Of a stretch of DNA of 64,000 bases, positions 1 to 64,000 are shown in pieces. How positions within the stretch are numbered: the stretch's first letter is position 1; every line of letters begins with the position of its first letter. The DNA comes from Psilocybe cubensis. Its lineage: Eukaryota. The stretch lies in assembly GCA_017499595.2 (NCBI GenBank), contig CM039004.1, positions 1,550,001-1,614,000 of the forward strand, given 5' to 3'. The translations under genes were made by a program, and so were the position numbers. A model generated the notes under the pieces. It was given only the letters and a program-made list of their open reading frames with translations. It searched no databases and had not been told where the DNA came from.

Positions 1-341
1 CTGAAAGCGGATGAAAATGATATTTTCAACGGTGCGACTTGATCTAATGCCCAGACTAAGTACATTAATCTAACAATCGATTAGATGAAGGACACCCTGG
101 TGGTGCTCAAGAGGTCCGGAATAAACGAGCCCTTGAGGTGTACAGACGTGTGCAGGCTAAAATAACTGGTTCGTTTAACTGCTATTGAACAAGCTTATGT
201 TGCTTACCTTTTCTAACAGGCCGAGATTTCGGTGGAAGCGTTGTGTTGACTGTCAGTATGCAAGTAGAAAAACTTATCGAACAGGCCACAGCCTTGGAGA
301 ATCTGTGTCAATGTTTCTCAGGCTGGTGTGCATTCTGGTGA
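1..341 (+). CDS. TOR: 3' end of TOR kinase (PIKK family, FATC domain); partial, spliced
   Basis: Spliced translation ends ...[56 protein letters not shown] (TGA 339-341), matching the TOR C-terminal FATC signature (KLTGRDF...QVxxLIxQATxxENLCQCxxGWCxFW). Confidence 0.9.
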
Positions 342-722
342 CCTCTTCTTTGCTTTGATTTGCTATGTAAAATCTCCCTTTTCACTAATATCTTGTACCA
401 ACACCTATGTAATATGCATACATTGGAGCTTCAGTTTGTCGATTTTTCCTATTTACATATATCATATGTTTCTTCTATCCCATTAAATTTAATTTTTGGT
501 CTATGCACACGCCGAATTTACTGGAATCCGAGTGTCGATAAATCGCCATACAACTACTATAAATGGAAGCTGCTATAACAGTTGACAACATGTTGATCAT
601 CTGCCGAGTAACTACAATTATTTACTTGCAGTGCATCCTTCACATCATTCATCCCTTTTTTTGCTCTTGCCTCCTTTGTATACTTTAGCTGCAACCTCTG
701 AGCTATCTAAAGTCCACTAAAG

Positions 723-3497
723 ATGCCTCGAGGAATACCGAATGCCAAACGAGATGAAACTGGGATGCGGTACACCACGTTCAGCGTGCCCTTAACGTGC
801 GTCAAACTATTAGTCTGCGCACGCACATATCTAACTTGCTACGTCCATAGTTTTAACCCCAAACACGCTAGCTCAACTTATCTGAAGACAGAAGCACAAA
901 CCTTGTGGGCCAGGAATGCTCTCCGGAAAGGCAAGGCGACCGAAGAAAGTCCACAAGACCAAAGGTAAGGAGGGCTTCACACGACGCCGGTAATTCTAAC
1001 AAAAGAGTAGACGTGGATCTCAAGTCATTGTTATACACCCGGGGTCACGGTTCATTCGAATAGGAAGAGCATCCGACGTGAACCCAATCTCTGTGCCGTG
1101 CGTGGTTGCGCGAAAATCGAAGACACCGTTTACCGTAGCTCCTCGAATCCAGTTAGTATCGCGTCCCAGAAATCAACAAACAGAAGATGGATTATCTTCA
1201 GGAGACAAACTTCCGGCCAATGGGACTGAGCTGCCGATGGATGACCCTGTAAGACGCCTTGATGAGACTCGCAATCCTCTGTTCTCATGCCATTTTTGAT
1301 TCAGTTTGACGCTAAACTAGCATCTATAACAGTATCGTTGCGTGATAGGATGAGATTCTATAAATTACGAATTACACCCAATGCTACCAAAATTGCTTCT
1401 ACATTCAACGAGCAATTTCAACCTGAACGAATTGCTGAACACAATGACTATCAAACTGAATGGATTGATTCATCTTGTCCCGATGAAACACTAGTTGGGG
1501 AGAAGGTTAGTAGAAACCTTTATGAAAATGTATCATTAACAAGTTGATTCATAGGCCCTGCGTATTGTCGACCCAGTGACCTCCAAATATATCGTGAGAT
1601 GGCCGATATATGGGTCCAACTTCAACACTCGGGATTACAACTCTGTTCAAGCAACTCTTAGTGACCTCGAGGAAATCATTACCAGCACCTTACGTGATAA
1701 ACTGGACATCAAGAAATCAGAATACAAGGTATCTCAGTCCCCAGATTACATTTTTTGTTTGGGTGTCTGATTTATGATGGTTCAGAATTTCTCTGTTATG
1801 CTCGTAATTCCCGATTTTTATGATAGAGCATATGTCAGAGAATTTGTAAATCTCCTAATTACTGTTATGGGATTCAAACAGATCTGTGCCCAGCAGGTCA
1901 GTTGTGCTTCAAACCGAATGAATAATTATGACTCATCAGCTTCAGGAAGCTCTTGCGGCTACTTATGGTGCAGGAATTTCAAATGCTTGCGTAGTAGATA
2001 TTGGTGCTACAAAAACAAGCATTGCCTGTGTGGATGAAGGACTCGTGTTACCAGAGACTCGGTTAGTCTATATGATTTTGTGATTGCATTCACTAATTTA
2101 TTTGGCCAGGATGTCGCTGAATATGGGCGGTGAAGACATTACCGAATTTCTTTATGTACTTCTAAAGCGTATCAAATTTCCTTACCGGGATATTGATCTT
2201 AACCATTCTTATGATTGGCAAGTGATGGAGGATCTCAAATTCAGACTTTGTACTCTTGCAGACGTATGTTGTATTTTCGTCCAATCTTTTGACGGAACGA
2301 ATACTTACAGCGATATCCATAGAGTGATGTAGCACTGAATCTATACGATTTCAATGTGCGAAGACCGAATAAACTTACAGAAAAATACGGTTTACGCGCA
2401 TACGATGAAATTATTCTTGCACCAATGGTAAAGAATGTTCATCTTGCGTTATTTTCTTATTGAATGTTATGGAAAGTGTCTTTTCGAACCTCGTATCATT
2501 GAATTTGACAACAAACGGGAGCACCTGCGACCTCATTCTCGAAATGTTACTGAAGAGATTTTGGGTCATCAAATGGAATACGTTGTCAGTGTCTACAGTT
2601 CATACTACTGTTTCTATCTGGCTCATTGATTTAGACCAACGCAATGGCTATATCTACCCAACATCTAATGCCTATGCTCCAGCAACAGCAATCACAACAA
2701 CAATCCCAATCTTCCGAGCAACCTGTAAATCCTCATCAGGAGATCCCTGGGGAGCCAACAGCAGGTGTGTCCGGTGGCGTGCACCAGTAGCTTTACTTTC
2801 TAATTATATACTCTAGAACCCAGTTCTTCTTCGAAACCTGATCTAGATGCCCAGACTATGAATGTAGACAGTGTAGAAACCGAGGCTTCCGCTTTACCGG
2901 ACGACCGGTTGGAAGCTCACATAGAAGTTGTTGATGTCGAGGAAGATGGAAAGCAAGCCTTCGTCCAACCACACCCAGTTTCTCAGCCGATAGCCCAGGC
3001 TTCTCAACCAGGTTATACCATTGACATTTGTTTTGAAGCAAGTAAACTGCCTCTCGATGTTGCGATCTTCAATAGTGCACGAGCTGCTGGTGGTGATGAG
3101 AAAATTAGAAAATACCTTCAGGCAGTGCTCGTGATCGGTGGCTCAGCGCTAATTCCTGGGATGGCTCATGCTCTGGAAAGCAGGCAAGTCAAAGTTGAAA
3201 GTCACTCGTATAATATATTTGTCTAATTGTAGAATAGATTGCAAGCTATTGCAACACCACTGGTTCCTAACATGGAGAAGGTTCAGATAATCCCCCCTCC
3301 CAAAGAAGTCGATCCTCGCGTTTTAGCCTGGAAAGGTGCGGCTGTCCTCTCCAAAATGGACAGTGTGTCCGAATTATGGGTTTCATCATCTGATTGGGTA
3401 TGTTCCTTGACTATCTTGATCTTTTGTTCGACTGATTATTGTTCGTTAGGATGTGTTTGGGATGCGTGCATTGAAGGAACGATGCTTCTATTTGTAG
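723..3497 (+). CDS. ARP8: Actin-related protein 8 (INO80 complex), multi-exon
   Basis: Exon fragments VIHPGSRFIRIGRASD, VRWPIYG, MLVIPDFYDR, YGAGISNACVVDIGA, LPLDVAIFNS, VIGGSALIPGM, DPRVLAWKG; ends ...LKERCFYL* (TAG 3495-3497). Confidence 0.88.
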
Positions 3498-3906
3498 TTT
3501 GTAATAGATTTTCATTGTCGTTGGCTAATACATAGTAATGGACTCCTTGTTCGGGAGATTTCTTATGTTTATTGGTACAATATGATAAGTGGGAATTGAA
3601 GTTAAGTTGGTCAAGCACTTGGGACACAAATGATCATTCAAACTAGTGGTCCTGAACTAGTAGATTGCGACAAACAAAACAAAGAAGAATATATAAGAAA
3701 CTGCAAAGCTTCATAATAGAACGATGTTTGTGAGTTATCTTAAAAACTGAAAACTTGGAGGGCAATGGATTCAGAGGGAATCCTCGGGTCAGCATATCTT
3801 CACTTGGGTTTCTGATTAAATGCAGTCGGCTCGTCTTTGGGCATTGATCACAAAATGTAAAGGCGGGTGAAGGATGTGGGAGGGTAGAAGCTGCCGGTAA
3901 GAACTA

Positions 3907-5111
3907 CTAAACGCCGAGTTTCTGCTTCATGTTAATGAAATCTTGCGATCCCATCGTGCTCCAATGGTTCAATATGTAGGCCATTTCTTTCTTGCCTTCT
4001 CTGCAGTATCAAAGACGTCAAAGGACCCCTATGATTAAACGTGTTTGCCCAATGTATTGAAGCGATGTACTTACCTATCCTTTTTAAGCCACTCCGTCCT
4101 TAAGTGTCCACCCTCTCTCCAGGCAATCACGTCCAAGGTATCCGAGACCTTTTCAGAATCCTTTTCTTCCGATGGTTCCCTCTTCCGAACACATCCTCTG
4201 CCGCGATGCTTTCTCGATTGTGATCCCCACGTGCTTTCTATTTCTTCTTTCTTTACATTTGCTTGCGAATATAGCGGCGGATTGATGAGCTTCTCGACAA
4301 GAGACTCGACGACCGACGCGGTAACACGATTAGGAACAAACGGGAATGTCGATTGTAAGCGAGGGATGCGTTCGGGTGTAGGGGTTAGGACACTGCGGCA
4401 TATTGGGCAATCGACAGATTCGTGCCAAAGTCCGCATACGCGATGTAAGCGGGAAAAGAACCATTTAAGAATGCAGAGACCGCAGAATGTGTGGCCACAA
4501 TGAGACGGGGTCAACGAATAAGGAGATGCAAGAATTTCGTAGCATCTGAGAAGGTTTAAGCTCCCGTACACAACTCGATAAATAATTTGACATACAGTGC
4601 ACACGTGAAATGTTCTTCGAGTTGTCTTAGTATCGACTGAGCTTCCCGTTCTGCGATTTGTGATATAATCTGGGACGTCTGGTCCTCCTTTTTAGAAAGG
4701 GACTGGATCCGCTCGTCAAGTTCATTCATTCGGTCCCTAAGATTTTGTTCCTTCAGTGCAAGACGTTTCTCACGTCGCTCCAGGTCTGTTGTCGTAATCC
4801 GCTTCAATCGTCGAAGGTCGGAACCGGAAGCTGTCGACAGCTTCGCGCCCGACGTGATATCCTCATCGCATGCTCGGTCATCATTAAGTTGGGTGGCACT
4901 ATCAGATAATCTTCTTCTCTTCGGTTTCGGAACAGAAATGGATTTCGCTTGGGATGCGATTGAAGCTTTAGTCGCAGCTATACGAAGAGTGCCCAATAGC
5001 ATCAGGGTTACAAGACCTTTCAATATATCAAAAGAAAGGTAAACCTGCACGATCCTTCAAACGAGATGAGCGTCGCTCTTTCATAGGAGTGGATTCTGAT
5101 TTATTGGGCAT
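3907..5111 (-). CDS. RING (C3HC4) finger protein with upstream coiled coil; probable E3 ubiquitin ligase
   Basis: Spliced RING motif FTCAL|CYEILASPY...CGHTFCGLC...CPICR, preceded by heptad-rich RREKRLALKEQNLRDRMNELDERIQSL; ATG at 5111, TAG at 3907-3909. Confidence 0.8.
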
Positions 5112-8100
5112 GAAAGTAAAGAGGTGGGAGGATATCAGCAAAGTAGTGGTGGTGAAAGGGTTAAAGCTTGTGCCTCTGATTTACATCACGTTGCAGTCTC
5201 ACCACGTGACTCTAATTAGTGATTACGTGATAGCGCAGTTGCGAAGGTGAAGATGAACCTTCAACTCTTTCTTGATTTTTTCTGAACTCCAGACTTTCAA
5301 CGCCTTGGAAACTGGAGATATTGCGACATTTGTCTATTTAATCTTCCGTTTTAACGCCTCATCTCTTGTATCAACAAACTGGGTAGAACGTCTTGCATTA
5401 ACTCCCCTTCCAATGCGACGGCCTTGATCATGTATTGGCCGTGGCGGGCATCTGACCGAGTCCACCCAACACGCTTGTATTGATTCTTTCAGGCATGGAA
5501 GGTGATCCTTTACACAAGTCCCTTTCAAGATCTTCGCACCACCACGGTCCCCGAGGATCCTTTAATCTCGATGGTGTTCTTTTCTCCTTTCAACCCTTGG
5601 TTATATCCAAAATGAATCCTTGCCCTCTGATTTTGTATGGCACACACTTTCAAGTAGCCTTCGGGTCCCATCATGCCACCACCTAGCCTCTGAAAGGCTC
5701 CAATATGTTTGACTCAATGCCAGGCACCGGAATGGCCGTCGCTGATGTCTGTTGACCCCGATTTGGAACACCAGCGTTTCTTCTTCAAAGGCATCGTGCT
5801 TGTGATCCACTTGGGGCATGCCATTTCTTAACATATCCTATACTAGAAGATTTTCCCTCGATTTCTGATCATATCCTTCAGGCCCTACCGAAAGCACAGA
5901 GATCGTAAAGCATCTGCCGCGCCTATTCTCTGGAAATTGCCCATCATTCAAACAAAACGATTTGTGGTGGGTACATCGCTCAATTATCCTGCATTACTTC
6001 AGCTCCAGGTCCTGTGGCAAAAATTATGGGACAGCGCCGGCACCGAGTGCCATGTGAGGATCCCTTTCTACAGCCACAAATATAAACAAAAGACCTTCCG
6101 TTCGAACGCGTCTTTGACATTTAGTGATTTTTTTTCGATTCGAGAAACGTACACTGGAGTGGTAGGAATTCAGTGGTAGTCAATTGTGCACCGGCTCATC
6201 CGCCGAAGGTTACAGTATGTGACACTGCCAATTTGTCTCGAAGAAGTACAAACAATCGTCTTCTTGGTGTTGGAAGTATCTTCCATGATGATGCACACCC
6301 AGAATGTTCTCTGTCGGAGCTCGGATTTCCTCCGCTTTACAAAGTTCCCAATGTGCTTCCCACTCTTTTTTTTCCCTGTTAATTTATCCTGGCGCATACT
6401 TAGCCGAGGTGATATCTGACTTTATTTCTGTCACTTCGCCAACTTTTTCGGCCCTGCACCCCGACGGCTCCCGTCCATGGTAACAAATTGTGTTGTCTCT
6501 GTAGGCGCATGTGCATGGTGGGAGACGTCCATGCATGAGTACCAAAGCGATTTTTTTCAATGTTGATTATATATACAATATGCAATGGAGTACCTCCCAT
6601 TGAGGCACCTACATATCTCTTTAAGCTTTAATTAATGATGTCTCTGCGTTCGGGTGCGATTTCGTTGTTTTTGGAAATCCTCTTGTTCTTGTTCTTTCCT
6701 TGATGGATCTGAGTAGTTGCTTGATCATCTCTCCGGTGATTGATCCTCCAAATGGATCCACAAACCAACTTTGTCCACACACTCAATCATCTTGTCATCA
6801 CGTATCCATCGATAAACCTGAACTCTTTGCCGCGAATGTAATGCAAATCAAAACACGTACATATTCTACTTCATGATGAACTCGTCGAGACGTCACTGAC
6901 ATGGGGAGAGATTATGCTCACCACATTATTTCATGTCATTTACGACATGCTTATGGTCGCCTACATGTTTGAATGCGATTCCCGCTTCACGAAACAAAGT
7001 GGCCATGGGGTATCAACTCAATAAGCATATATTACACCGACAGGCAGGCCCTGTTCCAAACGAGCGGCTCCGCCCATAGGACCTCGAAAGCACTCCGATT
7101 TCTACGATTTATGTGACTTTTGATGCCATTTTGATGGGGAAAGCTGCGCTGCCACTGGTCAGGCAGGTATGGCTGTCATTGGCCAATGAGCGGCTAACAT
7201 GTCGGCCAATGACGATATGTCATTACAGGGTTTAACATCATCAACTCTCATTTGCTACATCAAAGCCGCTTGGCGAAAATTGCCGACAGTAGTGGGTCAT
7301 GATTGGATGGTGATGAATTTGTCGTTTGTGTTCGGTTTTGTCCCATGCCTTGTTAGCAATGATCAACGGTGCCGTTAAGGTTTTTTGCTCGCCAAAAAGC
7401 GAACAAATGACAGGTCGCAAACGGCGGTAAGGTGAAGCAGCACTTATTTGATGGTTAGCGGAGGCTGGTTGGATGAAAATTGTTCACTTTGCTTAGTAGC
7501 TTCGAGGGTAACTAGGATGGTAGGCTAGGTGGTATGGTATGACTAGTAGGCCTTCTAGGACTGCAAATGCGAGCGAGTGTCGAGTCTGAAGTGAAAGGTA
7601 TTCTGGTGTGTGGGGTTCAGAGTGGCGAATGCGTTGGGCTTTAAAACTAGTAGGACATTAGTCCTGCTCCACTAAGAATGTAGCTAAGGACAAGTTGCAG
7701 ATGTACCGAGTCTGTTCGATTCTCTCTGTCCGTGTTTTAAAGCAGGGGTTTTGACAGTAGCTCTGAGTTGGGTAGACAATGTGTACACCAGAATTTAAGA
7801 ATGCCAAGGGTGATCCGTCATGAGTAGATATACCGCGGTGACATGACGTACATCTTTCAGCTCGTCGCGGGGTTGGTGACGCGGGGTTGATTCAGAAAAA
7901 CGAACATCCGTTCAGGCTTTGCTTCGATGTCCATATTGTTGACGGTTGTCATCCGGAAAGTATTGTTTGTTAACGACAGACATTGGAATTGGTGAATCTA
8001 AACTTTGACATGAAGCGGAAGGAGATTTACACTTTGTGCCAAGTTGTGATAGTCTTGGAAGAAAGAACGTGACTACAAGGATCTCTGGTCATTCCTGTCG

Positions 8101-8622
8101 AGGACTGCCAATCAGCAACAACAAAAAAAAAGGGTGACCCGATTTGCCCGATGTTGGGCAGGGATTTCGAGTGAGGTCAGACTGTCAGATGGGGTGATGG
8201 GAGGCGAGGGATACGGATACGACGATACACACACATTGTACTCGGAGAGACGAAGACATGATGATCAGGATCGAATCAAACGAGACAGTTGAATTGTGCT
8301 GCCATAACTCTAACACTCCGAGCAGCAGATACATTTTTGGCACGAAGCATGTGCTAAAAGTAGCGGCGGAATGCTGTCAGCCAATCATCGAAGAAGGACT
8401 AAAACGCGTCGAGTTTTCAAACCGCACGCAGCCGGGACTGAAAATCTTTTTAATGGTATCCACGTCAGCAACAGGATCTGTGGAGGTGGACGGGATGTCA
8501 AAAGAGAATGAGATCCGATGTAAGCGGAGTGGGAGGAGAAGTGAGAAAGGGGTGAATCGGAGGAGAGAAAGAGAGGAGGGAGAGATGGGGCAGAGAAGAG
8601 ACTGCTGCTGCTGGTCGAGGGA

Positions 8623-8646
8623 GGACGGACGGATGGATGGATGGAT
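8623..8646. repeat. (GGAC)2(GGAT)4 microsatellite next to a GA-rich tract
   Basis: Read directly; follows a purine-rich tract at about 8526-8600. Confidence 0.8.
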
Positions 8647-8832
8647 TTGAGTTGCCGCTCGGAGATCGCGTGATCAGAGCTCGATTTAGCGGAGAAGATT
8701 CTTTGTGGAAAGAGCCTAAAGGGGATAGTGTAATTAATTGGTGACGGCGGTCACAGAGATCTGAGATCTGGGATATGATTTCCTGAGAGTTGAAAACGGA
8801 TTGTGTTTTGGTGTTCTCTTGCTATCGTTCAG

Positions 8833-10846
8833 ATGCACACCCAGTCGCCGCGCCAGATGCTCATTCCGGATTCCTATTTAGTCCCGCAAAAGGACGAGTT
8901 GTGTTTCTATTCCGCCTCGTCTCCTGGCGCGTCTGGCGTTGACTCCGAGTGTGCTCCCCGGCGCCCCTTGTCGTATGCGCCCCATAGTTCCACAGCCTCC
9001 GTTCAGTCGTCGTTGCCTCTGTCTAATCAGCCTGTTTCTGTTTCTGTTTCTGTTTCTGTTTCCTCCGCGTCTCCCGCACAAGATTCTCTTTCTTGTGATA
9101 TTAATAGTTCTCCAACGGCCCATTCAACTCGTCCTCTGATGAATTCCTATCAGCTTTCGCAGTCGCCCTCTCCCGTGGACCCCCAGACCAGTCTTTTGCA
9201 TCCCATCAATTTTTCTCAATCCCAGGAATCCTTCCTCCATTCGGAATCCAATCCATATCCGGCAGAAGATCCTTCAATTGATTCTGGTCCAGCTCATAAA
9301 CAACTCGATAAATACTCCAATTCCACTAGTCCCCAATCTTCACTACTCGATCAGCGACGCATGTCCGAGCCTGCTGCTCTCGGGGCCCCTCCCCTCTACT
9401 CTACCGCAGCTAATGACTCTTCACCTAGCAGATACCAAAATTTTGGTTTTGCTTATACTCCTCCTCCTCTTCATCCTGGTCGTTCCTCCTCTTCTGTCTA
9501 TGTCTCCCCGCTCCATCGTGGCGTTAGTACTGGATCCCTTCGCGACTTGCGCCACCATCACTTTGAATACCCTCCTCAGCAGCACCAGGAATGGAAGCAC
9601 GATGACTCCCGTCACCGTGAACAGCCAGGCGATTTTTTTGTCCATCGGACCGACTTGCTCGACGAGCCAGTCTCCCCCTTGCAGTCTACCTTCTCTCATA
9701 ACATGGGTGGCTCCCCGACATCTGGTGTCCCTTACTCACCCATCAGCGACAACCCTTACGGCCCTTCCCCTCCGGGTACTGGCACTTCTACCTCTTCTTC
9801 GGTCGCTCCACTCAGTGCCGGAATACCCTGCAGTCCGTCGCGGTCAATATCTCAGCACTTGCAGAGAAGTCTCAGTGCCTCCCAGCTCTCTGGCGATGTT
9901 ATCGACCGTAAGACTTATTCCTTTGTTGCTCTACCTGGGAACGCAGTCAAGAAGCGTCCAAGGCGACGGTATGACGAAATCGAGCGCCTCTACATGTGCT
10001 CGTGGCCCGACTGCAACAAATCATATGGTACTCTCAACCATTTAAACGCTCATGTCACCATGCAGAAGCATGGTCAGAAACGCAGCCCTAACGGTGAGAT
10101 TGATACGCCCCCTCATCGACAGAATTAATTAATTAATCGACTGTTGTACAGAGTTCAAAGAGCTTCGGAAGCAGTGGCGCAAAGCCAAAAAAGAGCAGGA
10201 AGCCGCAGCTGCGTCCTTGCACCGGGAGAGCTATAGTGACAGCTACGACGATCATGCCTATAACCACCGTTATTTGTCCTCGCACCCGATGCATCATCGT
10301 CCACATTCATCCCACAATGTCTTGGGATTGGCGTCATCGGTGACTATAGGCGGTAATAACGAGCGCTACCCCGCCATGGGTGTCGACGACATTCGATTTT
10401 CTGCTTTAGAGCGCGAGGACGATGCATTGGGCGCCTATGATCATCTAGCCACACGACAGAGGTACAATAACGTGCAGCCCTCGTCGTGGCACGGCGGATC
10501 AAACCTGACCCCGAGGTCAAGTATGCAAAATTTTGGTCCAGGACAACATCCTCACCATTCCCATCTTCCACAACTCAGTATTGGCAACCGGATATCCCAA
10601 CAAGCTCAAGAGGCCGAGTACATCAACGCCCAACATAACCGCCTGCCTCATAATAGTACTCTCCTCACCCCTCTATATCCTGGTTCGTCGTTGATGCCCC
10701 CTCTGCAAAATGGGAGCGGAAGCGTGGCCTATACAGCCGAAGGCTTCGAAATTTACGAAGACGACAATGGGAGGCCCGGTACGGGACACGCTAGTATAGC
10801 TAGCATGGGGCATGCCAGCGGCGACGACTTTGATCATTCCCAATGA
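8833..10846 (+). CDS. C2H2 zinc-finger transcription factor of the Con7 family; 2 exons
   Basis: YSFVALPGNAVKKRPRRRYDEIERLYMCSWPDCNKSYGTLNHLNAHVTMQKHGQKRSPN|EFKELRKQWRKAKKE is the single-finger-plus-helix signature of fungal Con7-like regulators; intron 10094-10152; first ATG at 8833. Confidence 0.85.
9032..9062 (+). repeat. (CTGTTT)n hexamer repeat encoding a VSVSVSVSVS tract
   Basis: About five tandem copies inside exon 1 of the C2H2 gene. Confidence 0.85.
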
Positions 10847-12239
10847 TTATCTGCGACGCTCTGTTCTCCTTGCCGAATACCACCCGTGCTGTTGTCGTTT
10901 CTTTTATTCGGTTATTTATCGACTTCGTCGGTGTGAGGAAATTAGCCACTCTTCTCACTCCATATACAAACCTTTGGCTTTCTCAGCGCGCGCTGGGGTC
11001 TATCTTCTCTACATTCGACTTCCTCCCTTCTTGAATTCTATTTCCCTCACCCTCTCTCACTGTTGTCACTTTGCTATCGCATCTATATATCCTCTGAATT
11101 CGATATCCCCTATTTTATTTTCGTCTATCATCAGGCTCCTATCTACTTTATATACTTTCTTCATTTCACTGGGATGCTTCCTCATTCGTTCGTTTGTACT
11201 TTACATTGGTATAGTCACTATCATTCTGCTGCCACATTGTCGTCACTCCTCGGATCCCACCTGCTACCTCCTATCGATTTTCTTAATAGTTGTAATCTAC
11301 TTAGAAATTCCAAGATGTAAGGCATCATCATCATCATTATACCTTTTTCTGTACATTATTATTCTTATATGTATGTTGTGGAAAATATTCAACCAAAATG
11401 CACACTTCTTTTTGACAGCTGGAAAATATCCGAAGACCTCGAGCCCGGAGATCCGTCAAAATCGAAACTGTGTAATTGAAATATAATTCTCGGGTGCTCG
11501 GTAGAACAGAATGACCTTTGACGAGGAAGAAGCAATCAAATAAGATTGGTGATCTACACTCTGTGTATACGTTGCATCATCATTCCCAGCCGATGACCGT
11601 CAAGCCAACTCTACAGCGCCTCTCAAACTGCCTCGGCTGGCAATTAAAAAAGATATATCATAAGGCCATATACGTACACACGCCGTAAGTGTTCTCAGAA
11701 CCCATGATTCTGACATTGCGCCAAAGAGGAGGGTTCGCGAAAAAAAAACCTTTCATTTGACATCTTCTCCGAGAGAAAAATAACACCTGAGATGATAATT
11801 AAAGAGTTAAAAAAGATTCAGTGGATGCAAGTGGAACTCGCTTTTGATTCACCCAAAGGGACAAAGAGGCCAAGTCGTAAGACCATCGTCATGGGATACA
11901 AAAATCAGCAGTCAAGATGGGCGGGCCAATCACGTCGCGCTTATGGCTTCCAATTCTAAGAAACGTGTTTTGGCATCTGCGCGATCATGCCATTGCTTAC
12001 AGATGAAAAGAGGTCACGTCACACTTGGTGCTTCTCTTCGCACCGCTATGTTATTTCCAGAACAGTGGGCCGTATTGGGTCTTGTTGACAAGTTATAGAC
12101 TTCGCAATCGAAGCATTCTTTGTCTCCTTTTGTCCATCCAAGATGAATTGTGCTATTTATAGCTTCCGTCTCCGGCAAGCTGATTGGGCAATGTCGCGGA
12201 GGTAAATATGATGCAATCAGGAAAAACAGTCTTTGTATG

Positions 12240-12267
12240 TGTCGGAAATTTCGGGATAGCCTTACAA
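12240..12267 (+). repeat. Left terminal inverted repeat
   Basis: TGTCGGAAATTTCGGGATAGCCTTACAA versus reverse complement of the right end TGTCGGAATTTTCAGGAATGCCTTACAA. Confidence 0.88.
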
Positions 12268-13253
12268 TGATGGGGCCTAGATTAGGCCAAAATTTGGCTT
12301 CTAATGTGATTCGGCTCTCTTAGAATGCCGACTTTTGCCTTGCGTTGGATTAGATAAATATAGAAGTCATGTGTCACTCACTTGTAAAGAGGGGCAAATG
12401 AAAATGATTTATAGAATGTATTTAGAGGACCAAATGCGTATTTATTTTGAGAAAATGTGAGTGCTAAATGTACAAGCTACCGTAAGAAACCTACTGAAGT
12501 TGAAGTTGATCCATATTACAACCATACGAGGCCTTACAACTTGACTGTGACTAACGTCACACACATACACAGCAAGTGCAAAGTTGTCAGGCATTCAAGG
12601 GATGGTCAGTATAGATATATCAAATTGGACAATTTTCTACGTCATTGTGGATCATTTACACTTTATTTTATGTACTTTTAGTGCTGTGTCAATATCCCTG
12701 CAGTTTGTGCGCCATAGAGCACAAGTAAGCAAAGGGTCACGGCCGTGAGAAGAATGTCACATGGATCACGCGACACAGTGGACTTAGAAGAAAATCACAT
12801 ACATCGTCTACGTCTTCACCAAAGTAACTGTTTATGTAGCACATGCTATCTACAAAGGTAAATAATCTAGGGTACGGTGGATAATCAGTAATTCCACACG
12901 AAGAGAGACTAATTTTGAACATGATACATGGGAAAGAATGATTTGACTGATATCTCATAAGTTGATGCATTGTAACTCGGTGTTGATTGTTGTATGTTGC
13001 ATGCATATTGCACTGTACAACTATGGTAGTACTGCCTTAATCATCAACAATGAGAATCTTTAACCTCTTAAAGACCTTTGTGCTGGATACTATGACATAT
13101 TTTGATAGATGGTTACTAGAATACATGTTCTGGCAGACTAAATTGATGAACTGATTATGGTAGCTTAGTGATGTAGCGCAGCAGAATGATGAAACTAGGG
13201 CCTATGAGACGAATAATCTCCAGCACACTCTATATTAGATGCTGGTAAAATAG

Positions 13254-13260
13254 TATAAAA
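13254..13260 (+). promoter_or_regulatory. Putative TATA box of the transposase gene
   Basis: TATAAAA about 70 nt upstream of the ATG at 13326, followed by a CT-rich stretch. Confidence 0.45.
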
Positions 13261-13325
13261 GCAGTTGGATCATATTTAATTCTTTATCTGCTCCTCTTTC
13301 TGATATCTTCTTTACTTTCAAAGAC

Positions 13326-16300
13326 ATGGCTAACCGCCGCCAGCCAAAGGACCAATTGTGCCCAATATGCAACAAGATGTTTAGCATCCAAGGCATTGCT
13401 CAACATATCCGATCATGTAGTGGCAAAACACCAAGTCTGGATGCACAGAATGCTTTTGGAGATTTTGCAAATAGGGTTTATGAAAATAGTATGTCATAGT
13501 GTATAATCTAATTATTGACATTTACCATTCAAAACTCATACAGACTCTCTACATTATACATCAATTTTAAATGCTGCTATTAGCCACTCTCCAGCTATAC
13601 CAAATGAGGATTCTACAACCGCTTCTTATTCTGCTATAGATATGGCTCAAATGGAGACACAGGATTCTCTAAATGGTCATCATATTTCCCTTTCAATGGA
13701 GCCGGAAGATTCAATTGAGCCAGTCACAAATCAATCCTCTATACTTCAAATGCTTGATGAAATTTCAAATAATCATTTGCCCCCACCGCTTCCACATCAA
13801 ATCTGCATTGAATTTCATCCAAGTGCAAATATGCCACCAAAATTCATTCCTACACACCAATATAATCCAAATTCCTATCAAACGTCACCAACACCCCATT
13901 CTACCAGTACCAACCCGTGGCATCCATTTAGGACACGTCTTGACTTCGAAGTGGCAGAACTTGCACTTAGCTCACATATGAATAGGCAGCAAAAGCAGAT
14001 TTTATTAACCCTTATTGACAGAATCAAAGAAAAGCCAGAGCAGTTTACAATTGACAGTGTATCAGAGCTTGAGAAGACCTGGGAGCTTGCTCGTAGCTAC
14101 CGTTCAACTGGAGTGCGTAATATTTTTTCTATTTTGTAGTTGTACTAACTAATACTATGGAGTACAGTTCCAGAAAAAGGAATATCTTGTACCATACCAA
14201 AATGATGAAATTGGGTATGAAGTGTATATCCGGCCACTAATTGAGTGGTGCAATAGTCTTCTTCAGAATCCTTCTCTACTTTCACAGTTTCATTGGATTG
14301 CTGAAAGGCATTATAAACAAAATGACGGTAAACGAGACCGGTTGATTGGAGAACCATGGACTGCAAATGAATGGTGGAGCATCCAGGTAGATGTATATAT
14401 TTTTCTTTTTACAAATGTAGAATACTTATCATCCTACTCTGCTTTAGAACCTTCTTCCCAATGGTGCATTACCATTTTTTATTATCCTATATGCAGACAA
14501 AACTCGGCTATCCACCTTTGGTACTGCAAAGGCATATCCAGTGCTTGCTCGCTGTGCAAATCTTCCAGCAAATCTTCGAAACAGTGATGGTATTGGTGGG
14601 GGAATCCTAGTTGGATGGCTGCCTATTGTAAGCATTCTAAATGTTATAAATTTTTTTAGTATTAAACTCCAAATATGGATTTCTAGGTTGATGAAGATGC
14701 TGGCGAGTCAGGAAAGAAAATTTTTGTAAACTTCAAGCGTATTGTTTGGCACAAAGGATTCCACGAAATTCTTAAGTCCGTTCAAGAATATGCCACAACA
14801 GGATACTATGCACAGTGTGCAGACAACATTGTCCGGTGGCTATTCTTCTTTATTTTGATTTTATCAGCGGATTATGAAGAGCAGTAAGTAATAGTTTACT
14901 TCAATATAATTGTTATAGTAAATGAAACTGTTGGGCGCCTATTTTATAGATGTGTTATGGCCCTAACCCGTGGTGCTACAAGCAACTTTCCGTGTCCTGT
15001 ATGCTTGGTTCCAAAGGAAAATTTATCAAATCTTACCACGGTATACCCTTATCGAACATCAGCAGAAATGAAACACATATATACAGAGGCACAAAATTTT
15101 ACAGCTAAAGATAAGGAGAATTATTTAAAAGAATATGGATTACGAAATGTAGAGGTATAGTGCATTATATATGTCATTATTCTTGATTAATATTTCCTAC
15201 AGAATGTATTTTGGATGATGAATGGGAGTGATGTATATAAAGCTCTTTCCTGGGATCGACTACATGCATACCATGGTGGACTATTTTCTGATCATTTATG
15301 GTCAGAATTTAAGGCTATTATTGATAGCTCTGGAAGGAAAGATGCTGAGATTATTGACAATCAGTAAGCATTGATAATATAACCTCTTGATGGATAAGTA
15401 ATAATAAGGTTTATGCTTTTATAGATTTGATCAAATTCCTCGATGGAGTGGTCTTAATCACTTTGCATCTATAATTAAGACAGGAGAATTTGCAGATGGA
15501 ACAAAATATGAAGATATAGCAAAGGTACACATGCATTTTTTAGACACTAATTGTGAATATAATATATCTGTGATTTCTAGATCATTTGTTATGCATCTCA
15601 TAATGTTCTAGAGAAGTCAGACCGTGGATATTGTCTGCTCAAGCTTATGCGAAGCTTTGTAGAATTGGATATGTATTCATCTTTGATTATTCATAGCAGT
15701 ACAACATTACATGGGTTACAAAAAGAACTTGCAAAGTTCTGTTCTATTCTTGAGGTAAGGCATTCTCCAATTCATATGTAGACCCAATTAATTCTCTCAA
15801 CAATAAAATTTCCAGGAATATATTCAACTCCATCCAGACAAAAATTGGAATTTTCCTAAAATCCATTCACATGTCCATATGATTCAAGATATTGTTGCAA
15901 AAGGTGCAACTCGGAACTCTAATACTAAACCCAATGAAAAGGCACATGGCTTGCTTAAGCTCTGGTACCGCTTTCACACCAATTTCAAAGATGTGGCGCC
16001 ACAGGAATGTGCTTTAATTCATGTGTACAATATTATTTGTCTGATCTAGTAAATTTGCTTCTAACAGATATTAAAAATGAACCACGATGATCTTATTGCA
16101 ATGATTATTCGCATGGATATCAATGCTATTGATGATCTTGACATGCCCAAAGAGGACGGCGAAGAATCACTTATATCTACACCACAAGTTTCCAATCTTG
16201 GAAATTCATTGGGTAACGGTCTATTTGTTTGTACATGTATAATGTTATTAAATTGACATTTAACAGGATCAAGTAATGAGAAAAGAGCTCAAAGTCACAT

Positions 16301-16987
16301 TTCAATTGGGTCACTTCAAGCAATAATCACATTTGCCGATGTGGAAAAACAATTCAAAGAGAACATGGCATTTGAACGCTTCCGGATTAAAACAGGAAAA
16401 TACCTTGCAGCAGCTTCTGGAAGTACTATCCGATTAAAAGCCAATCATAAGGTAAGAGTTACAAGAACAATTTAAGCATTATTTATTTTTCATGTCAAAA
16501 CTTACTTGTGTAACAGATTACACCATTTGAGCTTGCAAGAATTCATTATCAGTCGGAAATTGATTGGTCGGCTCAAAGAGATATGGTTCGAGTTAGCAAA
16601 AGTTTCCACAAGCGGCCACGAAATGATTACGTCCTTTTGGCACTTGATCATCAGAAGTACTGCTTTGCACAACTTCTGTTCATGTTTATTGTGTCATTAG
16701 ATGACAAAACAGAGTGGCCGCTTGCTCTTATTCTGCCACTTGATGAACCGGTTGATCAGCGCACAAATTTGGCACGTAGGCGTGATAAAGATTTAGAGTT
16801 TCTCCGAGTACGAGCCCGAAGGCGAACAAACTCTGCAATTATTGACGTACGTAGTATAGTACGCGGTGGCCTTCTGATTCCAGACTTTGGAAATGATGCA
16901 AACGAGTTTATTGTTATGGATTCACTTGATCCGGACATGTGGTGGCGGTTAAAATCAATAAAATTAACTACACATGTTTTATTATAA
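13326..16987 (+). CDS. Plavaka-family DDE transposase with N-terminal zinc finger; about 13 exons
   Basis: N-terminal CPICNKMFSIQGIAQHIRSC. Motifs NPWHPFRTRLDFEVAE, GEPWTANEWWSIQ, IILYADKTRLSTFG-AYPV, LSADYEEQC, FPCPVCLVP, WDRLHAYH and WNFPKIHSHVH...GATRNSNTKPNEKAH resemble the Plavaka transposase family (PF18759). The frame stays open across 12 inferred introns, one of which needs a GA donor. Confidence 0.85.
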
Positions 16988-17258
16988 CTAGTGTTGTTAC
17001 ATATTAAACAGAATACAATAAAGAGTGTAATCAAGCATGCATAGTGCTCTATTTTTGTGTTTTGTACACGTTATATTAAATTTTCAGCTTGATCCTTTAC
17101 ATAGTGGGAAAATGATGTTATATCAAGGCTATAGCACGGCGCTTAACATGAGGAAAGGGTGCGGCTCACTTTTCTGTTTAAAAGACACAAAATTTCTTCT
17201 TTCTGAGTAGCAGCACTGATATTCTAACTCATATCCTCTCTGGTACAACTCTTTGGTC

Positions 17259-19257
17259 ATGTCTTCATCAATGTCAATTGTTCCAAGCTCCGTTGCAGGC
17301 GAGTCATCCATTTCAGGCGCGTCTTTTTTCCGTGGAGCAACATTGGCCGAGCTTGAGCAAGTAAGTAATATTTTAATGTATTTTTGCATTTTCTAGATTC
17401 TAATGAATAGAAACAGAGGTGTCGGATCCAGCAAGATACCATTTTTAATCTGGAATCAAAGGTCCGGGAGCTTAAAGAGGAAAACGCAAGTTTGAAAATG
17501 CGCTTGATCAACAAAAAAGGCGCTGTTCGACCTGCTGTCTCTGACACATCGGATTGCGCAGCCGAAATAGCTCTCCGAAAGGACCTTATTCGTCTTGCTA
17601 AATATCATTTCATTTTCTATCGTATTATTGTTCCCAAGTCACTCTTTGGAAATCCCAGGCCTTCGTTCAGCTCTAACAATGCATCTGCTCGGTACAAAGA
17701 CGAGAATACATCCAAGCTTGGCAATATTGCGGAATTGTACGAATGCTTTCCAGCAAAGTACCATTCAATTATCAGTGAGAATGTGGAGATGGCAGTTAAT
17801 GTGGTGCGTTTTATATCTTTTTTCCAAGTTTAGGATATCTTGCTCATATATCTTTATTCTATAGTTCGTTAAAGGCTTGTCGGAAGGCCGTTCAACAATA
17901 CTAAATAAGATTCGGACCTCTGCGCCTTCTATTTTCCCAAACATTCCATCTGAGCTGTTCACCTCACCATTGTCTTTTGGCCTAAGCTCCCATGCGGTTG
18001 TGCAAACATTGCTTGGTGCATCGGACCGTGTAAAAGTGATGACCGGAACGAAGGAAATCTGGAAGCTCATTTATCCCAATGACACTGCGCACACATTTCC
18101 CCCAGTTTTATTTGCAGATTCTGACACCAACAACGCTTTGGGACTTTTTAAAAGTGATTTTCTTTTGAAGGTACAGTATATTTAATTCTGAAAATACATA
18201 ATACCTGGCTAAAACTCTAGTTTAGACGGCAAGAATCATTCTTCTAGGGCCATCGGCCTTAAAGGCGGAGATTATGCCTCGAACACGGGAAGATAGTCCA
18301 AGCGCCCATATTGATAGTCGTATGAATTGTACAACACCAGGCTTGATAGCTGCGTCTGCAACAGCGGTATGTATTTGTTATTACATGTATTATAAATTGA
18401 GTGCTAGATATTGACTACTAATATAGACTATATACATCTTATCCGACGACCGTGAATTTACCAGTAGTGGTGTAGGACCAACAACAGGGAGGCTTTATCT
18501 TGCTCAACACGATATGTACAAGCATTATCTCATTACACAGCAGTCATCACTCGCTTCACTGTTCAAATATTGGGATAATATTCTCTTTCCACACCAAAAA
18601 CCCATTATTCCTACTTCTATTACACAGCAGCCTACGGAAATCCTTACATCAAGCCATTCCAGGATGTCGGATTCCGAGTCAAGTCCATCTCCGCATCCGG
18701 TTTATCAGATGATTGCCAACTTTAGTCGACAAACAACCATAACTCCTAGTTCAACAACTTCTATTCCGGGTCCTATCGTTAATGTGGAAGACCGTGACAC
18801 CGACTCTGATGTAGAAGACTTTGCGCCGCCACTACAAAGCACTCGGAACCTGCCATCTAATACTCAGGATATTACTGAAGATAGATCTGATACTGACGAA
18901 GGTACTTGTCTTTTGATTCCCACGCGTTTAGCTCATGCCCATTATGTATCATTGGTATTAGAACCGACTCCGGCAGCCTTTGAGTCTGCACTCCATGTTA
19001 CAAATACCACGGTCAATGCTCCACTCCCAGTATTTCTCCCAGTTCCGAAGACTCAGACTCCGACAAGCCCTCCCCTTTCTTCCAATACAGTCTCTGTTCC
19101 TAATGCTTCCACAAGCATTTCTCCACTTGAAGCACCAGTAATCAAGCCAAAACGTGGTCGAAAGAAGGGGTTGGCCCCTGTGCAGCCTGACGCAACTGTT
19201 GTAGCCAAAACACGGAGCACACGCTCTAGTAAGCGTGCTAATATTACACCATTATAG
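17259..19257 (+). CDS. Transposon-borne accessory protein (coiled coil, conserved-looking core, S/T/P-rich tail with basic AT-hook-like motif)
   Basis: Exons join in frame: MSSSMSIVP...ELEQ|KQRCRIQQDTIFNLESKVRELKEENASLK...|FVKGLSEGRSTILNKIR...FPPVLF...|TARIILLGPSALK...TTPGLIAASATA|TIYILSDDREF...KPKRGRKK...NITPL*. Lies wholly inside the TIRs. Confidence 0.72.
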
Positions 19258-19857
19258 TAGGCACGCTGTACTTAGACTACTTTGCATTCCGGTGTATCTC
19301 ATTATGGCGGACATACTACTGTGTTTGGTTGATTACTTCTTTGCTTTTCAATGCATAGTACGGCCCTCACGATTGAGATTGTCTGAAAAAATTGAAGTCC
19401 GAGTAGACGACTCTGGACTCGATCGGTTACATCAGTTGACTAAGCACAGAAAATGTGGTGTCATATTAACGCCACACTATAATTTAAGAAAGGAGGTTTG
19501 GTCTAGTGGTAACAATGCTATTGGTAGGTTTGTCTTGTCTTGAAGGTCTGGCGTTCGGTTCTTGGTAAGTGCATAAAAGTTTGACTTCAACACAATTCCT
19601 ACTGAAAGCAATCGTTGACTACTAATCAATTGGAAACTATGTCAGTGCGTTCATCTTCCTTTTAATTTGTTAGATGCCCTTTGAATCAAGCCCAACCTAG
19701 CAAGGTCTTTTAATCTAATCTTATTCCCTACGCCTTGCTAGGCATGTATAGACTTCTAAGCCACTACCTTACAAGGTCAATCACGGTTACTTCTTAGGCA
19801 CGCTCTCAGATTGGGAGGCATCACAAGGCTAGCCGGGCCTTGCCGGCCTTTTCGGCC

Positions 19858-19885
19858 TTGTAAGGCATTCCTGAAAATTCCGACA
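19858..19885 (-). repeat. Right terminal inverted repeat
   Basis: TTGTAAGGCATTCCTGAAAATTCCGACA, followed by TG (TSD). Confidence 0.88.
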
Positions 19886-20080
19886 TGGTCAAATCGTTTA
19901 TAGACGCCGCTGATTGGCTGATATGGTATTTGAGCTTTTCGAATCGACTGTCTGGCGCATTGTTATAAAGTTCTCGGAAGGAGGCAAGTAAATGAACTGA
20001 CACTTCGGGGCGACAGGGTTTGTTTAAACTTCTTACGTCGCACGATTGCTGTGTGTGCCAAATGTGTTTCCGTTGATCAT

Positions 20081-21180
20081 TTATTTTATAATCTGATATG
20101 ATGGCCTTTGCCTAAGAAACTCGAAGTTGCTGGGTACATGAAACCAATCCCAATCGCTTCGACTTCTCTTGTTCCGAGTACGTAGATGGATGTCGAGCTC
20201 CAGTCTCAAGAGCCAATCATCGTATTGGATGTAGCGCGAGTGTGGGCGCGCTTCAGTGGCTCCATTCCCCTCGGAAGCCGTCGAGGGTAATACCGCAGAA
20301 AGAAGTAAATTTACGACAAAGTTATAATTCAATTTATACGGTGTGCTCGGAATTCTGATTGTTATTGTTGACAGAATCCTATACCGGCCCTCCGGAACAC
20401 CGATTTTGTCACTTCGCGTTGGAGGGAAGCGAATTTCACCCCGTGATGAAGATTTAATCAATAAGAACCACCCTCAAGCCGTAACGGAACAATAAGTTCA
20501 TTGTAGATAGGTGTGTGGCCGACTCTGATCCACTTTCGCAAAACGCATGACCGAATGAGGCAACTTGAAAGGATTTCAGTTGTAGCAAAATTATGATACC
20601 GAAAATCAAATCTAATTGAGCTGATTTCTGATCTACGCTGGGCAGGTAGATTGGACAAGATGCAATACCATGCATAAAAACCATGCTGAATTCTATATGG
20701 GTAGAAATGTTGACAGTAAAGGCGAACATTATTCCTGAGGGAGCGGATACATTCAAACTGTCCGCCTGATATCATTTTTTGTTCTTCATCGCCCAATGAA
20801 AGGCAGGCAGGGACGAAGTCTAGACTCGGATCGCTTGTGGTGAGATGGCAGAAAGCTTTAGGCCGATGATAACTAGTCCTATCAAGCTTATCCAGTCGGC
20901 AGATATTGGAATCGGAGAAGGGCACGTAAACACCATACTTTAAAGCTAGAAGTAAAGACGTTGGAAACTTTGGAGAGGAGAATGTTTTGGTAGGTCATGA
21001 TGGAACCAAAGCGAGAGTACCCAGAGAATGTGCAATACCGCAGTTGAGCGGAGAATAAGTGGATACACCTTTGAGAAAAGAAGTGAGGCTGTAGAGGCTT
21101 GCTATTCCGTGACATCCAGGAGGTTCCGAAGGAAACTATAGTCACGAGTGTTTCTGGTATTGAAAAACAGTGATACAAAC
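20081..21180 (-). pseudogene. Possible degraded gene, perhaps an Agaricomycete F-box-like protein
   Basis: Chain of abutting minus-strand ORFs in shifting frames with no clear splice sites; the N-terminal piece SIPETLVTIVSF...FSQRCIHLFS loosely resembles fungal F-box starts. Confidence 0.25.
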
Positions 21181-22112
21181 TGACATTACGGAATTAGATG
21201 GACGCTCCAGACTTTTGCCTGACCACTCGTCCTTAAACAGTGAAACAGGGTACCCCGCGCAATAAGGAAGCATCCTCTGGGGTTCTGAGCGACAAAAAAA
21301 GATGCGTCCCCTCTTCATATTTATCCCAGGTGGAATAAATGGAAGTGAAAACGTTGCATATAGAGGCTTTTGGTGCCACATACCCATAAGGATCAAAGAT
21401 ATGTTTTCCTCTCCTACCATGTCTAGTCCTCAAGCGACATGGCGCTCCGATATCCGATTAACAGTTCTTGAGTATCAAGATAACCCAGTAATTTTGAAAA
21501 GTCTTCATATAACCTCCACAGGATATAAAGGCATTGTTGACGAGTATAGATTTGGGATACGCTACGCATCGCAAATGACAAGGAGGGCCCAGCGAGTGTA
21601 CAGCAAGCTCGATCATCGTGTTTCGACCCAAGAAAACCTTGAAAAGAGTCACAAGAAGATTGTGCATACACAGCTCATGAAGTGCAAGCTGCACGAAGAT
21701 GATAGGTTTCCCTTTTTGAAGACAAGAAGGATACAGTTACGGATAGGCAACTTGAATGAGTAGTAAAGTCAGTCAAAGTGAGACGTTGGACGCGACGCGT
21801 TATGAACGTTGACCGCGAACAGCGATAAACGTAAACAAGGCCAATCCAAGCGGGTGGGCGGGCCGCCGTATAGCGCATTACTATGAGATCATTAATACTT
21901 ATCGCAGCAACCACTTGACTGCGCCTGTCTGAAACGGGCAAACACTCATCTTGTACTCTTCCTCTACCAATCCAATTCCCGTTGTTAGTCTAGCATAGGT
22001 ATTCTCATCCTAACCCGCACACGCCGTAATTCAAGGGTCCAGGATCATCATCAGCAGAACCTCACTCTCTACAAGATACTCCACCGTGAAAGCTTTTATC
22101 GCATCGAGTACT

Positions 22113-24460
22113 ATGTCGCAACAAGGCCGCCTGGACCTCTCCCAGATTCCAATCGAGGTTCTACTCGATAACATTCTACCTCTCATACCAGTACCAGACT
22201 TGCTTAATCTGGCCCGTTGTAGCAAGGTGGATGGTTCGAAAGCATTGTAGCATCTTATGTGTTCTGATTGAACTTTGGCAGTCACTTTTGACTCTGTGTA
22301 ACGATGATAGTCTTTGGAAATATAAACTGTCCCAGGACTTCAACTTTTCAGGGAAGGATACGGCCCGTACAAGTGGGTGGAAATTTATTTACCAAGGGCT
22401 GTTTAAACCACGAGGTGAGTGCTTCGAGACATATCTTTCAAATGTATCAACTAATGACACCTCCAAAACTTCTAGTATTTGTTTGGGGGTATGATTGCCT
22501 TTCTCTTATAGGCCAATTTTGACTACTATTTTCTCAATTGCGATTCTTTAGTGACAAGACCAACGGACGACTGGGACTTCCAAACGTTCCTAAATCAGTG
22601 ATACGAGACGGAGTTCCATATCCAACACAGATCCCGTTTTCTGCACGTATTGTCAGCTTGGTTGCGGGAGGCATGTGAGTACTTGTCTATTGAATTTGTT
22701 ACATATATTTTCAATTACTTTGGTAAGGTCATTTCATGCTCTCGACTCTGAGGGTAATGTTTATGTTTGGGGTATGACGTAGTTTTACCTATGCCTCCGT
22801 CGCTTAAATATCTAACAGATTTATATAGGCAGTCTTAATGGGGCGCCGGGGACGGCACATGCATCTGACAGTCATGGATTTTCGAGTAGCTGGAAATCAG
22901 CAAGGATACCTCATCGTCTGAGGCTACCATCACCCATCCGCAGTATCAGGTGAAGAAAATCAGTCGTCTATCAAGGGTTTTTACTCACACGGTGGTGACA
23001 TATTTAGTTGTGGACGCCTGCATTCGTCATTTCTGGATCGCACAAACAAGATTTGGACATGTACAAATTGGGGCCGACCCTTCTGGTTATCATCTCCCAT
23101 TCTGACGGATCCTGATTACGCTCCGAAACAGGTTGAATGTGGATGGATGTTCTCTTCTCTTCTGACGAAATCAGGTGCTGTCTTTGTCTGGTGGCCGTTC
23201 TCAGGTTCAATGGGAGAAGCCATCCAACAGAAAATGGAGGAGATGAATTCCGAAGGCGACAAAAAAGCTTATGCCACTGAGGATAATCTAATTCCGTGCA
23301 TTCCATGGGGTGTGGACATAATGCCCACCCGCTTGCCACCTATACCCACATTACCCGAGCTAGCGAACACTACCAACACAAACACAATGACGGAGCTCAT
23401 CCAGATTGCCGCTTTTGACAACCACATTGTCGGATTGACAAACTATGGACATGTTCTGAAATATGGTTCACTGCACGACGAAAGCGGCGTTCCATTCGGG
23501 CGCTGGGAATATGTGGGTTTTTTTTACCCGAACATCTACGCAATTGCTGAAACCCTGTAGCTCCCGCAATTCAGCGAAGTCGACTCTCTTAAAATACATA
23601 CAACTTTCTCAGGAAGAACCACTGATTCCGCGAAGCTCGAGGCTCCTCATACAATTCAAATCACCCATGTCAGTAGTTCTCCTATTCGCACAGTGTCAGA
23701 ATACTTATTTATCAAACGTTGAACAGTTATCTGCCAACTTCCTTCATTTCGTTGCCTATTCCACTGGATCTTCATCTATTGTTCTTGTCGGGGACACCGA
23801 TACAAAACCAGACACACCGCCAAAAATAATTCCGGAGTTGCAGAACAAATCGATCATCTCTGTAGTCATTGGTGACTATCATAATGCCGCTTTAACGGCT
23901 AACGGTAAATTGTTAACTTGGGGATCATATTCGAATGGTGCGTTGGGTTTGGGAGACCCACTCAAACTCGAACTCGGCACACCTGGGGCGTTCGCGAACA
24001 GAGAGGAACTCGAATTAGCGAAGGCGAGAAGATTCGGACAAAGAGTACCACCTGTAGTAAATACACCAACCGAGGTCAGGTTCGACCATAACAGTAAAAA
24101 GCCCAGAGAACGATTCTGCTTTGCCGCAACGGCCGCCGGATGGCATACAGGTGCTCTGGTAATAGATCTTGAGGTATGTCATTTGTGCAATTTGCTATGT
24201 CCGAGGTCAGCAGAATAAGGTTTCTGACTTTTCATATTCGCGCCTTTTAGTCGGGGGATGACGAAGCGGAGGAGGAACAAATGCGACACGATTCTGCGGA
24301 AGCGCCGAGTCCGAGTGCGTCAGCTAGACGGCAGTGGGAGACACCTCCCATCCTACCTCTCTCAGGAATTTTCCGCATCGGACACGCTGGACGCGGTAAC
24401 TTTGGGGGCGGGTTGGGTGGAATACATCCTCGAGGCCGTAACGATGGGGATACTTCATAA
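22113..24460 (+). CDS. F-box plus RCC1-repeat protein (Saf1/Pof9-like SCF adaptor), multi-exon
   Basis: F-box LSQIPIEVLLDNILPLIPVPDLLNLARCSK...LWKYKL; RCC1-type repeats VFVWGDKTNGRLG, LVAGGMSFHALDSEGNVYVWG, VIGDYHNAALTANGKLLTWG...GALGLG, AAGWHTGAL; TAA 24458-24460. Confidence 0.85.
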
Positions 24461-24809
24461 AAATTTTACCCACTTCGGGCATGGCAAGGGTAAAAAGTTA
24501 TATCAATACGACTCTTCATATGCTTATTCGATTTATGAATCGTCTATAAATACTACTTACAGAGCCAGTCAATCATGCGCTTAATTCAATAACTGCTGCG
24601 GCATTGGCATTAATTGGTCATACTATTCATATGCTCGTCTCGTAATCTGTGATAATGTATATGTCCGACTCTAGCAAAAACTTGCAGCATGTCAAGCAGT
24701 TGAAAGGATAATTTACAGGCAAAAACAATATTTTTTTGGTAATAAATCTTCGAAGTCCAGATTCCGAGGGTGCATTGGCCAACTTGGTTCTTTCACCCAA
24801 TTTTATTTG

Positions 24810-24814
24810 AAAAA
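24810..24814 (-). terminator. RNA polymerase III T5 terminator of the tRNA-Pro gene
   Basis: TTTTT on the minus strand 13 nt after the tRNA 3' end. Confidence 0.65.
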
Positions 24815-24827
24815 GATACACACTGCT

Positions 24828-24909
24828 GGGCCTGACCGGGAATTGAACCCGGGACCTCCTCGATTTGGTATTACCCTAACAAGGAATCATACTACTAGAC
24901 CATCAGGCC
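24828..24909 (-). tRNA. tRNA-Pro (anticodon AGG) with a 10-nt intron
   Basis: Minus strand GGCCTGA-TGGTCTAGTAGTATGAT-T-CCTTG-TTAGGGT[intron]CGAGG-AGGTC-CCGGG-TTCAATT-CCCGG-TCAGGCC-C: acceptor stem, A box, anticodon stem and T arm/B box all fold. Confidence 0.93.
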
Positions 24910-25054
24910 GATGGCTGATGCTCCAGTCTGTGCAATCACGTCCAGAAACAATCAGGTAGCCCAAGGACCGGAATGAAACATCAATTAAACCACACTTGAA
25001 TACATAAAACCATATATCGAACTTGAATCAATGCGACGTGCCCAACTTTAATTA

Positions 25055-27179
25055 CTACTTAAAGCGGGTGAGTATATTCCGAAGCGGCACTGGCATACGA
25101 CTTTTCCTGCTGATAGATGTGTTAGAAGTGCTCTCTCGCCTGATCGAATTCTCATCTTTTGTAATGATATTCATGCCAGAAGATATTGTTGCGCGCTTAT
25201 CTCGAGCGGGAAAGATTGGCCCTTTGATGATACGGCTCAAAGAGTGTCTACCTAGTGGATGCATTGACTTGCGTGTCGTCATGTCTGAGGGCAAGGACAT
25301 CGCATCGAAGGAGTCGCTTGCCGACTGTCCGGTAGGAGACTCAAGTCGACGAAGAGAAGTGCCCGAAGCACCATTGATATGTCTAGTTTTTCCTGGAAGG
25401 TTTTTGGTATGGGCATGAGTTTGGCATGAGCCTCTATCACGATTACTTTTCGAACAAACAGGAACAGAAGGAGTGGCTTGATTGGATTGTCTGTGAGAGT
25501 CGCCCCTCGTGAGACCAACAACGTAAGGAACGGTTTGATTTGAGTGCTTTTGCGAGTCTCTCCTCGACAAGTTACCAGTAGAAGGTAGGCGTTTTAGTAC
25601 TCTTTGGTACTGATGTTTTGTGGATGTGGTGGGGGCTGGAACAGTCTCCTGTGGTGTATCGTCCTTAACAGGGGTGGGGGATATTGACCTCTGAAACTCC
25701 TGTTGTGTGAGACGGAAGCGAACGCTCTTAGAGGGCCTTAAGCGCGGATACAAAACAGGTTTTATCATGGCTGACCGTAGTGGTAAAGGCGCTGTATGAG
25801 CCATGATAGGTGCAGACTCCGAAGAAGTGGGCGTTAGATTATCAGTAGACCCCTTTGACTTCTTGTCTACATCCTTTCGACCCGATTCATTGAATTCATG
25901 CCGAATGCTTTGTAAGTTATCCACCGTTTTTCTCGTGATGGTGGAAGAAAGAATATCGCTAGTCATTGTTGAACCGAGCATTGAACGCGACAAGGATACA
26001 TTCTTATGGGTGCTAAGAAATTCATTAGCGAATGACCATTCATCAAGATCCTCTTCTGCAGAATGGTCAGTGCATTCGGCATTCGACCTTGAGTTCCAAG
26101 ACGTGTCGACGGGCGGCGTTTGCAAAGACATCGTGGAACATTGTAGACGGAGGTTGTTGATCATTTGCTCGAATTCTAAGTAAGGTTTATCCTTGCCATT
26201 CTCAAACTTTGGATGATGCCTCGAAGGAGACCCCAAAAATGCAGTCGGGATTCCAGGATATAATATTTCCTGCGCAGACTTGCTTTTTGGCAATAATAAT
26301 CTTGGAGGATCCTTTTTTCCTCTGCGAATGGCAAGAGAATTCAATCCAGAGCGAGAGATACCGATTGAAGATTCCTGGTGTAATGGCAAAGTAATGTCCG
26401 AGGCTGACACAACCAGAGATGGTACCGAGATATCATCGCAGACATTCTGTGAATCCTGGAAATACGATCTCATGCCTTTCAGTTCGCGCATCATATCCAA
26501 TAAATCCGAATCCACAGGTTCTTTCGCTGACGGCTGACGCGTCGGTGGAACGACGCACATCAATTCATCCAAAGAGTTTTCTGAGTGAATTTGAGAATAG
26601 CAACGCGACCGCCGGAATTGAGATAACGCCGCAGAAAGATAATCAGGGGGAAATATTGCGCCTTCAGGGACCCAATATATCTCTGCAATATCTTCGATGC
26701 TTTCCCAAGGAATATGACCAGGAGGTTGCCATCCCACAGAGGTTTCCTTCTCAAAAATCAACAAAGGAGTGATAAAAAACAAAGATGAAGTTTCTTACAA
26801 CCCACTTCGAAATGCTTAAACACTCCTTAAGCAGCTTCTTAAGCCTGGGAGAGGTGGGCGCAGATATGAGAACGTTTTTTGCGCTCAATGATTGCCCAGA
26901 CTCGTCCTCGGAACGTCCAGCTCCGCCAGATGAAAACATTTTTAGATGATCCCCTAGCTCAATCATCTCAAAACTCGGTAATTTGCCAACATTTATAAAG
27001 GGAGGAGCCGCCGACGAGCTACTTGAAGCACTGGAAAGCGAGCTGAAAGTGAACGATTCTGACATCAATGAATGAACGAAAGGAGTGTTGACCAGGAGCC
27101 CAAGGTCCAAGGAGCCAGCAGAACGACTCGTACGCATGACAGCATGTGGTATACTGTGATGAGCTAACAATACCTCCAT
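25055..27179 (-). CDS. Hypothetical protein (about 700 aa, largely S/T/R-rich); 2 exons
   Basis: The 171-aa and 575-aa ORFs join through a GTAAGA...GAGAAG intron (about 26747-26798), giving ...ISKWV|ETSVGWQPPGHIPW...; probable ATG at 27179 (MEVLLAHH). No family recognised. Confidence 0.7.
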
Positions 27180-28250
27180 GATGGTAGCCGTAGGAAAGAG
27201 AAAAACAGAGAGAAAGCTTTCGTGCAAGAGGCTGACAGGTGGTTGAGCTACAATAGTGTTCAGCAATTATAAAGAAGCCCAGCATGATATATGTCAATAT
27301 GTTTGCCGCCGCTGTAAGGTAGATTCCTCTGATATAGCTTTCCTGGTAGATAGTAAGAAGTGTTGAAGAAGTGCCATCCACGGGGATTCGCATGATGTGG
27401 CATGACATTGTTACAACAAGAAGCATATTGAAACTTCGCCAGTGTACATGCAGGACAAGTAATCCAATATTGCCACGAAGGTTAATATATAATGGTCCAC
27501 TTTGTTTACAGAGCCACACCAATGGCCAACAACGATGTGTCGTCCGTCGACTAGGTCAAATCATTTGAGCAGGGAAGGAATGCTGTGCCAAGATGGAAGA
27601 AAAAAGCGCGTGCTCAGCATTCAGAAGCTCACGCTCTGTGATTTCGGGTACGTACGAAGTTATCTTGCCAACTACCCTTTGTTCAATGTTGCTTATCTCT
27701 CTCCACCCTATCACATCGTCGCTGCCTGTGAGGTCTATTCATGGGCCTGAGCTCACTCCCTTTGGCAACTTCTACGGGGTATGCTGATCATGGCTAACTG
27801 GACAGCTCACAACGATCCAATCTGCGTCTACCTATTATCCATAGAAGTATTCACTCTTTTATAAAGTCACAGAAACAAAGCGTCGCTAGCTGCTAGGCAG
27901 GGTCACATGGAGAATGTAAGCGAGCTTATACACGGGTTGTACTTGTGGGCTACTTCCACCATGTTGATGTTGACGGCTCTGCAAATATGTATTCTGAATT
28001 GGCCGCATTATGGTTCACAGCAGCTCCTTCACCAATAAGGATTGCGAGCCTTATGATCATCGCTATCGCGTGCCTTTCTTTGCGTTTGACTCAGTTGTCC
28101 ATGATAGATTTTATGCTTGGCTTCAGTAACCAAATGGCAGCAAATCTTCCAAACTCAACCACAGCATGGTTGCTCATGGTTGCTTGCTGCTTTCGTTATC
28201 TCGGCAGTTTTCGTGCAATATGACTCTCATTATCATATCTTCCCCGTCTC

Positions 28251-28258
28251 TATATAAA
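28251..28258 (+). promoter_or_regulatory. Putative TATA box of the aminopeptidase gene
   Basis: TATATAAA about 60 nt upstream of the ATG at 28314. Confidence 0.55.
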
Positions 28259-28313
28259 CCTCCCCAGCTGGTTGTACAAACGTTGGCGCTAATCCACTGA
28301 GTGGCCTTTAAAG

Positions 28314-29751
28314 ATGCATTTCCCCGTCGCGCTGTCTCTGCTGCTATCTGCCTTGCCCTTGGTCGCGAATGCGGGCCCCATCCAAACTGCCGAAATAAAG
28401 AGCAATGTGGCCAAAGGATTACGCCTTTTGTCTCTGGCAGAAGGTGCTGAGCCTGTCTGGAAGACGGAAGATGAAGTGTTTGGTCTTCTCCGGGCTGGTG
28501 TTAAATTCGTATGTTCTTAGTAGAAGCTCGGTGATGGATTATTCTGGGTTGACGATGTCCATCAATAGTTCGATGTCACTGAAGTTTACGAAGAGGAGCA
28601 GAAGCTTTCTTCTAGCAGGGTGGCAGCCAAAGCAGCTGCGTTGGCGACATGTAAGCCTCCAGTCTGTATATTGATTAATTTTGCTCACACGAGGGTATAG
28701 TCCCAACTTCGGTGTCGTATAAGTCCGTGTTGACACCTATCCTTGCGACGGTATCCACTTCCAACATGCAGTCGAAACTCAGCACTCTGTCCTCGTTCAA
28801 TAATCGATACTACAAAGCCTCTACTGGTGCATCTGCAAGCACCTGGATTAAGGACACAATTGCTGACGTGAGTCTTTTTCGGCGCTTCCGCCGTCACTCT
28901 CGATAATGATATCGTACTTTCACAGTATATCTCAACGTACAAGCGGAGTGATGTCACCGTCAGCCTTTACGCGCACAGCTATGTTCAATCTTCCATCATC
29001 GCCAAAATTCCTGGTACCAATAAGGCTGGACCAGTCACAATTCTTGGTGCTCACATGGACTCCATCAATTTGAGCAATCCCACTAGTGGGCGTGCACCTG
29101 GTGCTGATGATGACGGCACAGGAACTGTCAATCTCATCGAGGCCTTCAGAGTTTTGCTTGCGGCTGGATTCAAGCCAACAAATCCTGTTGAATTTCATTG
29201 GTATGCTGCCGAGGAAGTTGGTCTCCTCGGCTCACAGGCGATTGCAACCAATTATAAGAGCTCTGGGGTCAATGTCAGGGCATTCATGCAACTGGACATG
29301 TCAGGCTAGTATGTCGTGTTTCGCAGATAAATGTTGTACTTTTTCTAATTTGTTTAATTCCACGCGAAGCTTCAAACCCGGTACTACCGAAGTCATGGCC
29401 CTCCAAGCGGATTACATTGACGCCAACTTGAACACGTTCCTCAAAGCGCTTATTACTGCTTACTCCAGAATTCCTTGGGCCATGGATAAACCTGTACGCC
29501 GAATATTCCCATTATTTTGCCTTCATTTTATAATCTGTCGTATCCCACAGTGCGGATATGCATGCTCCGACCATGCCAGCTGGTATAAAGCAGGATTCCC
29601 TTCGGCTTTCCCTTACGAAGCAGTGACCGGTAACGACAACCCTAATATCCACAAGGCAGCAGATACCACCAGCGTATCTGGCTTCTCATGGGCGCACTCA
29701 CTGGAGTTCGCTAAAATCGCTGTTGCCTTTGCTTATGAGCTTGCTATCTAA
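28314..29751 (+). CDS. Secreted leucine aminopeptidase, peptidase family M28 (LAP1-like)
   Basis: Signal peptide MHFPVALSLLLSALPLVANA; zinc-ligand motifs GAHMDS, APGADDDGTG, HWYAAEEVGLLGS, QLDM, CGYACSDHASW, NPNIH. Confidence 0.93.
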
Positions 29752-30571
29752 TGAGGGTTTCTAATGAGGGTTGTCGGAATGTAGCAGAGCCGATTAATAC
29801 AAATTTCTCAGCCTTGACTACCACGACTTTAAGATTATACCGCCTGATTAGTATGCATTTGACATAGATCTGTGACAGGTCCTGATATATATGAGGCCGA
29901 CATCCTCGATACCAGGAATGCAATCCTCCCATCCTCGTATAGGGATTGGTCACTATTGATCAGTCCTACTTTGACTATCCCTGTGTTAAAAATTTTTCTG
30001 CGCTATTGAAGGCTATCGATCATTGTAATTGAAGCAGGGATGGTGGCTATGCAGTTTATCTCACGTGTTAATTCTAGTTTCCCACAGTCACTGTCGGTAG
30101 ATACTCAAATTTTATTTCTTGACCGGGCTCTCCATCCCGACTCACTTTATACGTTTCCAGCACAGATATATTCAAGCCTGATTTATACCCTTGATACTAT
30201 ATGTGAGTTACTTTCTACGATCACGGTTCTGGACGATGAATTAGTATCGACATTTGCACGTCAGTCAGAGTATCTGTTCTTCTGGGCTGATACAACAGAC
30301 GATATCTTGCTTGACTGACCCATCTTTCTGTCATGTGTATTTGTCTTGACTTGCGCTGACTTGAAAACTACCTAGATTTGGCTTTGCAGCCACACACCAA
30401 CAGTTTACGTAGCCCAAGTTTTAGTTATAGTGAGTCTAGAATATTGTGTGACAGGGAGAAGAAACGTTAGAAATCATGTACCCTACTGTACCTCGTCATC
30501 TCTTTAGCTAATAACCCTTTCTTTACGCCAAACCACGTCTGCAACTTCCCCAGTTGACTTCCTTCTGAATC

Positions 30572-33513
30572 ATGTCGACCTCAGGTCAGAATCCATCCGG
30601 AGCTCGAGGTTCATCGGGTCCTTCGACTTCAGGAAATGGCACCCAGGCAAAATCTGGCGCATTGGTACCCACAAATAATGTTACAACCGGTGATGGCATG
30701 ACTGTTCGAACTCGTATCGATCCAACCCTTACAGTGGACGATGTCATGAAACAACTCTGTATTAACTTGAAGATCAAGGAACCATACCAAAACTTCGCAT
30801 TAAGGGATGATATGGATGAATTGGTGACAAATGATAACCTGAGAAAGAAGATCAAGAACAAAGTCAATCTGAAGTGAGTATATTTTACTGTACTTTCAAA
30901 GTTATGAATTGAGCATTTGTCACAGACTCGTTAACGCGCCTGCAAGAGAGGCAAGAGAAACAGCGGAGAAGCTTTCTAACAAGAACGACAAAACCCTCAG
31001 GCTAACATTGTTTTCGTTGCAAAAGTTCATTCGTGTGAGTACTTGGGGGCTTCTAAGGGACCCCTGACTAAATATCTTTGCAGGAAGAAGCCTTCGCCCG
31101 TGAATTTTTGGACCATAATGGCCTAAGAGAGCTAGTCGATGTCATATTCACCACCACAGGAAATACGCTTGCAGTACGTAACAGAGAGTTGATGTTTCAT
31201 TTTGTACTTACTTGATTCCAGTACGCACTCACAGCAATGCAAAACCTAATGGATTTAGAATACGGTTGGGCAAACCTTTCCGATAAATTCATATTAAGAG
31301 TTGTGGAAATTCTGTCGTCTCCGCAGTCTTTGATAAATGTATGTAGGCCAGCGACTGCTATTTTGAAGAAGTTGGTGGAAGCCGATCCTAGCAACGTTCC
31401 TGGAACACAACAAGCAGGATCAAGTCGAGGTCCACCAGTGCCTCAACCCGGTTCTGTTTATCGATATGGATTTCAGGTGGTCTTCGAACAAATGCGAAAG
31501 GAACGCGGCCTGCTTGAGACTGTTGTTAACCGCTTGGGGAGTGCGGATATGGCTATGGCTCAATATAGGTTTTTTGTTTTTTGCTTTGGAAAGATGCATA
31601 CATTTCTCATCACTGGTGTATTAGTATGATGCTTATTAATTCGCTTGTCGCTCATGCGAGCGATGCGAGATGGGAAGAATTTATAAAAGAATTGGAGAGG
31701 CTTAATGTTCGGAAGGCTGTTGTGGTGCGTCTTGCGCTAACTCTACTGGTCCACTGTCCTGATGTTATTTCAAGCGTCTGATGTCTTTACACACCGTCGA
31801 AGACTTAACGTCATGTATATTGGACTTCCAAGCCAATATCGTCCGAGTTACTTACCGCAAGAAAACGACACCCGTTGATCCTGATGATGATGAAGTCTCC
31901 GCAGAAGACCTGGACATTATTTGGACCAGCAGTAAACTTGAAGAAGAAGTGGATCAATATGGTCAAATTTTGAAGTGGAGAAAGCTTGGATTTGAAACAG
32001 AAGACATATCACAAGAATTCAGTGAAGTCGGTCAACTGGGACTGTACTGCTTGGTGTGTATGAAATTTTGAGGATCACTCTTCAAGTATTCAATTTGATT
32101 ATCAGAGAAAATTCGTAGAAAGTGATCCAGATTTCTCAAAGGTGTGCTGGGTTCCATTTATCATCACGATCATATCAATGACACGAGGGAATGTACAGAT
32201 TGTCCTTGAACAGCTGAGTCGACCTGAGAGTCGGAGATGTCCGATTGGGAAGGCTTCAAATGAAGTTGTTGAGTTACTTTCTGAACATTGGGCGATATTT
32301 GCCCCTGGTTGTAGGTTTCTTCCCCGTGTCTATACTCTTATTTTTCAATGGTATTGTCATAGATTCTACATCGACAACATTCCAACCATTCTTCCTGGAC
32401 TTTCCAAAGGTTCATGCATTGGCCACTCATTTCTTTATTCGTATGTGGAGTGAAAGTGGCGCTGCAGCAGACGATTTTACACGTGTGGCAGCATTGGTTC
32501 GCAGCCAGTATGTCCTTTTTGCGGTTTTATGCATAAGTTTACCATGGATCTGTCTGGTTCTGATATACTTTTTTGTTCATAGGGTCAAAGTAGCTCTTCG
32601 AAGAGAGAATGTGCGCCCTTGGCATGAAGTCGAACACGATTTCATGGAGTGTGAATATCGAGCGGTCAGAGACCGTCAGATGAAGGAATTAGAACTTGAA
32701 GATGACCTTTTGAGCAAGATACCGGTTCGGTATGTTGTAACATTCCTACAATACTTGCATTCTTACAGTCGGACAGAAATCTGCGCGCCAAACTCTACAA
32801 GGAATCCTTTGAATTTGTTAGGCAACAGAGAATACAATGCTTACTGCAAGGCGCGTGGTTTATCAATGCTCTCCCTGCATCATCACCGCGCGAAGGAGTT
32901 CGAAGACCTGGACGACCATGGCGCTTCATGAGATTGGTAAACGAGCATTTTTTTTGGGAGGCAGTGTACTAACCGTTACACAGGACAGTGGTCTCAAATA
33001 TTTGCATTACGTCGACAGTGCGGTCAAGTTTCCAGTCCGAAATGGTCTCGAAGATTTACCGGAGAGGATCGACATGTCCATGATCAGTGAAATCGCCACA
33101 GGGACGTGTGCTCCACCTCCCAATGTCTTGCGGGATCAAAATGATCTACCTCCCACTTCTGCTCTTGTTCCATCTCCTCTATCCTTTTCGTTACTAAGTG
33201 CGCACGAGGGTTCTTTAGCAGATCAAATAGCTCCAGATCAGTCACGTTGGGCAGATTGGACCGATGGTTTGAACATGTTGAGGAGAGACGGGGGCCATGT
33301 ATCGTCCAAAGAGACGGCAGGATTTGTTCAAGCTCTGACGGAGATCGGACTGAAAATCAAACTTCTTGGTTAGTATCTTCTATATGGCAACGACTGTAAG
33401 ATTAACATCTCTTTGTCACAGATCTATCAGGAGAGATGGTGGAAATTCCGAGCGGTCTTGTGGCTGGTCCACCGCCAATGAATAACGATTTCTTCTTTTC
33501 CGAGCTGATGTAA
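30572..33513 (+). CDS. ELMO/CED-12 domain protein with C-terminal PH-like region
   Basis: WRKLGFETED, GQLGLYCL, CPIGKASNEVVELL, FFIRMWSESGAAADDF, FVRQQRIQCLLQGAWF, WADWTDGLNML, LKIKLLDL match the fungal ELMO architecture; TAA 33511-33513. Confidence 0.85.
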
Positions 33514-33870
33514 TTTATAAGTTACCTTATTCCAGACCATTCAGCAGGGCTGGTCCAAGCCAAATTGTTTTAAATGTATGATTCCGATGTGTAACTAATG
33601 CCAGATGACGCGTGGGATATCTAAATGATGAATGCAGTTGATGCAGAATGTATGAAAAAAGTCATGATGAGATGCAATGTGAATACAAGAAGAAATGGAG
33701 AACGAAAGTGATGAAGAAGACGATGAAGTTGGAAGAGTTGTACCCATGGCCATGGCTACGGACAGATCAACGGGGGTTGAACCCGAGACTGAGAAACGAG
33801 GAAAAGAGAAGAGAGGGTTAGAAGCAAAGATGAGCGGTGATGGTGATTACAGATGGTGGCTGCAAAGATT

Positions 33871-36079
33871 TTAGTGGCCATTGACGGCAGTGGATTTAGA
33901 CTTTTGTGCGAGGTATTCAGCGCCGGCCTTATAGAAGGGCCTGAAGATGGCGTCTGGGTCATGGAAGTCATTATGGACAACGTTAACTAAGAACGATGTT
34001 TCCATGAAATCCGCGATGAGTTTGTTGGAGGGAGAGTCGTGTTCGTACAGCTTAGCCCATTGGGCACCAAGCTCAAAGGCCTCGTCCTTTTTATGTAATA
34101 TTAGCATGTAGGAAGTTGAAGATTTTCAAAAAGAGCAACGAACCTTCCAGGCCATGAAACTCACTGCCTCCACAATGGTAGGTTGAATGATTTCCTTGCC
34201 AGGAAACACTCCCCAAGTGACGGCATTTGGCCCGTCTGAGTGATTGTTTGTGCGCAGATCGCCTCGTTTATTAATGACATAATACGTAATATTCTTATCA
34301 CGTTCGATCTGTGTTAGAAGCAGAGAAAGAAGGGTAGGGTTGACGAAGAACTCGAGATACGCCTAAAAGCAAAACCAGCTCCCAAAGGTGAGAACATATC
34401 CACTGAAGAAAGAGGACAAAAACTTGCCTTTTGGTAAACATAGCCATTGCTGGGGCCCCACCCAAACACTTTGTCGTCGCTCCGTGCACCATTGACAGCT
34501 GGTTGCGAGTTGATGGTCAAGAATCCGAGTTCATTGATTTGGGCCAGTTGCTTCGAGATGACCGAAGTTTCGATTGAAGCCTGTTGGTCTGACCAAGGTA
34601 AGGCCTTCAATTCAGAGGAACAGAACTTGGTGAACAACGCTGAGAGATCGGCAAACGTGATCGGATGGCCCCATAGTTTGAGTGCATCTTCTTTCTATAA
34701 ACAGAACACAAGATATTAATTAACAAGGCTAAAGGGGGGTAGAGTAAAGGCATTTACTGTCTGCTTGATCCAGACACCGTAGCCGTCAAGTTCACCATAT
34801 GCAGGACTGCGGGAGTCACCAAAACGGCCATTAGGGTACTCGTCCCAGTTCTCTGTTCTTGAGATGTAGGATTTGGTCCTGTTCGCCCAGAAGATGGGAC
34901 GGATAGTCTCATGGCGCCGATTAGGTGTAAGAGACTATCATAAAAATTAAAATCATTTTGAAATGCTTTGAGGGGATGATGCTTACTTGTCTCCAGGGTA
35001 AGGGTTTAATGGTTTCGATTCTGGGTACCAAGTTTAATTCCTCAAGCAACATTTTCGTACCCTTCTCCAAGTTCATGGTGTAGAAATGAAGGCCACGAAT
35101 CCCGATATCGGCATCCAATATTTTGCGACACATATCAGCAACAAGACGTGTACCGACCTCTCGAACCTTCTCATCGTCATTCTTGACCGGTTCTAGTGCG
35201 TCAAGGAATAACTTGGGAATAGTGATTTTGGCCAGACTTGTAGCACGTTGGAAGCCGTTCCAGGTTTGTATAGGAGCGATACCTGGGACCACTGGAATAG
35301 TAATGCCAGCAGCACGAATGGCCTTCACCCAGTTGATGAAAAGGTCGACGTCGTAAAACATCTGAGTGAAGATAAAGCTAACTCCAGCATCGATCTTTTG
35401 CTTCAGGTAGTATATCTCTTTGTCGAGCTCTTCTTTGGGGAGTGTCATATGTTCTGGGAAACCGGCGACAGCAATATCGAAGTAGTCGCCATAGTCTCGT
35501 CTGATATGTTTTACGAGATCAATGCCATGAACGAAACCACCATCAACAGCTTCCCATTCCTCCTTGCCCATTGGGGGATCGCCTCGAAGAGCCAAAACAT
35601 TCCTGCAGCCACTTTGTTTTGCTTCCTAAAATATTGTATGAAGTTCAAGGTGTCGATGCAATTCTAACTGATGATGATAGACATACCCGCAATGCAATGT
35701 CGACCTTTTCCTTAGGCATATTGGTGCACGTAAGATGCATACAAGTCTCAATACCAATTAGGCCCTGACATGTTTTTACCATCTCGGCGGTGAGATCAGA
35801 GGTTCTTCCTCCAGCATTCCTGAATAATATGTATGAGACTTGAAGATTAGACAACTGTTTGAACACACCATGTAATGTCAATAAACTCGGGCCCAAGTGC
35901 TCGCATGCGCTCTATGCGATCCAGAAGGTTTTGCAGACCCTGGCGACATATCATAAAACCAACTGTAGATAAAGGATTGGAAGACGACAGACCTGGGCAG
36001 TCCGTGGTGGAAAGTATTCGAATGACCACCATATTTTGTTGTCCTTGGTGGACTGTTCGATCTTTTGCGTGATTTTCAT
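33871..36079 (-). CDS. MET13: Methylenetetrahydrofolate reductase
   Basis: [124 protein letters not shown]13 versus MET12 orthology is not certain. Confidence 0.93.
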
Positions 36080-36652
36080 AGGCGGTTCGTTAGATGTCGT
36101 TCAGATACAAGGGAATAGTGAAGAACAAAAAGAGGGTATGATAGCAGAGAAGAGAATAAAGAGGGGGAGAACGAGAATCAGTAAGGCAAATATAAAGATC
36201 GAACCATCAGAGATTCCATATTTAATCCACGTTTCTAAAAGCCCCTGGAAAAAATCGGGGCCCATGGCTTTGCCGAATTTGTCTCTCCGAACGGTGAACT
36301 CTCATTAGGCCGATAAAGTGCGACCTTTACGTTCAGAAATCAGCAACGAGCTCGCAATGAGCGCGAACCTCGACTTGATGCAAGTGTTGACACGTAATTG
36401 ATATTACTTGGGGCAATCTTGCCAACATTAATTTACAGACACATGGTAGTTATCTACACAAGTTACTATTACACTTTCTCTACATTGGCAAACTTATATA
36501 TAGCTTTGCAGGTGAAAGGCAGGACGGCATCAGCACAAGACTCCAAATATCCGTCATATTCGCAAGAGATGACTGACGCGGGAGGATTGAGCTCTGGACA
36601 ATCGACTTAGTGCGAAAAGTGAAAAATAGCCTGAGCGATATACCAATCATAT

Positions 36653-37071
36653 TCATTGATCTTGAACAACAAGCACGATGCAAGTTCCAAATACAACCCC
36701 AGCTACGACGCTCATCAGGATTAGATGAGGCCTGCCATTGAATGCGGTTTAGAATAGGGGCGTTCATAAAAATGGGAAACGTACTTTGTTGCTGCCAGGA
36801 AAGCCCTCGTTTGTCGCAGATCAGCATAACCACTGTAATACTCCCAGATTCCTGCGACTATTGCAAGCATTGCAGCCGCAAACTCGACGGACGCCAGAGG
36901 AACTCCACCCTTTGATTCGTGTTCTACAGGGACAAGGCGGACATGAAGAAGAAAAGACGAGGACATGAGAGACAACAGGAGGGCCAGTTTGAAGTGCGAC
37001 AATATGTTGCGCTCGAGCATACAGAAATCCCTGGCTGTACTCCCAGTGTTGGGCACCATGTTGGACCCCAT
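36653..37071 (-). CDS. Small membrane protein, DUF202/YidH-like
   Basis: NTGSTARDFCMLERNILS followed by three hydrophobic segments; one intron before ...KPHLILMSVVAGVVFGTCIVLVVQDQ*; the true start may be further upstream. Confidence 0.7.
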
Positions 37072-37291
37072 CCTCGATGTTGCGGGGAGACCGACATCGG
37101 ATCGGCAACCGACATTTCAGCATCAGGTCATGCGGATCACGTGCATAGAACGCGTTCCTGTGCTTGTACATATTTGGTGTAAGTTCGAGTACGCCTTGTC
37201 CGCATTGGGACATAGCCGTCCTCGAACCTTCATCTTGTGCATGCAAGTGCCCTAGGCACCCTCTCCTCTCCTTTCAACCACACTCTTTACA

Positions 37292-39396
37292 ATGGGGCTC
37301 CTCAAGCGTCTTTTTTCTATGGGCAGCAAGAAACACAAGAAGCAGCGTCCGCCTGTTGATCACGACGTTCCTCTCCCTGAACAACCTTGGACAGAAGTGC
37401 GTCCCGTCCAACCCGCTGAGGACGAAGAACATGAAGCGGCTGTGAGCCGCCTTTTGAGATCCAGTTCAGCTCGATACGTTGCAAGCTCTGAGCTTGATTT
37501 TGCAACTTTGCCGCCACTGCGTGAGTTCCCTGTCTCCCCCGCGTGCCGCAACAACTATAACTGAAAGCAATGTATAGCCCATCCCATAAACAGGGTTATA
37601 CATACCCCAGCTTCTTCAACTATTAGTCTGGGGAGTGCCAGCGTCTCACAGCGGGGCACCTATAATGTCACCGTTCATGGACGGACGAGGCATCCTTCCA
37701 CGGATTTCGGTAACGCTCGCCATGAGCCTGATGAGGATAAAGCAGCAAGGAAAAAGGATAATAGAACCTCTTTACATCCGGTAGATGATAGTCGAGTGCT
37801 CAGATTGCGTTCGGATCCTTCTGTCGCCAGTCTGATTGATTTGTACGACGACCACGGCAAGCTCGCTGCAGATGCATTTTCCAACAGTCCGCCAAGCACG
37901 CCTAAAAACAAGCGTCTTGAAGATGGACGTGCGCAGGTGCGACGAAATGGCTCTACTCTACGACAATTATTAGGCGCATCTTCCAGTGCCAATTCAAGAG
38001 AGGGAAGCGATAACAGCAGTGTTGAAGGAGATATCTCCTGGGCAGAGCGTTTCTTAGCGTTAGTGCTTCTTCATACTTCAATAAAATATTGTACTGAACT
38101 CTTTGCAGGGAAACTGAGGCAGCTTCATCTCGGTCCTCTTTGATTCTGCAGACACCAATCGCGCCTTCAAACACACAGCTCCCCGAACCTGAAATTTCAT
38201 TTGTGACTGATGCCAGCGTGGTGAATACCACTTTCGACAACCCAGCTATATCTTCAATGGAAGTAGAACTGAGTTTGAGTGCAGATCATTCTCAAGGCTT
38301 CGATGATTTGGACGGCACCAACCAAAAAAATTACCCTTACAGCAACAGTAACCCCAGCACTCCTCAAAGGGCTTCCCAGGTGTTCGGTTTCTTAACAAAA
38401 GGGAAGCAATCCAAACCGGCGGAGGACTTGGATCGTTCTCTACCAGAAGTTCCGAGTTGCTTTAGCACACCTTCAGACGAGAATCCACCGCGCGAAAATC
38501 ATATCTCGAACCCTAATCTTCCTCGATTCCAAATCAACCCTCCGAAACTTTCAGCGATGCCATATGCTATCGAAGACACCCCTAGGAACACTCGTCCTCA
38601 GTCTTTAATTGAGGAAAGCCCTTCCTCACGAGAGCCCCGTTCTGCTTTTTCTGACGACAGTCACGACTATCGCACTGCTCCACGGAATTCATTTTACGTC
38701 CCCAATAGCGTTGCAACTCCCATAGCCCTTCCCAATGACAACTTTGATGACAAGAAGAATACTGTCAAGGTCATTATGAACGGCCCCACGAAGGTTATCG
38801 TTACAGCACCCACGCCATCTACGAATCAAACTGGCCCTCCAAGATTACTTCGAGGCCCACGAGCTCCCCCGCGCAAAATGTCAAATGGTGGAGTTACCCG
38901 TAGGCGATCTGCATTGGGTGAAGTATCTAATTCACCTCCAACCGCCGATCCTTTCATGGTTCCCCCTTCTCCTCGAAAGAGATCTCAGTCCCATCGAAGA
39001 AGTAATTCACAATCATCCTCACGTTCTTCTTGTAGCTGTGAGGCTGGTCCCGAATATGTGTCTCGACCAAAGAAGCTCGAGAGGGTTTCATCCGGTAGCC
39101 GAAAGGAAAACCAATTGAGCCTAGCTGTCAAGGCCGAGCTTCCTTCCACCCCTCTGCGATCCAACAGCTCAACCTCACGTTCTCTACTTCGGACGGTTGT
39201 ACAACAGGCAATGTTCCGACCTCCCCTCGACGGACACGGTGTAACTGTCCCATCTCCTGCCTCTTCGTCTGAGATGTCTCCCTATGGGCGTCAAATGATG
39301 TCAGATGTCAGGCAGCAGAGGATGAGGGCCAGAGAAGCCGACCGTTTGAAACACGGTTCACGATATGCAGCCGAAAGAGACGCTCAAAGGATATGA
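37292..39396 (+). CDS. Hypothetical S/P/R-rich protein; 3 exons
   Basis: MGLLKRLFSMGSKKHKK...; conserved-looking blocks LLRSSSARY, LRLRSDPSVASLIDLYD, EGDISWAERFL, VKVIMNGPTKVIVTAPTP; 418-aa terminal ORF. Confidence 0.75.
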
Positions 39397-39874
39397 ACTT
39401 TCTCATCCCCATAATCACGGACACTGAATTACGCGAACATGACATTTATGCACGAGGCCGAATGATTCTTAGTAGTATAGTATATGTTTTCCGAAGTTTT
39501 CTGTTCTTTTATTCACGTTATCGTCGTCATCATCATTTTCGTTTATTTGTTTATTTGCTTTCGTTCATCCCTCGCTATCGCACCTCGCTATGTCAAGTAC
39601 TTTTTTCACTTTCATATGTTTGTCAATAAGTTGCATACTTTGCATACCGTTTCTTATCGTTTTTACGTGTTTCTATTTTTGTCTCAATTTGAAAGGCAGT
39701 TATATGCTGTCACAAACGCGTTATCTATGTTCACGTGAACAATAACTCTACGTGATTTCGCTTACCTCGGGACAAGTGCCCTGAGAATCAATTGTTGACT
39801 TGGAGTAGGTCGAAGGTGCCTCATAACACCGTTTGCACTTCATCATTCATTGAATCGCCTTCATTTGCGCCAAA

Positions 39875-42134
39875 ATGTCGACGCAAGCCATTACAGACTA
39901 TCTCACCAAGCAATTGTTTATTGAGCGGAATATCGTAATTGTCTTTTTTCACCGTTGCACTCCGTCAGACTATTGATGTATCGTGTTCATCGCCAGGTGA
40001 CATTCCGTGCATTGAGCAGACACCTTTCAATTCACGTCAATGCCGCTAAGAAGTGGGCGTCTTTTGCTCATACGTTAGCGCTCTCACTCACTTGCACGCA
40101 ATCAGTGAACTGGCAACGTATCATCACGAAGCTCCCTATCATTCGCAGTCCTGCGTAGCAACATTCCTAATTACTGGTACCCCTGCTACCAACACGCGAT
40201 ATAGAGGAACACAGAGCTCGGATGGGGACTATTATATGGGCGGAACCCAACCGACGAATGTTGATGATGATGATGTGGAAATTGACAGTGAGGAGGTGCC
40301 ACAGACGATTGTCATGATTGTGAACGAAAAGGACCTCGAAGGTGAGTTAACATACTGTGGATCGCGTTTCAAAAACTGAGAACTCTGCCCCCTGTAGATT
40401 CCAAATCCTTATTTGACGAAGTGCATTCTATTCACATATACAGTTTATCCCCTGCTCCAATACACGCAAGCTAATTTCCCGTGCTATTTCAAACGACCAT
40501 ATTAACGAAAGTCTGAAAATAGGACGCTGGGCTGCTTTGTCCATCTACAGCGGATGTACGCGTCACGGATAAATCCAAAGGCCCTGAATTCGCGGCGATT
40601 GTTGGACGAATTGTAGCCAAAGAAATCAAGGTGCGCTTTTCCAGTCATCCATCTCTCATCATGCATGATGTCTGAGTACATGCTCAGCCCGGCCCGTTCA
40701 AGAAAAGGATGCCACCTCCTGCACCAGTGGCGGGACCATCCAAGTCGAAACTGCCCGAGACGAAACCCGAGGTCAAACAGGATACGAAAGAAAAATCAAA
40801 CGAAAAGTCTAAAGCCTCAGGAGGAAAACTGAGCAACTTCTTCGGCGGGGCTGCAAAGGCTAAAGAAAATAAAGATGTTAAGAAGATCAAGCAGGAAGAG
40901 CCGGCGCCTGAACCGGCGAAGAGGATGTTCTTTTCAAAACCGGCTGCGCCCAAGGCTGCTGCTGCAGATGCAGCAAAGAAGGAGAAGGCTGATGCGCCTC
41001 CTCCTCCTCCTGCCGAGAAGCCTGATGCGCCACAGAAAACTAATATGCCCCAGAAGGCACCTTTGTCAAAAAGCAAGACATCCGTTTCTAATGTTCCCTC
41101 TCGTGCACCTAGTGTTGCCAGCACAAAAGAGGACAAGGAGCCGGAGAAGGTTACAGAGAAGTCCACTGTAAGTTCTCATCTCCAACCCCAGGTGTTTTGA
41201 TACTTATAATTCATCAGCGGGGTGTTAAAAGAAAGTCCTCGGTCGGATTCGAAAATCGGGACAAATCTGTCGAGAGACATGGCAATACCGAATCTTCGAA
41301 AACGGAAGGCAGCACACGCGTCAGACGAAAGGTTGTTCTTTCAGATGACGAAGATGATGTGCCGATGCCCAAGAAACCCACAGCTCGCAAGTCGAGGGGT
41401 AGTTATACAACGACCAGCGGGCATAATTCTGACGCTGAGCACGACGTCATGAGGCTCATGGACATGGATGACGGTCAGTGTGATTTTAATTGAATGACTC
41501 ATTGTTGCTCAACTTGCCTCGGACTCCTTAGATGAGGTTGAGAAAGTGTCGCGGGTGCCTTCGACAAATGCTAGCTCGAATGAACGGGATGACGCGGAGG
41601 AAGAAATGGACGAAGATGACAGTATGCGTGTTGACGATGAAGACGTTCCTATGTCCGATGCCCCGTCTACAAAGGCCAAAGTGGTCAAGAAAAGAAAACC
41701 GAAGGCTGTCGTCCCGGTTGGTCGTAATGGCCTGAAGAAAAGAAAGGTAACGAAGACAAGAAGAACGAAAGATGCGAATGGTTATATTGGTACGTTTTAT
41801 TTGCTGTTTTACTGTTATGATTTACTATACTGATGAGGATATAGTCAAAGAAGATTATTCGGACTGGGAATCCGTGGCTAGCGACGAAGCGCCAGAGGAA
41901 CCAGAGCCTCCGAAAGCGAAACCTAAAGCGAAGCCCAAGGCTGCTGCTGTCAGGAAAGAAGAAGTTGAGGTCAAAGCTGTCCCTGCTGCGAAGGAGGTGA
42001 AAGAGCCAGCAGCGAAGAAAGCGCCCATCAAAGTTGCCTCTGCACCCAAGGCCAAGGCAGCTCCAAAAACCGGGGGTGCTAAAACACAGCAACCTAGACT
42101 TATGAACTTCTTTGGACCTAAAAAGACCACATGA
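39875..42134 (+). CDS. POL32: DNA polymerase delta subunit 3 (Pol32/Cdc27/POLD3)
   Basis: N-terminal VTFRALSRHLSIHVNAAK and SIHIYSLSP; lysine/acidic-rich middle; KKRKVTKTRRTKDANGYI; C-terminal PCNA-binding PIP box QQPRLMNFF. Confidence 0.85.
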
Positions 42135-42346
42135 AAGTAAACTGCATTCCATCCTTTAACAGTGATACTTTTTATGCATTGATAATTGTGGGTTACTTAT
42201 GGTACAGTAGCAAGTATTTAATTTATCCGTCTATCATCTTCTTGTATTCGGCCTGGAATAGAGAATTATGTTACATACACATATATATAGCAAATTGGGA
42301 AGCAGGAAAGCGACACTACAGTAAAACAAGGTATCATAGGTTATAA

Positions 42347-43801
42347 TCACGGATATGACCTCCATGCGACCGGGAGCTTGATGTCTGTCTTGAGTATACG
42401 ACAGACATCGAGGTATCTTGGATCTGTGTCCTCGGTTAAATAGCCGTGTCGTATGAGAAAATCGACAATAGCCATAGCTGAGCTCGGTTTGAAGCGGCCT
42501 TCGACGAGGTTTTGCAAGACGTTTTGTACATCGAGAAGCTCGAATGCCTCCACCTCTCCGTCTAAAGCGTTGATTCGCGGTGTCAACGAACCATCTGGTG
42601 GGAGTTCCAAGTCGTATAGGTAGTACATTCCTGGGATGATCCAGCCTTTTGGCGAACGATTGGGGAAGGGGAGGCCACCGACAGATTGGATATGCTCTTT
42701 CACGTAGTCGTGATCAAGGAGAGCCTCCTCTACCGATTCATGCAAAATGGTATCCATGGCGGATTCCCCGAGTCCCATACCTCCCACTACCGTCACATCT
42801 AGCTTTCCAGGCCATCTAATCAATCAAACAGTTAGAATTTGATGTACAATGCAGGTAGTAAGAGCGGCGAAACGTGCTTACGTTCGTTTGTTGAGAGATC
42901 GACGAGGGATAAAGACTTGTATTCGTCCGGTAGAAGGGTCACGAACATAAGCTAGGTGCAAAACAGTCAGAGCAGGTTCGGCATATTAATCGCATATATA
43001 AACATACCTGTAAGGAGAACACCAAAGTTGACGAGGCCGAACAAGGGGAGAGCGGCACGCTCAATAGCAAAGGCTATGGGATCATGGTTCGTGCTGATTT
43101 GCTGAGGAGCGTGTGTGTAGACTGGATACGCTTCATCGCTCCACCCTATCCATGCTTTAGTCGCGGTGGCTCTGGGAATATTAATGAATAAATTCACCCT
43201 TGAGAATATCGGAAAAGACATCATGCTTCCTCCAGTCGTAAATGAGCCTCTCCATGTGCATAGTGCGCGTGTACTTGCCACCCTCGTTGACCCAGGGAGC
43301 AAACGCGACAGCCTTGAGCACCTTGGGCAGCTCCTTTGAGTAACGAAGGTCCCAGGGCGAAGCAGAGCCCGAGACGAGGTGCTTCTGGTGGTCCTCTTCT
43401 AACGCCGCTGCGACCTGGGGGCGGATGAAACCCACGGCCGGATAGTCGCGGTGATCGTGCGAGATGACAAAGGGGACGACGGTTTCTTGGTCGATTAGAT
43501 CGCCTTGCGCTGTCCGCGTCGCGACGGTGTGTGGTGTGTCCGAATGCCAAGGGTGGTTGGAGAGGATGAGGTTATTGCATGAATGGACGAGGGGTAGTAG
43601 GCTGTGGTGTTCGCGGGGAAGTTTAAGTGGCTTGACGGGATTGAGACCTGGAGGATATGAGTGGTATAGAGCTACATAGCTGGACGACTGAAGGTGATTT
43701 CTAGGGGCAGTTGAGCGGGACGATAGACGGTGAGCGCTCGTTCTGAAGAGAGAAGCAGCTGTGCGATGGTTAAAGGTGGGCTGAAAGCACCGCGACTGCA
43801 T
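42347..43801 (-). CDS. NUDIX hydrolase, thiamine-pyrophosphokinase-N-terminus-related (YJR142W-like), with probable mitochondrial presequence
   Basis: GWSDEAYPVY, IERAALPLFGLVNFGVLLT, FIPRRS, TWPGKLDVTVVGGMG...ILHESVEEA (Nudix box), YLYDLELP, DGEVEAFEL, FKP...DFLIRHG; R/S-rich, acid-free N-terminus. Confidence 0.85.
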
Positions 43802-44829
43802 TGAGAAAGCGCTCAGTGCTCTGAACTACACGGTAGAAGGAATGCAGTACAATAAGAGGAACGAGGGGAAGCCAATCACGTTGATGTCAGTCATCTCAGG
43901 TCTAGACCGCTGACCGTGAGGCATATTTAGGCGCCGTCAGGTGATATCCGCCCTGATAGCGTCATTTTGGCAGCAATTCCGACAACATTGGATCCACTGA
44001 GCTCAGGCGCCTTGTTCCATGTCCATGTCACTATGTTGCCAACTCTTGCATCAGCGCTAGCTTTCGATACAAAAAAAGATTGTCGATTATAGATGCGTTT
44101 CACAGGTTGTTAGTATCTTCTCAGAGCCAGAATTGTCTGACATAGACCAAACATAGACGATGTTTTATATCTATTCGTAGTGATGGTATTTGAGTTCAGT
44201 TACTACTGAGACCCATGTCGATTCACATCCCAATCATTTTAAAGGGGGAAAATTGATGGGAGGATGTCTTTCACAAGCAAAAAAAGCACAGCAAGTTAGG
44301 AAAGCAAGATCGCAACCCGCGTTTCCTGGACACGTTCGTAGATATCACGTGCTGGGAACGCAGGATCAATGATCTTTAGCTGCCAAGAAACACGTCTTCT
44401 GAATCGTGTAAAGGTAAAATGAGTCTAGCGGAGAATCACCAAGATCCGTTTATGGTTTATCTCCAACTCTAACAGCTAATATCCCAGGGTAACTTGTGCC
44501 AGCCACACGTACTCTATCACAGCCAGCCTACCACACCCGCTTATCTTTCCATATTCAGCTCCGCATCCGAGTCAGGGTGCTTAGGAAATCACACACACTC
44601 CTTCAAACGCACTTTGTGGGCCCGTGGCTGCTTTTGCTCCCACACCAGACCACAACTCCCTCGGTCGAAACTGTTTCCTCGTTCGTCTTCGAGAAAACCC
44701 CCCACTTTCATTACCCTACCCAATCCCCGTAAATTGCTCGGGATATTTGGCGGTCGTGCTACTGCTGCTTCCAACAAGAACAAGGAGTATTTTAATTCCA
44801 ACGAGGACGACCCAGACGAAGTATACGAA

Positions 44830-46843
44830 ATGGTACAATCCTATGGCACTGCGCCGAATAGCCATGCTCACGAAGAGCATGAACCCGTACATGGAGACGA
44901 GTCACGGGCGCTTCTTGGAGGCGAAAATGGTCGTGTGCGCACATTGAGCAAGGAAGAGGATGGTCATGCAACTCTTGTCAGTTGCATAAGTAATCTATCG
45001 AATACGATTATTGGAAGTGGTATGTCTCATTCGTATCTTCAAAAGCATTGCAGACGCTCATTGGTGGGCACTATCAATTAGGCATGCTTACATTCCCTCT
45101 GGTATTCCTGCTATCTTGCTATCTCTGCTCTGTACGAGCTTAGCTGACATTTCATGCCTGCTTTGTTCTGTGCGATAGGCAATGGCTTCAGCAGGGATGA
45201 TACCCGGCATGATAACCTGTGTGTTATCAGGCTCCGTAGCCGCGTTTGGCCTATACCTCCTCTCGCTATGCGCGACGAAGACGAAACACCGTCACGCGTC
45301 ATTCCACGCTATCTCGCAGCTAACCTTTCCCGGCGCTGCTGTCTTCTTTGATGCAGCTATCGCGACCAAGTGCTTTGGCGTGTCTATAAGGTGCGGTTTT
45401 GGACTTTGTTACTTCCTTTTTCAGGACACGCGTTGTCGAGGGCGCCTCGGTGCGCACTTGAGCCATTTGTACCTTTGGATTCAGGAAGCATATGTTAATG
45501 GGATTCTTCTTCTGTATCTAGCTATTTGATCATCATCAAAGGGCTCATGCCTAACGTGGTCGCTTCGCTCTATCATGATCTAACGTCCGAGACAACGAAC
45601 CCGCCGGAGTGGGCTCTCAATGGTGGCAACTGGATCACACTGTTCATGCTCATCCTCGTTCCGCTCTGTTTCCTGAGACACCTGAACAGTTTGCGTCACA
45701 CAAGCTACATTGCGCTGTTTTCCGTAGGTGGGTGGGACGTGCTGATAGGGGTTTTCATGTATGCTGACCCCATTCATTGATATACAGCCTATCTAGTGAT
45801 TATAGTGATCAAGTGCTATTTCTGGCCGCTCAAAGGCATGCCTGAGCCAGGGGAGATCAGGTTGATTCATTTTACCCCCAACTTTGTCTCGACATTCCCT
45901 GTGCAGGTGTTTGCATTTACATGCGCGCAGAATGCATGTTTTTTTTTCGCTATTTTCATTCATGGTATCTATGGTGCTAAAGCGGCTTGATTTAGTTGTT
46001 CCCCATATACAATGAATTGAAAAACAACTCGCAACGTCGCATGAACACTGTTATTGGGGGGTCGATTGGAGCAGCCACGCTAACATATGAAGTTATTGCT
46101 GTCTTTGGATATCTTACCTTCGGATCCAAGGCGAGTGTAGTGCGAAGAGGCCAGAGTTTCTCCGACTAACTGGTGTGACGGACCTGCAGGTTGGAGCGAA
46201 TATCATTGCCATGTATCCGTCGACATCGCTCTTTATCGCCATCGGCCAACTGGCAATTGTAGTCCTGGTGCTATTTTCGTACCCGCTACAGGTTCACCCG
46301 TGCCGGAATTGCCTGGACAAGGTGTTCCACCCTGGGCATGCGATCGCCCCTCCAAAGACTAACACTGCAGGGGATGGGGAGGACGACGAAGAGCAGGAGC
46401 CAGAGCTAGGAGGGGACGAGCACGGGCACGGACCTGCTGAGATGTCGACAGTCAAACACTTTGTGCTGACGTCTGTGATTATTGCATCCGGATTCACAGT
46501 GGCCTACCTGGTTGATGATTTGCAACTGGGTGAGTGGATTTGGTGGTTACCGTCTGACAGATGAATAACTGCAAGCAGTGCTGTCGTTTGTGGGTGCGAC
46601 TGGGTCGACGACGATTTCGTTCATTCTGCCTGGGCTGTTCTACTGGAAGGTAATAAATGAAAATTTTTTTCTGTGCGAGTTCAGCGCTGATGGATTGTGC
46701 AGCTGACACGAAACGACGGGAGCGTCAGCAGATGGATGAATCTGGGGGCATTTGGACTGATGGTGTATGGGCTGTGTGTGTTTGTGTTCTGCTTGACATT
46801 CAATGTATACCAGATAATGAATGGAAAGGGCCCAGCGGATTAG
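44830..46843 (+). CDS. Vacuolar amino acid transporter, AAAP family (Avt5/6/7-like)
   Basis: SNLSNTIIGSGMLTFPLA, DAAIATKCFGVSISYLIIIK, LRHTSY, FPVQVFAFTCAQN, FSYPLQVHPCR, VGATGSTTISFILPG; TAG 46841-46843. Confidence 0.9.
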
Positions 46844-46999
46844 ATAGATAAATAATATAAAATTGAGATTGTTTGTAAAGTTACCCACGGTGTTAAGTGG
46901 ATATTTTGGCATCGGTCATTCATTCAGCTTTTACCTGTTCGTCGATGATGGCCTGTTGCCCTTGAGCGTGCCACCCCAGCCCGCACTTGCATCCTTTGC

Positions 47000-49900
47000 A
47001 TGGCTCTCGGTACGTCCCGTGCTCTGTCTTACCGCCCCCTCTCACCTCTCCTCTCAGCCCCTGCTCTTTCTCACCCATCTCACCACCACAACCCACCTCC
47101 CCACCAACCCCAATCACAATCTCTGTCTCTCCCCGCCCCTCTTCCCAGCGACCACCTCCAAATATCACCCTCCTCACCACCACCATCGACGTCGCCCACG
47201 CTCCAGCATAGCTCTTTAATACAACATCGCACTTCCCCATCCCCGACAAGGTCCTTTATGGACGCCCCTACACAACTCGATCATCCAGTCCAATATCCCT
47301 CCATTTCCCCCCTCCCTCCTCCAAATATCGTCCCTATCCTCGATCCAGAATCTGCACCCGCCAGCGTGCCTACAACCCCAGATGTCGACCCACAGATCCT
47401 AGAGGCCCTTAGGAGCAAGGACAGGATCTACGTCCTCAAGCTGGGCGAGACCTTTGAGGCCCTCATTACAGAGCGCAGGTGCGTTTTTCCTTTCTATCAT
47501 CTGCCCACTGTCTGTGCCCCTTGTTGTGCTCAGTGCCCAGCAGCCCATCCATAGTGTACTTTGTTCACTTGCTCACCCTTTCCCATCCAACAGGACACGC
47601 GTTGAACTCTCCCCTGCAACCTCTTATCAGCGGTTGCTCGTCCATCGCTGCTCAGCATACTACAAGTTGGCCCCAGAAAGCGACCCTATCACCAAGGGCA
47701 TTTTTGTTGTGTCTACGGCGGACAGTAGAATGTATGTGCCCCCTCTTGTTGTCTCTTGCTTCCCCTTCTTACCTTCTTTTTTTCTCATCCATCGATCTCT
47801 CTATTCTAGTCCCGACCGTCGTATCAGCGAGTTGGTTCCCGCCGAGGCTACTACCCAACCCTCTTTCAAAATCATGCGTCGATCGGTCCAAGACCGTCGG
47901 TCAAAACCCCACTCCCAGGCCGGCTCCGTCGCCGGAGAGGATGTAGATCTTTCTGATGTAGAGCCTTCAGAATCAGGCAGTAACGCTACAAGCTCTAGCC
48001 ACCACAACAACAAAAAGCGTATGACCATAGAAGAGCGAGAAGCCGCATATAACGAAGCTAGATCCCGCATTTTTATGGATTTCGAAGAAAAGGAGAAGAA
48101 TAAGGACAAGGACATGAGCGCTAGCTCTTCGTCTCTCAGTCTTACCGGATCCGCTTCCACCAGCGCAGGCGGTAGAAGCAGTATTGGAGACACTGACGAT
48201 GCTGCCAGCTCTCCTGCGACAGAGAGTGAGTGGTCGGCTCCATCGGCATCTCACTCACGCGACAGGAAGGATGTGAGGCGTGGAGGCCCAGCAAATGGCT
48301 CCGCCTCTTCCAACCGCTCACTTCGCAATGGTGGCGGTGGTTCCTTCTACAACAATGGATCGGGCGGCAGTTCTCGCAACTCCCGTGCTCCCTCCCCATC
48401 TTTGCATTTCCCTTCCATACACGATACCTCTCCTGGCCACGTCTACGACCCCTCTCAGCCACATCATAACCCAAACATGGCTTATTATCCTGCCCAATAC
48501 TATCCGTACTCCCCTCCTGGCCAAGCTCCTGCTCCACCCTTCATGCCGCCCTACTATTACCCTCATCATTACAATCCATATCAGCCACCGCCCATCACAC
48601 AGCATAGTTCATCCGATCCCACAACACCCTCTGGCCCAGAGCCGTACTCTCCTCCACACCAAGTCAACTATGCGCCACACTACAACTGGGGACCCCACCC
48701 CAGCCAACAGCCTTTGCAGTCACCTCCTCCGTTGAACCTACCTCCACCGCAACCTCAGCAAAATCAAATCCACCCGATGGGCCCTCCTCCTCCGATGCAA
48801 CCCCAATCTCCTCAATATCAGCCCTTTGGACATCCATCGCATCCATTTACTTATCCTATCAATGGTTACTACCCACAGGCACATATGCCTCCTCCTCCTC
48901 CAGGCCAGCAGATGCCACCGCCACCGCCCCATATGAACGTGCCTCCCCAGCAACAACATCAGCATCAGAATCCTCCTCAACCTCAGCAACAGCCGGTATA
49001 TAATGATGTTCCTCGGGCTGTAAATGGAAATAGCCACATCGGTGCTGCACACGCTTCTGCGAATGGTCATTTTAATCCTCATAATGGTAATGGCCCGCGT
49101 AATGGACTAGGGAATGGCGTAATTGCACCTAATAGCCACAACAACAACAACAACAACAGAAGTAATGTGAGGAACGGTGTAGGTGGTGGTGCGCCTGGGC
49201 TCATGAATGTTAATAATGCGAATGGAAATGGAAATGGGGTGAATGGTGGTGGAAAGCATCGCGTGCAGATGCCGCCTGCTGGGCGTTCTGCGTGGAGCTA
49301 TGGACCGGGTGTGGGGAATGGCGGATATGTGCCTCATAACTCAAACAATGGAGAAGCTGTGGGACCACGGTTCCATGCTCACCGACAACCATCGGGCAAC
49401 AGCAGCTCAGGTGGGCGCTCATCCAACTGTGATGATGTCTCGTCAACTGTACGTTTTTTTTCTTCCATTCTTTTATTTCTATTGTTCATTTTATTATTAT
49501 TTTCATTAGTCGTCCTCTACTACATCGTCATCATCAAGACGTACATATACGTCGACTACCTCGTCACAACATCACCCTCTCCCAGCTCGCCCTGATTGGG
49601 CAGTGGGACTAAAGGCACAGCCTACACTAGCTGCTATGGGCGGTGGCCGCCACCAAGAACATTCGCTCAACAACTCGCGCAACATCTCACCTATATCACA
49701 GCCTCGATCCAATGGACACAACTCCCCTATGCCAAACGGCAACAACCAACAGCAAAATGGTGCTTCCTTGTCCTTGCAGGCTACGGATTTCCCTCCGTTG
49801 TCAGGTGCTGCGCCTGAGAAGAGGGCGCCTGTTGTTACTGGCGCCTGGGGTCAGTCAAGGCCTATCTTGACGCCCGCAGCTGCCAATGGAAATGCCAATG

Positions 49901-50394
49901 GGTCGGCGCCTATAGCTGCGACTGCGAATGTAAATGGAACTGCGAATCCTGGATCGGCGCAGCATAGCCCTGTTATTAAGCAGGAGGACGTTATCAAGGT
50001 CGGTTCTTTCTCTTTGTTTTCTGGTCCAGGTTGAACTAATGTCGTGTCTTTTTTACCTCTCTTTCCATTTGTTCCTTAGCCTGGCGAAATAATTAATCCA
50101 AAACTTGCTCGCCGACCCCCTGCCGTTGTTAATGGCCAGGGCCCGGCCCACCAGCGATCGCAAAGCGCAGGAAAGGAATTGACTTCTGCCAAAGGTGATT
50201 CGGTCGCGGCCTCGGCCTCAGCTCTTGTTGGACAGGTGGCTTCGATGTCGTTGGGAGGAGGGGAGGCTGGCGGCATCGATGTCTCCCCTTCAGCTCCTTC
50301 TGTGTTTGCCAATTCGAGCACAAATAACGCCAACACGGCGACAACGACGTCGGCATCAGCACCATCTGTTGTAGCACCAGCACCATCTGTGTAA
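47000..50394 (+). CDS. R3H and SUZ domain RNA-binding protein (Rbs1/R3HDM/encore-like) with P/Q/Y- and N/G-rich low-complexity regions
   Basis: DPQILEALRSKDRIYVLKL, SYQRLLVHRCSAYYKL (R3H), FKIMRR and MTIEEREAAYNEARSRIF (SUZ). Confidence 0.85.
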
Positions 50395-51475
50395 AAAAAT
50401 TGTTTTTAGTTAAGTCATGTCCTTTTAGATTTGTTGTAGACGACGATGTTATGAGGGATAAGGTTGTGATGAGGATGTTAACAACGGCGGCGGCGGCGAT
50501 CTTGGCGAGAGGCGTATGTCAGGTTCGAACCGCGATGAAGAAGTACAGATCTAGTCCTTTTTTTGTCCTTCCTCTTTCTTCTTTTCTGTCTTCACCTTTT
50601 TTTGCGTTTGTTCTTCCTTTCTTTTTTTCTTTCTTTCTTTTTCATCACCTTTGGTTTAATCTCCGTCCATGCCATTGAAAGAACGATTACTTATATATAT
50701 ATTTGTTTTTTTGTAATTGGTATGGGTACACTCTCCTCGCTCTCTCCGTCGTATTAGTATCCCGATATAAGTAGTAGCTGTGTCGTTAGCTTGCAGTTCT
50801 GTTTTCCGTGTTTCGTTCTTAACTTAAAAAAGAAGCTCTCTATTCTGAGCTAGCTCGGACCCGCCGGTTCTCTGCAGGAGATTGGGTCGTGTGGGCTCTT
50901 TATAGGCGGTACCGTGGTGTCACCCTGGATGTATGGGTGTGGGAGGATTCACTCTCTCTGCGCGTCGTCCGTCGTGGGTGGTACAATTATGATAACAAGT
51001 CTCTTTTGGATATGATCAATAAATTTCAAGTAAAAACACAACGTAAACCACTATGTTTTTTTGTTTGAATGAATGCTATTTATTTATTTATTATAACGTA
51101 TATATATATGGCGCACTTGCCTTTTGAGAGCTCGAAGCCCGAGGGAGCTGAAGGGAACACCTTAAAACTAAATTAGTACGCAAACGTCGTGTGTGCGCGT
51201 GTGTGAGCCCGCTAAGACTCATCCGTAACTCCGTCGCCACCCCGTCGCCCTCGAGTCGGGATTACGTCATTTCATCCGGGGGAGGCCATTATTGACGGAT
51301 CTGTCGGCCCGGCACGTGTCTTTGCCGGCAAGATCGGGCGGTGCCTGGCCCGTGGGCCCCGATCGTTTTGCTTGTTATTGTTGTTCAAAGGCTTTGGATA
51401 TATCGTGCCTTTGGCCGCCGGCACTGTTTGTGGGTCTTTCATACTTTCAGCACTACTGCTACCGCTAAAAACGCA

Positions 51476-52146
51476 ATGTCCAGACTACGACACCGGCCAG
51501 CTGTTGAAGAGGAAGATGCATCTGCGTTGAAGCTTGGAATTGGTGAGGTTCCTTCCGCGATTTCGCGTCCAACGTTATTTTCTCAACGCGAAGCCAAAAT
51601 GTCTGTTTTTGTGATATTAGAATTTAACCATGCTGGTTGCTTGCTCATCTCCGAGGTGAGGTACCTGTTGGAGAATCGCGAGCAAGAGCCTCCCGATACT
51701 GCGTACGTTGACCTGTGATCGAGATTATGTGGATTGACACTGATCCGGCTGTTCAAATGGGATAGCGTCTACAACAAGACTTTGGAATACGTCAAGACGT
51801 TTGCTAAATTCAACACTACGGACTCGGCCAGTGCTGTTCGAGAGTGCGTTTCTGTCCATTGAGGAGCTGGTAAGCGTGTGATACAGAAGGATTGACCTAT
51901 GCATTTGCTTGCAGGACACTCCGCCGAGAACCTAATCTTACTCAGTTTGAGACCGCTCAAATTGCCAACCTTTGTCCTGCGGATGCTGAAGAAGCAAAGA
52001 GCATCATACCCAGGTAAATTCAACGCGAATTCTATGGATTTCTGTTACTTATCCCTATTCTTTCTGAAAGTCTTGTCAAAATTGACGACGACCGTCTCCA
52101 AGCCCTCCTGGACGAAATCCAAACCATGAGAAAGTTCCAATCATAA
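51476..52146 (+). CDS. RPB4: RNA polymerase II subunit Rpb4
   Basis: EEEDASALKLG|EF...CLLISEV, VYNKTLEYVKTFAKF, LTQFETAQIANLCPADAEEAKSIIPSL, LQALLDEIQTMRKFQS*. Confidence 0.93.
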
Positions 52147-52302
52147 CACATACCCAGGCTTTGGAAAGCCCATACCATCGCTGCTATTTCAAGAACAAAT
52201 TTCGAGTCTTTTTTGTATATAACCAATACAATTGTGTATACTTACACTAATCTGTAAAATCAACAACACGTATACGTTTTTGTAAACCTTTGCCAGAGAT
52301 TT

Positions 52303-54711
52303 TCATCCTTCCGTCTCAGCAAGATGTTTCTTGTCGATGACTTCCTCTTCTGCGTCTTCCATTTCGGTAACGTTCTCCAATTTCTCTTTGATGCCTGTGC
52401 TTGGGAAGCTTGTAGTATCGAAAATTCGTTTCTCTTTGAAAGGATTGGCACGCTTTTCGCCTCTGTGGATCACAGCGCTTTCCGGTACGATGCCTGACTG
52501 GTTGAGGTAAAGCATGTCATTACCTGCATATGCGTCAATCGATCGTATCCATGCGTCGAATCTAGGAGCGTCATTCCATCAGGCTATGAAAAATAAAAAA
52601 GTCTGCAAACAAAACTTACAACCCATCACGATCTTCGACTCCTCGCATTGTCGTGTATATGAACTTATCCTTGAAAGCGTTGATCTGGTCACGGTACAGA
52701 TCAAAGTCAATAAGCGGTCGGTACTCTGGGTCTTTAGGCTCGAGTTTGGCATTAATCACGCTCATCCGTTGGTTGTACGAATCGAACAGCGGTTCTTCAA
52801 GAAGAAGACCCAGTGAGGGCATCTTCGGCACGAACACTTCGCGTTCGTCGTATAGCTGTTGGTGATTACAACTTGTCAGTGCTGCATGGTATCGTTGATA
52901 TAGACATTGACCGTACCTCGTTGATAATGCTAGGTGGTGCGCCCATTCTGCAAGCCAGGACAAGTGCGCCCATCATTTTTCGCTGTATGTGCGTAGATCA
53001 AAATTAACCCTTTGGTACCGCAAAGACAGTCATGACGACAACTTACGATCTGTAGGAGGCAATGTCAGATTTTATGGTGAAAAAGTAGACCTCGAAACCT
53101 GCTTACCTGGTGCAACATGAAACTCTGTCCATGGAAAAGCACGCTAATCCATTCAGTTTCGCCATATACCACAGGGTCAGCCACCTCAATTTTTTTCATA
53201 TATCGTTTACAACTTCGGTCACCAAAGTCGCGGCCAACCGTAAAGTTGTGGAAATTGTGGGTGCCCAAGTACTTGGTCACGATTGATCGAAGAGTTTCCA
53301 TCTGTTCCGGACCGACTCGCCAGGCACGTTTCCTGGCCATATCCTCTTCTTTCGTTGACATAGCACCATCCAGCTGGTCTTTCCAGAACTCGTAGGAAAT
53401 TCCGGGGATGGGTGCAAACTTTTCCACAGATGCTTCGTCTGAAGGTACGGTAGATGGGGCGGCAGATCCTGAAAAGACTCTGTGCATGCCTGAACCGGGT
53501 TTCGGAGGGATAAGAAGGTATGATGGGAAGTAGTATGTGTATTTGCGGCTTTCACAGATTCTGATGTTTTGAGGTATAAGTTTAAATATTAGGACAGTTG
53601 TGCAGTGACGACGTACGTTCGGGCATTAAACGAATTTTGAGTTCTAACCTAAAAGGCGCAACGTGAATATATGGCCCTGCTGATGAAACGAGAGAGAGCA
53701 TACATATCCCCAAACGCGAATTTCGGGTGGTAGCTCTTCATTGATTCTGGCAACTATATCTTTAACCCCAGGGATGGTGATGATCATTTTGAGAGAGACT
53801 ATATTTCCCGCAGCGTGGACACCTGCGTCGGTTCTAGCTGCGCGTGCAAGGTTGACCTTGAGAAAATTTATGTGGTGTTCCAATGTGATATTAAAGTGGG
53901 TTGTAGATAATCAACACACCTTGGTAGGATTGTCTGCATTGTCTTGAGATACAGCACCAATTTTAACAAGTGCGTTGAATAAAACGCCCTCAATCGTCCG
54001 AGTGTGGTCTGGCTGGCTGAGAGGACGTGCATTAAATCATACACAGTGTGTTGAAAGATTTGAGACAGAAACACACATTTGCATACCGCTATATCCCGAC
54101 CCACAGAATCCCATGAGGAGCGCACATTGTCGCTTTGGGTAGCGGATTGCCTTGGGACCCTCTTCGCCTTCTTCTTTGGTTCCGTCTTTCGATGCATCCT
54201 CGTCATTTCGTGTGCGACGAGCACCTGGACCACGACCCCGTTTCTTCCTCTCAGAGAGTCTGCCCTTCCCTTTCTCATTTTGTGATGGAGTGGGTTTGGC
54301 TTCGGCATCTGGAGCAGTTGGAATCACGACGTCACCCGCCTGGTTAGCGTTGTCTCCTTCGGGTTTGGGTAGATTAGAATCGACGGCGTCTGCAGAGAAA
54401 GATGTCGACGCGACAGGCGCGTCTTGTTGAGTATCCTTTACTTGATCGACTCTTGGTCGTTTGGCTTCGGATGTACCCTCTGAGTCCGCATCGGCAGGAG
54501 TAGATACTTGGTCTAGTGACCGTTTTAGTTCCGGGTTGCTGGTAGCATCCGACATGGTAGTTTCTGCGAAGTTGTGAAATGCCTGAACCTGGACACGCAG
54601 AGAAGGTAGATATCTTGTTCCTTTTGAGGGTACGAAGGACGTTCGAGTTGGGGGCGTTGATGCAAGACAACGATATAGACGTTTGGTCAATAACCAAGAA
54701 ATACTTGTCAT
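52303..54711 (-). CDS. PUS1: tRNA pseudouridine synthase (TruA family)
   Basis: GFCGSGYSGMQ, RAARTDAGVHAAGN (catalytic Asp), INEELPPEIRVWG, SRKYTYYFPS, YLGTHNFHNFT, GQSFMLHQ|I|RKMM, PKMPSLGLLLE. Confidence 0.92.
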
Positions 54712-55448
54712 GTATTGACTTCAACTCGACAGTCCTATAAATCAAGAGTCAAATCGCTTATAATAAGAAAAAGCATTGCATAATGGTCAGCGCTCACCTC
54801 TTTCCCTGTCTCGCTGAAGGTAGCTTTCTTTCTTGGAACCGTTGCCGATATGGGATGGAACGCCAATAAATACGCGCTGTGGTACAAACTAGTGCGAGGG
54901 TTCAAATAAACGCGAAGCGCGAAAAGACTTTTTGATCGACTAACGGTTGCTCGGACCGCCGCACGAGTTGCTCCTACAAACCCAACTTCTCTCCAGTCTT
55001 CTCCTGACTCCTTCAGCTCCCAAGTTCAACGTTCAGCATTGAAAATCTAGCTCAAGAACTACTTTTTCAAAAAAACATCGTGTGCATAAAGTGACAAGAC
55101 CAGTACAAAAAATTTCTTCTACGAACAAAATAGATACTGTGCTATTTTGTTGCGATGACGATTTCCTCGCCGCTCTCTCTTCAAACTCGAGCTTTCCCGT
55201 ATTCTTAAGGAGGCGGTGTGAGGGATACACCATGGTCATGGCTATTCCATAAACCATCTATTGCCACCAGTTGCTCCAACAATTGGCACACCGACTATAT
55301 CCTTTCACGATCATGTGCATCCATCTTGACATCATTCCAAAGGTTTCCAGGGAATCGGGACTCGGTCTCAAGGTTGGCGGAAGTACCGTATAAAATTACA
55401 CGACCAGCCAACAATAACCGCTCCTGCCTTGATACCTAACCACCAAAG

Positions 55449-57004
55449 ATGGCGTCTGCTATAGGCATGGTAAAGCGTGTATACGCGGTAAGCACCCACC
55501 CGCCCTACGATTTCTGTGATTGCATTTGCATTCTCAGACTCGGAGCTGACACTATATATGATCCCACACAGGCCTTTTCTCCTTCTCCTGTGCCCAAATC
55601 CACGTCTCCGAAACCACTCAAGTTCGGGATATTAGGCGCTGCGAGGATCGCGCCTAATGCACTCATTATTCCAGCCAAGACGCACCCTGAGGTTGTGGTG
55701 TACGCTGTAGCTGCTCGGAGTCTAGCAAAGGCGCAGGCATTTGCCAAGAAACACGGCATTGAGAAAGCGTACGAGGGGTATCAAGGTATGTTGTGTCTCC
55801 TTTGCTGCACGAGTGCTTGACTAGGATCAACCTGATGCTTATGCCAACACAGCGCTGTTGGACGACCCAGAAGTAGATGTTGTGTATAACCCAGTGCGTC
55901 CTGGTGTTCGTGTATTGACTGGATGCTGACAGCTGCAACTGAACTGGATCTGTAGCTCCCGAACATGCTCCATTTCGAATGGACGATGAAAGCGCTCGCT
56001 GCGGGAAAGCACGTACTCAACGAGAAACCCTCCGCCGATACCGCAGACGAGACTAGAGAAATGTTCGAATTTGCAGAAAAGAAAGGATTAATCCTCCTTG
56101 ACGCGTATCACTATCGGTGCGTTACTATATAATCGACAAGTCTCATAACCCACTCAACAACGGTTCTAGATTTCACCCTGCGCTCCATAGATTCAAAGAG
56201 ATTGTGCAGAGTGGGGAGATTGGGAAGGTGAAACATGTAGATGTAGACATGATTTTGCCTCAATCTATGTTCTCAGAGGGCGATATCAGATACGATTATT
56301 CTTTGGGCGGTGGTGCACTAATGGATCTCGGATGTAAGACCGCCACCTTCTCATCCCGTGGAGCGAGTTTGACCCGAAATTACAGGTTACGCCGTGAACT
56401 GCATTCGATATACAGCGTCGTCGGAACCGACATCCGTCATAGCGACAACACACATTCCGTTCCAGCCGAGCACCCCATCCGCCGACTACGTCAAGAACGT
56501 CGACAGGCGCATGGAAGCGACGCTCGCGCTGCCCAACGACGCGACGGCGACACTGCGCTGCGACCTGAGCGCGCCGCACAAGCTCGGCTTCATCCCCGAC
56601 GCGTTCCCGCTCAAACTCGGCGCGCGCGTGGAAGGCGAGCTGGGGAGCGTCGAGATGTTCAATTTTGTGATGCCGACGCTGTATCATAGTATCACGGTGA
56701 AGATAAAAGGGGGAAGGAAACGTGTAGAGAAGGTGTACAAGCCCAAGGAGGGCGACAAGGGGCGTGATTGGTGGTTGACGTATCGGTTCCAGCTTGAGGC
56801 GATGGTGGATAGAGTTCGGGGCCGGAAACCCGATGGTTGGGTGGATAAGGAAGACTCTATTGCGACGATGCATTGGATTGAACAAATATACGAGAAGGTC
56901 CGCCCGCTAATTCTTCATTAAAAGTTTTGCGTTATTAACGGCAAGTATTTAACTAGAGTGGATTAGGCAGTCGGCCAAGGTCAAGTTACACTCTGCCGAA
57001 TTAG
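55449..57004 (+). CDS. Gfo/Idh/MocA-family NAD(P)-dependent oxidoreductase
   Basis: FGILGAARIA, VYAVAARS, LLDDPEVDVVYNP|LPNMLHFEW, AGKHVLNEKP, YHYR|FHP, LGGGALMDLG; TAG 57002-57004. Confidence 0.9.
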
Positions 57005-57921
57005 TGGGGATTGCAAGTTAGTACACCAGTATCTTTTTTTGCGATCTTGTAGATTTTTGGGTATACTTTTGAAAGTCGTTTCCTGAATCCAAAACTTCAA
57101 AATTGAAGTCCATTGAGGTCTCGTGATTGACGATATAAATAGCATCAACGCGTACGCGACGCGCGTCTATTTATTGAATCGAGAATCAGAAAGCAGGGTA
57201 TGAAACATCCACCGACAAACACCGACGTCAAAAGGTATACTCAGGACACACGTGCACATAGTAACTACCCTCACCCATAATACTGTTCCTGTGGCAGTCG
57301 TAACCCCAAATTATGTACGTGGAGGAGTTGGAGGATCAAGCGGTCGTAGGGCATCAGGTTGCGTCTTATTTCTTGGTTGGAGGGAGCTCTAGGGTCCAGT
57401 AGCTACTGAGGTGGATGTGGTATTAGCGCCTCTGCGTTTGTAGGATAGCTTTCCCACACGGTTTCTTTAGAGCAAATAATGGAATGGATCGCATCAGGAG
57501 TAATGTGTCTCAAACTAGAAGCCGTCAGCGGGATGCTTGCGTTGGGGGGAAGTGCTTTGACACCATTAAAGGCAGGAGGCATACCATATCTGTGCACTAG
57601 GTGTCAACTGACCGCATAAGTATAGCAGATTCCAGTCTGTGGTTCGATTTAAAACGAAAGATTTCCAGGCTGGACATGAGAAGGGAATAATCTTGGCTTG
57701 GGAAGCTCGTGGATGTTGGATATAAGAACTCGAGGCATCGCTGGAGGCTACGCGAACATCTGGATCCGATAAACGACCTCGTGTGAGGGAGAATGAATGA
57801 TTGCAGAAGAGAAACGCATGTCGTTGTGACGGTACGTAAGCTGTGCTCGAGTATACGCAAGTCACGAGTGATGTCATGTGTAGCCGTATAAAAGTCGACT
57901 CTGGGTCCTAGATGGACAACA

Positions 57922-60231
57922 ATGTCTGTAGTTACACCGTCCAGGCGACTCTCTGCCCGTCGTGGCTCTACCACTGCCCCCGACCCGTTTGGTCTCCACG
58001 CCACCGTAAACCTCAATCCAAACCGCTCCTCCTCGAGCAAGCTCACCATCGTGCGCGTCCCCGCCCCCGCCCCGCCCAACACCCCGACCCCGCTTGCCCT
58101 CAACGAGCCCCCCGCGTCCCCCGTCCTCGGCCCCCGCAGACTCCACCGACGCCCCGCTCCCCAGGCAGGTGCCCCGGAGCGCGTCAGCTTCGCCTTTTCC
58201 TCTTTTGGTCCGCCCCAGCGCCCCGACTCCCCGGACCACAGTCCATCCTCGTCTCCCCGCCTCCGTCCCTCTTCCCCGCATCTCGCAGCAACCACGTTTG
58301 GTTCAAAACCCCGCCTTACCCCGGATCAACTCGTTGACCTCGCCCGCTCCTCCACAGCTCCCAGACCCCAGCTCACCCCAAACCATCAGCCCCCCTCCCC
58401 CGGACACACCCTTCCCGCTACCTTTACCCCTCTTCCAGACGATATCTATCTGCCCTTCATAGATCGTCCCTCCGAAGTATCCCAGCTCATTTCGTCCCCA
58501 CCAGATGTCAAGCTCTTCTCTCTCCTCGCTCAGATCTTTCGAAACAAGCACCCCGTTCCACTCAATACCCCTGACCATAGTCTCCACGAAACCCCTGTAG
58601 ATCTCCCCCGCGATCCTGCCGCGTGGACGTATAACCATCTCATCTACCATCTCACTCGCATCGATCGCGACATCGCACCCGACTTTCTCTGGGCCATCGC
58701 TGCTCGCAAGTGCATCCTCGCCCACTCGGAGTTACTCTGGGAGCGCATCAAGGGCGCACTCGGTATTCCCCCTGAGCTTGATGTTGACTATGACTTCCTC
58801 GAGGATGACCAAGAGAGCCCAGACACAAGCGACATCTCAGACGATGAAGGCAAGGCGGCCAGAGGTCATTGGTCGGACTGGGACGCCGTCATGGACTCAC
58901 CGATCCACACACGCAAACGTCTGAGCATGTCCGACTCCCCTGTTGCGAGCATCCACTCTGGTCGTCACGCCGGCATTGACGAGCAGGATGCTCATTTTCG
59001 TTCGCAGATCGACGACAGACTCCAGGGTCTCCAGGGCGGCTTCACGCAGAGATCCGCCAGTGCTGTTATTCAAACCGAAGATGGCGAGACTACCATCGCA
59101 CCGACGCCCCATGGTGTACGTAGTCCGCCTGAACAAGAGGGGCTCGTCATTGGGGCATTTAGCCCACCTCTTGTCTCTGACGACGCCATTGACCATTTGT
59201 CCATCGAACCGCTCCTTGCACCTCAGACACCCTCACCATCAGTCCTGTTCCACCCACTCACGGCAGCCGCTCCACCCTCCCATGCCGGTGGTGAGCATCT
59301 AGGCGGAATCGCCGAAGGTGCAGAGGAGGAGGAGGAGCAAGAGTCTGCAACTGACATCACTGCCCCCACCGAACCTCCAGCCGCCCCTGCAGAAGAATCC
59401 GACCCGGACCTCATCTCCCCCTCGCAAATCCAGGGTCTGCGCATATCCACCTCTCCACTCCCACCTTCCCACTCTTTCTCGCCGCCTATCCTCTCCCCCA
59501 TTTCTCCGCTCCCGCCGTACCCACCTCCCAACTCCAGCGGAGTCGGGGTTGCCCCTCTTGGCACTCCGCCCAACACCACCGGACAGCCCTCATCCGGTTC
59601 GCACAGCAGAGCTAGCTCGTTCTCCTCCGTCGGGCCATTCCAGCGCTCGGAGTCTACGGGTAATTTGTCCGCATCATGGAGCGCGATGGCGGCGGCAGCA
59701 GCAGCAGCGAATGCCAATAATCATTCTGGGTCGGTGTTTGGGAGCGAGGCAGGAGATAGTAGTGGGTATATGAGTGATAGCGATAGGTTACCTGGTCAAG
59801 GTTTGGGACCTCTCTTCCCGAGCAATTTTGCAAGACTGGCAGGTGGACCGACGTTGAGAGCAAAGTGGGTTTTTCCTATCGTCTGCTATTAGTGATTTCT
59901 AACTTGTCGACTTAGCACGGCTTCGGGACGTTCAGCGCATGTCGTCCCACATGCGCGGTACCCTCACTCTATCCCGGCCAATGGCGGTAGTAACAGCAGT
60001 GGTACAACATTTGGTGGTCCCTCGCTTGCGAATCGCCCTGGCAAAGTGCGCACGTACTCTCACGGCGCGAGTTCGCGCGTCCATGGTGGGATGCACGCAC
60101 ATTCGCTGTCCGGCCACCAACAGCAGGTTGGGGGCTCAAGCTCGAGTTCTTCGTCCGCTGCTTCAGTCGGTTCTGCTGATAGGAGAAGCTGGGGTGGTCT
60201 TTCAGGGTCGGGCGCTAAAACACAAGATTAA
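57922..60231 (+). CDS. Hypothetical Pro/Ser-rich protein with a short globular-looking core; 2 exons
   Basis: 656-aa ORF plus terminal exon; ordered-looking core YLPFIDRPSEV...WTYNHLIYHLTRIDRD...ARKCILAHSELLWERIKGALGIP; PLFPSNFARL near the C-terminus. Confidence 0.78.
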
Positions 60232-61644
60232 CTTGAATGTGCCACAAATTGCATTTCGGAATGCCTAACACATGTATATCTTTTTTTACCAACTCTCGTC
60301 TTGGATTGGTAGGGCCATACGCATACAGTATACAATGGCCTCCACCATAGCTCACATTTCGATCCAACGATAGAATAACGCGGCACACTTGGGTTCATTT
60401 TTTCTCTGGCTTTCTTTGGTCTTTCGGTACACTGGTTTGATTTTCTATTATAGACGCCTTTCACCTATCTACATCGACACTCCCAAAACTACTCTCAATC
60501 ATCGTCACATGCACCACACCTCACAACAAATTATCATTGCATACCACACACAAAAAAGACATGATTGTATCAGCGTTGTATGACTTGCAAAACTTTTCAT
60601 GGATTGTAAAAAAAATCATCAATTTTTGTACAATTTGTATTCACATAGTCCCTTTCTTTCCCTGGATGTTGTTGTACAGAAATTAAAATTAACAGCAGAT
60701 GCGGCTTTCCCGTCGTTACTAGGATCGGCGGTGGTGCGTGTAGTGGTTAGCGATATTCTCACTTCAGGGAAATGTTAAAGAGTCATGACCAGACCAAGCA
60801 TGAAGCCAAGGACCAGAGTTCCGCCAACGTGCTTCGGTTGAATTGATCTTACCCTTTTTCATTCCGTACATCATCGACAAGGAGGCCGCTAAACACAACG
60901 CAATTCGACCTTGGTCTTCTTCGCTCGAGTCCCTTGTAAGAATATAACTCTGGCCCGACGGGACCCTCCGATGCTACCTTCAGGTATGGTGTAGATAATT
61001 ATAGCTTGACGGAGATTTTTGTGGTGCGACAAGAGGTTTGGTTTTTTTCTTCTTGTCTCTTAGCCGGAGGCGCGACGGGAGTGCTCTGCAGCTTTACGAC
61101 AAAATAGGGGGTGTGGTATGCCTTTTTGGGAGATATACCCGGAATCTAATCATCGTTCGACACGGCGATGGGGCCATGTTGTGTATCGTGCCATCCGACG
61201 GAAAGAGGGTTGTATGGCACGAGAAGGATAGGTCGTGTCTTTGTGGGTTAATTACGTGTCAGAGTAGATTATGATTTATCGGTATAAAAGATGCAAGGAC
61301 GACGGCGCACCCTGCGTTAAAATCAGCGTTTCAAAGCCTGCTTACTCGTTGTTTGTGTTATCTCGCGCCGTCTGACCATTGGACGAGGACCCAGGGAGTG
61401 CACGTACTTATAAAGAGCGAACAGAGTTAGCCAGCCGTTTTCCTCCATCTGTCCCTCGCTTCCATCCGCTCTCCACGCTTTGGTTTTGGGGATATATCAT
61501 ATTTTCTTTACCGCGCAGACCTACCCGGAACCGGCGGCCCTTTCATTTACCCTCTCGCCTCGCATTTGCTTAGACCTTTACCACTACCACCCACCCCCCA
61601 ATCTATCCCCCCACCTCAATACACACACTCTCTACTAATCGATA

Positions 61645-62932
61645 ATGTCGACCCCTGAAGTTAAAGCTGCGCGTCGTGCAAAGTTCAATGGCGTGTTCGA
61701 AAAAATCCGGGATGAGCTGATCGAGCACTTTGCTGCTCAGGGGATGCCCAAGGAGGCTGTTGAGTGGTACCGCAACGTGAGTCTATACTGTTCAGCACTT
61801 GGGTCGTTGGAGATGGTTTTCTTTTTCTGACTGTTGCTTAAATATTATAGAGCTTGAACTACAATGTCCCCGGAGGCAAGCTCAACCGCGGCATGTCGGT
61901 CGTCGACACCGTCGAGATCCTCAAGGGCCGTGAATTGACTGACGAAGAGTACTTCAAGTCTGCCGTGCTGGGATGGTGCATTGAGCTCGTACGCGTCCCT
62001 ACCGCCATTACTTTGCTCGCGATCTCCTATCTAATCATAATTTTATGCGATAGCTGCAAGCCTACTTCCTCGTCGCTGACGATATGATGGATGGATCCAT
62101 CACCCGTCGCGGCCAGCCATGCTGGTACAAGATCCCTGAAGTCAACCTGATCGCCATCAACGACTCTTTCATGCTCGAGGGCGCGATCTACCACCTCCTC
62201 AAGACCCACTTCCGATCGGAGAAGTACTACGCTGACCTGCTCGATGTCTTCCACGATACCACCTACCAGACCCAGATGGGCCAGCTCGTGGATCTCATCA
62301 CCGCCCCTGAAGATCACGTCGACCTGAGCAAATTCTCCCTCGAGAGGTGAGGTGTTATTTATATCACACCAAAAAAAAAAACTAACCAATCCTAACCCGC
62401 ACAAAAAAACAGACATCGCCTCATCGTCGTCTACAAAACCGCGTACTACTCGTTCTACCTCCCCGTTGCGTGCGCGCTGCTCGTGTGCCACATCCCCGAG
62501 TCGTACACTGCGGGCAACGAGATTGTTAAGCCGTTCGAGGTTTCCTCGTCCATCCTCATCCCTCTCGGCGAGTACTTCCAGATCCAGGACGATTTCCTCG
62601 ACTACTCCGGCACACCCGAGCAGATCGGAAAGATCGGCACGGACATCATCGACAACAAGTGCTCCTGGGTGGTGAACACCGCGATCCGCCTGGCGACGCC
62701 CGCTCAGCGCAAGGTGCTCGACGAGAACTACGGCCGCAAGGACGCGCAGAAGGAGCAAGTCGTCAAGGCTCTCTATGAGGAGATCGGCATCCGCAAAGTT
62801 TACGCGGAGTACGAGGAGAAGGTCGTCGGCGAGCTGAACGCCAAGATTGACCAGATTGTGGAGGTTCCTGGAGGATTGAAGAAGGCCGTCTTCCAGAGCT
62901 TCTTGGGCAAGATTTACAAGAGGAGCAAGTAG
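61645..62932 (+). CDS. ERG20: Farnesyl diphosphate synthase
   Basis: [36 protein letters not shown] (FARM with aromatic chain-length residues), [28 protein letters not shown] (SARM), [21 protein letters not shown]. Confidence 0.97.
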
Positions 62933-63396
62933 AGGAATGTTAAATTTAATGGATTGTACTACATCGTGTAATTAGAACTGTCGGTCGCTTTCGAATGGGA
63001 TAAAAAATCTTTTCGATTTTCTTGTTTTGTTATGACGGTTTTAGTAGCGGGTCGGACGCGGCACGTTTTTTGCGTTCGTTAATGGCCGGGAGCGTGCGCA
63101 CAATCAACTCCTTTCACTGCTTCAACCATCATGCGAGCTTTCTTCGAAATGAAATTCGCACCTACTACAATATGTTCGTTCCCGATACGCCAGCGCTTCC
63201 CGAGTTCCCGCTCTAATGAGGGGCAGTTCCGTCCCGGTGGCCCCCTAACGGAAAATTATCGCAACAACTCACGCTGTGGAGAACATCCGGGGTGCAATCT
63301 CTATCTATAAGGCAAATCCGGAGAAACAGAAAGAGATAAACATAAGAAGAGCGTCTCCCCAAGGCGCCCCAACGAAACCCCCGTACCCCGCCTATA

Positions 63397-64000
63397 ATGT
63401 CGTCTGCTGCACCGTCCAAACCCCTCTTTCTTGGCCTTGACCTGTCAACGCAACAGCTGAAGGCCGTCTTGCTTGACGAGGAGTCGAATGTTGTACACGA
63501 AGCTGCGGTGCACTTCGATCGCGATTTACCTCACCATGGAACGACGAATGGCGCGATACTGGGGCCTGACGATGGGGAAGTGACATCGCCTGTGAAGATG
63601 TGGCTCGAAGCAATCGATCTTCTGTGTGAAAGGCTCAGTGAGGGAAAGATTGACTTTGGAGCTATTGCTGCTGTTTCTGGAGCTGGCCAGGTTGGTTTTT
63701 TCCCTCCTAAAATTATGTGTCGGGGTATCTAATCATTTTGGCTTTTACCAGCAACATGGATCTGTTTTTTGGTCATCTGATTCAGATAGTCTGCTGGCTA
63801 GCTTGGATTCAAGTAAATCATTGACCGAGCAACTTTTCCCTGCTGCGTTTGCGTCACCTAAAGCCCCTATTTGGCAAGATTCATCGACCACCGTAGACTG
63901 CAAACGGTTAGAAGATGAATTTGGAGGGGCTCAAGCTGTAGCGGACGTTTCAGGGAGCCGTGCATATGAAAGGTTTACCGGTAACCAGATCTCGAGAGTA
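63397..64000 (+). CDS. XKS1: D-xylulokinase (FGGY family), 5' part; runs off the window
   Basis: LFLGLDLSTQQLKA, PVKMWLEAIDLL, AVSGAGQ|QHGSVFW, PIWQDSST, GSRAYERFTGNQI. Confidence 0.92.

What the first reader, a model, noticed from the sequence alone, without database searches (positions are those of the whole stretch)
12238..19887. Complete two-gene Plavaka-type transposon with definable ends and target-site duplication
Seen: 28-bp inverted repeats (12240-12267 and 19858-19885, 24/28 identical, TGT...ACA) bracket 7,646 bp, with TG immediately outside both ends, consistent with a 2-bp TSD. Inside are a transposase with putative catalytic residues (ADKT, SADYEE, PNEKAH, plus DRLH and CPVC motifs and an N-terminal zinc finger) and a second gene in the same orientation. 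Known: Plavaka transposases are a fungal, CACTA/EnSpm-related DDE group described mostly from protein sequences. Inference: this is a near-intact autonomous element whose ends and cargo can be defined exactly; the TIR mismatches suggest it is not brand new.
Basis: partly seen in the sequence, partly recalled or inferred. Interest (0 to 1): 0.75.

Follow-up and report, generated by a model that had tools for sequence, protein, structure and literature searches.

The report
Recently jumping PlavakaA mushroom transposon
This is a complete two-gene jumping gene of a known mushroom type (PlavakaA) that has just spread to six identical copies in this genome and is missing from some other strains; its cutting enzyme can be made correctly only through a very rare kind of splice site, which is untested.

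Summary
Confirmed. 12240-19885 (7,646 bp) is a PlavakaA DNA transposon (TGT..ACA ends, 2-bp target duplication), a class defined in 2025. The genome holds six copies, identical at all 7,646 positions, each with its own perfect 2-bp duplication. Four runs from three studies carry the empty site exactly as predicted. Three of them show no coverage of the family; the fourth has it at a seventh site. Three copies split coding exons, one the only midasin gene. Gene 1 is a 985-aa RAG1/Transib-fold DDE transposase with intact motifs. Its intron 10 has a GA donor where relatives have GT or GC, and only GA-AG splicing gives the conserved protein; no RNA was available. Gene 2 belongs to DUF6698, a constant Plavaka companion (14 of 16 loci here, 8 of 14 in other species) with no fold match. 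Identical proteins are named Psilocybe cubensis. This scan had already noted the DUF6698 link and the midasin copy on other DNA. New member of a known kind; useful as a young, testable Plavaka.

The parts
12238..12239 (.). left copy of the 2-bp target-site duplication (TG)
   Evidence: a single TG at the empty site in 4 of 4 runs laid
12240..12267 (+). left terminal inverted repeat (TGTCGGAAAT..., 28 bp)
   Evidence: same start in all six copies; begins TGTCGGAA like published PlavakaA ends
12240..19885 (+). whole PlavakaA element, 7,646 bp, 38.9% GC against 46-48% outside
   Evidence: six identical copies in the genome; GC
13326..16987 (+). transposase gene, 985 aa, 13 exons (13326-13488, 13544-14112, 14168-14386, 14448-14627, 14687-14883, 14950-15154, 15203-15363, 15425-15524, 15581-15754, 15816-16004, 16068-16212, 16267-16451, 16517-16987)
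   Evidence: stop-free model; PF18759; most intron positions shared with sister families; sister protein folds like RAG1/Transib. Exon ends inferred, no RNA
14496..14498 (+). first catalytic Asp (D334, ADKT)
   Evidence: D in 109 of 110 aligned Plavaka proteins
14870..14872 (+). second catalytic Asp (D439, SADYEE)
   Evidence: D in 108 of 110
14993..15004 (+). C(2)C motif (C458, C461, CPVC)
   Evidence: C in 105 of 110 at each position
15864..15878 (+). H(3)H motif (H673, H677, KIHSHVH); probable zinc partner of C(2)C
   Evidence: H in 110 and 109 of 110; zinc role inferred from RAG1 (recalled)
15936..15938 (+). catalytic Glu (E697, PNEKAH)
   Evidence: E in 110 of 110
16005..16067 (+). intron 10 with a non-canonical GA donor (cag|GAATGT...TAACAG); alternative GT donors at 15993 (-4 aa) and 16023 (+6 aa); retention stops the protein at 733 aa
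   Evidence: position is an intron in all 12 intron-bearing related loci of this genome and in 2 metagenome loci; splicing not shown
17259..19257 (+). second gene, 568 aa, 6 exons (17259-17360, 17417-17803, 17865-18170, 18226-18366, 18427-18901, 18962-19257): N-terminal coiled coil, DUF6698 domain, Ser/Thr/Pro-rich tail, basic C-terminal patches
   Evidence: PF20414 E 1e-11; 195 relatives at E<=0.001; model pLDDT 91
19858..19885 (-). right terminal inverted repeat (...AAATTCCGACA), preceded by short GGCC/GCCTT repeats
19886..19887 (.). right copy of the target-site duplication (TG)

Best explanation
An autonomous PlavakaA cut-and-paste DNA transposon in a very recent burst. SHOWN: exact ends, a 2-bp duplication of any target dinucleotide, six identical copies, empty sites in other strains, an intact DDE + C(2)C/H(3)H transposase frame, and a conserved DUF6698 companion gene. 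INFERRED from the RAG1/Transib-like fold: the 985-aa enzyme binds the two slightly different TGTCGGAA ends, cuts the element out (probably through hairpins on the flanking DNA, as RAG1/Transib do; recalled) and joins it into a target with a 2-nt stagger whose fill-in makes the TSD. Copy number rises by repair of the donor gap or by jumping during replication, and it may favour short hops. INFERRED: full-length enzyme is made by splicing intron 10 at its GA donor (about 0.6 overall; a cryptic GT donor giving a working enzyme adds about 0.15). INFERRED, weak: the DUF6698 protein is a nuclear helper or anti-silencing factor in the role TnpA has for En/Spm. Identity as PlavakaA with these ends: about 0.97; the confidence below is for autonomy.
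For: Six copies with 0 differences over 7,646 bp and TSDs TG, AG, TT, AC, CT, TC. No older or deleted copy of this family between 100% and about 70% identity. Empty site in 4 of 4 runs from 3 studies; no coverage of the element in X8, X9, X11 apart from short stretches that belong to sister families; X7 holds it at a seventh site with 0 differences over 12240-16859, and that site is empty in this genome. Removing the element plus 2 bp restores open frames of 732, 587 and 341 codons at three copies; removing 0, 1, 3 or 4 bp does not. The transposase keeps 95 of 98 columns conserved at 90% or more; two differences are shared with the sister protein and the third is the predicted junction. The model of the sister transposase matches RAG1 (E 5e-10) and Transib (E 2e-4). 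GA donor: it matches the rest of the donor consensus at 6 of 6 positions, the best of 17 introns; a sister family has GC in the same context. 82 of 110 aligned proteins show the five-residue NFK..Q spacing, none a longer one, and 2 lack the four residues, one being this gene's own predicted model. VAPQ begins a 40-residue helix in the model. A GC-to-GA donor spliced at about 95% is documented in Trema SYMRK (PMC10668435). This family has six copies, while the sisters that could supply enzyme in trans have one and two.
Against: No RNA evidence exists here for either gene or for the GA junction. GA-AG introns are 0-0.01% of annotated introns in five plants. The tree groups the GC sister with the GT sister (support 0.79), not with this family, so a GC-to-GA path is not established. 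Three sister copies with stop-free transposase exons and 22-25/28 TIR identity are in the same genome. The folded protein was the sister (P0003), not this one. Local hopping rests on two cases. One copy splits the single midasin gene, whose MIDAS loss is lethal in yeast, so at least that allele needs a second intact nucleus, mosaicism or rescue; this was not checked.
Confidence: 0.75

Rival explanations
1. The family is splice-defective: a T-to-A change killed a perfect GTATGT donor in the master copy, and the six copies were moved in trans by a sister PlavakaA transposase or by an unassembled wild-type copy.
For: GA donors are very rare. GAATGT is one change from GTATGT. Sisters on C9 and C10 have stop-free exons, GT/GC donors, 63-68% protein identity and 22-25/28 TIR identity. 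A Plavaka-ended element with no Plavaka genes exists in the genome, so trans-mobilisation happens.
Against: The defective family would have out-jumped its helpers six to one or two. GA also stands in X7's copy at another site. No other lesion has accumulated. No wild-type GT copy of this family was found.
Confidence: 0.2
2. Autonomous, but intron 10 is removed through a nearby GT donor (15993, losing VAPQ, or 16023, adding ECALIH) and the altered enzyme works.
For: Both alternatives keep the frame (searches show gene predictors choosing one or the other), and both use ordinary GT-AG ends.
Against: The spacing is fixed in 82 of 110 aligned proteins, with no insertion and only two deletions, one being this gene's predicted model; 15 rows lacked the motif and 13 lacked the Q. 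The site is the start of a long helix next to the catalytic-Glu helix. Both donors are weak matches to the consensus.
Confidence: 0.15
3. The identity of the copies, or some insertions, are assembly or polishing artefacts, and the family is older than it looks.
For: An insertion in an essential single-copy gene is unexpected. Four of the best-holding runs may be the source of the assembly, so they are not independent, and I did not lay them.
Against: Each copy has its own perfect TSD, and three restore host frames only with a 2-bp (mod 3) correction. An independent run has 4,650 bp with no difference. Sister copies in the same assembly do differ, by 6 mismatches and 1 gap in the aligned parts plus an insert.
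Confidence: 0.03
4. The two genes make one fused protein, as several public gene models have it.
For: Public models of 1313, 1444 and 1049 aa join both genes.
Against: The models disagree with each other for identical DNA, and one public pair is split into 919 + 566 aa. Transposase homologs end at the same place, mostly at 750-1050 aa. DUF6698 relatives are mostly stand-alone proteins. In 13 other elements of this genome the two genes point away from each other.
Confidence: 0.05

Closest known systems
PlavakaA families (PlavakaA-1_LB of Laccaria bicolor, PlavakaA-1 to -4_SLL of Serpula lacrymans, PlavakaA-1_CCO; Kojima 2025, PMC12730594)
   Same: TGT..ACA ends (mostly TGTCGGA), variable 2-bp TSDs, short imperfect TIRs, mostly about 8-9 kb, PF18759 transposase with C(2)C and H(3-4)H, no TET gene. 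The L. bicolor left end also carries GCCTTACAA at the same distance from the tip.
   Different: A separate family (nearest proteins outside this species 47-50% identical). It has six identical copies, strain-level empty sites, insertions in exons and a GA donor. The paper's main text does not mention a second gene in PlavakaA; its element sequences were cut in the supplement as served, so I could not check their gene content.
RAG1, ProtoRAG (BbRAGL) and HzTransib (CMCT clade)
   Same: Fold match of the sister transposase to RAG1 (E 5e-10, TM 0.5-0.6 over the target), BbRAGL (E 1e-6) and HzTransib (E 2e-4). Spacing D-105-D-19-C(2)C and H-20-E parallels mouse RAG1 D600/D708/C727/H942/E962 (numbers recalled).
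   Different: 10-14% sequence identity; TGT rather than CAC ends; 2-bp rather than 5-bp TSD (recalled); an extra C-terminal beta domain; the partner gene is helical DUF6698, not a RAG2-type propeller (recalled).
Maize En/Spm (CACTA) with TnpD and TnpA (recalled, no call)
   Same: Transposase plus a second element-encoded protein, short TIRs with short subterminal repeats, short TSD, insertion into genes.
   Different: Ends CACTA and 3-bp TSD there. The two proteins come from one alternatively spliced gene there and from two genes here. No Pfam match links gene 2 to TnpA.
GA-AG intron 12 of Trema orientalis SYMRK (PMC10668435)
   Same: GA donor at a position where relatives have GC or GT, in an otherwise intact gene.
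   Different: There it was shown by RNA-seq to splice at about 95%; here it is untested and lies in a fungal transposase.

Membership tests
PlavakaA (Kojima 2025) | termini 5'-TGT..ACA-3' | tested here: met
   all six copies
PlavakaA (Kojima 2025) | 2-bp target-site duplication | tested here: met
   6 of 6 copies, six different dinucleotides; empty site with a single TG
PlavakaA (Kojima 2025) | transposase falls in the PlavakaA clade of the published tree | not tested
   published sequences and tree were cut in the supplement as served; my tree has no published PlavakaA reference
Plavaka | PF18759 Plavaka transposase domain | tested here: met
   three exons over the cut-off; 185.7 bits against a cut-off of 26.3 for the public model
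CMCT clade (EnSpm, Mirage, Chapaev, Transib, Plavaka, RAG1) | DDE triad with C(2)C and H(3-4)H between the second D and E | tested here: met
   D334, D439, C458, C461, H673, H677, E697, each conserved in 105-110 of 110 proteins
CMCT clade (EnSpm, Mirage, Chapaev, Transib, Plavaka, RAG1) | RAG1/Transib-type fold | tested here: met
   tested on the sister protein P0003 (65% identical in the alignment): all 46 Foldseek matches at E<=0.001 that are listed are RAG1, RAG1-like or Transib
PlavakaB | termini CATCA..TGATG | tested here: not met
   ends are TGTCG..CGACA
TET+ Plavaka | carries a TET/JBP dioxygenase gene | tested here: not met
   the second gene is DUF6698 (76 of 80 aligned relatives) and mostly helical; no third long frame inside the element
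canonical EnSpm/CACTA | CAC..GTG ends with 3-bp TSD (fungal EnSpm in PMC12730594) | tested here: not met
   TGT..ACA ends, 2-bp TSD
autonomous element | makes its own full-length active transposase | not testable with these tools
   frame intact only if the GA donor (or a cryptic GT) is used; no RNA run holds the stretch; activity needs an assay
DUF6698 (PF20414) | profile match over the curated cut-off | tested here: met
   45.2 bits against 23.7, profile positions 1-205 of 206
known solved folds (gene 2) | structural match to a PDB chain | tested here: inconclusive
   best Foldseek E 0.84; best VIA-align Z 4.8, all on the coiled coil, so the core was barely tested

The most novel reading that the evidence does not exclude
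A currently active Plavaka element that throttles itself through a GA-AG intron. Inefficient splicing yields a little full-length RAG1-like transposase and more of a 733-aa form that keeps the whole catalytic core but lacks the C-terminal 266 residues and could act as a repressor, as the P-element short form does (recalled). A DUF6698 helper of possibly new fold would be needed for jumping or for escaping silencing. Loss of GT at this one intron in two of the three sister families would then be selected, not accidental.
Probability: 0.15. Interest if true: 0.7.

Novelty: new member of a known kind. Interest (0 to 1): 0.42.

Why it matters
The class and its ends are published, so the anatomy is not a surprise. 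What this family adds is testability. I found no paper showing a Plavaka element moving (searches; in Marasmius oreades the one Plavaka event was a deletion, not an excision). Here is a family with identical copies, carrier and non-carrier strains, and gene knock-outs, in a cultivable mushroom. It could supply the first Plavaka transposition assay, a RAG1-fold enzyme with a 2-bp stagger, a function for DUF6698 (no paper in the library names it), a native mutagen that may be altering cultivated strains, and a clean test of whether a mushroom splices a GA-AG intron.

Tried and rejected
No RNA holder was listed for the stretch; this is no evidence on expression. Complex prediction of transposase residues 157-884 of P0002 with the DUF6698 domain gave no verdict (0.05 against a mark of 0.34; alignments were not used). 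Fold searches of gene 2 found nothing significant; the core was not folded and searched without its coiled coil. Atlas look-ups returned DUF6698 and unnamed clusters only. Word-based homolog searches with single exons found only same-species proteins. A metagenome scan gave two distant loci, 56-60% identical, both with GT at intron 10. Horizontal transfer was considered because three strains show no coverage and no older copies exist, but no donor was found: the closest relatives are in the same genome (support 1.0) and the nearest foreign proteins are 47-50% identical, so it is neither supported nor excluded. Target-site preference: seven sites share no dinucleotide and no evident motif. Pfam named none of the exons broken at C2, C3 and C6 from the 1.1-kb flanks; midasin was identified from wider flanks. 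Rescue of the midasin allele by splicing out the element is possible on paper (46 in-frame donor/acceptor pairs near the ends) but needs a 7.6-kb intron where this element's own 17 introns are 48-66 nt, so I rate it unlikely. RIP-like decay: none between copies; CpG is somewhat depleted (0.67 against about 0.92 outside). Iyer et al. 2014 is not held; I know it only through citing papers and recall.
Full report
OBSERVATION. An exhaustive scan of the window for 28-bp inverted matches ranks this pair first. The element is 38.9% GC against 46-48% outside.

COPIES AND ENDS. Each end, searched with 100 bp of flank, hits six places in the 46.6-Mb genome, and the match stops at the element's first and last base. 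The five other copies (C2, C3, C5, C6, C7) differ from the window copy at 0 of 7,646 positions, and the six TSDs are TG, AG, TT, AC, CT and TC. A whole-element search finds nothing between these six and sister families at about 67% identity (the tool calls such counts lower bounds). With no change in 45,876 bp, the 95% bound is about 6.5e-5 substitutions per site since copying, well below the several differences per 3.3 kb of flank between strains. The four TIR mismatches are the same in every copy, and sister elements have 22-26/28 TIRs, so the asymmetry is a fixed trait and says nothing about age.

EMPTY SITE AND STRAINS. Of 14 runs listed, 7 hold half or more of the words; 4 of those may be the source of the assembly. 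I laid 4 others. All four show the joint 12236 to 19885, skipping 7,648 bp, which reads CTTTGTA-TG-GTCAAATC as predicted (three studies; 15 raw reads in X11). X8, X9 and X11 have no coverage over the element apart from short stretches of sister families (none at all in X8); the tool warns that holes in contigs prove nothing, but X11 is raw reads at about 35-fold on the flanks. X7 holds the element at about flank depth, with no difference over 12240-16859, behind a different flank. That flank maps once, to C6:2214134-2214163, where this genome is empty, 29.5 kb from the C6 copy. A random site would fall within 30 kb of one of six copies about 0.8% of the time. Two near-identical sister copies also lie 14 kb apart. 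Local hopping is therefore suggested by two cases, not shown. The loose-end table was cut (9 rows not shown), so further X7 sites cannot be excluded.

TARGETS. The window copy is intergenic, 1.4 kb behind a C2H2 zinc-finger gene and about 2 kb before an RCC1-repeat gene. Removing the element plus 2 bp restores frames of 732, 587 and 341 codons at C2, C6 and C3, whereas 0, 1, 3 or 4 bp do not; a fourth case (190 codons against 136-172) is weak and not counted. The C6 copy splits an exon of midasin: all three midasin lid matches of the genome lie 7-12 kb upstream on the same strand, and the last exon matches solved midasins at E 3e-91. The insertion cuts off the MIDAS domain, whose deletion is lethal in yeast (PMC6624252, passages). 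The simplest reading is a recessive-lethal allele sheltered by a second nucleus or in a mosaic culture (inference, not checked). Three exonic hits in six indicate insertions that selection has not yet filtered.

TRANSPOSASE. Thirteen exons give a stop-free 985-aa protein (one search had one acceptor off by a base). It matches PF18759. Against 110 aligned Plavaka proteins (this gene's public model, its sister and 108 of the other listed hits; fused or very long and very short ones left out), D334, D439, C458, C461, H673, H677 and E697 are conserved in 105-110 rows, and 95 of 98 highly conserved columns are kept. A model of the sister protein P0003 (pLDDT 83.5) matches RAG1, BbRAGL and HzTransib, in line with the CMCT placement in Kojima 2025 (PMC12730594; I read parts 1-3 of 7 of the text, passages from the rest, and parts 19-20 and passages of the supplement). 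That paper defines PlavakaA by TGT..ACA ends and 2-bp TSDs, so the element is a member by its ends and domain; its place in the published tree was not tested.

THE GA DONOR. After VAPQ (residue 719) the intron begins GAATGT. The genome search gave 19 matches: six copies of this family, 12 - more exactly 11 - related intron-bearing loci and 2 distant ones without an intron here. Of the 11, ten have GT and one GC; two metagenome loci have GT. In the three sister copies every other donor that could be placed is GT (intron 11 could not be placed in two). The GA site fits the remaining donor consensus at 6 of 6 positions, better than any of the other 16 introns, and has the AG|GAA context reported for GA-AG introns in two animals (PMC7072748, passages). 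Two GT donors nearby keep the frame, but delete four or add six residues where 82 of 110 proteins have fixed spacing, none is longer, 13 lack the Q and 15 lack the motif, at the start of helix 701-740 of the model. Retention gives 733 aa with the whole catalytic core. A GC-to-GA donor spliced at about 95% is known in Trema (PMC10668435, abstract and section 8), where GA-AG is 0-0.01% of introns in five plants. Against a simple GC-to-GA history, the tree joins the GC sister to the GT sister at 0.79. I put GA splicing at about 0.6, a working cryptic-GT product at 0.15 and trans-mobilisation at 0.2. No RNA could be laid.

SECOND GENE. Six GT-AG-bounded exons give 568 aa: coiled coil, DUF6698, a disordered tail and basic patches that may be a nuclear signal (inference). 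It is present in 7 of the 10 related loci fetched, plus weaker pieces in an eighth. Of 16 DUF6698 loci that the family search finds in the genome, 14 lie within 15 kb of a Plavaka match (about 4% expected; P 4e-18, though related copies are not independent), 13 of them head-to-head, whereas this subfamily is tandem. phmmer finds 195 relatives. Of 20 proteins looked up, 14 have a named record outside this species; 8 of the 14 share a contig length with one of the 120 listed transposases, two with adjacent locus tags (Gymnopilus dilepis, Agrocybe chaxingu). The model is confident (pLDDT 91) and has no significant PDB match. No paper in the library names DUF6698 or PF20414, and a 2025 preprint states that TET/JBP is the only accessory gene known for basidiomycete Plavaka (10.1101/2025.02.11.637652, passages; its supplements are closed). 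So the gene is a standard part, not cargo; a TnpA-like helper or anti-silencing role is a guess from anatomy.

HOST AND PRIOR WORK. Identical proteins carry the name Psilocybe cubensis. I found no paper on this family or on a moving Plavaka (listings only, plus passages of PMC9674265 and PMC8290104; the latter's supplementary figure on Plavaka TIRs was not read; most subscription journals are not searched). Two earlier notes of this scan, on other DNA, reach the same views on DUF6698 and on the midasin copy; I had both results before seeing them, and they are not independent support. Two look-ups found no note on the GA donor.

VERDICT. A real, exactly delimited, very young PlavakaA family: new member of a known kind. 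Interest 0.42, for its testability, the unpublished companion gene and the GA intron.

Noticed in passing
G000:C6:2177052-2184697 (L015, L097-L099): An identical copy splits a coding exon of the only midasin/Rea1 gene, upstream of the MIDAS domain (TSD AC; GT on the gene's strand).
   Followed up: yes
G000:C2:3982534 (L013) and G000:C3:3764681 (L017, L100): Copies interrupt a long low-complexity exon and an exon of a single-pass membrane protein gene that has a paralog about 2.7 kb away.
   Followed up: partly
G000:C7:2718164 (L104:238-849) and G000:C5:616066 (L106:863-1738): Two copies end about 0.2 kb and 0.8 kb before F-box-like frames (Pfam support only for the first), so they may affect promoters.
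   Followed up: no
L068 (G000:C7, about 3270028-3276119): A 6,092-bp element with PlavakaA-type TIRs (26/28) and a TG duplication has no Plavaka gene and holds Copia-like gag and pol frames: a non-autonomous Plavaka with a nested LTR element.
   Followed up: partly
L065 (C9, 8,235 bp, TSD AA), L066 and L067 (C10, 7,575 and 9,163 bp, TSD GA and GG): Two sister PlavakaA families with the same two genes. L066 and L067 are 99.8-99.96% identical, 14 kb apart, and L067 has a 1.6-kb insert in gene 2. L065 has a GC donor at intron 10.
   Followed up: partly
G000, 13 loci: Most DUF6698 genes stand head-to-head with a Plavaka transposase, a second arrangement of the same gene pair; their ends were not examined.
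   Followed up: partly
G000, top rows: About a dozen near-identical matches that cover the whole PF18759 profile in one stretch with a single in-frame stop form a second, apparently young Plavaka family.
   Followed up: no
window 8794-10846: C2H2 zinc-finger transcription factor gene resembling the fungal Con7 type (name recalled), 1.4 kb left of the insertion.
   Followed up: no
window 22090-24584: RCC1-repeat gene about 2 kb right of the insertion.
   Followed up: no

What the first reader, a model, noticed from the sequence alone, without database searches (positions are those of the whole stretch)
17259..19257. Uncharacterised second gene carried inside the transposon: candidate TnpA-like end-binding partner
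Seen: a multi-exon open gene downstream of the transposase and inside the TIRs. It encodes an N-terminal coiled coil, a globular-looking core (FPPVLF; ARIILLGPSA; TTPGLIAASATATIYILSDD), a disordered S/T/P tail and a basic KPKRGRKK motif. Known: plant CACTA elements pair the transposase with TnpA, a DNA-binding protein that binds subterminal repeats, and some transposons encode anti-silencing proteins. Inference: this may be the fungal equivalent, either an end-binding factor or an anti-methylation factor, forming a little-described two-component system. The core loosely recalls basidiomycete TE-associated DUF proteins such as DUF6698, which I cannot confirm.
Basis: partly seen in the sequence, partly recalled or inferred. 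Interest (0 to 1): 0.7.

Follow-up and report, generated by a model that had tools for sequence, protein, structure and literature searches.

The report
Second gene of a Plavaka transposon
The gene is real and is a conserved companion gene that travels with the transposase inside a recently mobile jumping-DNA element of the mushroom Psilocybe cubensis, but what its protein does is still unknown.

Summary
Observation confirmed. Window 17259-19257 is a six-exon gene. Its product equals a RefSeq Psilocybe cubensis protein (P0006) and meets Pfam DUF6698 (43.6 bits against a cut-off of 23.7).

Reads and contigs of other strains show an empty site joining 12236 to 19885. The element is therefore 12240-19885 (7,646 bp) with TGT..ACA ends, about 30-bp imperfect TIRs and a 2-bp TSD, which are the PlavakaA features of PMC12730594. 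The gene lies inside it, 271 bp downstream of an intact transposase gene on the same strand.

The pairing is conserved:
- All 6 annotated P. cubensis loci carry both genes.
- 6 of 120 Plavaka transposase representatives are fused upstream of a DUF6698 part.
- 9 of 20 DUF6698 homologues lie on a contig of the same length, in the same species, as a listed Plavaka transposase.
- Distances of the two proteins co-vary (Mantel r 0.70, p 1e-4).

The core is a confidently predicted all-alpha domain with no convincing solved-structure match. It is flanked by a coiled coil, an acidic linker and a basic tail.

A TnpA-like end-binding or anti-silencing role is not shown. I found no paper naming DUF6698 or PF20414.

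The parts
12240..19885 (+). Complete PlavakaA-type DNA transposon, 7,646 bp, with TGT...ACA termini
   Evidence: Empty-site joint 12236->19885 (skips 7648, 3 letters fit either side) in X11 (15 reads), X5 and X7. An X5 contig of 7,646 nt covers exactly 12240-19885 with 2 differences and has foreign flanks on both sides. Ends read.
12238..12239 (.). Target-site duplication TG, left copy (right copy at 19886-19887)
   Evidence: A second insertion in X5 shows a 2-bp duplication GA in its loose-end flanks (table 7).
19886..19887 (.). Target-site duplication TG, right copy
12240..12269 (+). Left terminal inverted repeat, about 30 bp; contains one CCTTACAA copy at 12260
   Evidence: In the comparison of the two ends, 25 of the first 30 positions match the reverse complement of the right end.
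19856..19885 (-). Right terminal inverted repeat, about 30 bp; contains one CCTTACAA copy at 19858 (-)
12532..12539 (+). Subterminal CCTTACAA copy, 292 bp from the left end
   Evidence: 4 copies in the window, none outside the element's end regions.
19767..19774 (+). Subterminal CCTTACAA copy, 119 bp from the right end
13326..16987 (+). Multi-exon Plavaka transposase gene, with an N-terminal C2HC-like finger and an intact D, D, E, C(2)C and H(3)H set
   Evidence: P0007 and P0002 map exactly onto the window. PF18759 E 1.7e-54. Conserved catalytic columns in A5. Weak zf-C2HC_2 match, 20.6 bits, below the cut-off of 27.
16988..17258 (+). 271-bp spacer between the transposase stop and the start codon of the second gene
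   Evidence: The only 2 differences between the window and the X5 copy lie here, at 17094-17095.
17259..19257 (+). DUF6698-family accessory gene: 6 exons, 570 aa
   Evidence: exact match to P0006; Pfam; 183 homologous clusters.
17343..17524 (+). Coding region of the N-terminal coiled coil (P0006 residues 25-68; spans intron 1)
   Evidence: Single long helix in the AlphaFold2 model. Only sub-threshold zipper and coiled-coil Pfam matches. Coordinates are my conversion from residue numbers.
17558..18606 (+). Coding region of the conserved all-alpha core (P0006 residues about 80-370; spans introns 2-4). The Pfam DUF6698 part is about 17871-18585.
   Evidence: Coordinates are my conversion from residue numbers.
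18607..19134 (+). Disordered, net acidic Ser/Thr/Pro-rich linker. It includes an in-frame 60-nt intron at 18902-18961.
   Evidence: Mostly pLDDT below 55. Linker charge -12. Intron.
19135..19254 (+). Basic C-terminal tail: last 40 aa with net charge +10, and KPKRGRKK at 19144-19167

Best explanation
The gene is the conserved second gene ('ORF2') of an autonomous, recently mobile PlavakaA cut-and-paste transposon of Psilocybe cubensis.

Shown here:
- The gene lies inside the element, downstream of the transposase gene and on the same strand.
- It is kept in every annotated copy.
- It has diverged together with the transposase across many Plavaka lineages of mushroom-forming fungi.

These points mean the gene is maintained because it serves the element.

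Inferred mechanism (about one chance in three for the details): the protein is not an enzyme. It is a nuclear cofactor that oligomerises through its coiled coil. The basic C-terminal tail gives nuclear import and/or unspecific DNA contact. The acidic linker and the new all-alpha core contact the transposase or chromatin. Together these would help the transposase to assemble or act at the element ends. This is functionally comparable to TnpA of En/Spm or the Myb-like protein of Harbinger, without being related to either.
For: Location and mobility:
- The empty site in three other samples bounds the element at 12240-19885.
- X5 and X7 hold the same element (2 differences in 7,646 nt in X5) with other flanks, while their site here is empty.
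- X11 has zero depth over 16255-19590.

All 6 annotated loci of one P. cubensis assembly carry both genes, either fused or as neighbours with consecutive locus tags such as JR316_0004027/0004028.

A second P. cubensis Plavaka lineage (P0161) has the same order. Its transposase is 49% identical and its DUF6698 part 54% identical.

Wider linkage:
- 6 of 120 listed Plavaka transposase representatives carry a DUF6698-family part, always C-terminal.
- 2 of the 149 other listed DUF6698 hits searched carry a Plavaka C-terminal part upstream.
- In Gymnopilus dilepis the two genes have consecutive tags, CVT26_005455 and CVT26_005456, on a 21-kb contig.
- 9 of 20 DUF6698 homologues looked up share species and contig length with a listed transposase.
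- Distances of 12 transposase/DUF6698 pairs correlate (Mantel r 0.70, p 1e-4). Nearest neighbours agree in 8 of 12, including paralogous lineages within one species.

The reading frame is intact and the architecture conserved even at 45-81% amino-acid distance.

Conserved architecture:
- The linker is net acidic in 66 of 68 members.
- The last 40 residues carry net charge +4 or more in 38 of 68.
- The median core pI is 8.85.
- The long helix and the confident core appear in two models.

Only D318 and G327 among the polar and small residues are kept in more than 90% of 97 members, which does not look like a catalytic set.
Against: - No experiment or RNA data show that the protein is made or needed.
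- No DNA-binding or protein-binding fold was recognised, so the mechanism is inference from architecture alone.
- The transposase has its own N-terminal C2HC-like finger, so it may not need a partner for end recognition.
- For 11 of 20 homologues looked up, no listed transposase lay on a contig of the same length.
- Several conserved polar residues (R124, H148, R170, T300, S316, D318, Y334) could still form a ligand or active site.
- The pairs used for the Mantel test were chosen by co-location, and related sequences are not independent.
Confidence: 0.7

Rival explanations
1. TnpA-like end-binder. The protein is a sequence-specific DNA-binding dimer. It recognises the repeated CCTTACAA motif in the TIRs and subterminal regions and brings the two ends together for the transposase.
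For: CCTTACAA occurs 4 times in 64 kb, all in the element's end regions: twice in the TIRs and twice subterminally. The protein has a coiled coil suited to dimerisation. It has a basic tail with RGR/KRGRKK-type motifs and a mildly basic core. The top-ranked weak structural matches for the core include the DNA-binding homeo-prospero domain (Z 4.9, 116 residues aligned, seen with both models).
Against: Z 4.9 is within the noise for helical proteins according to the tool's own note. No Pfam DNA-binding family matched any of 78 members at E <= 0.1. There are only 4 motif copies, two of which are the TIRs themselves, and the motif was chosen after seeing it. The transposase has its own zinc-finger-like N-terminus that could read the same motif. 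The basic tail is conserved in charge but not in sequence, which fits a nuclear import signal or unspecific binding better than specific binding.
Confidence: 0.2
2. Anti-silencing or chromatin factor. The protein protects the element from DNA methylation or heterochromatin. It would be the PlavakaA functional counterpart of the TET/JBP genes carried by PlavakaB and KDZ elements.
For: According to PMC12730594 (section 3.2.2, read), all TET-carrying Plavaka families are PlavakaB, so PlavakaA elements lack that cargo. This element has PlavakaA ends and carries DUF6698 instead. An acidic linker followed by a basic tail is common in chromatin-associated proteins (my own knowledge; charges).
Against: The models are all-alpha with at most one small hairpin, not a double-stranded beta-helix. 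There is no Tet_JBP or other enzyme family hit and no clearly catalytic residue set. No methylation data were available.
Confidence: 0.15
3. Not a separate gene. The region encodes the C-terminal part of one long transposase protein, as several public gene models have it.
For: Public models P0001, P0002, P0003 and others fuse the two parts. 6 of 120 transposase representatives are fused in this way.
Against: The transposase frame ends in a stop at 16985-16987, and the second gene has its own ATG 271 bp later. The fusion needs a 340-nt intron with donor GTTAAA, against 50-61 nt introns elsewhere in the gene. The same element is also annotated as two genes (P0006 + P0007). Most of the 150 listed homologues are free-standing proteins of roughly 400-700 aa. 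A minor alternatively spliced fusion product cannot be excluded without RNA data.
Confidence: 0.08
4. Passenger. The gene is a captured host gene or selfish cargo with no role in transposition.
For: DNA transposons do capture host genes. No function has been shown.
Against: The position and orientation are the same in at least seven diverged lineages. The gene has co-diverged with the transposase. The frame is intact at more than 50% protein divergence. The family is multi-copy in genomes: for example 5 loci of at least 90% identity in Flammula alnicola and 6 loci in P. cubensis.
Confidence: 0.07

Closest known systems
Pfam DUF6698 (PF20414), family of unknown function
   Same: Member by the curated threshold: 43.6 bits against 23.7, nearly the full profile length. 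72 of 78 aligned homologues also match.
   Different: The homologous region is larger than the Pfam model. It covers query residues about 38-370 against 164-363 for the model, and includes the coiled coil and about 85 more core residues. I found no text linking the family to Plavaka elements: 0 papers hold 'DUF6698' or 'PF20414'.
PlavakaA DNA transposons (Kojima 2025, PMC12730594; CMCT clade with EnSpm/CACTA, Transib and RAG1)
   Same: [quoted passage not shown]
   Different: The sections and passages of that paper that I read (section 18, the figure legends, and the passages found) describe no non-TET second protein for Plavaka.
En/Spm (CACTA) TnpA/TnpD two-protein system of maize
   Same: An element of the same broad clade with a transposase plus a second element-encoded protein. 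Both genes lie on one strand, and short motifs are repeated in the ends (my own knowledge of En/Spm; layout here).
   Different: There is no sequence or fold likeness to TnpA (fold searches). Only 4 motif copies are present. Here there are two separate reading frames with a spacer. Whether one transcript is alternatively spliced, as in En/Spm, is unknown.
PIF/Harbinger Myb-like ORF1 protein
   Same: A non-catalytic companion protein encoded beside the transposase. In Harbinger it is needed for nuclear import and end recruitment (my own knowledge; PMC12730594, passage seen, mentions the Myb/SANT protein of Nuwa).
   Different: No Myb/SANT domain is present. It belongs to a different transposase superfamily.
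TET/JBP dioxygenase cargo of PlavakaB, Kyakuja, Zisupton and other fungal transposons
   Same: A second gene carried by fungal DNA transposons, including Plavaka (PMC12730594, abstract and section 18).
   Different: The fold is all-alpha, not a double-stranded beta-helix, and there is no HxD...H set. It is found here in a PlavakaA-type element, whereas the TET-carrying ones are PlavakaB.

Membership tests
Pfam DUF6698 (PF20414) | Whole-protein score at or above the curated gathering score of 23.7 bits | tested here: met
   P0006 scores 43.6 bits, E 3.6e-11, residues 164-363 on profile positions 1-205 of 206. Single exons alone gave no hit.
PlavakaA transposon (PMC12730594) | Transposase of the Plavaka family (PF18759) | tested here: met
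   E 1.7e-54 and 185.7 bits on P0002, whose transposase part the window encodes.
PlavakaA transposon (PMC12730594) | Termini 5'-TGT..ACA-3' | tested here: met
   The element ends are defined by the empty-site joint and by the 7,646-nt X5 contig. The end sequences were read.
PlavakaA transposon (PMC12730594) | 2-bp target-site duplication | tested here: met
   TG at 12238-12239 and 19886-19887. A second insertion in X5 is flanked by GA on both sides (table 7).
PlavakaA transposon (PMC12730594) | [quoted passage not shown] | tested here: met
   In alignment A5 of 61 transposases, D247, D352, C371, C374, H586, H590 and E610 are invariant or nearly so.
PlavakaA transposon (PMC12730594) | Placement of the transposase in the PlavakaA clade of the published tree | not tested
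   The reference sequences are in supplementary files that were closed.
En/Spm TnpA | Sequence homology to plant TnpA proteins | tested here: not met
   No Pfam family other than DUF6698 and coiled-coil families matched recurrently among 78 members at E <= 0.1.
En/Spm TnpA | Specific binding to subterminal repeats of its own element | not testable with these tools
   Only the motif census is available: 4 CCTTACAA copies, all in the end regions.
TET/JBP dioxygenase (including the divergent PE type) | Double-stranded beta-helix fold with an H-x-D/E...H iron-binding set | tested here: not met
   Both models are helical with at most one hairpin. There is no such conserved residue set and no Pfam hit.
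bZIP / leucine-zipper DNA-binding proteins | A basic DNA-contact region directly N-terminal of the zipper, and a Pfam bZIP score above the cut-off | tested here: not met
   bZIP_1 scores 14.8 bits against 27.6 and TSC22 16.7 against 30, both on the zipper only. No basic stretch precedes the helix in P0006.
Any solved fold (PDB) | Convincing structural match of the core | tested here: inconclusive
   The best Foldseek E-values are 0.78 and 2.1. The best VIA Z-scores are 5.0 (KRIT1 FERM, 60 residues) and 4.9 (homeo-prospero, 116 residues). The best BFVD E-value is 1.0.

The most novel reading that the evidence does not exclude
DUF6698 proteins are a previously undescribed class of transposon companion protein with a new fold. 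They would be essential for PlavakaA transposition, for example as the factor that brings the transposase to its ends or shields the element from silencing. The near-identical copies that sit at different sites in different Psilocybe cubensis strains would then be a currently active two-gene element in which this can be tested directly.
Probability: 0.3. Interest if true: 0.7.

Novelty: new variant of a known kind. Interest (0 to 1): 0.55.

Why it matters
Plavaka elements are among the most abundant DNA transposons of mushroom-forming fungi (PMC8290104, passages seen). They belong to the clade that gave rise to RAG1. Published descriptions that I could read treat them as transposase-only or TET-carrying elements.

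This work assigns a genomic role to a Pfam family of unknown function: a conserved, co-evolving companion gene of Plavaka transposons. It also explains why public gene models of these loci are inconsistent, since the same element is annotated as fused or split in four different ways. Finally, it points to an apparently active element in which the companion's role in a RAG1-related transposition system could be tested. That role could be end recognition, nuclear import or anti-silencing.

Tried and rejected
Routes that gave nothing:
- Exon-by-exon Pfam scans found only sub-threshold zipper hits.
- No whole genome is held for this window.
No DNA context of homologues could be fetched, so linkage rests on fused models, locus tags and contig lengths.
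- The search for homologous proteins with the family profile returned only 5 proteins because of its word filter.
- The PNAS 2014 paper that named Plavaka (PMC3918813) is not held. Supplements of PMC12730594 were closed.
- Earlier findings of this scan held nothing on this genome or this protein.

Structure and sequence searches without a convincing match:
- Foldseek against PDB, with the whole model and with the core-only model of the homologue P0058.
- Foldseek against BFVD.
- VIA-align against 48,161 chains.
- PDB sequence searches with the protein and with the profile. These gave only coiled-coil matches at E 0.046 or worse.

Complex prediction on the transposase core (P0002 residues 160-877) with the DUF6698 core (residues 85-366) gave no answer (score 0.22, mark 0.34).

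On expression: no RNA holder was listed. The one probable RNA run that I laid (X13) covers only the two flanking host genes, and whether that strain carries the element is unknown.

Ideas considered and dropped:
- The protein is the divergent 'PE-type' TET/JBP of PMC12730594. Rejected because the fold is all-alpha.
- It is a tyrosine recombinase, suggested by the conserved R, H, R and Y residues. Rejected because their order does not fit the R..K..HxxR..Y pattern, which I recalled from memory, and no fold match appeared.
- It is related to DUF6532. The language-model feature score is 0.94 with 145 shared features. I keep this only as a lead.
Full report
**Observation**

The stretch 17259-19257 holds a real six-exon gene on the + strand. 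Exons 17259-17360, 17411-17803, 17865-18170, 18226-18366, 18427-18901 and 18962-19257 are separated by five GT..AG introns of 50-61 nt. The 570-aa product contains the 566-aa RefSeq protein P0006 (XP_047752170.1, Psilocybe cubensis) letter for letter from residue 5. A search with exon 3 alone returned only Psilocybe cubensis proteins at 100% identity, so the window is from that species.

The protein reaches the curated threshold of Pfam DUF6698 (43.6 bits against 23.7, E 3.6e-11, profile 1-205 of 206). Single exons are too short to show this match.

**The element and its mobility**

I laid one raw-read DNA run and three sets of contigs on 10000-22500. This gave an empty-site joint from 12236 to 19885 (7,648 bases skipped, 3 letters fitting either side). 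The joint appears in 15 reads of X11 and in one contig each of X5 and X7.

- X5 also holds a 7,646-nt contig that covers exactly 12240-19885 with 2 differences. Two different foreign flanks are seen at each of its ends.
- X7 holds the element in pieces, with another foreign flank.
- X11 has flank depth of about 30 but zero depth over 16255-19590.

So the element is 12240-19885 and begins TGT and ends ACA. Its first 30 bases match the reverse complement of its last 30 at 25 positions. It is flanked by the duplication TG. One of the X5 insertions is flanked by GA on both sides, which settles the duplication at 2 bp rather than 3.

These are the features that PMC12730594 (section 3.2.2, read) gives for PlavakaA: 2-bp duplications and TGT..ACA termini. 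Near-identical copies at different sites in different strains, with this site empty elsewhere, indicate recent transposition.

The element carries two genes:
- A multi-exon Plavaka transposase gene at 13326-16987 (PF18759). Its conserved D, D, E, C(2)C and H(3)H positions are intact. Its N-terminus is a weak C2HC-like finger, 20.6 bits, below the cut-off.
- The DUF6698 gene, after a 271-bp spacer.

I saw no other convincing reading frame in the 1.1-kb left region or the 0.6-kb right region. There is no other copy of either gene elsewhere in the window: 0 of 192 tblastn hits lie outside 13300-19300.

**One gene or two**

Public annotation is inconsistent. The same element is modelled in four ways: as fused proteins of 1,313-1,467 aa, as 1,049 + 432 aa, and as 566 + 919 aa.

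The fusion needs a 340-nt intron (16948-17287) with the donor GTTAAA. All introns inside the DUF6698 gene are 50-61 nt. The transposase frame has its own stop and the second gene its own ATG. Most of the 150 listed homologues are free-standing proteins of roughly 400-700 aa. I therefore read two genes. A minor spliced fusion product cannot be excluded without RNA data.

**Family and linkage**

A full HMMER scan of 1.84 billion representatives found 183 clusters at E <= 0.001 and 39 at E <= 1e-10. Homology runs over query residues about 38-370.

Of the 20 representatives I looked up, 19 carry names. All 19 are from gilled-mushroom genera: Laccaria, Gymnopilus, Phlegmacium, Psilocybe, Flammula, Mycena, Pholiota, Coprinellus, Coprinopsis, Agrocybe and Cyclocybe. 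Their assignment to the order Agaricales is my own knowledge. Several are multi-copy within a genome.

Linkage to Plavaka transposases shows up in five independent ways:

1. All 6 annotated loci of one P. cubensis assembly carry both parts.
2. A second P. cubensis lineage, P0161, has the same order at 49% (transposase) and 54% (DUF6698 part) identity.
3. A profile of the family detects a DUF6698 part in 6 of 120 listed Plavaka transposase representatives, always C-terminal. These are P0001, P0002, P0161, P0173 (Agrocybe chaxingu), P0232 (Crepidotus variabilis) and P0278 (Coprinopsis sp.). In addition, 2 of the 149 other listed DUF6698 hits searched (P0045, P0144) carry the C-terminal part of a Plavaka transposase upstream.
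4. In Gymnopilus dilepis the two genes have consecutive locus tags on a 21-kb contig. In all, 9 of the 20 homologues looked up share species and contig length with one of the 120 listed transposases (356 were found, 120 listed). The matched contigs range from 21 to 808 kb, seven of them under 350 kb, in genomes of tens of megabases (genome size is my own knowledge). That is far more than chance, but contig length is a proxy and no distances were measured.
5. For 12 transposase/DUF6698 pairs the two distance matrices correlate (Mantel r 0.70, p 1e-4 from 9,999 permutations). Nearest neighbours agree in 8 of 12. In one case a Flammula lineage groups with Gymnopilus, not with the other Flammula lineage, for both proteins.

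Caveats: the pairs were chosen by co-location, and related sequences are not independent. Against the linkage, for 11 of 20 homologues no listed transposase lay on a contig of the same length, and none of the 10 longest non-Psilocybe hits scanned had a Pfam Plavaka domain.

**The protein**

AlphaFold2 was run with a 78-sequence alignment and gave mean pLDDT 75 and pTM 0.67. The model shows:
- One long helix over residues 25-68.
- A core over residues 80-370, with 10-residue block means of pLDDT mostly above 90 (range 79-98). It is almost all alpha, with one hairpin at 215-230.
- A disordered tail from residue 374.

A core-only model of the natural short homologue P0058 gave pLDDT 88 and pTM 0.82 with the same helices.

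Neither model has a convincing match. The best Foldseek E-values against PDB are 0.78 and 2.1, and 1.0 against BFVD. The best VIA-align Z-scores are 5.0 (60 residues) and 4.9 (116 residues, homeo-prospero domain). Those values are below what the tool itself calls meaningful for helical proteins. PDB sequence searches hit only coiled coils.

Across 97 members the best-kept residues are G327, D318 and P241, followed by R124, H148, R170, T300, S316 and Y334 at about 80-88%. Outside the core, the sequence is not conserved but the charge pattern is:
- The linker is net acidic in 66 of 68 members.
- The last 40 residues carry net charge +4 or more in 38 of 68, often with RGR/KRGRKK-like motifs.
- The median core pI is 8.85.

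**How it most likely works**

Shown: the gene belongs to the element, moves with it, and has been kept with the transposase through deep divergence. For a transposon-borne gene, this argues that it contributes to the element's own propagation.

Inferred: the protein oligomerises through its coiled coil and enters the nucleus through the basic tail, which may also touch DNA. It then acts with the transposase at the element ends or on chromatin. I put the general claim at about 0.7 and this particular mechanism at about one in three.

The more specific readings are lower:
- A sequence-specific binder of the CCTTACAA motif (4 copies, all in the end regions), at about 0.2.
- An anti-silencing factor replacing the TET/JBP cargo of PlavakaB, at about 0.15.

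Neither has direct support. The transposase's own finger could read the ends without help.

**Comparison with what is known, and novelty**

The element works like the two-protein transposons En/Spm (TnpA plus TnpD) and Harbinger (Myb-like protein plus transposase). The companion protein is not a member of either family, nor of TET/JBP. It is a member of Pfam DUF6698, a family with no stated function.

No paper in the searchable library holds 'DUF6698' or 'PF20414'. The passages I read in the Plavaka literature do not mention a non-TET second gene:
- PMC12730594: outline, section 18, figure legends and found passages.
- PMC8290104, PMC9674265 and PMC5751038: found passages only.

The founding paper (PMC3918813) was not available. 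The supplementary element sequences of PMC12730594 were closed, so prior description there or in Repbase cannot be ruled out.

I class this as a new variant of a known kind: a two-gene DNA transposon whose companion protein is of an unrecognised fold and family role.

**Limits**

There are no RNA data, no DNA of homologous loci, no measured gene distances outside P. cubensis and Gymnopilus dilepis, and no biochemical evidence.

Noticed in passing
window 13326-19257: Public P. cubensis annotation models the same two-gene element in four incompatible ways: fused 1,313-1,467 aa, 1,049 + 432 aa, and 566 + 919 aa. The 919-aa transposase model P0007 skips the exon that carries the second catalytic D and the C(2)C motif. 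That exon is present in the window at about 14831-15106 and in P0002.
   Followed up: partly
window 17271-17303 (N-terminus of the DUF6698 protein): The N-terminal motif SIVPSSVAGE is nearly invariant among three P. cubensis DUF6698 lineages that are otherwise only 48-55% identical. The acceptor of the fused gene models lies inside it. It could be a short interaction motif or a constraint at the nucleotide level.
   Followed up: no
window 18902-18961: The last intron is 60 nt, in frame and free of stop codons, so retaining it would simply add 20 residues to the disordered linker.
   Followed up: no
window 17411-17416: Public models use two acceptors 6 nt apart at the start of exon 2: LEQKQRCR in P0002 and P0006, against LEQRCR in P0001.
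   Followed up: no
window 14709-16005: In the strain X11, which lacks this element, short islands of the transposase core still collect reads at 90-95% identity with foreign flanks. These are other Plavaka families in that genome.
   Followed up: no
window 10092-10151 and 22224-22280: Contigs of the probable RNA run X13 confirm GT..AG introns in the two flanking host genes. These are a C2H2 zinc-finger gene upstream and an F-box/RCC1-like gene downstream. The element sits in the intergenic space between them.
   Followed up: partly
P0006 residues 75-370 (window 17543-18606): In the ESM Atlas the nearest named family after DUF6698 is DUF6532, another Basidiomycota-only family (score 0.94, 145 shared features, 25 of 30 hits). 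One paper lists DUF6532 as expanded together with KDZ and Plavaka domains in some Ganoderma genomes (PMC8955403, passage seen). It is a possible distant relative or another transposon companion.
   Followed up: partly
window 17094-17095: The only two differences between the window's copy and the 7,646-nt copy in X5 (also seen in X7) lie in the spacer between the two genes.
   Followed up: no
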